In this document: piece after piece, positions 1-64,000 of the stretch
Position numbering within the stretch: position 1 is the first letter of the stretch
Layout of the letters: each line of letters starts with the position of its first letter
Assembly: GCA_047495785.1 (NCBI GenBank)
Contig: JBLDXI010000046.1
Span: 1,488,001-1,552,000, forward strand
Direction: 5' to 3'
From: Lepidodermella squamata
Taxonomy: Eukaryota; Animalia; Gastrotricha
Length of the DNA stretch: 64,000 nucleotides
Program-made: the position numbers and the translations under genes
The notes under the pieces: model-generated
Databases searched by the model: none
What the model saw: the letters and a program-made list of their open reading frames with translations, nothing else
Told to the model about the DNA's origin: nothing

Positions 1-3000
1 GATATCGTCGTATCCGAGGTTCGATTTTTTAATTGGAAACTTTCGTGTTGCAAAATTCGATTTTTGCGCCTTCAATTTTTCGAAAATTGAAAATGTCACT
101 TTTTAAATTCGAATTCAATTTTTTTAAATCCAAAACTTGAAACATTTTTGAATTGACGACTTTATTCGCAGGTTTCGATGATTCGCGACATCCGCGAGCG
201 AGAAATTCGAATTTACACCGACGCTGGTCGTATTTCGCGGCCACTTCTCATCGCTCAAAACCAGCGATTACTGCTGAAACGGCACCACGTTCAAGACCTG
301 AAAATGCGCAGCCGGACGAATTTTGGCTGGCAAGAACTGCTGCAATCAGGCGTGGTCGAGTACATTGACTGCATGGAAGAAGAGACCATCATGTGCGCTA
401 TGACGCCCGAAGACTTACTCCCAGACGGCGTCTACTGCTCGTCGTACACGCACTGCGAAATCCACCCGTCGATGATTTTGGGCGTCTGCGCGTCGATCAT
501 TCCGTTTCCCGATCACAACCAGTCTCCGCGTAACACCTACCAGTCTGCTATGGGTAAACAGGCCCTTGGGGTCTACGTCACAAATTTCCACGTTCGCATG
601 GACACGCTTGCCCATGTGCTGTACTACCCTCAGAAGCCTCTGGCCACCACTCGAGCTATGGAATATTTGCGTTTCGCCGAGTTGCCGGCTGGTATCAATG
701 CCATTGCAGCTATTGCTTCATACACAGGCAAGTTATTTAGTTTCGGCCCAAAATTAAGTTTACAGCGCCCAGTTAGAGGCTAAAGCAAACTAAATTACGA
801 TTTGTTGACCCCAACTCGTAGTCGACTAGGCAGCAGAGGAGGTAGACCCTAGCACTACTGAAGTGTAAATCTGCTCCAGTGTCAGCTCCCGTTAGAGAAG
901 TACTAAACATACGGCATCAGATCCGAATTTGTTTTCTGATATTTCTCTTTGCAAATCGTATATTTCGAGTTGAGCAACTATGTAATTGAATTTGTTTTTC
1001 TCGTCTTAGGCTACAACCAAGAAGATTCAGTCATTTTGAACGAATCAGCCGTTGATCGAGGCCTCTTCCGAACCTTTTTCTTGCGTTCTTTCAACGAAGC
1101 TGAAGCGTCTGTCGGCCTCGAGCAAGAAGAGCGCATCGAACGCCCGACTCGAAACGACACTCTGGGCATGAAAAATTCGTGCTACGACAAGTTGGAAGAA
1201 GACGGTATTGTCGCACCAGGCACTCGTGTTTCCGGCGATGACGTGCTTATCGGCAAAACCGTGACTCTACCGCCGGCTAACGATATGGGCGGAGTCGAAA
1301 ACACAATCGCTAAAAAATTCACGAAACGTGACGCGTCTGTCTACATGAAACACAGCGAGACTGGCATTGTCGACCAAGTCCTGATGACGATCAATTCCGA
1401 CGGTTTCCGTTTCGTGAAAGTCCGCGTTCGATCGGTTCGAATTCCGCAAATCGGCGACAAATTTGCGTCTCGCCACGGTCAAAAAGGTACGTGCGGCATG
1501 CGGTACCGCCAGGAAGACATGCCGTTCTCAGCCGAGGGCATTGCGCCCGATATCATCGTCAACCCTCACGCTATCCCGTCTCGCATGACAGTCGGGCATT
1601 TGATCGAGTGCCTGCAGTCGAAGGTTGCGTCGATGAAGGGCGAAATGGGCGATGCGACGCCGTTCAACGATACGGTCAACGTACAAAAAATCAGCAATCT
1701 ACTGCACGATTTCGGCTATCAGTGCCGCGGCAACGAGGTTCTGATGAACGGCTTCACTGGGCGCAAGTTGAATGTTCAAATCTACCTGGGTCCGACCTAT
1801 TACCAGCGTCTGCGTCACATGGTAAGTGCTTTTTGAGTGTTTCAATTTCATCGCGGGCGTAATTTCGTACGTACCCACAATTACAGTAGCAGAAGCATGG
1901 AATAGAATTAAAGTTTACTATCGAAATTTTTGCTTTAAGCGAGCAATATGTATCTGAAGTTGTCTACACTTGTTAGAACCGTGATGACGATTAAGAGTGA
2001 GAAATCGCTTCTCGGGATTACGGAGACGGATCCTGTGTTAAAAGGTTTCAGCAGTAACGGTGCAGAGAAGATTGTCTCATATCTCCGTTGAATAGCGGGA
2101 ATAGCGTTAGGAGCAGAATATCTGAAATCGCAGAATAATCACTCATGTAGTATTTACTCGGGAATCGGTAAGAATTTCGGCAAGTCATAGTTGTGGCATC
2201 CGCCGGGGCCTAGAGGACGTCTCGCTTGTTCGAGGCGAATGGTGGGTTTCGTTTCTGCGGCGTCCAAGTGTAGTACCGGAATGGGATCATTTCTTTCACG
2301 CGAATATTTCGTCGTTGTTGCGTTCCTCAAGTAGTAGTACTTTCGTAATCGCATTTCCCTGCGATGTCCGCGGCTGAGCTGAATAAAACAAAATTGTTCA
2401 AGAGGAGATACCTTTTGGACAGCCAGCTGATCGTCAGTGCCCATCGAAATTTGTTCCTCTTCAAACAGCGTGGTTTGCTTGTTGCTGTTCGTGATTAGAA
2501 CGACAAGAGTGTTGAGATTCGACACCGTTTTGCTAAAAAGAGCGAACATTTTTGCTGATTTGACAACGACCAGTTGAAGGTTGAAGCTTTGTAACAATGT
2601 ATGTAGACGAGGTGATTCTCTGGAACTTGTTCATCACGAATCAGCTTTTGAACTCCGTTGTTGCAGCCTGAATAAGCAGCAGCGTCATCGAAACCACGCG
2701 AAGCTATTTTTTCGATTGTTGAATTCGCGTTGCTAAGTTGGACCTTAAGGGAAGGTTCCTCTTAAATTTGACGTCACGTCAAACGTCAAGTTCACCTAGA
2801 TATCATCGGGTGGTGGCGTTGAAATCGCAGCTGAGTGGAGATAGGAAGAATAAAAAAAGAGAACGGCCAACTGTGAGCATAACAAATGGCCTTGTTTGTT
2901 AGCTATTAAGCTATGAAAGGTTTATTTATTTACCTGAGAAGGTATTGCGCGAGGTCTTGGCGGATTCTTGAAGGATTCTCCTCTAGCATGTTTTGAAAGT

Positions 3001-4861
3001 GACGACAATCATCGAACTTTTTGGGAAGGCAAAATTTAACAACTTGATTGATGGAATACATCAATTGAAAGGTTTATTTATTTACCTGAGAAGGTATTGC
3101 GCGAGGTCTTGGCGGATTCTTGAAGGATTCTCCTCTAGCATGTTTTGAAAGTGACGACAATCATCGAACTTTTTGGGAAGGCAAAATTTAACAACTTGAT
3201 TGATGGAATACATCAATTGAAAGGTTTATTTATTTACCTGAGAAGGTATTGCGCGAGGTCTTGGCGGATTCTTGAAGGATTCTCCTCTAGCATGTTTTGA
3301 AAGTGACGACAATCATCGAACTTTTTGGGAAGGCAAAATTTAACAACTTGATTGATGGAATACATCAATTGAAAGGTTTATTTATTTACCTGAGAAGGTA
3401 TTGCGCGAGGTCTTGGCGGATTCTTGAAGGATCCTCCTTTAGCATGTTTTGAAAGTGACGACAATCATCGAACTTTTTGGGGTCGGCAAAATTTAACAAC
3501 TTCCAAATATCCTCCGGATTATTCTGGAACGGAGTACCAGTCACTAGAATGCGATATTCACTCAGTCGCTCTAAATAAGAAAATTCCGTGTTTTTCAGCC
3601 GATGGGCCTCGTCGATGACCAACGTGGCCCATTCAACAGATTTGAACAATTCAGTATCCTTTACTGATTCAACGGTTGTGATCAACACGTTGAATTTCAT
3701 AATATGGTTAATATGGAGACGACAATCATCGAACTTTTTGGGGTCGGCAAAATTTAACAACTTGATTGATGCCCAGCAGACTTGTCCGACCGACTGACAG
3801 TCATGGGAAAAAGTGCAATCATGACTAGCAATTTTACAAGTTTTTTAACTGCGAAAAAGTTATTTCTTGAAAATCGATGTTTTGACTTTATAATTTTATT
3901 CTTCGCGATGAATGAACAAGCTCGAATTAGCCGACGGAAAATTCGAATGAATACATACGTTGTATTCGGAGCTGTATCCCGGTAAATCCTGTCGTGCCTC
4001 TCGGTCGCCTCCTCGCCTCTTCGCGGCTCGCTCTAGCAGCTCTCGATCGCGCGGCGGTTAATGAGTGAAATTAAAGTCAATTTTAATTTTTCGATGGCGT
4101 CCGAGACTGCGCCGATGGCTTGGCCCTATCGCGATAGTTTCTCAAAATTACAAAATAAAACAGAAGAACAAAGAAAATTGAGACAAAGTTCAGAGTAGTG
4201 GTCGTCGTAGTTATCGAAGTGATGACAATTTAGACCACTTCGGCTGTAGTTTTGTTTTCAGGAATACTGATGATGATAGTCGGGGAAGTACCGAACGAGG
4301 AATGTTTTATTCTGTGTCATTTTTTGTAGCTAGTGTTGAAATTTTTCATAATTTGACTGTTTCGTTTAACTTTTTATAAATAAATTTTCAAAACTACACG
4401 GCTATAAAAGCAAAATTAAAAAAGGGATTGTCCCACGTATTTTCGAATTTTTCAGTATTGCAAAATTTTAATAAAAAATGTGACGTTAAATTTTTCAGGT
4501 CGATGACAAAGTGCACTCTCGAGCTCGAGGTCCGGTGCAAATCCTGAACCGGCAGCCTATGGAGGGTCGGTCACGTGACGGTGGGCTGCGTTTCGGTGAG
4601 ATGGAGCGCGATTGTCAGATCGCCCACGGCGCCGCTCAATTCCTGCGCGAGCGGCTGTTCGAAGTCTCGGATCCTTACCGCGTGCACGTTTGCAACGCCT
4701 GCGGCCTGGTGGCCGTCGCCAATTTGTCACTGCAGACCTTCGAATGCCGAAGCTGCAAGCAGTCGACGCAAATATCGCAAATCCGGTTGCCATACGCGTG
4801 CAAGCTGTTATTCCAAGAGCTCATGTCGATGGCGATTGCGCCGCGAATTATGGTCAACTGA
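1..4861 (+). CDS. RPB2: DNA-directed RNA polymerase II subunit RPB2, 3' part (exons <1-18, 172-727, 1010-1821, 4499-4861)
   Basis: Motifs [50 protein letters not shown]|[32 protein letters not shown]. Exons join in frame; the second intron is GC-AG. Confidence 0.98.
2175..2380 (-). pseudogene. Degenerate FLYWCH/WRKY-like zinc-finger fragment (possibly Mutator-derived)
   Basis: [24 protein letters not shown]...LHLD...GCHNYD resembles the FLYWCH pattern, but the Cys ligands are lost. Confidence 0.3.
2440..2743 (-). mobile_element. Decayed hAT (ZMYM1/PRKRIR-like) transposase fragment
   Basis: Minus strand reads [37 protein letters not shown], then after a frameshift [11 protein letters not shown]...SNKQTTLF. 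This matches the hAT pattern RGQGYDGA..MSG...GVQ.LI.....YVHC.AH.LNLV. Confidence 0.75.
2915..3508 (-). repeat. 152-bp tandem repeat (3 identical copies plus source copy) of a CHD-helicase exon end with its splice donor
   Basis: tacctgagaagg recurs at 2931, 3083, 3235 and 3387. The unit encodes ...[22 protein letters not shown]|gtaaat; the copies carry a 1-nt deletion relative to the source. Confidence 0.95.
3386..3770 (-). pseudogene. SNF2/CHD-family helicase fragment nested antisense in the RPB2 intron
   Basis: FNVLITT..., [30 protein letters not shown] motifs. [14 protein letters not shown] is internally duplicated, and motif I and the C-terminal helicase domain are absent. Confidence 0.85.
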
Positions 4862-5368
4862 CCAACTGATACTTGAACTCTTTCTTTAGCGTGTCTTTTA
4901 CTCCTTGCTCATATGTAAACCTTTTATTCGTGAAAGGTTCGTTCACACAATTTCTTGATGACCGATGATTTTGATGCGCAATTCCGGTTGATAACAACAT
5001 TTTCGGGCAATAAATCAGTGTTTTTATGTTGAAAAGAAATGAGATGTTTGAAACTGAAACTGACTTCTTAACTGATCGTTCCATGCGACGGCTGAAAATT
5101 CACGGGAACAAAGACCATAGTCGAATAATCGTCGCACCTGAATGATCGCCGCCAGCCAAAACCCAGTAGATTTTCGAGCAATTTGCTCCAAAATCCGATT
5201 TTAGAGCTATTGCTTAAAAATCTAGACTTTTAGGCCAAAACGCTATTTGCTCCACTTTCTACGACATATACTCTGATTATTGCCATTTTAATTTTTATTG
5301 AATCGTTTTTCAAAATTAATTTAGGATAATGATACGTTGGCAACAATGCCCACATGACGCTCGATATA

Positions 5369-5548
5369 CAGGGTGGCCACATAAGTCCGCAGAGCGGGAA
5401 TTCGATGCGCATCAGTTTAATGAGGAGTTTCAAGAAATTGAGGAACTCCATTGGCAAAAGAATGCTTGAAATTCTTCAACTTCTTAACACTCCTCATTAA
5501 ACTGATGCGCATCGAATTCCCGCTCTGCGGAATTTTTTGGCCACCCTG
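5369..5548. mobile_element. Tc1/mariner-type MITE, 180 bp palindrome with TA TSD
   Basis: TA|CAGGGTGGCCA...TGGCCACCCTG|TA, with long internal inverted arms. Confidence 0.85.
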
Positions 5549-5863
5549 TAATATATAGAAGAAGTGCTCAGTTTTCCTCATAATATTAGCATTGTGCGCG
5601 TTGTAAATAGCCGCTACTGCGAGTAAAGGCGAGTGAGTTTTGACGCGCCTACGACGATATCAGGTGGCGTTACAAACTACGAACCTAACGAAGCTACCGA
5701 AGTAATTACCGAATATTTGCAATTTTTTCCTTTCAAAGACTGAGCGAGGTTCATATTAACCATAGAAGGAAATGTTTGTTATTTTTTCATTATGTATTTC
5801 CACCCATTAGAAAGGTTATGACAAAGCTGAAAGCTGAGAATCCAATATTCGAACAGACCAGCT

Positions 5864-8164
5864 CTAGCTCACGTTTACACTGGAAATCTTGACAGAAAGC
5901 ATTTTGAAGACAGGTAATAAAGTGCCTATCGATGATGTCACAGCAAGATATAAGGATATGAAAGCTAGGATCTCATTTCTTTGAACAGCATTAGGACGCA
6001 TTGCGACAGCTATCAGAGTAGCCGCCAGAATAGTTGTTAAACCATTCACCAAGCTAGCTCGAAGAGATGGCAAAGTCGGTAGAAATTGTTTGCCCTCGGA
6101 CATTTTCCCGATACAATATGCTGAATAAGAGCCAGCCAACAACGCAATCACATTGGATGCCCCGAGAACCGCTAAAAGCTCCTTGGAATAAAGGGTGCTG
6201 CAGTCAAACTCTTTCGTTAAAATCTGAGTGTCGTCCTCTATGAAATAAAAGTCACGCTGGGTTTGCAGTTGGCACGAAATGCCACCGGCAGCGAGCCAAA
6301 TAGAGGCTACCAACAAGTTCGAAAACGAAAACGCCAAAGCGGACACTACACTAGTTTTAGCGACTCTTCGAGTGTTCTGAATGATTTTCTCAGGCAGTGA
6401 ATCAGTTGTTGATTTTCTCATGGATTTTCTCAGTCGCGATTTGCGTCGCAAGTTCATCTTTGCCTTTTTCAACAAGCTCTGGTGAGTTGCGATTGCGTAA
6501 GCAGCGAAAGTTCCATTAACAAGCGACAGTCCAGCAAATAGAAAAAGGAAACTTGCGATAGAGAAAGCTCGATAGAAACTTACAGATTTCTCAGTAACAA
6601 ATGGCAGCATTAAAAAAATCGGGACCAGACATAACAGCGAAACGCCGCTCAAGGTAGTAAGCTTCCATTTTGTAATTGGCTCTCGTAAAGAATCGCTGAA
6701 AACGAAATAGACCATGGCAGTGATCAAACTCAGAGAAAAAACTACAGCGATGGCTATAGCTGAATATATAACGGCTGGGCTAATAGACTTCGAAGTTTCG
6801 TCACGACGATTCCTCTCATCCGCGGGTGGCTTCCCCGCCGGAAACGTATAGAGCACATCCCCGACTGGAATGGTTTCATAATCGCTAAAGTTATTGCCCG
6901 TCGCATTTTGCTTGAATTTAATGGAGTAAACGGTTCTTTGCCCGGCATTCGGGGTCCAGGTCAAGATACTTTGAGCGTCATTATCGACCTCTACTGTCGG
7001 ACCGTAGAAAAACCTGCCGATTCGTAGTCCGTTTACATCTAGTTTTCGAAGCGATTCATTTACGATCCGCATCATCAAACCTTGGTTGAGGGTTGTTTCC
7101 CTAAAAGAAGTGTTCCATTCACGAAGAAGTCGCTTGTTAGCTCCATCTAAGGCCATGATCCCGCCGAAAATGTTGTCATGGAACATGAAACGGACCGGGT
7201 AATCAATGGTTCTTGTAATTTTCAGATTATTCTTGACCAGACTAGCTTCAAGGTCCTGACTGCTGTATCCAAGCGAAGAATTTAGCACTTCTTCTGGGGT
7301 AACCTGTTGGGTTGTGAATAGCGTATATTTCATAGCATTAAATATGGTCTCGCGGCTACAGTCTGGGAAAGGATCCTCGGGTATGATCTCAGGAGGGTAG
7401 AAATTATTCCCATTAGTGATCAGCACGTACCTTGGCCCAAGCATTCCTTCTCGATTCAGCTCGCAAATCAAATTCCAAAACAAAAGTCTATTCGATGATG
7501 CGTAGAGTATGAATATCCTTAAATCTCGTTCTTTTAAGGTAGAAATAGTTTCAGCGGTTACTTGTAATATCACGTCGAAAACTGGAAGTGAGACACCGGC
7601 TTCAATCGCTATGTCATGGATTTTAACTGAAGCTGAGTAGTCGTTCAAATTCAATGGGGAAGTTAGAAGACCAACTCTCTTCCATTTCCCAACATCTTTG
7701 ACAAAACGAATTATCCCGATCGCTATAGCGTTCCCGGTTGAGAGAAGGAGATACAGATTAGGGTATAGATTCCGATTTGTTAAACTCGAGGCCGCACATC
7801 CCGTAGATAACGAAACCATGTTAAGATGGTGAAGTATAGGCCCGACGGCTTTACAAGCGTTAGACATAGCAGGGCCGATAACTAGCGGCGTCATTGGGTG
7901 GCTTTCGTAAATTTGCATCAGCCTCTCAACTGCATAAACTCCGCCGGGTCCTTCGTCGTAAAACGTCAGTTTAATCTTGTAATTTGGGAGTATATCACTG
8001 CGATTATTAATAACGTTGGCAACATAATTGGCTACTGCTTGAAATGTGCTGTTCTCGTTTGATCCAACAAGGGCTATGACAGGCAAGTTCAGAATAAATT
8101 GCTTATTGCAAGTGGCTATTTCAGCGAGAATAGTCAAAATGCTGAATTTATAGAAAAACCGCAT
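5864..8164 (-). CDS. Intronless class C GPCR, divergent GABA-B receptor-like (Venus flytrap + 7TM)
   Basis: 766-aa ORF with a signal peptide, ANF-receptor motifs (INNRSDILPNYKI, VIGPAMS, LSTGCAASSLTNRNLYPNL, KWKRVGLL) and seven hydrophobic helices; no Cys-rich domain. Confidence 0.85.
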   Translation of the reverse strand: MRFFYKFSILTILAEIATCNKQFILNLPVIALVGSNENSTFQAVANYVANVINNRSDILPNYKIKLTFYDEGPGGVYAVERLMQIYESHPMTPLVIGPAMSNACKAVGPILHHLNMVSLSTGCAASSLTNRNLYPNLYLLLSTGNAIAIGIIRFVKDVGKWKRVGLLTSPLNLNDYSASVKIHDIAIEAGVSLPVFDVILQVTAETISTLKERDLRIFILYASSNRLLFWNLICELNREGMLGPRYVLITNGNNFYPPEIIPEDPFPDCSRETIFNAMKYTLFTTQQVTPEEVLNSSLGYSSQDLEASLVKNNLKITRTIDYPVRFMFHDNIFGGIMALDGANKRLLREWNTSFRETTLNQGLMMRIVNESLRKLDVNGLRIGRFFYGPTVEVDNDAQSILTWTPNAGQRTVYSIKFKQNATGNNFSDYETIPVGDVLYTFPAGKPPADERNRRDETSKSISPAVIYSAIAIAVVFSLSLITAMVYFVFSDSLREPITKWKLTTLSGVSLLCLVPIFLMLPFVTEKSVSFYRAFSIASFLFLFAGLSLVNGTFAAYAIATHQSLLKKAKMNLRRKSRLRKSMRKSTTDSLPEKIIQNTRRVAKTSVVSALAFSFSNLLVASIWLAAGGISCQLQTQRDFYFIEDDTQILTKEFDCSTLYSKELLAVLGASNVIALLAGSYSAYCIGKMSEGKQFLPTLPSLRASLVNGLTTILAATLIAVAMRPNAVQRNEILAFISLYLAVTSSIGTLLPVFKMLSVKISSVNVS

Positions 8165-8536
8165 AAGTACAGTAATTTCGGAAAAATTATTTTAAGATTG
8201 CGTGATTATGTGGTCAGTGGTCACATCGCAGAAGCTATATATACCAGTTATTAGCTCTGGACTGAAGACATGCTCGTATCAGCTTTCCCGGCGCTGGCTA
8301 ATGGAAATCATGTGGTTTTCCCTGTCTTCAGCTAATCATCCGCCAAGACATCGTTCGAGTACGTGCCTTCTGCCTAATTAAAAAAAAACACACTCAAGCA
8401 GTATGTTCAGGTTGCCAAATACCCGCTGCGTACACTAACTAACTCCTAAGATTATCGGAGTGAATTGTTTGTATTTGAATTGATGAGATAAATAAAGAGT
8501 CTGAATCACTGGTCTGAAATTATTTCCTAGGTCGAT

Positions 8537-9272
8537 TACCATCGTTTGGGGGTGAAATGGGCACTTGGGGCGATTTGGCCGAAAATTGACGTCATTACAT
8601 TACTTTCGGTAGCTCATAGACTGTAAGGCTGAAAAAAATTGTGCAGGTGATCTTCAACAGACCCACTACATCTGTGAATATGTTCAGCCAGTAATGTCCC
8701 AAAATGAGGTCACGACAAGCCAGTATTTACAGGTGAGTTTAGGCGGGTAAAAACGACCCATATGAATTGAATTATGTGAAACCAATCGAAAAGCTTTGTG
8801 TTCAGATGACATTTTTTTCCTTCTGTCATACTTGTCTGCAATATCAGGAAGCTAGAACCTTTAGCTCTAGCCGGCGATGCTTACAGACGAGCACAAGTTT
8901 TAGAGTAAACCTTTTTTTCGAAAATGCTTGTTGAAACCAAAGGGCAGAATTCCAACTGAGAATTCTTCTAGCTAGAGAAAGTCTGAAATTCTACAGAGCG
9001 GAAAAACCAGTTCTGATCTCATTGCAAAATCGCGGGGTTTATATAGGCTGGGACCCTAGTACTCTGCGGTGTTTTGTAATTGAGTTGGCTCCTAGCCAAA
9101 TCACTTAAATTACTGGGCTTTAGATGAGTCATCTTTGACATTTTGGCTGTGGTCCAAGAAAACATCAATCCTCACTCTTTGTCACACTTTTCATCAGTTC
9201 TTGGGGTTTTTTTGAAGGGTCATTAAGCTCAGAATCCAGCCAACCTACTCCCAACCGACCCAAACTTCGGTT
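8537..9272. mobile_element. Possible old non-autonomous DNA transposon
   Basis: Degenerate inverted ends ttaccatcgtttggg / cccaaacttcggtta; non-coding interior. Confidence 0.3.
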
Positions 9273-9357
9273 ATGCTACACTATCAGAGCCATTTTATTG
9301 CGATGCAATCAATAAAACTTGAAGACATCGATTTATGTGTTGTTTGTTATTTTTCAG

Positions 9358-9988
9358 TTAAATTGACCGCCGCCGTTGATCGTAACATATTCGATTAGCG
9401 CCCGTAATTACGCGCTCATCGTCGCAGCACGTCGAATACCTGCTGTCGTAAGTTGACTTGCCGCAACACGGCAACGTGCCGACGTTCAACTTGCCGTCAC
9501 AGCACGAGTAAAGCGCCGGGTCGTAGGCGAACGTGCCGCAGCATGACTTATTCGACCCAGTGTTAATCACGCCGTTGCAACACGTCGCCAGCCTCGGGTT
9601 GTACGTCGATGTCCCGCAACACGATTTATTCGGTTCGTTGACAATTCGGCCGTTGCAGCAAGTCTGCGTTGCTGGGTCGTATTGAACAGCATCGCAACAG
9701 GGCGTGTCTTTCCCGCCTATCAGTTGGTTATTGCAACACGTGAACAGGTTCGAATCGTAAGTTTTCCACCCGCAGCATGGCAGGTTTTTGCCGGAATGTA
9801 ACACACCACTACAACAGGTGTACAAATTTCTGTTGTACTTATCGTTCAAGCATGCTTGAGAGACAAAAAAATCATAATTATTTCTCTAAAATGTGTAGGG
9901 TGAATACAGCAAATTTACCTGCTTCAGACATTTCGATCAAGAAAATGCTTAGTAAGAAAAATATTTCGAAAATTACTTTATCAACCAT
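9358..9988 (-). CDS. Galaxin-like secreted Cys-rich repeat protein (exons 9988-9919, 9854-9358)
   Basis: Signal-peptide exon followed by tandem di-Cys repeats (CCG..YD....TCCNG); in-frame phase-1 splice. Confidence 0.85.
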
Positions 9989-10179
9989 TATTTGATGGAT
10001 AGACAAACCTTTTGAAAGTATATTAAAACCAGCAGTTGGTGTAAAAAATTCGTGCTCTAAATACGAATGTGAAATTCTCGAAAAAGCTTGAGCAAACATT
10101 TACTTTTCCTCGTTGAACTTCCACCGAGCAACACAGTAGCGTTTTTCGGTTCATCGCTGACAGTTTAAACTCGTCATTA

Positions 10180-11620
10180 TTTCATTACCCGAGGGTTTAT
10201 TTCAAAAAATCCAAATAATAATAATACAAAAATGGCGATGCGAAAAATAGAAAATTATTAAGTTGGAAAATTAGGCGGGGTAAAAGTGGGCATGCTAACC
10301 TTGCTCTGTCAGTTGCTTGAAAATAATATTGCTTTTCTACCTTCTAATTAAATTTGCGATCCAAGTCACGCTTTAATGTCGTACATCCTGATCGGCGCGG
10401 GTCTTAAAGTATGCTCTACTATTTTTTCTTATCGAATATAGCCAATATATAGGACGAGTTGCCTTTAATATATATAGCATGCTACCTGTTGAAACTACAA
10501 AAACCTAAATAGATTAAGTACCCGCCGTCCCGTCGCTTTCGATTCTCGAAATTTGGTCATTTATTGGATCCAAGTACACAGGTGGTATTTTGTAAAAAAA
10601 AATTGAAAAAATCAATTCAATTCAATGGCGCAATAAAAACGAGGCCGCGGCATTGAATTTCATTCACTTTAATTCTCACTTCGCAGTAAAATTCCGAAAA
10701 TTGTTAAACGAAGTGACTGGTTTCCAGCTTAAAAACGTCCAATTGCTATGGTCGCAGTTCAGGGAATTGCGAGCCGTTCAATATCGGCGATCTCGTCTAG
10801 CTTCATGTGCCAAGTAAAACCGGCCCGATGTGATCCCGAAATTCGCCTCTCGCTACAAGGGTCCTTATTCTGTCGTTTCTCGCCTGTTGCCTACGCTATT
10901 CGTTTCTTTGATCTATCTGTCCGTAATATCTTCGCCCATCGAAGCCGCCTCAAGCTGCCCTGTTTGCGCGATTACGCGACGGCTGATTGCTATTCGCAAG
11001 CGCGGCAGTAGACCCGCTCACTTCGTCACTCCGGCCACAATCGCCTGCTCGTCTATTTGACACTTTAGAGCTCGAAATTAAAAATTCCATTCAGCCAAAA
11101 ATGCTCAACTGGTCATGGGCTATCGAATGGTATCTGAAATTTTTATTTTTGCTCACTTTTCTCCGACGCATTTTTTAGTCGAAGATCGCTTGTAGAATGT
11201 CAATTTCCGACTCATTTTTTAGGTGCTGACCTTTTATATCACATGATTTTCTTTTATGTCTTTTACGTCACATCGGAGGTCGAAACTAAACATTCTATTC
11301 AGCCAAAAGTGTTGAACTAGTCATGAGCTATCGAATGGCATCTGAAATTTTGATTTTTGCTCACTTTTCTCCGACGCATTTTTCACTCAGCTGCCAGCTT
11401 GCTCCTGTGATAAAAATGTCAGTCAGTGGGTACATACACCGTATTTCGAAACGGCCGACCTCAGCCAGTTCGGGTACTAGAATGGCAAATTGCAATACAA
11501 CACCGAACACCGAAGAATCGCTTCACCACCATTAATATTAAAACATCATCAGCTCCGTCGCCTTGGGACAAATGGAAATGTTTCTCGAAACTTGGTATTG
11601 GAGAAGTTGGAAGAACCCAA
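10180..11620. repeat. Non-coding segment duplicated at ~14330-15730, with two internal ~170-bp subrepeats
   Basis: Long shared strings (agttggaaaattaggcggggtaaaagtgggc..., gcgcggcagtagacccgctcac..., cattcagccaaaaatg...). Confidence 0.85.
10763..10910 (+). mobile_element. Ty3/Gypsy integrase C-terminal GPY/F remnant
   Basis: FNIGDLV*LHVP...PKFASRYKGPYSVVSRL/SPVAYAI, read across a stop and frameshifts. Confidence 0.65.
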
Positions 11621-12054
11621 AAAGTGGCCGAAATAAAGGCGGGGTGTTCTATTCATCGCCTAAATGTTAATAATATAATTTGAGTAAGATCCTCAGCTGC
11701 TTGTCGAAAAATACAGCAATTTGAATGAATATAGTCGTGGGAGGAAAAAAATCATGAAATTCTTGAATATATTCGTCTCGCCCAGCATAACATAATTTTG
11801 CTGATCTGCTATACATTTCAACCGGTCATCGCGCACGGAAACGCGCGATGGCTGAAACAAAAACAGCCGGCAAAATTCTTCGTTCGAACTGCGTTTGGAC
11901 AGCGCGGTCACCTGGCGGGGAAACGCCACGAACTGATGAAGTATAGTGAAAACACAAGTCTAGAACATTTTTTTATTCCACTGGCTATTCATAGTAACAA
12001 TATTACGGATTTCGCAAAGAGTCTATTGCAAATCGGAGCGACGGTCTCTGCTCT

Positions 12055-12705
12055 TTAGATTAAAAGAGAATGAATGCCGACTTCACGATAGAAAATAATA
12101 CGCTCGTCATTTTGATCCATGCCGCCATTTGAAATAGACGAGATGGATGCTGCCAAAGTTGCTCCAAACGGTGCTCTAATAGGTAAGGACGCGAAGGGGC
12201 TCCTGCTTGTCACACGCTTAACCTTTGCCAAGTCTTGAATCGAAAGATCGCGCAGGTGTGCCATTGCTTGCTCGCCCTCCCCTTGTGCTTTTGGAAAGAA
12301 CTTTTTAACACCTTCAAGGACAAAACGGCAAAACTGGCGGCAGTTGTTTGACAGCAAGCGATATGGTTTCGGCGGAACAATATCCCGATTTTCAAACAGC
12401 GTTTTAACGAAGGACGTAAGGGTTATGTTTTCAATTTCAAATGCGGGGACAAGACTGCTGTAGCAACTTACATCCAACGTCCCGCTCGACAGATAGTGGA
12501 AAACATGCGAGGCACTTCTACCATTGATTGTCGTGAATTCGTAGATATAGAAGTAATCCGGTTCATCGCTGCGGCTTCTGCAATGTAGCAGTATTGCTGT
12601 ATGGCTGGCCGCGCTTTCCTGAGGGCAGGTTTCAGCGACGTAAACAATGATGCTGACGAATATCTTATCAGGGCTATGGGGTAGCCTGTAGAGACGGTAG
12701 TCCAT
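12055..12705 (-). CDS. Permuted papain-like peptidase (PPPDE/DeSI/LRAT-like)
   Basis: SHTAILL (catalytic His), YEF and YRLLSNNCRQFC (catalytic Cys) motifs. Upstream exons cannot be excluded. Confidence 0.75.
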   Translation of the reverse strand: MDYRLYRLPHSPDKIFVSIIVYVAETCPQESAASHTAILLHCRSRSDEPDYFYIYEFTTINGRSASHVFHYLSSGTLDVSCYSSLVPAFEIENITLTSFVKTLFENRDIVPPKPYRLLSNNCRQFCRFVLEGVKKFFPKAQGEGEQAMAHLRDLSIQDLAKVKRVTSRSPFASLPIRAPFGATLAASISSISNGGMDQNDERIIFYREVGIHSLLI

Positions 12706-13256
12706 TTCTCGTGTACCGAATCGGTTGCAATATGAAGCAAGTCGAATGATGAGATTTATTCACCGATCCTTGATTTTATTGCAATCGCTAACGCGATTAC
12801 GCCACGTGCCCGGCACGCGCCGAAAATATATGAACGTAAGATAGTGGTAAATGGTGCTTTAATCGAGTAAATGGTGCTTTAATCAAGCTATGATTCATAT
12901 TATATTGCTTGTTGTTGTCCATGTTTTTTTTCATTTTTTTGCTGCGCCTTACGCGCTTTGTTTTTTTCACATTTAAGCTGTAAATAAAAAGGACTCACGA
13001 TTTATCGACATTTCGTTCAATTCAGGGCCAATTCGTTAACTCAAATGATAGATGAAATATTAGTACATACCTACAGCTATCAAAAGCATACAACAGACGA
13101 GGAGGTCTCAGTTTCGCAGTGTCCGAGATTTCGAGTTTTGCAGGTGCATTTTTTAAGATTGCGGTATTGACCCGAATAAAGGCCCGGTCTAAAAAAGTGT
13201 GCAAAAGTTAAACTTACCCTTGTGCTGGCATGAACATCAATTTGAAAAATCGTAAA

Positions 13257-14020
13257 TACCGTAACGCTGGTTAATTTTGGACAGGCTAAATTTGGACACT
13301 ACGCCTTATCAGCTGAATTGTGCTCGATCAGGAAGGTGAATAAAAATATTGGTAAAAATCCTCAGATTCCTTGAGAGTTAGGCTTTCCAACGGTACCAAA
13401 TACGAGGTATAATGCAAGTTACCTGTCTTCAAAAAAAATTGAAAAGGTTAGGATCTATCTAAACGTCGATCTGGGACCTCCTAATTCCCAGTCAATCTGA
13501 ATATATATCTCGATTCGAAATGTTTACCAGGAGCAACTGACACCATGAACTCTCGACTGGCAAAAAGAAATTTGACCTTTATCGACGGGAATTCGATACA
13601 GGTGACCTCAAAGTTTAGGCCTCACGTGGGACAATTTCGGACATAATAAATGCGTTGAGCTATAAAAATAGCGGGGAAAAAATGTGAATCGAGTTTAGAT
13701 GGCGTCATCAGTTTCTTGGCACTTGGCACCATGTACGCATTTTTTCGGAATTTCAATAAAAATCTCAAGTTCTGCACGCATTCCGACAATTATGAATATG
13801 CTAATGAGGTGTCCAAATTTACCCCATAAGTTTCTAAATTTAGCCTAACCACGCACCATTTTTATAAAATCAAGGTAACATGGGAAAATTACCAAATTTT
13901 GCACAGAAATGTAAAGTGGGGCCCCCGTCATGCCCTGAAATTTTCACGGGTGTATACTCTTTTCCTGATTTTCTAGAGCTGAAAGCCATGTTTTTGTCTA
14001 AAATAACTACACTTACGGTA
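13257..14020. mobile_element. Non-autonomous Tc1/pogo-like element with TA ends
   Basis: taccgtaacgctggttaattttggaca ... tgtctaaaataactacacttacggta, an imperfect ~27-bp TIR. Confidence 0.65.
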
Positions 14021-14329
14021 TTTACCGCTCGATGGGCTGGTCGGTGGAAAAGTCATCTCATTAGCCTTTTTCCGTAAAATGCTCAATGAAGCAGACTTTC
14101 AAAACAATAGTCTCCAAAACAGACTTGACTGAGATAGAGAAGTCTTCCTCGTTTTCATGTGAGCTAGAGGCCATGTTTTCAAGGAGTTGAAATTTGCAAA
14201 ATGATCTCTTTCCATCTCGGTGAGACCGCTGACACACGCGATCACACACGCGACTACTACAGCACCTGTTACCAACTTCAAATGGCGTATTGTTAGTGAT
14301 TTTTTATGTTTTATCAAGAATAAATGGTA

Positions 14330-15730
14330 TTGAAGTATTGAGGGTTTATTTTCAAAAAACTCCAATTAATAATATAAAAATGGTGATAAGCGAAAAATAA
14401 AAAATAATTAAGTTGGAAAATTAGGCGGGGTAAAAGTGGGCATGCTAACCTTGCTCTGTCAGTTGCTTGAAAAAATAATATTGCTTTTCTACCTTCTAAT
14501 TAAAATTGCTCTCAAAGACACACTTTAATGCCGTTTACATCCTGATCGGCGCGGGTCTTGAAGTATGCTCTAATAATTTTTCTTATCGCATAAATAGCCA
14601 ATATATAGGACGAGTTGCCTGCATTTTTTGTTAATATATAGCATGCTACCTATTAAACTAATAAAAACTTTTTTCCGAAATCGGGAATTTGCCGCAATAA
14701 AAACGAGGTCGCGGAATTGAATTTAATTCACTTTACTTCTCACTTTGCAGTAAAATTCCGGAAATGAAGTGACTGGTTTCCAGGTTAACCTTCCGGTTTT
14801 TTAAACTGCAGTTAGTTTCGAAGTAAAGATAAAGTACAGTCTGTCCCATACATTTTGGTTAAAGATTTTTAGTTGCCGCTGGCGAACCGCTCTGAATGTC
14901 GCATTTTGATAAATTCACCGCAGAATAATTCGGAAGGAGCTTACCGGCAACTTTTCCGATTATATCCTGGGGTTTTAGCCGCTGGGAAAATCGTAAAACT
15001 GGAGTCGCCGGCAAGCTTCTTCCGAATTATTCTGCCCTGTTTGCGCGCGATTACCCCACGGCTAATTGCTATTCGCCAGCGCGGCAGTAGACCCGCTCAC
15101 TTCGTCACTCCGGCCCCAATCGCCTGCTCGTCTATTTGACACTTTAGAGCTCGAAACTAAAAATTCCATTCAGCCAAAAATGTTGAACTGGTCATGGGCT
15201 ATCGAATAGCATCTGAAATTTTGATTTTTGCTCACTTTTCTCCGACGCATTTTTTAGTCAAAGAGAGCTTTTAGAATGTCAATTTCCAACTCGTTTTTTA
15301 GGTGGTGACCTTTCATGCTTTTTTATGTCATATTAAAGCTCGAAACAAAAAATTCGATTCAGCCAAAAATGCTGAACTAGTCATGGGCTATCGAATGGTA
15401 TCTGAAATGTTGATTTTCGCTCGTTTTCCTCCGACGCATTTTTTACATCAAAATTTCAGTCAGTTACACACACCGTAGTTCGAAACTGCCGACCTCGGCC
15501 AGTTCGGGTACTACAACGGCAATAACTACCACTACAACACGAACACTACGACGCCGATTACAAAGCCAACAATATCGCCACCGGTACCGCGAAAAAGTAC
15601 CGCAAGCACGTCATCTGACTTGCCCGAAACACCGTCCAGAATCGCCTCACCGCTATTAATATATTAAAACATCATTAGCTCTGCGCCTTGGGGCAAATTG
15701 AAATGTTTCTCGAAACTTGATAGGTATTGG
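14330..15730. repeat. Second copy of the 10180-11620 segment
   Basis: Direct similarity to the first copy; the middle differs (hairpin element instead of the gypsy remnant). Confidence 0.85.
14917..15038. mobile_element. Short palindromic MITE-like element
   Basis: gcagaataattcggaaggagcttaccggc ... gccggcaagcttcttccgaattattctgc; the right end reads CAGGG on the minus strand (hAT-like). Confidence 0.55.
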
Positions 15731-15908
15731 AAATAAAATTATTTATCATTATTATTTTTTATTTAAATGTTCTGAATAAACAATGATTTTTATTTTCGAA
15801 AACGTGATTTCGTCCAAATTTGCCCTACGTTGCAATTTTAAGGCGATTTTTTCAATACTTTTTAATTGCGGTTTTTCCAGCAGCATTCAGGTAATTCTGT
15901 CCAAACTG

Positions 15909-16521
15909 TTATGAACGGCAAGTTTCGTTAGCTCTAGGAACGAGTCGCTCGTAGCAGCATGACGACTTGGTGGGGTCGAACTTCACCTTCCCGCAGCATT
16001 TTCCAAGGCCGTCGCTAAGAACGCCGGCGCAACACGTTTTCTTTGTCGAATCGTAACCAATCGTATCGCAACACGTCGCCCAAAGGCCTCGATTAACCGC
16101 GCCGTTACAGCATGTTGAAACCGTCGGTTCGTAAGTTTTACTGCCACAACACGGCCTGTTCATGCCTCTGTTGATGCGGCCGTTGCAACACGTTTGGCTT
16201 TTCGGGTCGAATTTGGCCCTATCGCAGCATAACTGATTGGCTCCATCAACCAGGGTCTCGTTACAACACGTATATTTCGCCACGTCGTAAGTCTGAGTGG
16301 CGCAGCAGGGTAGATACGGGCCGGAATGAAGATAACCCCTGCAGCACGTGTATTGGCTCCTGCTATAATTTCCTCTCAGACATGATGTTGGAGCGACTGG
16401 GGTGATAAAATAAGGTAAGGTGAGGATGCGACTGGAATCATATCATACCTTGGGCTATGCCTGTGCTGTATTGCGCCAACAGGCAGCCAATTGCACCGAC
16501 AAGTATTATACGCGGGAGCAT
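15909..16521 (-). CDS. Galaxin-like secreted Cys-rich protein, copy A (exons 16521-16449, 16396-15909)
   Basis: Signal peptide MLPRIILVGAIGCLLAQ; di-Cys repeats; in-frame splice. Confidence 0.88.
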
Positions 16522-17576
16522 TCTCAATTATTTGATAATGAAAAAGTGGCGCGGGTTGTTTCAGCTTTTGTGAAACTTTTATTTACTTTTGAACACCTTG
16601 CCCATTCAATCCAGCATTTTGCGCAGGTACACAGGCACAGAATAGTTATTCTTTCAGATTCGTTGAGCAAATAAGAAACTCATGAATAATTTTACCGCTC
16701 GTTTTCGATAATATACAGTGATTAAATTTTTATACAGCGGTTCATGGATATTAATTTTGTTTCTCGAAACTCCTATTTGCCCGTTAACATGTGAAAAGTG
16801 GGGTCTGGCGAAACTTTTGACATCGTGAGATGTCGCTTTCAAGATAAACTAACGAGGAGGCGAACCATAACAAAAAGAGGTTGATAGTCATCAGGGTTGC
16901 TGAGAAATTCGGCTCCATAGTTTACGAGTAAAAAATGCTGATAATTTCGAGAAAAGTGAGGAATTTCACTGGATGATCAAAAATTGTGGTGGAATCAAGC
17001 TAGTTAGGAATATCAAGCAACGGTTTTGTAGCTGGGGAGCGTACTACTTCTCGTTCAAACACGAAACAGGCGACAGCTCAATAAATTAATTGCACGGTAA
17101 GTAATTGCAGTAACGTTACTTAACGTCGTTTTGAAGGAAGAGTATCACAGAATGAAGCCGAACGAATTCGCACAAATTCCGCTGGTAAAGTTCTCAATCC
17201 TTGCCCGTAAAGTGCTGTTTTACCAAATCACAGACGAGAAGCAGCCTATAAATAACCACTTGACCAATTTCTTGTTGGCATAGGTGTTTTCTTAAAGGAT
17301 CTTAAGCCGTAATGTCAGTACTGAATGCGATCATTCCAGCTTTCACGTCCACTGCTATCTTGTGTATTTCTAGTTGGTTCAATTTCAGGGAATCCTGTTT
17401 CAAGATATGCGAAATCCTCTCAGCTAATATAGATATACAGGTGCAATGATCTCCAACCATCACAGCGAAATATATAACGGCTGTGGATAATCGGCTTACA
17501 GTGAACGAACCGCTATTGTCCTGAGCCGCTGCTAAGGCGCCTTGACACCTTAAGCAGCACTGGGCACCTCTTTTTA

Positions 17577-18521
17577 GGCCAGGACAATGACCAGTACCTC
17601 AACGACACAGGCTACGGCGCTGGAACAGACGGCAACGATCCGAAAAACCCAGTACGAGATGGTGTCAACGACTTTGGCTGTGAGCGGCCATACCCTCACC
17701 AGACAGTCAACAAAAACGAGATGGTCTGCTTCAATCGAAACTACTCAACGATCACCTTCAAGTGCGGTGCCTACTCGAACCTCGGATCTGAGACCTGCCC
17801 GAACAACGCCAACAACATGCTCTGCATGCGTTACCTGTGGAGCCAGCCGACCAGCGAGGTTCTCCGCTTCTGGGTCAAGCAGTGTGGGGATATTACGACG
17901 AAAACTTTTAAGCGCTGCATCCCTACGCCACCTCCAGCAGCGGCGACGAACTTCAATCTGCCGCCACCCGGCAAGATGGCTCTGCCCCGCTGCCGCACCT
18001 CCTGCGATGTGAACTCGGACGGCAGAGAGCAAGAGATCGCGATTAGCACGACTAGCTTTAACTCACTGAGTGCCTGCACCCAATTTTACGCATTCATCGC
18101 CTGTGCGCCAAACAACACGAATGCCCGGACTGTTTCCCGGACTTCACGATGTGCCCACCGGGTCTTTCGCGCATCACCAGCCTCGGCCCGTACATATAGC
18201 CTCAGTCGACTCATCGACGGCCAACGTAACAGCCGCCGTCGAAACTGCGCGCAACTTATGCAAGTCTGCAAGCGTAAGAGATATTATAACTGCGGTTATT
18301 TGCAGTCTAAAGATTTTTCCCCCCATCGCAATGACACCAGCGGCAAGTGCGGTTGTCGTGTTATGGAAGTCACTGCGACCTGCTTAATTGGTGAGACCCC
18401 CATTTATAACGGCGGTAGCACTCCATGGGCCAGCTTGTCCGCCTGCCATGCTGCTGGTGCCGACGCTGCTAACAGCTGTACTAAAGTGGTTGGTTCAACC
18501 ACTGCGGCGGCTGGTCGCTAA
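17577..18521 (+). pseudogene. 5'-deleted, frameshifted copy of the orphan secreted protein at 34011-35169
   Basis: A ~290-bp deletion removes the ATG and signal peptide, and a 7-nt deletion lies near 18126. Confidence 0.88.
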
Positions 18522-19589
18522 TTTCTTTCATTACTGCTGAACAGCGGCAGAAAGATGTGCTTTGTTAAGCTGATTTCCTATAGACGAGCTAATGAACAAG
18601 TTTGATCAACAAAGCAAGCGATTAATCTGATCTCTATGGTCGGATGAAAAAATTTTTCCCCAGATTTACATGGAATGGCGCAGTTGATCGAAGATCATTC
18701 GTTCTTCTTCGATTAATTGTGCACTTTTATATATCATTTTAAATGGAAGTGTGAAGAACTCTCACGCATTATCAAATTACTGGCAAAATCAGGAGTCTTT
18801 CCCTATTTTCATTTAGTTCGATCTAAGGTTCGGGATCTTTCAGGTTTCCTGAGCTTTCTAAGCCTAATTTCATGTTTTTGTTGGCAAATTTGATAAGACC
18901 AACTCATCACAGCCTTCTAGGTGACTTATGATGCTTATCAGTTTGAAATGCAGAATATTATGGTCATAAAGTTTTGATTATAACGATAACGGATAGCCGT
19001 TTGTACGCAGGCGGCTACAGGTTCATCGTCAGAAACTCGGCAACTAGCAATCGTCAGCAGCCTCAAGTCTCGTACCGCGCCGCTTCACGGTGCGACTAAA
19101 TGTCTAGCGACAGGTCAAGGCATGGCAAATCGCGAAACCGTCCGCAGCTCGAATCAACGTCAACGCCAGCCCAGCCCGCTTCGATCGATCGACAATATCT
19201 CGACTCGCTCCACCAACGCGATATTCTCGACCGCATAGATTCTATGAATCGAAACTGGCTCAATTCATCCAGCCGTTCGCGCTCGCATTAGCACGGCCGT
19301 CAACGCAAGCGGCCTCACGGCCCACGAAAAAAATGTTGTGGCTAATTAGTCGCCGCCATCTTCATAGATGTGGAAAAAGGTTATCCGATTTTGTAGCGTC
19401 ATAACCATCCGTGAAAAAGCAATTTCTCGGAGAGCATCGTGTTAAGACATGCGCAGGCGGTCAGATTTCACGGTCAGTCGTTCAAAACATGTACTACTAC
19501 AGTACTTCTTCGAGATAAGCGCCCTGGTTAGTGGCACTTTTCTTTATCGAGGGATGTCTACCATTATCTGCTATCGACATTTTCCTGTT

Positions 19590-20130
19590 AAATCTGAAGG
19601 TGATCGGTGATAAGAAAAATAAAACCTAGTTTGAAACCCACGATAAAAGCCGTGCCGAAATGTAGTTTTTAATCGAGTTATAGTATGGCTCCAAGTCTGA
19701 CGGTGATAAGAAAAATAAAACCGCTTTCTCATTTCGCTACGACATCATGCAATCAGTTGAGCGAGTTGACTGTTTTCGCTTATCTGTCGCTCAATGGTGC
19801 ACATCCCACGCCCAAGTAGGACGAATAAATTAATGTAAATTGTTTATACCTATGATTCCATTTAATGCGCGATAAGAAGCTGACTGACGGTTATAACATA
19901 TCTAATATATATATTAATTGCTTGATGTGGGAAGGATGTGCGCCAATGAAAGACATGCAGATAAGAGAACTAATGCACTCAACCCACTCAACTGATTACA
20001 GAATGTCGTAGCGAAATGAGAAAGCGGTTTTATTTTTCTTATCACCGTCAGAATTAACAGGAAAATGTTTCGCGACGTAAGATAGTGGCTGAGCCGTAGC
20101 AACTCGATTAAAAACTACATTATGGCATAA
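19590..20130. repeat. Imperfect long inverted repeat (MITE-like); one arm also present at ~36460-36660
   Basis: gataagaaaaataaaaccgctttctcatttcgctacgacat ... atgtcgtagcgaaatgagaaagcggttttatttttcttatc. Confidence 0.7.
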
Positions 20131-20353
20131 CTTTTAAAATGGGTTTCAAAATGGACAGGGGCTTATCCGTTTTCCGGCCTCATCTAGCGCATCTACCTCA
20201 ACCCAAAGGTTTTTCCCATAGAAAAAAAATGAAATTTCACTCTCGATGCATAAGAAATTTGCTATCTTCTCAGTTTATATAGCCAGGCTGCCCTGAAAAA
20301 ACTTCATTTTCTAGTTTTCTCCAGTTGGTTTCAAGCATAAATATTGGGATAAA

Positions 20354-23205
20354 ATGTTGTCGTCGGCTCATAAATCCATGTCCGAATTCACGAAAATTAA
20401 TCTTTTGGGCCGTGGTGGTTTTGGATCAGCGTGGCATTGTAAACGGCGCGGTGACGACTACGCAGACTATGTTATTAAAGGAGCCAGTCTATTGGAAATC
20501 CGGCGTAAATATGAAGCAGATGCAAACTTGGCAGAAAAAATTGTCGAAATGACACGAAAAGAGGTAGTCTCTTGCTTCACATAAAAATCCCATAGAATGT
20601 GAAATAACCCCAATGTTAAATCTCACATGTTCAGCATCTCAAAATGGCCCAAGTTAACCACCCAAATATTGTCAGAGTCTACGGAGCTTTTGAAGGTAAG
20701 AAAATCGCAGTTTTCACAGTACCTAGTTAATAATTCGCAACTCGAAGAGTTGAACGAGGATGTGGATGCGGCAAGAAAGGGCGATCTGATGTATTATTTA
20801 GTCATGGAGTTCTGTGAAGGTGGTGATTTGACAAGATACTACCGGAGAGCCGAAAGCCCGATACCTGAGAGCAAAATTCAACTTTGGTCACGACAACTTG
20901 TATCAGCAGTCACATTTTTGCATGACATTTCTCTTGTGCATCGAGACATCAAGCCGGATAATATTTTTTTGAGCGGCGATTGCAAAACTATCAAATTGGG
21001 CGATTTTGGGGTAGCTAAGACGTTCAATGCGTAAGAAAAGGGTTCGTGTTGCAAATGTTTGAATGAGTTTGACACTTTTAGGCAATCTACCACCACTCCA
21101 ACTGGCATAGCAACCTTGATTTACACACCTCCAGAAGTTTTAAACGGCCAGAGGAATTCGCCAGCTAGTGATTGGTGGTCAGTGGGCATTACTTTGTTCG
21201 AAATAACAAATTTTACCAAGCCAGTAAGTTTTTTCAAAGCGAGAATTTCTTTCACCCGAAGTGGAATTATTTTGTCAAGTTTGAGACTTTACCCGCGATC
21301 TTGTTGTAAGTTTTATCTTCCGTATGTAAGTCGAGGCAGTTTTTACAGACTTATTCAGTGGCTCACCTAAGGCGTTCAATGAATCCCGTGGGTATTCAAC
21401 AGAGCTTCGAGATTTCGTGCTTTCAATGATTGTGAAGGATGTGGATCGACGAGCGACTTCGACCCAACTTCACAAAAGTAGCTTTCTGAGGAAGTCAATC
21501 GCACCGGAGGGTTCTGTCGAACCTGAAACAAGCAGGGAAAATGAGGCGTCTCATCTATCGGTAAATTACAAATTATCGCCTTTCTTCTCATCACACAGAA
21601 AAGGTGTTTAGTCGGCATGGCGTGTCAAATTTTCTGACAATAACGATGTAAACATCAAGATTTGGAACATACTCACTGGTAAGAAAGCCAAGGAAAATGG
21701 TCGAAAACTTACCATTTACTATTTTCAGCTAACGATATCGAAGATCCCAACGATTTGACACCTGAAGATATCGAACATTTGTTTAAGAATGTATCCCTGG
21801 GTTTGTTCAAAGCTGTTAGCAAATGGAGAACTGGAGTCACAGACGTAAGCTCGGTATTTATCCGGTTTCCAGTTGATAAGCATCGATGGCTAATCTGGCT
21901 TTTATTTTTCTCAGATGCTATCTGCACCAATTAAAGAGCCGGACCCAAACATGATCGTGGTAGGTTCTCTCTGATTCTAGGCACAGCTGAATAAATATAC
22001 ATTTGCAGAAGATGTTTGACTGTGTACGAACGAATAACTTACAGCGATTGAACGAGTTGTTGTCGGAGAAAAAGCTGGGATTGAATGTTAACTGCAAGGA
22101 CGATGATGGAGCATCTCCTTTATTCATAGCTGCTGAAAAGGGCCTAATTGAAATAGTCAAATTGTTAGCCGGAAGATTTCAGGCTGATGTGGAGTTGGGG
22201 GATAAGTTTCGTCGCACGCCGTTATACATAGCTGCTAAGCTAGGTCACATCGACGTTGTCAAGACACTGGCTGGAGAGTTCAAGGCAAATTCAAATGCTG
22301 CCCAAGAAGCTGGCTTCACGCCTTTGCACATCGCCGTCCAAGAAGGACAAGTCGAGGTGGTGAAGCTACTGGCTGGTCAGTTCAAGGCAAATATTGAGAC
22401 TGGCGACAATGATGGCTGGACGCCTTTGCACGTCGCTGCCAGGAATGGCCATGTCGAGGTGGTTACGACACTGGCTGGTCAGTTCAAGGCAAGTATTGAG
22501 ACTGGCGACAAGAAAGGCTGGACGCCTTTGCACGTCGCTGCCAGGAATGGCCATGTCGAGGTGGTTACGACACTGGCTGGTCAGTTCAAGGCAAATGTTG
22601 AAGCTGCTGATATCTGCGGCTGGACCCCAATGCACGCCGCCGCACATTATGGCCATGCCCAGGTGGTGAATACTTTGGCGGCCCAGTTCAAGGCTAAAGT
22701 TAATGCAACATCGGAAGATGGCGCGACGCCATTGTTCGTCGCCGCCGAAGAAGGAAAAGTCGAGGTGGTGAAGCTACTGGCTGGCCAGTTTAAAGCCAAA
22801 ATCGAAGCTACCTTGAAAAATGGCGCCACACCATTATACGTTGCCGCGCAAAACGGCCACATCGATGTTGTAAGAATACTGACTGGCGAATTCGGGGCAA
22901 ATGTTAACGTCGCAGCGAACAGCGGCGAGACGCCATTGATGTTATCTGCACATAATGGTCATTATGCTGTTGTCGAATTACTGATCACGAAATACAAAGC
23001 AGATGTTAATGCCATCCATCCACGTACGGGGTGGACCGCCTTAGACGCTGCAGAAAACTGTGGAGAGAGTGTTACAGCCGAAAGCAAACGAAGAACAATC
23101 GAAATATTGAAAAGAGCAAAAGCGCAAAACGCCGCGCATTCAGCAGCAAAGCTTCTTTTCGAACGAAGTCAACAATTACTAAATCGAGGGGGGGGGAAGG
23201 GATGA
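20354..23205 (+). CDS. NEK-like Ser/Thr kinase - SAM-like linker - ankyrin repeat protein (exons 20354-20563, 20635-20695, 20748-21030, 21082-21223, 21280-21305, 21359-21560, 21612-21678, 21729-21844, 21915-21959, 22009-23205)
   Basis: LGRGGFG, YVIK, LVMEFCEGGDL, HRDIKPDN, DFG, YTPPE and DWWSVG motifs. Ten exons join in frame via GT-AG introns into ~10-11 ankyrin repeats. Confidence 0.8.
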
Positions 23206-24831
23206 ATTTGTGTTTGCTGCCCCAAGAATTCTGACACGCGACATAATTGGGGAAAAAACCCCGAATTTGGTGGCCTGAAATACAAGGACTTTTGTGAACC
23301 GAATTCACGCTTTTTCGTAAAAGGTTGTAAACCATGGGCTTGATTTCCATATATGTGACATCGCATAAAAAAGAATGCAAATCACAAGGAGCGCGCTAAT
23401 GTTAAAAAAATCATTAATTGATGCCGTTTATCTGTGAATCCCTAATGTCGGTGTTGCTATAGACATCGAAACTGATATATGGTTCAATAGAAAAATAGAA
23501 TGCTGAGCTTGCTTTGATTTTCCATGCTTCAATAATATGCTTACCGTTAACAAGCCAGTTTTATGTCCTCAAGATTGCAGCCGCCGGATGATACAGTAGA
23601 AATAAAAATTCTTGTCTTCGTAGCTGAACGCTGGCACGTGTCAAGTTCTCAAATGCATTCTTTTTGCAAGAGGTTTTCAAAAACAGCCCTCATTTCAGTA
23701 AAAACTAGCGCACAAACCGCATTATTTTTTCATTTCGAGCATAGTGCGATCAGGTAGCTTTTGTATGAAGTGCAGCTTTGTCGCATAAAGTGTCGATTTT
23801 TCGACCGTTTACCTCTTCTTAATTGCTACTATTATGAATGCGTGTCTACGTCTTACCCACTTATCTCTTAATATTTTTGAAGTCACTACCTCTCAGAAGC
23901 TGTAAAGCTGAGTACTGTCGTTCCGACTAACCACTAACCAAATTAACCCTCCAACGCCTACGACGTGTATACACGCGTTTTTCACTTTTAATACCCGACA
24001 AATTCAGATTTTATCAATCAGCCTTTTCTTTCCACCTGATAATTTATTTCACTATGATTGCGATACAAAATATCGACCTCGAAAAAATTTGCTGAGACAC
24101 CTGTGCCCTCTGTCGACGCAAAGTTGGCATGTGCCTAATCGCTGGTTTACACGCTTATGGTGCGTCTTAACACGCAAAGTTGGCGTCTTCAAGGGAAGGA
24201 AACTCATTGTTCGTGTGCGCCATCTGTTTCTGTTCACTTTTTGGGCAAAAAACACGAAAATCTTGTGCCGACATTTTTTACCATTTTTATCGTCGGTTTT
24301 TTAGGGTAATCTCATGCGTCTTAATTATCCATGGCTTCAAACACTCCAGTCCATCTGTACAGGTCATTATCATGACGTTGGGCTAATTTTTCAAAATTCG
24401 ACCTTGACACATATTATTTTCGCGCGAAATCGCCTTTCTTCATAAGAAAAAACACTGACGACTCGATTGTTTGTCTGTGTTGTCGATTACGTCACACAGT
24501 GTTTTATGTAGCAAATTTTCAAAGTCACGTTGAAAATTGAAAAATAATTATTTTTTCAAATTTTAATAGCCTAACGTCGTCTACTCGTCGAGTTGAGTAA
24601 GGTGCTTTTTTCCAAAATTTGATCCGATAAATATTTTGAAAGTTTACCTGAAATTAAAATTTGCATGTAAGTATGCAGGGGCTGTTTTTCAATTTGGGTT
24701 TTTCCAAAAAAAAAGGAACACAGTTTTTGAAAAATGTCCGAAACTAGTAGTGTAATTAACGACCATTGTTCTTTGATTAGGTTTCACTTCCTTTCACTTC
24801 CTGAAATTATCCAGCCTAATCATTTCGATAG

Positions 24832-25035
24832 GCAATGAGGGCGACTTTATTCGTCGTAGGTAGTGGTTCAAGGTGAAGATCAAGGAATTACATCCACAAT
24901 TTTATGATTTATTGGCGAACTTTTGACCGACTCCTAATTCTATTTTTTAATGGGTGAGGTAAAATCTGTCGCCCAAAAAGGTAAAAGTTCGCCCCATTTG
25001 TGTCGCCCAAAAATAAATAAAGTCGCCCTCATTGC
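24832..25035. mobile_element. MITE/foldback with gggcgac repeats nested in the piggyBac; related sequence at ~26225-26370
   Basis: gcaatgagggcgactttatt ... aataaagtcgccctcattgc. Confidence 0.6.
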
Positions 25036-25935
25036 GTGATCGCCGCACTAATCCATCTTAATCCGCCCCTTAAGGCGAAAGGCCGCACCTGACTGATAAT
25101 CAGTCGCCTTGAAATATAAAACGTCGCCCCGTTAGAATAAGAAAAGCGAAAATGTGATGATGATGCCTATTAGCCGCATCTCTATACCTTTATTTGGTAT
25201 CAATATTACATCGGCTGAACCGGTATATGAACCAAAATAGCTACCACAGGATATATGATTACCGCGGACGATAGCGATAGGAATATCGCGCGGACGATTT
25301 TTGGGACAATTTGGCAATCTGAGCAGTAAAGCAATAGCCACTAATGCTTGAGCAGGGACATATTAGGACATAAGACACTTACCAATCGTCCACCGGCCAG
25401 GTTTTGCTTGGAGGTTTTGGGACGGATTTATGTTCTAGGCATGCTTATTACAGGCCGAACAAATTACGACGTGGAAGCGTTGGTTGCGTCTCTCTTCAAG
25501 CATTTTATTACCACTGAAAGTTCACACACCCGCTGCGCCCCTCGCATGCCTGTCGAAGGTGTTGCATGCTCGCCGCGTTAAAGCGACTTGCCGGGGATCA
25601 AGGGATTATCTGCGTACGAGTGTTTACACGCCGGATATAAGCTACGTGTGAAGGACTCGATGTCCGGTCACTAAAATGGGCCGCTTTGACCACTACGCGC
25701 ACCATGCAGTTACTACCTGTAATAAATAGGAACTAACTGTGCTGTTCAGTTTTGCTGTCAAAAAGTTTGCGATATGGCTATCAAAGAGCTAAGACCTATT
25801 GCGAACAGCGATCGCTATTAGATCGCTCAAAGGTAGCGCTAACCTATAACGTGTAGTTTTATTATGTAGACCGTGCTATGTATCGCCCATCGGGCTGCTA
25901 TCCTCATCCGAAGGTCTTATTCGAACTGCTTATAT

Positions 25936-26180
25936 CAGTGCTCCGCAAACTTTTTTCACCATCGGCATTTTTGGCGGCCGGAAAGCCTAAGCTCCAGCCA
26001 CAATTTTGGCTGAAAATGGTGCAAAACAGGCTGATTTTCGGGTTATGATCGTGCGAAACAAGGCATCCGGCCGCATTCCAGCAATCCTTTGAGAAAATCC
26101 TACCGGCCGCCAATGGGCCGCCATGATCTGCCCAGCGGGCCGCACGTGGTCGGAAAAAAAACCGAGTTTGCGGAGCACTG
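25936..26180. mobile_element. hAT/Charlie-like MITE nested in the piggyBac
   Basis: CAGTGCTCCGCAAACT ... AGTTTGCGGAGCACTG 16-bp TIR with internal GGCCGC motifs; the 8-bp flanks match only 5/8. Confidence 0.7.
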
Positions 26181-27389
26181 ATTTAAATAAAAAATTAGCT
26201 GCCCAAGTTGGACAAATGAAATTGGGCGGTGGTTTAACCTGTCAGGGCGACTTTGTTTACTTTAGGGCGCACCTCTTCAAAACGAGGGCGCGCTATTATT
26301 GAATGGGGGCTGAGATTAAACGAGGGCGGACTTTTACCTTTTGGGGCGGCAGATTTTATTTTACCGTTTTTTAATGGATTTATCAAATCAATAAAAATCA
26401 GGAAATTTATGGCCTTGATCGATTTGATGGCAGTCCGTGACCTTGGCATTCAAGACTCGATAAGAAGAATCAGAAACTTATCCAACTTAAGCCATCTCGT
26501 TAATTCACCGCGCTCTGTAAATTTATTCGGTTTTATATGAAATTCCGCTTGACCACGCCATCGTAAAACAGAATTCTCATAGAATAATATGGAAAATGGC
26601 GTAGAATGGTATAGAAAAAAGAATGATAGATAATTCATCCAAAACTATATTACGACAAAAACCTTGATCCAGATTCAATAAAACGGTTTGACATGAATAT
26701 TTAGAATTTAGATGTTCTCATCAATATTTTCCAACTTTTCCAACTTTGCCATACCACATGTTCCAACGCATTCTAGTTATTGATGCAAGCAACCAGGTAG
26801 TTCAACTGGTTATTAAGATTGTTCGAATTTTTTCAAATTTTGCATATTTTTTAATAGCGGTCGACTATTTCGATCATCATTTCGATTTAAATAAAGCGCA
26901 CGCGCAATACATTAATTTTCCGACTTCTAAAACGTCAAAAATATTGTAAATGGTTGATGACTGACTTGTACAGTGAACGATGTCCATATTATGCAAAACT
27001 AAATAAATGAAACCGAATATCGATCAAAATTCATTTCCACCGCATCGGTAGCGTAAAATGATAAATATAGAGATGATTGTGTAACTCTAATTACGCAACA
27101 GAGCATCATGGCCCTCGTTAAAGAGCTTGTAATTAAGTGAAAAGAACATTGAAAAACGCACCTTGGGCGTCTTAACACGCCACAATGGTCACACAGTTAG
27201 TGCGTGTTCACACGCGAACGATGTTGCGTCACAAGACGCCAAATACATTAATTAGGGCAAAAAGAGCAATTAAAGGCGCATTTACCAACCGTTTACCAAC
27301 ATTTACCATTTACTGTAAAAAATAAAAAAACAGTTTTATCGCGCATTTTTTAATCGTTTTCTCGCTGCTGTCTGCTAACAGCATTTTCA

Positions 27390-29153
27390 ATGGCTGATGC
27401 TGCTGTTGCCGCTGCCGCTGCTGCTGCTGTTGAAGTCGTCTTCGACGACAACCTTGGCGATACCGACTCCGATCTATCAAGCGATGACGATGACGATTTG
27501 CCTCTGGCAACGCTGAAGCCGGATATCAAGGGCGCCTGGGGAAAGCTGAATGAAGTACCCAAGAACTACACGCAACCTCAAGTTTTCAACCGCCCTCAAG
27601 GTCTAACCTATGAAATTCGGGCTGCATATCGTTTGGCTACAACGACCGCCGATGACGATGAACCGGAAGGTGACGATGAACCGATCGCCGGGCCTAAGCC
27701 TCGCCGAGACATTGGCAACCAACGATTCGGAAGGTTGGTCATCTTGGAACTATGTTTCCCGTCTTCGCGTTGATAATCGCTCAGACAAATCAATACTCGC
27801 ACCAGTCTTATCAACCGGGCATGCAGCAGTTCAATCATCTTGAAGAGCCTGAGTTGTTGCGATTCATTGCGATTCTGATTTGCATGGGACTGGTCGACTT
27901 GCCTGGTATTCGTCTGTACTGGAAGGAATCTGATGGTCTTTTTTATCAAGGTAAATTTTTTGTCTAATTTTCATGCTTTGTACTTAATTTTTGCTGATAT
28001 AGAGTACATCGCCACAACAGATGGTCGCCTGGAAAGGCCCGTGTAACATAAAGCAATATATGGATGCGAAGCCACTAAATGGGGCCTCAAGTTCTGGGCA
28101 CTGGCTGCCTCAGTTTCGGGTTATGTCTATAACTTTTCGCTTTACACCGGCAAAGACAGAAGTAAGTATTATTGTGAAACTCGCGCTTGAATTTGATTTC
28201 ATCTCAATTAGCTCGCGGCGACGACGCTGCCAAAGCAGGAGTTGGCGAGCGCGTCGTGTTGGATCTGGTTCGCGATTATCGGCTTCTTCCATAAGGTAAT
28301 TATGGATAATTTCTTTTCGTCCCCTTCGCTTTTTTTGAAGCTCCTGGGACAAAATGTTCTTGCGTTGGGAACGGTGCGAACTAATCGCGTTGGCCTTGAA
28401 AAATCGGTGCCAATCAAGGACCGGAAACCAGTCCGGGATTCGTACCAGTTCAAGTTTCTGTCGAACAATCTTATCTACCTGAGCTGGGCAGTGAGTCAAT
28501 TTTGTATTTTCTTATTTTGGTGACTACTATTCTTACCCTAGGATAAAAGGGTGGTCAATTTTTTGTCAACCTGGCACAATGGGGTCAAAGCCGCTGAAGG
28601 CGTGAAGCGCAGAACCGCACACGGCCAGAGCATTGACGTCGATTGTCCGACCCTGGTGAAAGCGTACCAAGGCCTCATGCGTGGCGTCGATATGGCCGAT
28701 CGCCTTCGTACGACGTACAGCATCTACATTCCGGGTCGGAAATGGTGGCGAGTGGTGTTTTACTGGGGTCTCGAAACTGCACTGAACAACGCCTTCATTG
28801 TATGGCGGCAGGTTTGCGAGGACGCACTCGACGCACTCGATTTTCGGCGCGAACTCATCGCTGAGCTGCTTGCTGCCGCGCAATTGGCTCCAAACACGGC
28901 CACTGGGAAACGCCGCAGGTGCGATGTCAATGTCGCGTTGACGCCTACGACGGCTTGGCGAGCTGGCGGCCACTACCCGGAACACAACGGCTACCTGCCT
29001 GGAAGCACGACTTCGGTAATGCGCCGTTGCCGACTCTGCCACGCCCAAGGCAAGCGCAAAGAAACTTTTATTCACTGTGCGAAATGCCCGGAATCGTACC
29101 TTTGCGTTGTACCTTGCTTCGGGCAGTATGGACCTCACCGTGGCCAAGCTTGA
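27390..29153 (+). pseudogene. Decayed, intron-containing piggyBac (PGBD4-like) transposase
   Basis: Acidic N-terminus, ELLRFIAILICMG...YW, KQYM..KP/KWGLK, MDNFFSS, GTVRTNR, W|DKR, MRGVDMAD, KWWR and a C-terminal CRD. There are frameshifts, a deletion of the region carrying the first catalytic Asp, and introns at ~27951, ~28162 and 28491. Confidence 0.92.
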
Positions 29154-29556
29154 AATCGAAATACGAACTTCCAATGATTTTTCCTGATTTTTGTCCATAT
29201 TTTCTGACATTTTTCTACTAATAAAATGATGAATAAAACTATAAAATTAGCATATGCGCGTGTTTGGACGCCTCAATTTTTGCGTGTGAAGACGCCTCAT
29301 TAGCGTGTCGAGACGTCTTAGTAATTTTTTTCGCAACTTGCGGGTATAGACGTCGAGTTTTTGAAAAAGCGGGTATACGCGTCCAAGTTGACGTGTAAAC
29401 ACGCAAAATCACCGAAAAACGCCTTTGCGTGTATACGCGCACATAGACACGCGCTGCCGTAGGCGCTGGAGGGTTTTAACGCTTGACTGCCATTTTTGGT
29501 TTTTGGCAGAAGTTAGTTTTCGGCATAATCTATTCGAAGCAATCCCGTCTAACCGT

Positions 29557-31248
29557 GGTAGGACATAAGGGCGCAGACATAAGCGCGCCGACATTAGGGC
29601 GCCGACTTTAGGGCGAAAGACAAAAGGGCGCGAGGGCATAAGGGCGCCAGATAATATTGCCAATTATTTTTATTTAATACTTATTAGTACCAATTATTAG
29701 TACCTTATTAGATGGAGGTAACTGAAAGTAACCTGTTAATCGGCTCAATACTTGCCATGGCGGTACGAATACCCTTCGTGATGAATGTTTTGCCTTCCAT
29801 TCTGTGACGTCGCTTGTGATTGGAGCATTCCAATTTATCGCCTGCTGCAGGCGCAAGAGGTCGAATCCCTTGTTGCGCTGGAGCAGCAGCGCCCATGTTC
29901 GCTGGAGCCTGTTGTCGAGGAGCAGTAGCAGCAGCACGGAGGTCGGGCGGTAACTTTTGCGTACGTGGAATTGCGTCGAACACGTTGTTTTGAGGTAACA
30001 TTTGTGGTGTTGCCTCAAAACAAGAGTTCGGGCTTCGAGAGCAGTTTCCTGTATGCGGTCTTGCGCCAGCTAATCCAGCCCGAACCCTTGCAGCTGTTCG
30101 ATAGGAACGTCTTCTTGCCGCATCAGTTGGTTAAGATCATAGACCATAGACATAATTCAGGATAGACTGCTTACTCACGAGAAAAAGGGTGCTACGCCAT
30201 GGGCGCCAGATGGTCAGCTGATTCATCAGCGCTTGGAGGAAAAATAAACAAAATATTCGATTCTTTTTTTACTGGTTCCGAGCTGGTTTCAATTTTCCCA
30301 AGGGTCTGGTTGAAAGATCCAGGCAGAGGAAATCACGAGGAACACGCTGATTATTTTTTCGAAATTTTTAAAGGAATTTAAACTGGTCTTATAAACAAAA
30401 AATGGTTTCGCAATTATAAATAAAATAAAATGTTGGGATCTAAGAAGTTGAATTTGAAAGAGTTTTTTAATGGTCCAGGTAGCCCGCATCGTGGTCCACA
30501 TTTTGATACTTGGAGCGAACTTCGATGGTTTTTCAATGATTTTCCACGAAATTTTAGAGAAGAAATCTCAACTTCCAGCTATTCAAAAACTGGAGGTTTC
30601 GAGTTGGAATCTTTGTTGACAGCACGTGCGCCACACACACATGGCGTAGCTGGAAAAAGGTTGTAGTTGGGCTTTTCTTTAAATATAATGCCGATTCCGC
30701 TTGGTGATATTTTGAAAATTTCGTGGAAAATCAGTGAAAAATCATCGAAGTTCGCTCCAAGTATCAAAATTTGGACCACGATGCGGGCTACCTGGACCTG
30801 TATTTAAAAATTTCGCAAAAAATTATCAGCGTGTTCCTCGTGATTTCCTCTGCCTGGAAAATTGAAACCAGCTCGGAACCAGTAAAAAAGAATCGAATAT
30901 TTTGTTTATTTTTCCTCCAAGCGCTGATGAATCAGCTGACCATCTGATTCTCGGTTCAAAGTTTGTACGATTTGAATTTTATTTCAAAAATGAGAAGCGA
31001 TGAATTTGAAATGTTCGAGAATGGGTTATATTTGCCAGCACTCTGTATCGTAAAACAATTAATTACCTCAACATGCGTCGCATAGCCATCGTTTTAAAAA
31101 ATTATAACTACTAGGCCTTCGTTATACATAACAATCAGGCGCCCTTTTGTCCCAGCGCCCTTTTGTCTGCGCCCTTCGGTCTTTCGCCCTTTTGTCCGGC
31201 GCCCTTATGTCTTTCGCGCTTTTACCCGCGCCCTTATGTCATGGTACC
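29557..31248. mobile_element. Foldback/Mutator-like element with tandem-repeat TIRs and internal cargo
   Basis: Array of (gacataagggcgc)n at 29560-29650 and its inverse (gcgcccttatgtc)n at 31139-31240. Confidence 0.65.
30207..30946. mobile_element. 740-bp long-TIR MITE nested in the foldback element
   Basis: cagatggtcagctgattcatcagcgcttggagg... matches its exact inverse ending at 30946; arms exceed 200 bp, with indels. Confidence 0.8.
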
Positions 31249-31556
31249 GACACATTTTACGGTATATTTGGGATTTGTTTCTCATTGCGGTAGTCTTGCG
31301 GTGGTTAAGAGGAACTTTGTCTGTAGAAGACCCGAAAAACTCCCGAAATATTCGCAATATGAACCTTACAGACAAAACGAGAACAGCCCTCTAGCCCCAC
31401 AAAGACCTTTCTGTGAGAGGTTAGACGGGTAGTCTGTAAGGTTCATATTGCGAATATTTCGGGAGTTTTTCGGGTCTTCTACCGACAAAGTTCCTCTTAA
31501 CTACCGCAAGACTACCGCAATGAGAAACAAATCCCAAATATACCGTAAAATGTGTC
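31249..31556. repeat. Near-perfect palindrome with ~125-bp arms and a ~58-bp spacer
   Basis: gacacattttacggtatatttggg...ccttacagac / gtctgtaagg...cccaaatataccgtaaaatgtgtc. Confidence 0.92.
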
Positions 31557-31926
31557 ATTTGGACCAGAATCAGCAAAATATCGATTATCTAGCCCTTTTA
31601 CGCTAGAAAACTTAAAATTCCAGCTAGAAATAGTTAATTTCGGTTGAAAATTAAAATTGGCCCCAATGACCTGATTTTCATTCATTATGAGTGCAATGAT
31701 TTTCATAACTCTATTCTCTATGGGTATTGGAAATAAAATCACTTATTTTTATTTTATTTTTATTTAAATTTTCTGAATAGTAGAAAACACTGATTTTTAT
31801 TTTCGAAAAACGCGATTTCGTTCGAAGTTTTACCCCATGTTGGAATATTCAGATTAAGGCGGATTTTTTTTCAATAATTCTTAATTGTGGTTTTTCCAGC
31901 CGCATTCAGGCATTTCTAACCCAAAC

Positions 31927-32539
31927 TTATGAACGGCAAGTTTCGTTAGCTCTTGGAATGAGTCGCTCGTAGCAGCATGACGACTTGGTGGGGTCGAACT
32001 TCACCTTCCCGCAGCATTTTCCAAGGCCGTCGCTAAGAACGCCGGCGCAACACGTTTTCTTTGTCGAATCGTAACCAATCGTATCGCAACACGTCGCCCA
32101 AAGGCCTCGATTAACCGCGCCGTTACAGCATGTTGAAACCGTCGGTTCGTAAGTTTTACTGCCACAACACGGCCTGTTCATGCCTCTGTTGATGCGGCCG
32201 TTGCAACACGTTTGGCTTTTCGGGTCGAATTTGGCCCTATCGCAGCATAACTGATTGGCTCCATCAACCAGGGTCTCGTTACAACACGTATATTTCGCCA
32301 CGTCGTAAGTCTGAGTGGCGCAGCAGGGTAGATACGGGCCGGAATGAAGATAACCCCTGCAGCACGTGTATTGGCTCCTGCTGTAATTTCCTCTCAGACA
32401 TGACGAGGGAGCGACTGGGGTGATAAAATAAGGTAAGGTTAGGATGCGACTGGAATCTTATCATACCTTGGGCTATGATTGTGCTGTATTGCGCCAACAG
32501 GCAGCCAACTGCACCGACAAGTATTATACGCGGGAGCAT
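31927..32539 (-). CDS. Galaxin-like secreted Cys-rich protein, copy B (exons 32539-32467, 32414-31927)
   Basis: Nearly identical to 15909-16521. Confidence 0.88.
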
Positions 32540-34010
32540 TTTCAATTAAATAGCGGTGAAAAAGTGGCGCAGGTTGTTTCAGCTTTTGTGAAACGTTTAT
32601 TTATTTACTTTTGAACACCTTGCCCATTCAATCCAGCATTTTGCGCAGGTACACATCTATTCTTTCAGATTCGTTGAGCAAATAATAAGCTCAGGAATAA
32701 TTTTACCGCTCGTTTTCGATAGACAGAGATTGAAATTTTATACAGCGATTCATGGATTTTAATTTTGTTTTTCGAAATTCGATCTGCGAAACACAGAGAT
32801 AACTTCTATTTTGAAAGTGAGGTTTTCAAAAAATATTTATGTCGCTATATCAAGATCAAACAAGCAGTCGAACCGTATCAAAAATGGGTTGATAGTCACA
32901 GGGTTGCTGAGAAATTCAAAGTTTACTAGAAAAAAGTGATAATTTCGAAAAAAGTGCGCCTCAAAATTTCGAGTTTTTTTATAAGTAGACTGAATTAATA
33001 AATAATCACGCAATAAATTCTTATTTTTTTTCTTTATGCACAGTCGACAGTTTTTAGGGTAATCTGAGGATAGGAGCCTCTTTTAGACGACTCAAATTTG
33101 AACATTTAAAATCCATAAAAAGGTAAGTAAGGAAATCGCCGTCCTTCAAGTTTGCGATTCGCTGGAAAATACAGAAAATTCGCCAAACTCCTCTTTTCAC
33201 TTGTAAACGGTCATTTTATTTTTAATTTAGATCGAAATGTATAATAGACAGCCGGTTAAAATGATAACTAAATTAGCATTGAAAATTAGCCGGCCGCTCG
33301 AGTCAAGGCAGCCAACATTTGAGCTGCACGTGCTGCTACATTACCTTGTAAGAAGCGTACAATCCCCTCAAGGTTGGAGCGGCAATACCGGCCACGCCAG
33401 CCGTCGCCAGAGCCGCGTCCGTGTAGACGGAAAACTGAGCATTGCAACAAAAAATGTTACACCGACCCGTTGTGTTACATTGGCCATATTTGCCACCGCC
33501 CGGACAGCATTTTGCGTCAACTTGAACGGCAGACAGTTAAAGTGTAAAAAGGCCGATATATAGAGCACTGCGCCTAAAATTCGGCCATTTTTTGGGGTTT
33601 TCCTACTTCGCCACCAAAAGGTGAATTGTAGAATTTTCGGAAAATAATATTTATAATACTGAAATGACGCCTCGTGTTCTGAAATGTCGCTCAGAAAATA
33701 AGTTATAATTCATTTCATTTTCACGGAATCCTGTTTCAATAGATATACAGGTGCAATGATCTCCAAACATCACAACGAAACACAACGGCTGTGTCACGCA
33801 GTGAGCATAATCGGATTACAGTGAACGAACCGCTATTGTTCTGAGCCGCTAACTGGCGTCAAGTAGGCGCCTTGACACCTTAAGCAGCACTGGGCACCTC
33901 TTTTTACGCCCAAGCAATAAAAACGGAATATTAATAGCTCGATTTACCAATCAGCGTTCCATCAGAATTGAACTTTTGAGTGGTTCCACAATGTTTTTGT
34001 GTGGTTCAAC

Positions 34011-35169
34011 ATGATCCAGAACTTGGTTCTCAGCCTAGCTGCAATTGCCCTCATCGGTCAAACTGTCCTGTCTTGCTCAACGACAAATGACCGGCAATAC
34101 AAGGCGTTAGCTCCAGGCGCCACGCTTCCGCCAGAGAGAGACAACGACTTGGCTTCCCATCGCCCACTCGGGATGGATATTCCGGCTCTTCCAGGCCAGG
34201 ACAACGACCAGTACCTCAACGACACTGGCTACGGCGCTGGAACAGACGGCAACGATCCGAAAAACCCAGTGCGAGACGGTGTCAACGACTTTGGCTGTGA
34301 GCGGCCATACCCTCGCCAGACAGTCAACAAAAACGAGATGGTTTGCTTTAATCGAAACTACTCAACGATCACCTTCAAGTGCGGTGCCTATTCGAACCTC
34401 GGATCAGAGACCTGCCCGAACAACACCAACAACATGTTCGGCATGCGTTACCTGTGGAGCCAGCCGACCAGCGAGGTTCTCCGTTTCTGGGTCAAACAGT
34501 GTGGGGATATTACGACGAAAACGTTCAAGCGCTGCATCCCAACGCCACCTGCAGCAGCGGCGACGAACTTCAATCTGCCGCCACCCGGCAAGATGGCTCT
34601 GCCCCGCTGCCGCACCTCCTGCGATGTGAACTCGGACGGCAGAGAGCAGGAGATCACAATTGGCACCACGAGAAGCTTCAGCACGCTGAGTGACTGTACT
34701 CACTATTACGCCTTCATCGCCTGTGCGCCAAACAACACGAATGCCCTGAAGGCGGACTGTTTCCCGGACTTCACGATGTGCCCACCGGGTCTTTCGCGCA
34801 TCACCAGCCTCGGCCCGTACATAGTCTCAGTCGACTCATCGACGGCCAACGTAACAGCCGCCGTTGAAACTGCGCGCCAATCATGCAAGGCTGCATTGGC
34901 TGCTGTAAGGAATTAACAGCTCATCATTTGCAGTTGTAATAGCTTTTCCCCCTTTTTAGCAAATCTACATTCTGTGCAAGGACGGCAGCGGCAACTGCGG
35001 TTGCCGCGTATTGGCAATTACTCCGACCTGCTTGATCGGTGAGACCCCCATTTACAACATCGGTACCGCTCCATGGAACAGCTTGACCGCCTGCCAAGCT
35101 GCTGGTGCCGACGCTGCTAACAGCTGCACTAAAATGGTTGGTTCAACCACTCCGGCGGCTGGTCGCTAA
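34011..35169 (+). CDS. Orphan secreted Cys-rich protein, ~367 aa (exons 34011-34904, 34960-35169)
   Basis: Signal peptide MIQNLVLSLAAIALIGQTVLS, strong codon bias, in-frame GT-AG intron and a paralogous pseudogene; no recognised domain. Confidence 0.8.
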
Positions 35170-36867
35170 TTGCTTTCATTACTGCTGAACAACGGCAGAA
35201 AGATGTGCTGATTTTTTAAGCTGATTTCCTATAGACGAGCTAATGAACAAGATTGATCAACAATGCAATTCTAATAAAGCTTACATGCTGAACTATTTCG
35301 ATGATTCATTAATTTATGCCCTTGAATTTTAAGGTTATTGAATTCTCGTATCTGCTGGTCTGAGATTAAGCTAGAAAATAGTTGAATAGCCCCAGAGATT
35401 TTCTTAAAATAAATAAAATACGTGTATAGATTCGATAGCACTGCCTTATACCATTGGTAAACCCCACAACATTAGTTTAGAAAAAAGACGCTAACAATTG
35501 GGTGAAATCAACTTAGCGATCCCGCGATAGTGCTGAACCCGATTTCGCTACAAATAAACATGGAATGGCGCAGTTGATCGAAGATCATTCATCATTAGTT
35601 CTTCGATTAATTGTGCACTTTTAAATATCATTTTAAATGGAAGTGTGAAGAACTCGCACGCATTGTCAAATCACTGGCAAAATCAGGAGTCTTTCCCTAT
35701 TTTCATTAAGTTCGATAGAGGGATCTTTCAGGTCTCCTGAGCTTTCTAAGCCTAATTTCATGTTTTTGTTGGCAAATTTGATAAGGCCCGCAACTCATCA
35801 CAGCCTTCTATAGGTGTTTCTTAATCAGTTTGAAATGCAGAATATTACGGTCATAAAGTTTTGATTATAACGTTAACGGAAAGCCGTTTGTACGCAGGCG
35901 GCTACAGGTTCATAGCCAGAAACTCGGCAATCAGCAATCGTCAGCAGCCTCAAGTCTCGTACCGCGCAGCTTCACGGTCCGACTCAAGGTCTAGCGACAC
36001 AGGCAGCTCGCGAGACCGGCCGCCGCTCGAATCGACGTCAACGCCAGCCCAGCCCGCTTCGATCGATCGACATTGTCTCGACTCGCGAGACCAACGAGAC
36101 ATTATCGACCGCTATGAATCGAAACTAGCTCAATTCATCCGTTCGTGCTCGCATCAAAGCGGCATCACGGCCCACGAACAAAATGTTGTGACTAATTTGT
36201 CGCCGCCATGCAGGCCGACGGCGGCGCATCGTTCGCGATCCAGCCCAGCGACCCCGACCGTCTACGGGACTACTCAGCATGCACTGCGAGTGTACAAGGC
36301 GCCTCAACAATCAGAACCGAAGGACCATAGCAACCCTACTAAAACCCTAATCCCAAGCGTTCCCATACAACCTCCGTACGTACGGACGGATGGATGGCGG
36401 CATTTCCATCCAATACGCGATAAGAAGCTGAAAGATATACATCTAATAAAAAATTTATATTAATTTATTCGTCCTGCTTGGGCGTGGGATATGTGCACCA
36501 TTGAGCGACAGATAAGCGAAACCTGTCAACTCGCTCAACTGAATGCATGATGTCGTAGCGAAATGAGAGAAAGCGGTTTCATTCTTCTTATCACCATCAG
36601 ACTTAAAGCCCTAGGTACTATAGCTCGATTAAAAACTACATTTCGGCACGACTTTTATAATGGGTTCCAACTATAGGCATCCATTTCCGGCCTTATACAT
36701 TGCGGGTCATGAAAACTACAATCCAAAGGTTATTTTTCCACAGAAAATATTGAAATTTCACTCGACGCATAAATAAGAAATAGCTTATATTATCTCACTG
36801 CCCTGAATAAACTTTTGTTTTCTCTAGTTTTCTCTAGTTGGTTTTCAAGGTTAAATATTAGGCGAAA

Positions 36868-37440
36868 ATGTTGTCCTCGGCACACAAATCGATGTCCGAG
36901 TTTGCGGAAATAAATGTATCGGGCCGTGGTGAATTTGGATCAGCGTGGCATAGTAAACGGTGTGGTGATTAAGTGTCTCGGCAGTTTTTTGGCGGCGCTT
37001 ACACTGGCCCCAACATTGCCAGCCAGTATCTTCACCACCTCGACGTGGCCATTCTGGGCGGCGATGAACAATGGCATCCAGCCATCATTTTTTACATCTG
37101 TTCAGCTGTTAAGCAAGGCAAAGAATGCAAACGCGAATGGTGTAACATATGATGGCCGGACGCTATTGTTCATCGCCGCCTAGAATGGCCGCGTCGAGGT
37201 GCTGAAGACACTGGCTGGCGATTTTGTGGCCAATGTTAGTGCCACCAAAAAAAAATTGGCGAGATACTATTGATTACGGCTGCGCATCATGGTCAATACG
37301 CTGCTGTCGAATTGCTGATCATGAAATTCAAGGCAAATGTTAAAAATATTCACCCAGGCCTTATCAGACGCAATGAACTGTGATCAGGATGTTTCAACCG
37401 AGAACAAACGATGAACAATGGAAATAGGAGCAAAAGCAAA
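36868..37440 (+). pseudogene. Collapsed copy of the kinase-ankyrin gene, with an inverted ankyrin segment
   Basis: atgttgtcctcggcacacaaatcgatgtccgag matches the 20354 start. Most of the gene is deleted; an ankyrin piece is inverted at ~36970-37090 and forward ankyrin pieces contain stops. Confidence 0.85.
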
Positions 37441-38588
37441 ATAGACAACTATTCTCCATTCGTACCGATGTGCATCGAACATGCTTACTTCTCTAGTTTT
37501 GCTACATCTCTTATGTTAGTGTTACTACTGAAATGGAAACTAATAAAATTATCGATTGAAAAATAACGATCGCTGCTAATGAGGTTATTTTTAGCCATAG
37601 CGACCTAAAATCACAAAAATCAGGCATTTAAATCGAGGCGCAGCGTCCTGATATGTCTCTTGCTAAAATTAGGTTCCGCTAAAAGATATTCTGTTAATTT
37701 AATTAGCGCTGGTATCGCAAAACGTAATTTTTGCGTTCTATTTAAAAAAATGTCAGCGCGTCATAAAATCGCCTCTTCTATTTTTTCAAACTCAGTGAGA
37801 ATCATATCACATCTAGGAGGCTGAGATAACTTGGACTAGTCAAATTTGCCTCCTAAAACATGAAATTAGGATTGGAAAGTTCAGGAAGCCTAAAAGGTCC
37901 CGAACTTAGATCGAACTTGATGGAAACAGGGAAAAACCTTTCTTCTATTATTTCGGTTCTACCCTATAATTTTTCGAATTTCCTACAACCTCTGCCCTCT
38001 ATTCAGGTTCTGCCATTTATTTCGGCCCTGCCTCATATTTCGGTATTTACTGTATTCATTTTCGTCTGAAACGTCGAGGGCGGAAGAGTCAGGACGCCAA
38101 GTTCATCGGTGGTATTGACGGACGGAAATGTCACACAACCTTTCAAGCTTAAAATAATTCGTCGTATGTTCGGCAAAATTCCCACCTCCTAATTTTAAAA
38201 TAAACCGAAAAACTTTTAAAACTTTTAAAAAAAATTCAGTAAAAACAATTTCAGAGCGAAGGTATAGTCATCGCCGGCGGATCGAATTACGTCGGCCATT
38301 TCGACCGATGACGCGCTGTGGGAACATTTGTTGCAGATGAATGGGGATTTGCACATTTTTCAGCAATTAAAATCAGCAATTATTTCAACTCGAAATCGCA
38401 AATGACATGCAGGTTTATCTCGATTTCAATTTTATCAAGTTCTCAACCAACCCTTCGTGAAAAAGTCAGAGCAAATCACTTGAAGTCGTGTTTTATTGTA
38501 CGCAAATAAATCACAAAAATTCACAGAATAAAGAGCGACTGTTGTTGAGAAATAAATCGTCCCGTATTCAACCAGACCGGTTTTTGTT

Positions 38589-41500
38589 TCAGCTTGCAGC
38601 CGTGTAGACCTTCTGCAGATGAGCATACATTTTCTCGTCGCCGAACATCGTTTTAGCGAGACTGCGAGACTTGGCCTCCCACACGCTCGCCTGCCGCTGG
38701 TCGCCCACCTGCTGGTAGCACAAGTACAGGCCGTGGCTGGCGTCGAGCGCCTCCATCGACAGCCCGAAGTCCTCGTACATTTTCAGGCACGGTTCTAGCA
38801 GGTCGGCGGCCTCCTTGAAACGCGCCCTGTCCATGAGTGCAATCGACAGCGTCGCGGCAACGCGGCACGCCATCAAGTTCAGCGACTGGTCGTGGCGCAG
38901 CGAACGCGCTTCGTTCAACATCGCGCCCAGCCGGTCGATGTCGTCGTCGGAAAACCGCTCAGAGCCACATCTCGATTTCGCCGATTTGCTTTTAGCTAAA
39001 AAATAATACAGATTAACTCAGATTTAAACCTCGATTTTTTCAAGTTTGAAATCATAAAATTCAAAAATTTTAAATATGGTTTTCAAGTTTTACGATATCA
39101 CTCATGTCTTAATTTTACAGAGCTAATTAAACTAATACTTGAAATTAAGAAGTTCTTTAACAATTACGATTATCCATAACTTCCCTACATTTTAGATCGT
39201 ATTGTTTCTTTACATTCCGCATTCGGCGTAAAATGGTCATGAATAAAACTATAATTGCTGCCTTATGATACCAATAAACCGACCGAAAACGCACTATTTC
39301 GTTTTCTTCATGTGGCCAAGTTGAACAACTACCATCAGCTAGGAGCTGAGAAAGTTCCAAGTGATCATCAACTTTGCCGCCTACTACAATGAGGCCTTAT
39401 AAATAGGAAATTCAACTTTTTGTTACAGTGGTTCCAAATCTGCTGCGTACAGTGCCCTATACGCCAAGCTCTACCTCGCCAATGGGCTGATATCATTCGA
39501 GTCAGCAACAAAGGTTACTACTGTCTAACTGCTATAGACAGTTATAGACCACATTAAGCCATAACTTCCTTACATTCTATATCGTATTGTTTCTTCACAT
39601 TCCGCACTCGGCGTAAAATGGTCATGAATAAAACTATAATTGCTGCCTAATAATTTCTTTGAACTCCGGCCCGGCACGCGTTGTTCTCGTTTCGGCAAAA
39701 TTTGTAAATTACAATTTTGCCAATTTTGCCGAAACGAGAACAACGCGTGCCGGGCCGGAGTTCATGAGGTGATTCATCGGGATCTCAAGCCCGAGAATGT
39801 CTAAGTCTAGGTCTAGGTCTAGGGACGATGGACCCCTGGTCATTGCTGACTAAGGCTTGTCGAAACAGCTCGAAACGTTTGACGAATTGACGGCTACGAA
39901 AGTTGGAACACCTATCAGCTGGGGGCCCGAGCTACATGTCAATAAGAAGCGTAAGTACGGAATGGCAGTTGGCATGTGTGCCTTACCGAACTAGAAAAAC
40001 CTGACCGAAAAACACCCTCACGTGAATAAACTGCACAACCCGGGTGCCTTAGAGAAAGTTCCCAGTGATCATCAACGCGTAAAAATCGAGAATCCTCGAA
40101 AGTGCGGTGGTGATGATTGGATTGCACGGGGCATTCGACGTACATCTGCAGCAAATGTAAAATACCATTCCACCCACTTTGCTTCGCCAAATACAATATG
40201 CATTTCCGCTGAATAGCTATGAGTCGCCAATTTTTACGCTACTTAACTGTTTACTGAAAGATTCTTTCTTTCTGTGCTTCTTTCAAGAAAAACCTGACCG
40301 AAAAACACCCTCACGTGAATAAACTGCACAACCCGGGTGCCTTAGAGAAAGTTCCCAGTGATCATCAACGCGTAAAAATCGAGAATCCTCGAAAGTGCGG
40401 TGGTGATGATTGGATTGCACGGGGCGTTCGACGTACATCTGCAGCAAATGTAAAATACCATTCCACCCACTTTGCTTCGCCAAATAAAATATGCATTTCC
40501 GCTGAATAGCTATGAGTCGCCAATTTTTACGCTACTTAACTGTTTACTGAAAGATTCTTTCTTTCTGTGCTTCTTTCAAGAAAAACCTGACCGATAAACA
40601 CCCTTACGTGAACAAACTACACAACCCTGGTGCCTTAAGATTCTTTCTTTCTAAGTTTCTTTCAAGAAAAACCTGACCGAAAAACACCCTCACGTGAATA
40701 AACTGCACAACCCGGGTGCCTTAGAGAAAGTTCCCAGTGATCATCAACGCGTAAAAATCGAGAATCCTCGAAAGTGCGGTGGTGATGATTGGATTGCACG
40801 GGGCGTTCGACGTACATCTGCAGCAAATGTAAAATACCATTCCACCCACTTTGCTTCGCCAAATAAAATATGCATTTCCGCTGAATAGCTATGAGTCGCC
40901 AATTTTTACGCTACTTAACTGTTTACTGAAAGATTCTTTCTTTCTGTGCTTCTGTACATCTGCAGCAAATGTAAAATACCATTCCACCCACTTTGCTTCG
41001 CCAAATACAATATGCATTTCCGCTGAATAACTATGAGTCGCCAATTTTAACGCTATTTTACGGTATTTCACCTGACCGATAAACACCCTCACGTGAATAA
41101 ACTGCACAACCCTGGTGCCTTAAGATTCTTTCTTTCTAAGTTTCTTTCAAGAAAAACCTGACCGAAAAACACCCTCACGTGAATAAACTGCACAACCCGG
41201 GTGCCTTATGAACAGTACGACTTCGGGCGAGCTTCGGAATAGCGTTTTCAGCCATACGCCAACATGACAACATGGCAGTTAGCATTGAGAAGTCCAAAGC
41301 CACCCTTGAGGATTCTAAACTGTTCAAAGCTGTTCTAGAAGAGGCAGATGTGTTATCCAAAGTAAGTCGGCTGATCTAATCTGTCTCCTTATTCAATTAT
41401 TTGACATTTTCAATTTTTTGCTTGCGCCTCATCTAAACCTGTTGATATTCCACGAATCGTTCTTACACAATGGGCAACTGTTCTTGGTGACGGAACTGTA

Positions 41501-44500
41501 CTTAAAATCGTTTGATGACGACATTTCGGACCTCATCAAAGATGCCAACCCGTACAGTGAAAAAGAGCTCGCTAAAGATTTGTTCGAGCTGGTTGCCGGG
41601 CTAACCATGCTTCACGATAACAAGGTGATTCATCGGGATCCCAACCCCGAGAATGTCTTAAGGTCTAGAGACGATGGACCCCTGGCTGACTAGGGCTAAA
41701 TACTCGTTTAAAATACTCGGTATGTTTCTCGATCCTAAACAACAATCGATGGCTTTACGCCGAAATGCGCAAATCGAGCTACAATCTACCGTGAAATTGA
41801 ACAATCTAAGAGCTCGACCCCAAAGTTCTGACGACTGCTGGTAATTTCTCGTTAAATCTAACCATCTAACTGCCAAAAAATGAACCCGGGCTAACGCAAA
41901 TTTAAACATCCGAAAATTAGCCAAAAAATTTCAATTTTTCACCCAAAAAAAATCTCACAAAATAATTCCCGAATTTTTCCAAGAATCGAAAAGCAATTTT
42001 TAAAACGTACTTTTAGCACCAGATTTCTTGTCGCCCTTCCGTTCAGATTTCATCGATTTCAGCAAATCATCCAGCCGTTTGATCGACCGCCTCGTATCAG
42101 CCGACTCGCCGCTTTCGAGCAGACACAGCCGGCAATTGCAAACGAAATCGTAGCTGCCGCGCAGCACCTTATCCCGCTCCTCGAACAACTTGGTCGGCTG
42201 GCAGTACTGAAACAGCAGCTGTTGCCCGGCCGCGACTGGCTTTATCGTGCGTACGAACATGAAATCGCCGATTATCGGATGCACGCAGTTGATTTCCGAA
42301 CACGAGTGGTTGACGTAAGACGGCACGAGCCACAGGCCTGTGTCGTGCCAGAATGTCGCGGCTGTTTCACTGCCATTCGAGTAGTCCATCCCAGCTTCGA
42401 ATGCGTTGTAGCGAACCACGTTTTTGATGCGTTCGATATCAACCGGCAGCGATTCGTCGTACTCGGCCTCTTCGAGCCATCGCAACTGCTCGCCGGCGTA
42501 CAACTTGTAGAACTCGCGGCCCAGCGACGGGTTTTCGACTAGCTTCTCAGAAATCACGGCGATCAACTCCTGCCTCCCGATATCAACGCACGAATTGCCA
42601 AAGTCGACCGTTATTTCAGTGGATCTATGCAAGGGAAAAAAATCATAAGTTTTTCAATTTTCAACAAGGATTTTTCGTCTTACTTTGGATCGCATTTCTT
42701 GTAGGCGAAAGCTTTCGTTGCGCTGACCAGAGTTCCTGCCGGAATGTCGACTTTAGCCACCAGGCCGCGCTCACAGCCAGCGACGGATCGAATCTCAACA
42801 AGGGACGAGTCGAAGAATTCGGCGTGGTTGAGAAAAACGCTGGAAAAGATAACAAAATCGTATACCCCCAGGCCAAGTAAATGTTAGGGATATTGGATAT
42901 AGAGGAGGAAATTCGAGCAGCAGTCGTCCTCAAGGTTAGACAGAATCAACCAGCATTCGTCCCAGCTACACCAAGGCAATGAATCGCAAATCCGGGACGA
43001 TCGCGAAAATCGAGCAGCATTCCTCTTGAAAATTATCACGACAATGGCGCCACTTCTTCTTGGATTTCGTGCCATTTTGTTCCAGGGTCGAACTAGTTCA
43101 ACGGCGCGCATCTTCTCGAATAAGATTGAGCTTGAAATCGACATTGATCAGATGGGCGAACAAGTTGCCATGAACCGAATTCACTCGCCGAGTTGATAGT
43201 ACGGGCCAAGAATTCGAAGGCTCGAGACATCTTCGACGAAGCAGAACGCCAGTGTGATGCGAAGATTCGGCGGCAAAAAAGGCGAGTGAAAATCAAAACG
43301 AAAATCGACAAAATGAGCGCTTGAATAAAAAATGACCAAAAACGCAATTTTTGACGAAAAATTAAGTTGGATTTTTTAATTTAAAAATTGAACCTTTCCA
43401 CCACTTTGCAGTATGCCTTTCAATGGAGCACTGAAATTCGGTAAAAACTACTTTGGCTCGGCCATTTTATGCTCGGTTTTTCAACACATTTCCTCCTCTT
43501 TTGTCCAATAAATACCCATATTGAAGAACTACAGCAAGGTCTGGAAATTCTTACCTTTTTTGGCTCTCGTCGTACATTTTCAGCAAGTCATACTTGCCAG
43601 TTTTCGATTCGCGATACGCCAGTTGCACTTCGTTGAAAAGCGTCGCAATTTCAGGCACGCCGCCCTGTTTCACATCTCGCTTCAAAAACGCCAGACATTC
43701 TTCGTAACGCTTCAGTGCTAACAGAGCTTTCCCTTTTCGATACAACAATTTCAGACTAGAGGAATCTATATCCAACCCGCGTTCTGTGTCTTCCAAGGCC
43801 AAAGCAGGCTTGTCGAGGGCTAGGTAACAGGCCGCTCGATTCGCGTACATAACAGCGTTTTTCGGGTTTGTTTTCAGCGCTTTTGAATAGCACTCGAGTG
43901 CTTTTTCGTAGTTTTTATCCGCAAAATAGCACATGCCAGCTTTACCGGGTTCCATCGTGTCGTAACCAATTGATGACGAAGCGGCTTGAGATTTTGATGA
44001 ATTATTCGAGAGAGGAACGCGCCACGTTCGACCCTTGAGAATCGGGTGAGAAGGTTCGAGAATGACAAATTGAGTCGGATTTTCACAACGAAGCGCTGGG
44101 AAACCGGACATGCTGGTTTTGAGCCACGGATTCATAAGCGCGATGATACTCTAAAAATTCATCAATTTCGGGAGTAAATTAAATAAAATAAAGGAGGGTA
44201 TTTACGCCAATTGGGACGAGATCTTCATCTGCAACGCGTTTCTTCGGCTTGTAATTGTAAAGACTAAGGGGTAATGCCTTTTCACCGCTCGGATCGTCCA
44301 GCACCAAATTGATGGCATTAATTTTCCAACTAGTACCAATCGACCGGCAGAGTAGAAATTTACCCGCATGTACATTATCCGGCCCGCATCGAACAATCTG
44401 GTCGATGGTTATCATATTTTCAGGCTTGATTTCAACCGGCGGCAAACCGCCATTTGGCGCGTCCATCGTTGTTTGGGTCATTGAAACTTGGTACTTGCCC

Positions 44501-44619
44501 TGGGCCTGGGCTGCAATGCTCTCTCGAGCTTCGTTGTGCCGCCTCAACGCGTAGGTTCGGTCATAAACATCGCCATTCTGCTGGCGCATCATCGACGCCA
44601 ACACTTGCATCAAATCCAT
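38589..44619 (-). CDS. TPR + SET domain protein of the fungal-type TPR-SET (SMYD-related) family (exons 44619-44206, 44150-43555, 42839-42684, 42624-42011, 38995-38589)
   Basis: N-terminal SLYN..GSIIALMNPW domain, TPRs (ALECYSKAL, YANRAACYLAL), SET motifs RGLVAKVDIPAGTL, GLWLVPSYVNHSC, FVCNCRLC, and C-terminal TPR-like helices. All junctions are in frame. Confidence 0.88.
39660..39764. repeat. GC-rich hairpin with ~42-bp perfect arms
   Basis: tgaactccggcccggcacgcgttgttctcgtttcggcaaaatt ... aattttgccgaaacgagaacaacgcgtgccgggccggagttca. Confidence 0.9.
39765..39940 (+). pseudogene. Protein kinase fragment (subdomains VIb-VIII)
   Basis: VIHRDLKPENV*...LVIAD*GLSKQLE...KVGTPISWGPEL. Confidence 0.8.
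39993..41208 (+). repeat. 293-bp tandem array derived from a piggyBac transposase C-terminal Cys-rich domain
   Basis: Units start at 39993, 40286, 40579 (truncated) and 40665, followed by partial units. Removing a 5-nt duplication (gattg) gives HQRVKIENPRKCGGDDCTGRSTYICSKCKIPFHPLCFAK. Confidence 0.85.
41220..41693 (+). pseudogene. NEK-like kinase pseudogene, N-terminal part (subdomains I-VII)
   Basis: RASFGIAFSAIRQHDNMAVSIEK...EEADVLSK|gt intron...HLNLLIFHESFLHNGQLFLVTE...VIHRDPNPENVL, ending at a stop in place of DFG. Confidence 0.8.
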
Positions 44620-44679
44620 AATTATTTATTCATTAAAAAAATAAATACCCTATTTCATAAATTAATTTATAAAATAAAT

Positions 44680-46352
44680 TCAACGATGTTTCACAGATAA
44701 AAATAATTTGCCAGAAATGGGTCGGAGTAACAGCTCCATCACAGGTAACGGGTCACATTGGTTATCACGCGGAAATTCGACAGAGAAACGACGAAAAAAT
44801 GACGAGAGCACAACTTTCAGTTCATACATAGCAAAACGTTGCCCAATGCAGTTCCTTTGCCCTGCGGCGAACGGTACATAAGCATACGGGTGATTTTTCG
44901 GCGGAACCAGGTGCTCCGGAGTAGGAGTCATGAATCGCTCAGGAATAAATGAAAACGGATCGACGAAGTACTCCGGATTGTAATGCATAGGTTCAAGTAG
45001 CACCATAACACTAGTTCCTTTCTCCACGTGGTACTTGCCAAGATCCAGACCAGAATCGACATCTCGAGCAAAAGTTGGCACGGTTGGAAATCGGCGTAGG
45101 CTCTCCTTAATGCAGCACTCGATATATTTCATTTGTCGGAGATCGTTCATAGAGGCCGGTCGTGAAGATGACCCGAAAATCTCGTCAACTTCAGCTTGAA
45201 CTTTGCGCTGAACCTCTGGATTTGTTGCCAAAAGATACAAAGTCCAGGACAATGTGATCGCAGTTGTGTCATGGCCCTGAAATGAAGTAAACTTGAATGA
45301 AGTAAACTCGCGCAAGACAAACATCCTAACTTACCGCGAATAGGAAGGTATCGACTTCCTCTTGGACTTCTTTACGTGAAAGTTTAGTGAAGTTCTCACT
45401 CGCATAGAGAAGTGTGTCCAACAGAGCTAGTCGCTGCTTGCCAGGTCGATTGCTTTTAGCAGTGTCGACATCTTCGTTATCAGAGTTATGTTGGTTCATC
45501 TTGACTTCGAAATCGGCGCGGTTGAAAGTAGCAGCTCGTTCTTTGATGACCCTTTCACTGTAGGCATGAAGGATTTCGAGACATTTAGCATGTCGCCGAC
45601 CTGATGACATAAGCCGATACAAAAAATCAGGCCATTGGTGTAGGCTCTTAAACCGAGTATCGATGAGTTTGTTAATGTCGATAACTGCTTTCACATATTC
45701 AGCACTTGCGCCTTTCTGCGCATCCAGTGAGATGCCCATAGCCGTTTCACAAATCACGTCCATTGTTAGCAGCGTTGTAAGCTGAAAGATGTCAAACTCC
45801 TGCCGACTATCGGCATAATCTTCCAGGATTCTAACGAAAACTCCGGCGTGCTCATTCATTACCGGTAAAAATTCGCCCAGTATGTTAAAATGAAATGACG
45901 GCGTGATTAGCTTCCTGTGATTGTACCATTTCTCACCATGACTGAGAGGCAAACATAAGATAAGCGCACAGTCTACTTTGAAAGGAACGAAGCGCTCACC
46001 TAGTAATAAGACCTTCACCCAGCCATGGTTTTGCGAAGCGGTAATCCAAAGCCTTTCGAATCTCATGACTGTTCATCAAATCTTGAACGTATTCAGGTTT
46101 ATAAACAAGAACAACAGGCCACGTGCCCATCATCAGCGCAATAACTCCCTCATCCAGGTTTTTCTCGTAGCAAATATCCCAAAATTGCTGTCTCTGTGCT
46201 GCTGGATCGATTTTCAAACAATAAAAACTTCCGATTATCGGTAATGCAGGAAAGTGAACAGAAAACTGAGCAAGCTTGCGGTGCCTGAACCAGTAAAACA
46301 CGGATGCTGCAAGAAAGCCGACAAGTAATACCAGTAGGCTCAACAACAGCAT
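44680..46352 (-). CDS. Cytochrome P450, CYP4 clan (exons 46352-46000, 45941-45335, 45276-44680)
   Basis: PWLGEGL, WxxxRKLITPSFHF, EEVDTFLFA|GHDTT, KESLR, PERF and PFAAGQRNCIG motifs. Confidence 0.95.
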
Positions 46353-47816
46353 TTAATATATGTATGACTATAATCAACAATGATTCAATTAATTAATTCA
46401 TACGAATGGTTAAGATTAAAGAGAAGGAAAGACGCATAAGAGTTGCTGCGATTTGGGCATGTCTATGAACAAAAAGGATACGGCGATTTTCAGCCCAGTG
46501 GCCGACAAATGACCACTCCTAATTCCACCATAATTGCCTATAATAGTTGCTGCTACTGTCGCGGAGTCGGCGAAACCGGATTTGTCAACTTACTTGGCAA
46601 AAGATTCACCAACATCGAAATCTTTGGCAAAAAACGACTCACTCTCAGATTACGCGGGAAAAGGCGCGAAAAATGGCACGCATGTCAAGGTTGTTAATCT
46701 TTCAATATATTATTTAAAATTTAATATAAATATTACCTACGCAACAATTAAAATTAATGGAAAAAGTGAATAAACATTAAGTTTAGTCGCATCAGATTTG
46801 GAAAAATCGAAATTTTTTGAACACGCTCAAATAGTGAAAGCTCCAAGCACCAAGAAACCTTATACCCCATAACCAACTCTTTTCTGTCATCTGCACGATA
46901 TGAAAAATTCCAGTGACGTTCGTTCTGTAAGAAACCGGGATCATGTTGTAGGAAAGCAGGCCAGGGATTGCAAGAAAAGTAGGAAACAATTATTCGAGCA
47001 TCTCCGAAACTCACTTCTCAAAATCGCAATTTGAAGGAAGATTCGCTACGGAGATGGTTGAGCCGTCTTTTGTAAAGCAAAACACTAATTAGGAGAGGAG
47101 AACTAGGTCACAAATAAGCAAAACACTTGAAAAACTGATTATTGTCATTTGCCCCATCTTCATCCTCGATTGCTGATGGCTGATGTTATTGATTGGCAAT
47201 GATATTGATGGACGTGGCTCCGTCTCATGCCTCTTGCTAGGAGCACCCAAGTACCCAAGTTGGCGTCCTACTCACCTAAGTAGCCGAAGTAGTACTTCGA
47301 AAGTTAAATACAGTTGAGTGATGAGACGCCTATGCAGATATTCAACTTGTTATGAGCCGATGAATAACTTGGAAATAAGCCCCGAGTTCGTATTTGAGAT
47401 CGATAATTGAAATGAAGGGTAGAGAAGGACGTAAATAGGGACAGGAGTAGGGAATATTTGAGAAAATACGGGCGGAACAAAATAGCGGGAACTGATGCTT
47501 CCCGCTAAATCCCCAAGGAAATGTTGTAAAATCGAGGTTTCGTCATTTATCGAGGAAGATAAGTTATCAGCTCGTGCTGAATTTTATCTGACGAGGCGTC
47601 AGCCGAGTCGAGGCACGAGCGACTATTGCAGAGAGCGAGGATGCATAACAGTTCGGAAATTGATGTTGCATCGACCAACAAATTGTGCAAAATGATATAA
47701 TTTAGCAGGAAGCAAAATCATTCTGAGAAGAGTAAAAGATTTCTGGTAAAAAAAATCGCATCGTTTACTTCATAAAAGTGCTTTCACAGTCACATGATAA
47801 TACAAATTGAAATCAT

Positions 47817-48782
47817 TCAATGGCTTTGTCCATTAAGATAGTCCACGATATGGTGATGGCCCATCTGCTCTGCGATGACTCGAGCTTGTTCATGGTGATC
47901 TTCAGCGCTAAGTTCACTTCCTCCAGAACTTCCATCTCGATCTTTCACCATAACAGCTTGCGTTAAAAGCTTCACTATTTCAACATGCCCACCAGCAACA
48001 GCGTACATCAGTGCAGTGAGGCCGTCGTGATTCGCGATGAAAACGTCGGCGCCACTGCTTAGCAGTCGCTGCACGATGTCCTTATTACCACAGAAGCAGC
48101 TGCACATCAGCGGCGTAACGCCATCAACATCCACAGCGTTGATTAAATCAGCAGATGTGCATCGGTTGTCCGAGGCGAAAAAATCGACCACATCACGTTC
48201 GCCGTTGAGCGCGGCAAAGTGAAGAGCTGTAAACCCAGTTTTAGTCTTTGAAGACACAGTAGCGCCTGCATCAAGCAGTCGCTTAACAATGGCGAGATGG
48301 CCGTTCTGAGCGGCGCAGTGAAGGCTTGTCGCGCCGTCCACAGACACCGAATTGATTTCAGCGCCATTTTTGAGCAAATACTCGACAATATCTAAATGTC
48401 CATTTAGGGAAGCTGTCATCAGTGAGTTCACGCCTTCGTGGTCTTTAGAATGGATATCAATGCCAAAAACTCGCAGTTGTTCGAGGACTTTGAGATGGCC
48501 GTGTTGACAAGCGCACAAAACTGCTTCAGTTTCGCCATTTGCATTCGGCCCGATTTCCATGCCGTTCGACGTGATGTAGCGAGCGATTTCACTCTTGTTC
48601 TTCAAAGTCATTGCTTTTGTTACCGTTGGCACGCCAGTCTGAACTTTCCCACCGCCATGGGTAGCTAACACAGTTGCGATTTGCTGCTCATTTTGACTGC
48701 CTGGCTTCTCTGAGTTCGGTGCAGTTATGTTTTGAGTTTCATGGCTTCGCTGGGTAGGCAAGTTAGAATTGACTTGACCCAT
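47817..48782 (-). CDS. Single-exon ankyrin repeat protein with an N-terminal MGxxxS motif
   Basis: About 6 ankyrin repeats (GATSLHCAAQNGH, GFTALHFAALNG, GLTALMYAVAGGH); starts MGQVNS. Confidence 0.85.
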   Translation of the reverse strand: MGQVNSNLPTQRSHETQNITAPNSEKPGSQNEQQIATVLATHGGGKVQTGVPTVTKAMTLKNKSEIARYITSNGMEIGPNANGETEAVLCACQHGHLKVLEQLRVFGIDIHSKDHEGVNSLMTASLNGHLDIVEYLLKNGAEINSVSVDGATSLHCAAQNGHLAIVKRLLDAGATVSSKTKTGFTALHFAALNGERDVVDFFASDNRCTSADLINAVDVDGVTPLMCSCFCGNKDIVQRLLSSGADVFIANHDGLTALMYAVAGGHVEIVKLLTQAVMVKDRDGSSGGSELSAEDHHEQARVIAEQMGHHHIVDYLNGQSH

Positions 48783-49344
48783 GTTTCACTAAACGTATTC
48801 TATAAACCAGAAAATTCAGTGAATGAAGTGCAAATCCACGCAGAGAACCACGCTACCTTTTGTCTCCTGGGAATATAGTGGGGAAAGTGCGTAGTTTAGA
48901 CTTCAAAATGTATACCAGAACGAAAGAGGCGACAATCCTCCCAGCCAGACTCGTTGCTTGACTGCAGTTTTTTGTCTGCTTCGCGAAAAATATAATAGCG
49001 AAAAGGGGTTTGGTTCCGCTCACTGACGTAGTTTGCCGTGTTAATAATTCATCTTTCGAGCATTCAATAAATTGCTGATGGCACACAGCCGAACGTGCGC
49101 CAACCGTTTTAACGGTTCGCAATCGATGGAAACGCTTTTTTGTTGATAATATTCGAACTATTGCATGCTAAATACATCGGCTTCACAGAGCTATATGAGC
49201 AAGCTTTTCGTTCGATCTTATGATCATGTCGTCCAACCGAGCCTGGAAAATTTGTTGTGAAATAGGTCGTAATTGCTATAGCTCGTTATCGATTAGAATC
49301 GACCTGTGGTATAGCAAAATGGGTCATTTGAGCTCTAAATTTAA

Positions 49345-49676
49345 GGGATCGAATATCTTTTAGCGGAACCAAATTTACAGTGGGCGGAACCAAATATGCT
49401 GTAGCGGAACCAAATTTGCTTTTTGCGGAACCTAACTCGAAATGCGCCAAGAGTCATTTTTTAATATTTGTAAGAATTTTAGGCTAAGCATGACTTCTGA
49501 ATTGAACAATTCGTCTTATAGAGAATGTTGCGCTGAATTCACTGGAGAATTTTCTAGAATTATTGGGGCCAATTTTGACATTCTATAAATTTCCGAAAAG
49601 CGATTTCAGGCCACTAGAAAATTCTAAAATGTGGTTCCGCTCACTGTAAATTTGGTTCCGGTAACAGGAAGACCCT
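49345..49676. mobile_element. MITE-like element with gcggaaccaaat subterminal repeats
   Basis: gcggaaccaaatttacagtgggcggaacc vs ggttccgctcactgtaaatttggttccg; a related end lies at ~37670-37691. Confidence 0.55.
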
Positions 49677-51500
49677 AAATTTAAGCGTCCAAGCACTACA
49701 TTTTTCAGATTCTTTGCGATTTCGGCATTTTCGATTTTTGATCGATACTGATGCCCTCCCTGAACCAAGGATTTTTTAATTTAGCTACTAGTGCCTTAAG
49801 CTACGTAGAAAAATCATCGATGTTGGGTTCCAAGACGGCTGATAACGGGAAATCACTGATTTGTAAAATCGATACTTGGAATCTATATCGGCTCTGTAAG
49901 ATGAAGTATAATTCCCAAACTGACCGCTCGTAGCGCGAATTACGCGTAATATGAAGGTCTATCGTATGGCATGCTAGCAAAAAAATTGAGATTCTAGCGA
50001 AGACAAGAAACTCGGAAAACCATATTTGGGGGAATTTAAGTGCTGGAGTCTCAAATTTGGTGCTGGATCCCTAAATTCAGGGTGCGCAGTAGACACCCAA
50101 TTTCAATGCATGGTTCTCGGATCATGTGGCAGCTTACCAATTCAGACCACAAATTAGTCCAATCAGCCAGCTATCAGCTTCAGATTTTGCCTCGTACTTT
50201 TTCCTTGAGGAAAATATTATTTCCTCAGAATATCATCCTGTACCTTCAAAAATTCACCATTATTCACAGAAAGGAAAAAAACCGATTTGGGAGGCTGGAT
50301 CAGTTTTACTTCAACAAATTAAGAGAAACACGACTGTCTGTCTGTATCGTCATTTTTGTCGCATTTTTCCATCAAATTATTACTATAACTGCTGTCTTAT
50401 TATATGAATCATAATATATAACGCCGCAGAAAAAACCTTAACGCATTGTATGCAAATTTGTATAGTTAAACTTGGAATAATAACGATATAACAGTGGCAT
50501 GTACACAAATAACGGCGGCATTAGCAGTAACAGACACGCGCGAAATAGATCAAGTGTTACAGACGCGAGAGATACATTAATATTTAATATCATCATTGTC
50601 AAATCCGAACAAGTAAACTATCATATAGCTCATATAATAACTGCAATAATAATAATATCAACATTGCTACGCCAGAAAAAAAGAGAAAAAACAGCCGTTT
50701 ATTTTAAATAATTACGACATTAACACATAGTTTTTCAACTAGTAGACCAAGAATTACAACAATAATGACATTTGTTTCAAATCCAACGGCCGTCAGATTC
50801 CGAAGCTGTGACTCATGCATTGAACGCGGAATCTCGACACGGAAAACAGAGAGAGGCCACAACCGTTACAACACCCTTAAATAACAAGTTCGTTTTTATA
50901 GCACGGCGGCTGAAAATGGTCATGATCATTTGTTCGTTCGTTCTTCTGCTTTTCACAAAAACACAATAAAACGCGAGGCTGTAACAATAAAAAAATTAGG
51001 CGGCGGCGGCGGAAGCGCGTCTGTTGTTTCGAGGCGGCGGCGGCGGCTATGATAACGTAGTAATAGATACGATGAGGAGGAGGTGCTGCTGCAGGCTAAT
51101 CATCATTCATCATCCAACACTAGTACATATGGAAGCATTCATCACACGCACACGCGCACACAAGTTATATTATTAGGTTAGAAGAGGGAGCGGAGCAATG
51201 GTTGATGGTTGGTGGAAAGCTATTTTTGTTGTTCGCATCGCTATTTACACCGAGCGGGTAAACAAGCGGAAGGAAGAGCGCGAGATAACGACGAGGCGGC
51301 TAAGAATTTGCATAGCAGTAATAGTCTATATTATTTGTATATAGTAAATCATCGACGCACCATTTAAAAACGTGTGTAAAAACGCGTTGAGCAGGTACAA
51401 AAAATTGTAATGATGACCAAAGCACAAAGAAAAAAAACCGCAATATTTTTTTTGAAAAATTCCTCCTTAATGAAAAAGAAATGCCGCGTCATGGCTGTTG

Positions 51501-55712
<4,212 letters not shown>

Positions 55713-55802
55713 TCATAAACTGAACCTATAATAGAAAAAGTAGACAATTAGGAGTTTATTTTCCGCTGTAAGCGATGAGCGTTCGTTGAGACTAGCAACA
55801 AA

Positions 55803-56300
55803 TTATCGAAACCAGAACGGCAAATCGGCTGACTTTTGGCCTTTGCTTTTCACGAAAGATGATTCATATTTTTCAATCTGATCGATTTGACTTTTCAAAC
55901 GCGCTTCGTCGGTTTGTTTTTCTTTAAATATATCTGGGAATTCGAATTTGACGGCATCAGCGAGTTGAACGTAAGCGACCTTGTAGTCATCTTCTGGCTC
56001 CAGCTCGTAACCTTTCGATGGGTGGTTTCGAGTTTTACCGCGATGAATCGCAGTGGAAACAGATAAAACAGGGACTTTATAAATCTTCTCCAGGTATTGC
56101 TTAATATCGAATTTACTCATTTGCTTGTGAACATGGAAGAACACGACGTTTGGTGGCATATCTTGAGCTGGTTTCACAAGCTTCATCCAAAACAACGGCA
56201 TAAATGACCGCACTTGAGGATCGCCTTTCCACCAGACAACACGATTGTCTACATACTGCTTCCATAATGGTAGAAAATCTCTGAAGGAAGGGCGACGCAT
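55803..56300 (-). CDS. MRPL23: Mitochondrial ribosomal protein L23
   Basis: GDPQVRSFMPLFWMKLV, MSKFDIKQYLEKIYKVPV, DYKVAYV, FEFPDIF, C-terminal PxWF. Confidence 0.9.
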   Translation of the reverse strand: MRRPSFRDFLPLWKQYVDNRVVWWKGDPQVRSFMPLFWMKLVKPAQDMPPNVVFFHVHKQMSKFDIKQYLEKIYKVPVLSVSTAIHRGKTRNHPSKGYELEPEDDYKVAYVQLADAVKFEFPDIFKEKQTDEARLKSQIDQIEKYESSFVKSKGQKSADLPFWFR

Positions 56301-57485
56301 GACAAATGTTCTGTGCTAGCACTTTTGGTTCACAGCGCCTCTAGAACGTCTATTGCAAAAAATGGGTAACAATAAACAAAAGGGCTAAGAGCAAAGGGTA
56401 ATCAAGCAGAGACAATCAATTCATTGGCGATGACATGGATGGCAAATTCATTACAGGGGCTAGCACAAGAATCGATATATAAGTAAGCAGTTGAGATAAT
56501 GGAACGAAGGATACCTAACAATTTTCGCATGTTTGATGATGAAAAAAGTGTTAAATTAGCAGCATTATGGGTAAGATAGCTCACAGTAACGGACAAAGGA
56601 CTACAAAGTGCAAACTGCGAACTTGGCAGCTGGTAGCACCATTTCAGTAGCACTTCACTCTGTTTCGTTTTGATCTTCTCAAAAATCCCGACGGGCATTT
56701 TGAGAACTATCTTTTATGTCACAATTTCCTTTTCACTAATAATACAAACAAAATACACAATTAAAATGTTTAAAATCTTAAATAACTATTTTACGTTTCA
56801 ATGAGAAATATTTTTTACAAACTTTAAAGCTTGGCGGTATAGTAGCGTGTTAGCGTCATCGCTTGTGGGGCGGTTTCATCGCGTCTCGAAGCTCGAAGCG
56901 CGCGTTGCGACGTAGCTTGCTGCTTGCTGCTGACTGCTGATAGACGGAACTCGAAGTGATGTCCGCTTGGGTGTCCAGTATTTTCCGCGAGCGCGAGATA
57001 GGAGGTAGACGGGAACTGGAACTCTGTGTTATTATCTGTTATCTGGCTCGGTCAGGTGTCCAAAAGTCTTTCACTCAAAGAACTGCGACCTCATTTTCTC
57101 TTTGCGCATATTATCAATATCAATTATCATTTAATCATGATATCAGCTGTAAATGGATCTTCTGGCCCCGACCAGAAAGTGCGCGACCTCGTTTAATATT
57201 GGCCTTATTTCGCCGTTACGAGGAAAATGTCAATGTTCACTGTGGCTTATTAGTACACTTACTTGATATTCCTCACGAGTACTAGGCTGTCGCTCTTATT
57301 AGAACTCTCTTTATTAAATTCTTCACCGTCAAAATCTGCTAAATAACTTGCGAGTGCTTCGAGATCTCTGTTTTTCACCGAATTGCCCATCGTCCTTTTT
57401 GAGACGATGAGTATTATGTTGAATTTATGAGAGCCACACACCGGTTTCTATTCATTTATTGGTTTATGTTTTTAGATTTTGCTAC

Positions 57486-59435
57486 ATGCGTCGAAATTCG
57501 CAACGCATATTATTTTTGTTGGCGGGGAGCACTTGCTTGTTCATTTTCTTCGCATTGTACAAGCAAGCGTTGTCTCCTGCTCCAATAAACATAGAAGCTG
57601 AAGCCATCAATTTAGGTAAATTCAATGCTTTTAGTTGTCGCGCTTCGTTACGCTATTCTTTATAGTGGGGATTTCGACGAATAAGCCTGCTGTAGACAAA
57701 TTGGACATTGATGAAAAGCCTGTTAGACGGTACGATGTCGACTTTTGGGAGGATGAACGGACCAATAAGCGTGACAACCCTCTGATCGACTGGCATGACT
57801 GGAAAGCAATTGAAGCTGATCTCAAGCGCAGTGGCCCGGGTGAACAGGGCACCGCCGTGGAATTGTCGCCAGGCGACGCTAAACAACGTGACGATTTATA
57901 CAAAGTCAACGGATTCAACGCTTTTTGTTCCGATAAAATCTCGCTTACTCGCGCTATTCGTGATATCAGACATGCCGATTGCCGGAAACAAAAATATCAT
58001 CAACGACTACCAAACGTTTCTATTATTATTCCCTTTCACAACGAACATTGGAGTACTCTGTTACGTTCTGTCTATACCTGCATTAACCGTGCGCCTAAGC
58101 ACTTGGTCCACGAGTTCATTCTCAGCGACGATTACAGCAACAAAGAATTTTTGAAGCAACCCCTCGAAGAATACGTTGCCAAACACTTCTCAAATGTGAA
58201 AGTCGTGCGTGCAACTAAGCGTGAAGGTCTTATCCGTACTCGTTTAAATGGTGCCAAAGTTGCAAAGGGCGAAGTCCTGGTTTTCTTCGACAGTCACGTT
58301 GAATGTAACATCAATTGGCTGCCCCCACTTCTCGATCCTATGGTCAATGATTACCGCACTGTTGTTTGCCCCTTTATCGACGTGATTGACTACGAAAATT
58401 TTGCTTATCGTGCTCAGGTTTGATATTATTTTCCGAGCTAAAATTCAGTTTAATGTTTGATTTTTATAGGATGAAGGTGCTAGAGGTGCTTTCGATTGGG
58501 AGTTTTTCTATAAGAGACTGCCACTTCTACCCGAGGACTTGAAGAGCCCGGCCAAGCCGTTCAAGTCGCCGGTAATGGCAGGTGGTCTGTTCGCGATTTC
58601 AACGAAATGGTTCTGGGAGTTGGGCGGTTACGACCCTGGTCTCGACATTTGGGGCGGCGAGCAGTACGAGTTGAGCTTCAAAATCTGGCAATGCCACGGG
58701 CAGATGGTCGACACGGCGTGCTCGCGAATCGGCCATATCTACCGAAAATTCGCGCCATTCCCGAACCCAGGTATCGGCGATTTCGTCGGCAAAAACTACC
58801 GCCGAGTCGCCGAGGTTTGGATGGACGAATACGCCGAGCATTTATACAAACGCCGGCCGCATTACCGCGACATCGCAACCGGCGATATTTCGGAGCAGAA
58901 AGCTGTTCGAGACAAGCTGAAATGCAAGAGTTTCGACTGGTTTATGAAAGAGGTCGCCTTCGACCTGCCGAAGTACTACCCGCCCGTCGAACCGCCACCG
59001 CTCGCCGAGGGTGAAATCCGGTCTGTTGCGGGTAGCAACCTGTGCATAGACACGCGTTTCAAGGGCGAGAAGGACACATTTGGCCTGTCCGAGTGTGGTA
59101 AAGGGGGCGAGCAGAAGTTGTCGCTTACGTGGCACAGGGACATCAGGCCGAGTTCCCGCATTGTTTGCTGGGACGTGTCGACCAGTGTCATGAAGGCGCC
59201 GGTTGTGCTGTGGAACTGCCACGGCATGCGCGGCAATCAGTGGTGGAAGTATAAGGCTGCTGAGCAGCAGTTGTTCCACCCGGTATCGGGGCAGTGCCTC
59301 GACGCGGACATTTCGTCGCTCGAGGTGTTCATGAACCCGTGTGATAAGAACTCGCAGACGCAAAAATGGACGTGGACGACGTTCAACCGCACCGCTGTTG
59401 AAGCTGCTTTCGCCGAAACTGCTGATGATCACTAG
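57486..59435 (+). CDS. Polypeptide N-acetylgalactosaminyltransferase, GALNT10/pgant6-like (exons 57486-57615, 57666-58417, 58470-59435)
   Basis: Type [22 protein letters not shown] motif, [31 protein letters not shown], and a ricin-type lectin domain. Confidence 0.96.
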
Positions 59436-60203
59436 ATGCTTGTTTTATAGTAAAAAAATATCTTAATCATTCTGTGATACAAAGACGCGAGGGGCCTTAA
59501 TATAAGGTGGAAACTGCCTTTGATGGAAATTTTGGTGGGTGGAGATAGCAGTGGTTTTACTGTCATGATTCTCGTTGGAAAAAATATAGATGCTAAAATC
59601 GCTCAGTCATTACCGTCGCAACCCGGGAACGTTCTTTAGTTCTGCTATATGCAAAAACCAAATAATACTTGAATTTTCCGATGTTTTTGTTATATCCTAC
59701 TATCCTATCTTTTTTTTCGGCTAAACTACTGATTAATAATTTATTACGTATTGTGGATATTTCTTGCCGTTGGAACGTTTCGAGCCCTAAATTGTGATCT
59801 TGCAAGTGGCAATTATTGTTCAGAGTTGTGCTTTGGAGTAAATAAAAATAAATCCTTCTTAAAAAATTATCATTCCAATTATACCTAGTGGTGGCTTGTC
59901 TCATTTTCGCTCCATGAATGAATATTGTAAATGTGCACGTCATGTCTTCGTCTTTTACTGCGTCAATTTTTGTGCGGGCCTTAAAAAAATGGAATAAAAT
60001 AAAAAACGATTTTTCTAGAAAGAAGCAGTCTTCTCGGGTTTATTGTTTCCTCCAATGCAGTCGACGAACAACAAAGTAGCAAAAAATGACAGTAATGATA
60101 ATACAGATGCATCCCGAACGAATAGGGAGTCCAGTATAATTATTAGGTATCCTTGTGAAGCACAAATTCATCAGTTTTTATTAAGCTGGATTATTTTTCG
60201 TAA

Positions 60204-63200
60204 TCACACGTAGAGTGTGGTTTGAGAAGACGAGCGGAAAACTTTGATGCAATGATTCCCGGAATCGGCGACGACGAGGCGCATTTTCGCCGAGTCGATC
60301 GCCAGGCCTTGCGGGCCGAACAGCGGCGGCGCGCCGTAGCAGTGCACCACACTGCGATAGGCGCCACCTGCGTTGAACACTTGAACGCGAGAGTTGCCCC
60401 AATCAGCCGCGTACACCGTCCCGCCGTCCGCGCTGTCGATCGCTAAACCAGTCGCGGCGTTGAAATGGCCCGGCCCGTCGCCAATTCCGGCGCCGATGAC
60501 GGACTGTAGATGGCCGTCGAGGTCGAAAACCTTGATGGCGTGGTTGTGGAAATCGGTGACGGCGACGCGGGGTCGCGACCCGGTACCAGCGCTGGAACCG
60601 TCCGACGCCGTGCAGAAGCGGTTGTCGAGGACGGCGGCGAAGTGCGGCCCGGCGAGTTGGTGCGGCTGTGAGCCTCTCGAGCCGAATTTGTTGACGAATT
60701 TGTGAGATTTAACGTCGAAAATTGCGACCTCGGACGCGCGGTTGTCGACGACGACGAGCAGGCTCGTGCCTGGCACGAGGCAGATGCCTTTCGGGCCGAG
60801 CAAGCGGCCGACGCCTAGCCGCCCTAGGTGACGCCCGTCGTCGTTGAAAACGTGGACGCAGCGGTTTTCGTAGTCGGCGACGTATAGCCGATCATCTTCC
60901 GAGGCCGCCAGACCGGTTGGCCGCGCCATCTGACCAGGACTGCGGCCAGCTTGGCCAAAGCGGAAACGAAATTCGCCAGTCGAAGAAAATACCTGAAAAA
61001 TATTTATAAATTAATAATTACCTCAAAGTTGGAAGATTGAAGACGTAAATTTGAGATTCCACCTTGAAATTACCGGAAATATGATTTTCTTAGCATCTCA
61101 CAGTCCTTGAGTTCAAGATTAAAGATTTCCGAGCTTTAGAAAGCGAAGTCCAATATCTGACGGCTCCAACAAGCTAAATGAAGGTCAGTTTGGTCTTTTT
61201 GAGACAAAAATATTCCAAATCGGATGTAATAATCAAGCAGGGCCAATTCAGGCAATAAATCATGGCACAATCATGGGACCAAATATTCCAGCACTAAAAA
61301 TCCCGCGTCTTGGAACCCAATTTTCTTTATTTTTTTTTTCTAATTCTGACCTTCATTTTTCGTTCGATATTGGTGCCCCCATGACCTTGGAATTTTTCAT
61401 TTCAGCTAAATTGCACCCTCAGCTACGTAGAAATGTTCAATGTCGTCCTCTAAGACATTCAATATCGGAAAAATCACAGATTTTGAAATCGATATCGGCA
61501 TAAAACCAAATTTGGGAAAATCTGGGATTGGCACCTTATCTTTAATGCCGGAACCCTGAATATCTTTGGTATAGGTTTCTTAGGATTTTGCGTATATTTT
61601 AAAAGTTTCTTTCGAAGGTGTCCCTTATTTTACTACTCACCTGAATGCATTGATTGCCACTGTCACTAACAACAAGCCGGCCGTCTTTCGTAACCGTCAC
61701 ATCCTGAATGTTCGAGAACTCGCCCTTGCCTCGGCCTTTCCGCCCGAACTGGAACAGAAAGTCGTCCAACTGGTGCGGATGCGCGAACGCCGTCGTCGGA
61801 CCAGCTCTGTCAGAATCGCCGGCTAGCGACGCAATTTCACTCGCGTTATTGCTACCACTCGTCAGCATCACAACCCGCTTGCAAAAATTGCGCAACTGCT
61901 CCAACTCAGCCGTTTTACTGCTGCTCGAATTCGGCGAAACCTCACTGCCGTTATTCGACTGATGGCTCGGGCAATCGGCCGCGTGCTGGTGGTGATGGTG
62001 CCCATTTACGATTTGCGCGCCGAATTTAGGCGCACACGTCGATTTCGAGCGCGTCCTCGCCGGCGTCACGTTCGGCTGCAGTTTATTCCGCAACAACGAC
62101 GAATTAACCAGCGGCTTATGGTTATTCACCCTGGTACTAGCCGCCGATCGTATCGACGAGGCAATGCTAGGCCTGGGGGTCGCGTTCTCCGACGTCTTCT
62201 TCGTGTCATCCGTAGCGACTGACGACGCTCTTGAGCTGTTTGAATTCGTTTTCAGCAACGGCGCCTTCTTCGGCGTCAGGTAGCGGGACGGGACGTTTGA
62301 GTGGTTCGGGGCTAGGACAGGTTTCGGCTCAGTCGCGTAGCACCTGACGACGAACGGGCTCGACGAGACAGGCATGCCGAACAGGGTGATCTCCATTTCA
62401 TATATGCCCTCCCTCGGGATGGTGTAAGTCAGTAGGAACGACGCGCCCGATACGCGTTTCAGGTCGCATGTCCCAACTTTATCGACAGCATCGCGAATCG
62501 AGGCTGATAGCGCCCGGTCGTGATTGGCTGGCAGCGCCGCCTCGCGGCCGTGTTCGTCGACTGCGGTTAACATAGCGACCTGGGGCACATTTGCCACGCA
62601 TGACGACCAGGCTTTCAGCCGTTCTGTCGCTGGCATGGCGTTGGCTGAGCTGGCGAGTTTGACGTGCACGTCGCTGGGCAGCGCGGCGCCGGGTGCGGCG
62701 TTCATCGACTGGCTGGTTCGCAGCAGGTAGTCGCTGCTCGAGGCCGACGCGCCGCCTGATGTCACGCTTTTCGTGTCGTCACCGTCCAGCGGTGATAGCA
62801 AGTTGTTGGCGAGGGGCATATCGCTTCCGTTGGAAATTATTGCACCAAAATTCTGAAAAAAGTGAAACAAAAAATCATGAATTAGAATGAAACCACTTTG
62901 ATCCCTTGAATCAAAATACAAAAAATATGTAATTAATTTTTTTTTAATTCTAGTTCCAAATCCAGGGTTCCAGGTTCCAGAGCTAAGTTTGAAGCTCCAG
63001 CCCCAACTTGCCCCAAAATATGGATTCCGAGAATTTAGATCTCCTCTAAATCTCAATTTTTAGCGAGTGAAGCTTCAGTTTTTGGTACCAAGTATCGATT
63101 TTAGAAATCAGTGATTTTTTCGATATCAGAAAGCCAAAATTGAAAATTTCCTAAATTTAGCGCTGGAACCTTGAATCTTAATTTTCGTCTTGTAAATATT

Positions 63201-63785
63201 TGAACCCTAAAGCCCATTTTCGAAAAATTGGCTAAAAACAGTCTTTCGAGTTCAGAAGAGTGAAGTGAAAATTGAATTGACTAGTAAGAGCTTTAATTTG
63301 GCTGAATTTCATCATTCATCATTCATCCTAATTTTTTTATATCTCTAATTATCTAGCAGAGCTCAAGACGAAAACTCACATCTATAGATCTGAGAAGTTT
63401 TTCGGAAGCACAATCGACAAAGCTGAACAGCAGTTGAGTTTCCTCGAGTTGAACCGTGTTCAATGGGAATGGCTGAAGTACGACCTCGGTTTGTTGTTCG
63501 AGTTGCTTGCGAACAACGAGCAAATCGAGGTTACCCGCAGGCGGCGTTGTTTGCTCTGAATCCGCGTCCAAATCGCCGCACTGTTCAAGCAGGCGGTGTA
63601 GAAAATCAGCAGATTCCTTAGCCGAACCGATACAGCTAGCAACGGCCTGGCGATTCGTATCGATAACGGCCTGTTTCTGCTGGCAAACCGTCCGCAATTG
63701 AGCTACAAGTTCGGCCCGCCTCGCGTTTAACCTCTCGAGAGCTTTGTCAAAACTCCGGTTGATTAACGACAACGAATCTTCAACT
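60204..63785 (-). CDS. TRIM2/TRIM3-like coiled-coil/filamin/NHL protein, 5'-incomplete (exons 63785-63380, 62852-61641, 60992-60204)
   Basis: Coiled-coil exon, filamin-like LTYTIPREGIYEMEITLFG..SSPF, and NHL repeats (GRKGRGKGEF, DSGNQCIQVF, LAGPHF, ADWGNSRVQVF, LFGPQGLA). Confidence 0.9.
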
Positions 63786-64000
63786 CTATATAATAAACAA
63801 GGCAAAAATTCGTGTTAATTATTCGCATCACGCCTATTAGTATGATGTTGTAATAATAAGAAGATAATTATTGTTGTATATTCCTAAGCTCACCGCGTGT
63901 ATTTTTTTACAGACTGAGTGAGAGGAAAAAACCGCTCACAGCTGGAATGACAAGCCGCTAATGGTTTTTTTACTTGCCTCATAATCATAAAATACTGGCT

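Follow-up and report, generated by a model that had tools for sequence, protein, structure and literature searches.

The last intron of a TPR-SET gene in the gastrotrich Lepidodermella squamata raises the question of how it came to span 3,015 bp, when two further introns of that gene measure 55 bp (44205-44151) and 59 bp (42683-42625), and whether its contents are, as the first-pass annotation proposed, the product of a recurrent system of fragment capture and amplification with a possible small-RNA memory. The window analysed is a 64,000-nucleotide stretch of contig JBLDXI010000046.1 (positions 1,488,001 to 1,552,000 of the forward strand, assembly GCA_047495785.1), in whose numbering all positions are given. 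The annotated last intron of about 3 kb was corroborated, as positions 38996-42010 are bounded on the minus strand by a donor GT at 42010-42009 and an acceptor AG at 38997-38996, and across the splice the SET exon and the last coding exon at 38995-38589 share one reading frame (phase 1). The host exons were searched one by one; the match of the last coding exon to TPR_10 (3e-4) lies under the curated cut-off. No homologue was found in a search with the SET exon, and a metagenome scan for the orthologous locus in related species found none; for the neighbouring P450 gene a 58% relative was found. The host features are as follows.

42011..42624, minus strand: host exon coding the SET domain (Pfam SET, 5.2e-07), with the upstream acceptor at 42626-42625
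38996..42010, minus strand: last intron of the TPR-SET host, 3,015 bp, phase 1, GT-AG, defined by splice sites and frame continuity
38589..38995, minus strand: last coding exon of the host, a weak TPR-like C-terminal region with ORF 38589-38921 in frame with the splice

Within the intron two kinase relics, a 105-bp palindrome, a 293-bp tandem array and one further copy of the array unit, old and diverged, were recognised, and in accordance with the first-pass annotation all recognisable content reads on the plus strand, antisense to the minus-strand host. The remaining intron ORFs on both strands gave no Pfam match, and the tail next to the donor showed no homology to kinase relic A, the array or the intron head. 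The layout is as follows.

39174..39269, plus strand: 96-bp repeat D4, copy 1, 93% identical to copy 2
39270..39558, plus strand: X, corresponding to the entire 293-bp unit, old and diverged (z about 5 in global alignment)
39559..39654, plus strand: 96-bp repeat D4, copy 2, 93% identical to copy 1
39660..39764, no strand assigned: near-perfect 105-bp palindrome, directly abutting the left end of kinase relic A
39767..39990, plus strand: kinase relic A, subdomains VIb to IX, reading HRDLKPEN ... GTP..PE ... subdomain IX
39993..41208, plus strand: tandem array of the 293-bp unit (segments a-b-c-d), in the order U1, U2, a'd', U3, c*, a'd', a
41209..41697, plus strand: kinase relic B, identified from a Pfam match and by reading; it covers subdomains I to VII and includes the relic of an intron, GTAAGT, at 41362
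41698..42010, no strand assigned: AT-rich tail reaching the host donor, without similarity in the window or the genome

Relic B matched Pfam Pkinase at 7e-10 over profile positions 57-132, the reading of subdomains I-III and the GTAAGT intron relic lying upstream of the profile match. Its HRD-L-K-PEN has been changed to HRD-P-N-PEN, with loss of the catalytic-loop Lys and of the Lys expected in subdomain II, while relic A carries a frameshift derived from a GTCTAG microsatellite. A complete I-XI domain in one open frame, as looked for in a functional PF00069 gene, is present in neither relic, and as judged from these reading frames the kinase is a pseudogene. The pieces are indeed out of order, with A (VIb to IX) preceding B (I to VII) on the plus strand, and they share an overlap of approximately 80 bp (39767-39857 in A, 41623-41697 in B) that is about 95% identical apart from indels. 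Because in both relics the codon that aligns with the phenylalanine of DFG is a stop, they are partial copies of one already dead kinase and not shuffled pieces. At the protein level the closest kinase in the 121-Mb genome shows 36-40% identity, and against 1.84 billion representatives the best matches were generic Ser/Thr kinases of 33-35% identity. Candidate origins are a gene once nested at this site and dead since, cargo of a transposon and a paralogue that has been lost; as regards carriage by piggyBac, the nearest kinase loci adjoin none of the piggyBac transposase matches listed.

Between the relics lies the fragment which had been annotated as tandemly amplified, and this description stands: the array comprises three full 293-bp units with 0-2 differences within shared sequence, together with internal-deletion and partial units, so that divergence among units is 0-0.7%. 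The junctions of the partial units occur twice, and the distinct variants a'd' and c* sit at defined places. Kinase A at its end and kinase B at its start are each flanked directly by the 59-nt segment 'a', the two copies being 100% identical. Local amplification of the unit, on these figures, is real and recent. The same frameshift interrupts the Cys-rich reading in every unit, with an additional stop in U2 and U3, and since the frames are broken in every copy, by the kinase stop and by the unit frameshift common to all, amplification acted on already dead DNA. Older rounds of duplication may be represented by X, which has the reading HV.KL...EKVPSDHQ in common with the unit, and by the D4 pair that brackets it.

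The label 'piggyBac-CRD' given to the amplified fragment received moderate support. The unit was read through with an X at the frameshift and scored on a profile of the genome's own piggyBac Cys-rich domains, giving 13.4 bits, a score reached by none of 2,000 shuffles; of the 2,652 pieces obtained by six-frame translation of the window, the array piece was the best match outside the source ORF of the profile, albeit a weak one (E = 0.086). It displays the pattern H...RKC...Y.C..C....CF..Y..H of the piggyBac Cys-rich domain (PF13842), but it differs from that domain in having lost one Cys of the first pair and in the frameshift of every unit, and it gave no Pfam match to PF13842. D4 copy 1 contains a 26-nt motif which is also present about 70 nt past the stop codon of a piggyBac relic 10 kb away (about 29221-29243), where 23/26 positions match, a score attained by 0/500 shuffles. 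The 293-bp unit therefore probably derives from the 3′ tail of a piggyBac-type transposase, that is, the Cys-rich domain and downstream region, the whole basis for this origin being a profile match that is weak and a single short motif. A transposon as such would look different: at least 78 matches to the DDE_Tnp_1_7 domain occur in the genome but none within 38996-42010, no inverted repeat brackets the segments, TTAA-flanked ends are absent and no other copy occurs in the genome.

The hairpin reported previously was likewise recovered, the palindrome at 39660-39764 having 49-nt arms that are 96% complementary and a 43-bp perfect stem, with a folding energy as RNA of -87 kcal/mol (z = -18). 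It is placed exactly at the left border of the kinase overlap and is single copy in the genome; as regards a MITE or foldback element, neither a multi-copy family nor a duplication in the flanks was found. Rfam returned miRNA-like matches below the gathering threshold only, namely MIR2646 (57 vs 245 bits) and mir-266 (42 vs 80 bits). A kinase derivation of the hairpin arm was also considered, the sole match, of 8 nt, being non-significant in local alignment.

The proposal of fragment capture from several sources found no support. Just two sources are recognisable, the kinase and the probable piggyBac-type transposase tail, and neither has a parent or another copy: when compared with the 121-Mb genome the DNA of every intron segment matched this locus only, and the kinase and Cys-rich peptides matched only this locus or the kinases mentioned above. 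Capture of the Pack-MULE or Helitron type was assessed with a similar outcome, as no identifiable parent genes, copies or element termini were found, the coverage for Helitron-type hallmarks being that of the Pfam scans of ORFs. Because only two sources are recognisable, the common orientation of the pieces reflects one or two insertions followed by direct duplication, and since direct local duplication preserves strand the locus represents one to three independent events at most; co-orientation consequently loses its value as a signal. That two array-bearing long introns lie within 40 kb would be no surprise if debris-filled introns of about 3 kb are frequent in this genome. Of the proposed joint mechanism of amplification and capture, recent local amplification is retained and capture is not.

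We consider it likely that the intron is tolerated junk, rearranged in place by local copying errors and without function either as a capture system or as a memory. According to this interpretation a normally tiny last intron would have been swollen by foreign or duplicated DNA antisense to the host, consisting of a kinase gene copy in which a short intron of its own can still be made out, and of the 3′ tail of a piggyBac-type transposase. The divergence values suggest an order of events, in which the kinase would have died through the stop at the expected DFG-phenylalanine codon, followed by early duplications of the tail unit (X being heavily diverged from the unit, and the D4 copies 93% identical), by a rearrangement that left two partial kinase copies with an overlap now about 5% diverged and a palindrome at one breakpoint, and by the very recent tandem amplification of the 293-bp unit with its deletion variants. 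The array may have been made by replication slippage or unequal sister exchange, and the permutation and palindrome by fold-back or template-switch repair. Of the two mechanisms named in the first-pass annotation, template switching is plausible, and rolling circle would be possible only if a source copy has been lost. Two kinase copies that overlap in permuted order, and a palindrome at one of the breakpoints, are what errors of replication or repair, template switching among them, could leave behind, and the observed order can be obtained from a large tandem duplication with two deletions, from a single multi-switch event or from reinsertion of a circle. Replication-based template switching is a reviewed source of complex local rearrangements (PMC9199198), and the locus shares with FoSTeS/MMBIR the non-collinear duplicated segments, the palindrome at a breakpoint and the nearby tandem gain in copy number; it differs in that the main junctions lack clear microhomology and in that its events are of unequal age, which indicates a series of events and not one burst.

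That the order or the copy number of the array results from misjoined near-identical repeats would be conceivable from units that are 99-100% identical and from partial-unit junctions that occur twice, yet the kinase overlaps differ by substitutions and indels and are thus not collapsed copies, the variants a'd' and c* occupy defined places, the exons on either side keep the frame and the locus belongs to a long contig; we give an artefact of assembly hardly any credence. Reinsertion of a circle, in which the kinase and tail unit were copied slightly over one turn and inserted into the intron, would yield both the permuted order and the terminal redundancy of about 80 bp in a single step, and the identical segment 'a' at the two kinase borders agrees with it. 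However, the genome holds no source copy, the older relics X and D4 alongside point to a long history in place, and an overlap about 5% diverged as compared to an array at 0-0.7% is not the outcome of one recent event, so that this route is unlikely. The broader version, in which the kinase-array block is the footprint of a reinserted circle, the genome's antisense intron mosaics of about 3 kb share this route and a small-RNA pathway is supplied by their hairpins, is very unlikely.

It has also to be considered whether the antisense fragments and perfect hairpin of the host transcript are processed to siRNAs or piRNAs as an intronic memory. The hairpin would be a well-suited substrate for Dicer, every readable fragment is antisense, and the production of piRNAs in Drosophila can start from insertions lying antisense in host transcripts, as outlined in PMC13226689. 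The insertions outlined there are exonic (3′ UTR) and their chimeric transcripts are exported, whereas the present locus is intronic, its co-orientation is accounted for by direct duplication and the Rfam miRNA-family matches are far under their thresholds. Uni-strand piRNA clusters such as flamenco (PMC10643416, PMC11400887) similarly combine one-directional transcription with antisense transposon-derived fragments, but extend over tens to hundreds of kb as compared to 3 kb here, where the fragments come from two sources only, are intronic and match no element in the genome. As no piece has another copy of nucleotide similarity in the genome, such a memory would have nothing to silence; the suggestion is unsupported and we regard it as highly improbable.

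In the interpretation of tolerated junk, functionless DNA would persist as the host pre-mRNA meets neither poly(A) signals nor strong donors and the intron is spliced out. The host-sense strand of the intron contains no AATAAA, ATTAAA or GTRAGT as against 5.7 expected (P = 0.0035), or 3.8 expected over the non-redundant 2 kb (P = 0.02), whereas the antisense strand contains 13 such sites. This absence agrees with what is known of selection favouring harmless, antisense content in introns, since the antisense bias of intronic elements has been ascribed to selection against sense copies (PMC3088655, PMC3517506, PMC1794541). The mammalian relics of transposons and pseudogenes described in those studies are likewise decayed foreign sequence opposing the host gene, whose transcript is spared sense-strand hazards (poly(A) signals, splice sites); the present case differs in that introns in this compact genome measure about 55 bp, making the insertion a 50-fold outlier, and in that the content is single copy and not a member of a repeat family. 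The locus thus offers a clean, datable case of a 55-bp-type intron growing 50-fold in a compact animal genome and then being locally reshaped, and it allows the reasons why only antisense content survives to be tested at a single locus. It opens no new mechanism, its value lying in what a single case can contribute to a genome-wide study of long antisense-filled introns. The RPB2 intron, to which it had been likened in the first-pass annotation, does harbour a 152-bp tandem array that is young and runs antisense to the host gene.

The last intron of the minus-strand TPR-SET gene had been placed at 38996-42010 by the first-pass annotation, and these limits coincide exactly with the splice sites read from the sequence (donor GT at 42010-42009, acceptor AG at 38997-38996), the intron being 3,015 bp long and the interrupted codon being restored in frame, with the reading carrying on into ORF 38589-38921. 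In the host gene, for which homology searches were conducted exon by exon, two further introns, of 55 and 59 bp, could be verified in frame. The genome searched was the 121-Mb assembly of 151 contigs, whose contig C46 contains the window; short GT-AG introns mark the organism as a eukaryote. No homologue for a related-species comparison of the locus was obtained by the SET exon search or a metagenome scan. The ~700 bp from the TPR exon donor to the first SET exon (42850-43554, minus strand) gave no recognised coding match, nor was a MYND finger seen there; this stretch is a mid-sized intron unless it holds small exons that escaped recognition. Directly upstream of the host gene lies a CYP4-type cytochrome P450 exon (44680-45324, minus strand), whose best public relative, at 58% identity, is in an ENA assembly, possibly of a related species.

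Exons of the host gene and content of its last intron
38589-38995, minus strand, last coding exon (including ORF 38589-38921), weak TPR-like match
39174-39269 and 39559-39654, plus strand, D4, a 96-bp repeat in two copies with 93% identity
39270-39558, plus strand, segment X, flanked by the D4 copies
39660-39764, palindrome
39767-39990, plus strand, kinase piece A
39993-41208, plus strand, tandem array of a 293-bp unit
41209-41697, plus strand, kinase piece B
41698-42010, AT-rich tail without assignment
42011-42624, minus strand, SET-domain exon (SET 5e-7)
43551-44135, minus strand, TPR-repeat exon (TPR_1 8e-17)

Piece B holds a Pfam Pkinase match (7e-10), preceded by a reading of subdomains I-III that is followed by a GTAAGT intron relic; piece A reads from HRDLKPEN through the activation segment to subdomain IX. 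The kinase order is indeed permuted, as had been proposed, yet A and B share one sequence, present at 39767-39857 and again at 41623-41697 with ~95% identity apart from an expanded microsatellite and an indel of 6 nt. On either side of this overlap, alignment detected no significant similarity. The kinase was most likely already dead when its two copies arose, since both carry a stop codon at the DFG-phenylalanine position (TAA in A, TAG in B). As two stretches of piece B, 50 and 91 codons long, are still open, the bulk of this piece's divergence from any relative predates that death. The nearest kinase within the genome has 36-40% identity across 50-74 residues, and the nearest among 1.84 billion representative proteins 33-35%, the latter matches being generic Ser/Thr kinases; the genome retains no living parent. 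The relic could stem from a nested gene that decayed on the spot, from transposon cargo, or from a lost paralogue whose last copy it would be.

Within the array, 2 positions separate full units U1 and U2, and none separates U2 from U3 over the 289 nt preceding a junction. Two 86-bp units with an internal deletion (a'd', diverged 3-8%) and a partial piece (c*, 5% diverged) mark an older layer. Segment X aligns to the whole 293-bp unit (z ~5), has the reading HV.KL...EKVPSDHQ in common with it, and is a copy of far greater age. In the unit the reading runs H...RKC, a frameshift, Y.C..C....CF..Y..H and a stop; since the identical frameshift is present in all units, and U2 and U3 contain an additional stop, the DNA amplified was non-coding.

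The label of piggyBac Cys-rich domain given to the array was not recovered by Pfam, which did not recognise the Cys-rich reading, but a local profile built from seven Cys-rich domains of piggyBac-type loci of the same genome placed the unit piece as its top match outside the profile's source ORF (E = 0.086 among 2,652 six-frame window pieces). Read through with an X at the frameshift, the unit scored 13.4 bits against this profile, a value reached by 0 of 2,000 shuffles. In addition, a decayed piggyBac transposase lies in the same window at a distance of 10 kb, and a 26-nt motif ~70 nt past its stop codon recurs in D4 at 23 of 26 positions. On account of the profile matches and the D4 motif, derivation of the unit from a piggyBac tail is probable, not proven; the intron itself holds no DDE domain. 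The decayed transposase (27752-29153, plus strand, flanks to ~29400) consists of multi-frame DDE_Tnp_1_7 pieces and zf-Tnp_2, with GC-rich subterminal repeats downstream. Elsewhere, contig C42 (2520022-2523177, locus L020) carries three consecutive piggyBac-type Cys-rich domains, all on the same strand and with no transposase core.

The two 49-nt arms of the palindrome are complementary to 96% and include a perfect stem of 43 bp; its predicted RNA fold has -87 kcal/mol (z = -18). It may be the product of erroneous fold-back copying at a break, since it immediately adjoins the kinase overlap on the left. Rfam returned hairpin-type matches only, all sub-threshold. A multi-copy foldback element was rejected, as a search of the genome revealed no second copy.

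The intron had been ascribed to recurrent capture of fragments from multiple sources, possibly serving as a small-RNA memory. Only two source sequences are recognisable in it, and each segment, used as a separate DNA query, matched this locus only, which argues that the genome holds neither parent genes for captured pieces nor small-RNA targets; neither proposal is thus upheld. Seven readable pieces have the same orientation, and, because all of the duplications are direct, this corresponds to between one and three independent events and is not significant alone.

The plus strand of the intron contains AATAAA at 10 sites, ATTAAA at 1 and GTRAGT at 2. None occurs on the host-sense strand, where a first-order Markov model of its sequence predicts 5.7 (P = 0.0035), or 3.8 in the 2-kb non-redundant part (P = 0.02). 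In the opposite orientation, the content would expose the host transcript to many poly(A) signals, which is the known explanation of why elements within introns tend to lie antisense (PMC3088655, PMC3517506, PMC1794541). According to PMC13226689, piRNA seeding by antisense host-gene insertions in Drosophila involves the 3' UTR, which is exonic, and exported transcripts, whereas the DNA here is intronic, so that the case is not readily transferable.

A second array-bearing last intron, reported for RPB2, is present: its 152-bp period is repeated 3.9 times at 2914-3502 with 98-100% identity, and the array overlaps a minus-strand helicase-like ORF (…DEAHRLKN…) antisense to RPB2. These two introns hold the only long-period non-coding arrays within the 64-kb window. 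A coding ankyrin-repeat array of 102-bp period, with units ~75% identical, lies at 22311-22790.
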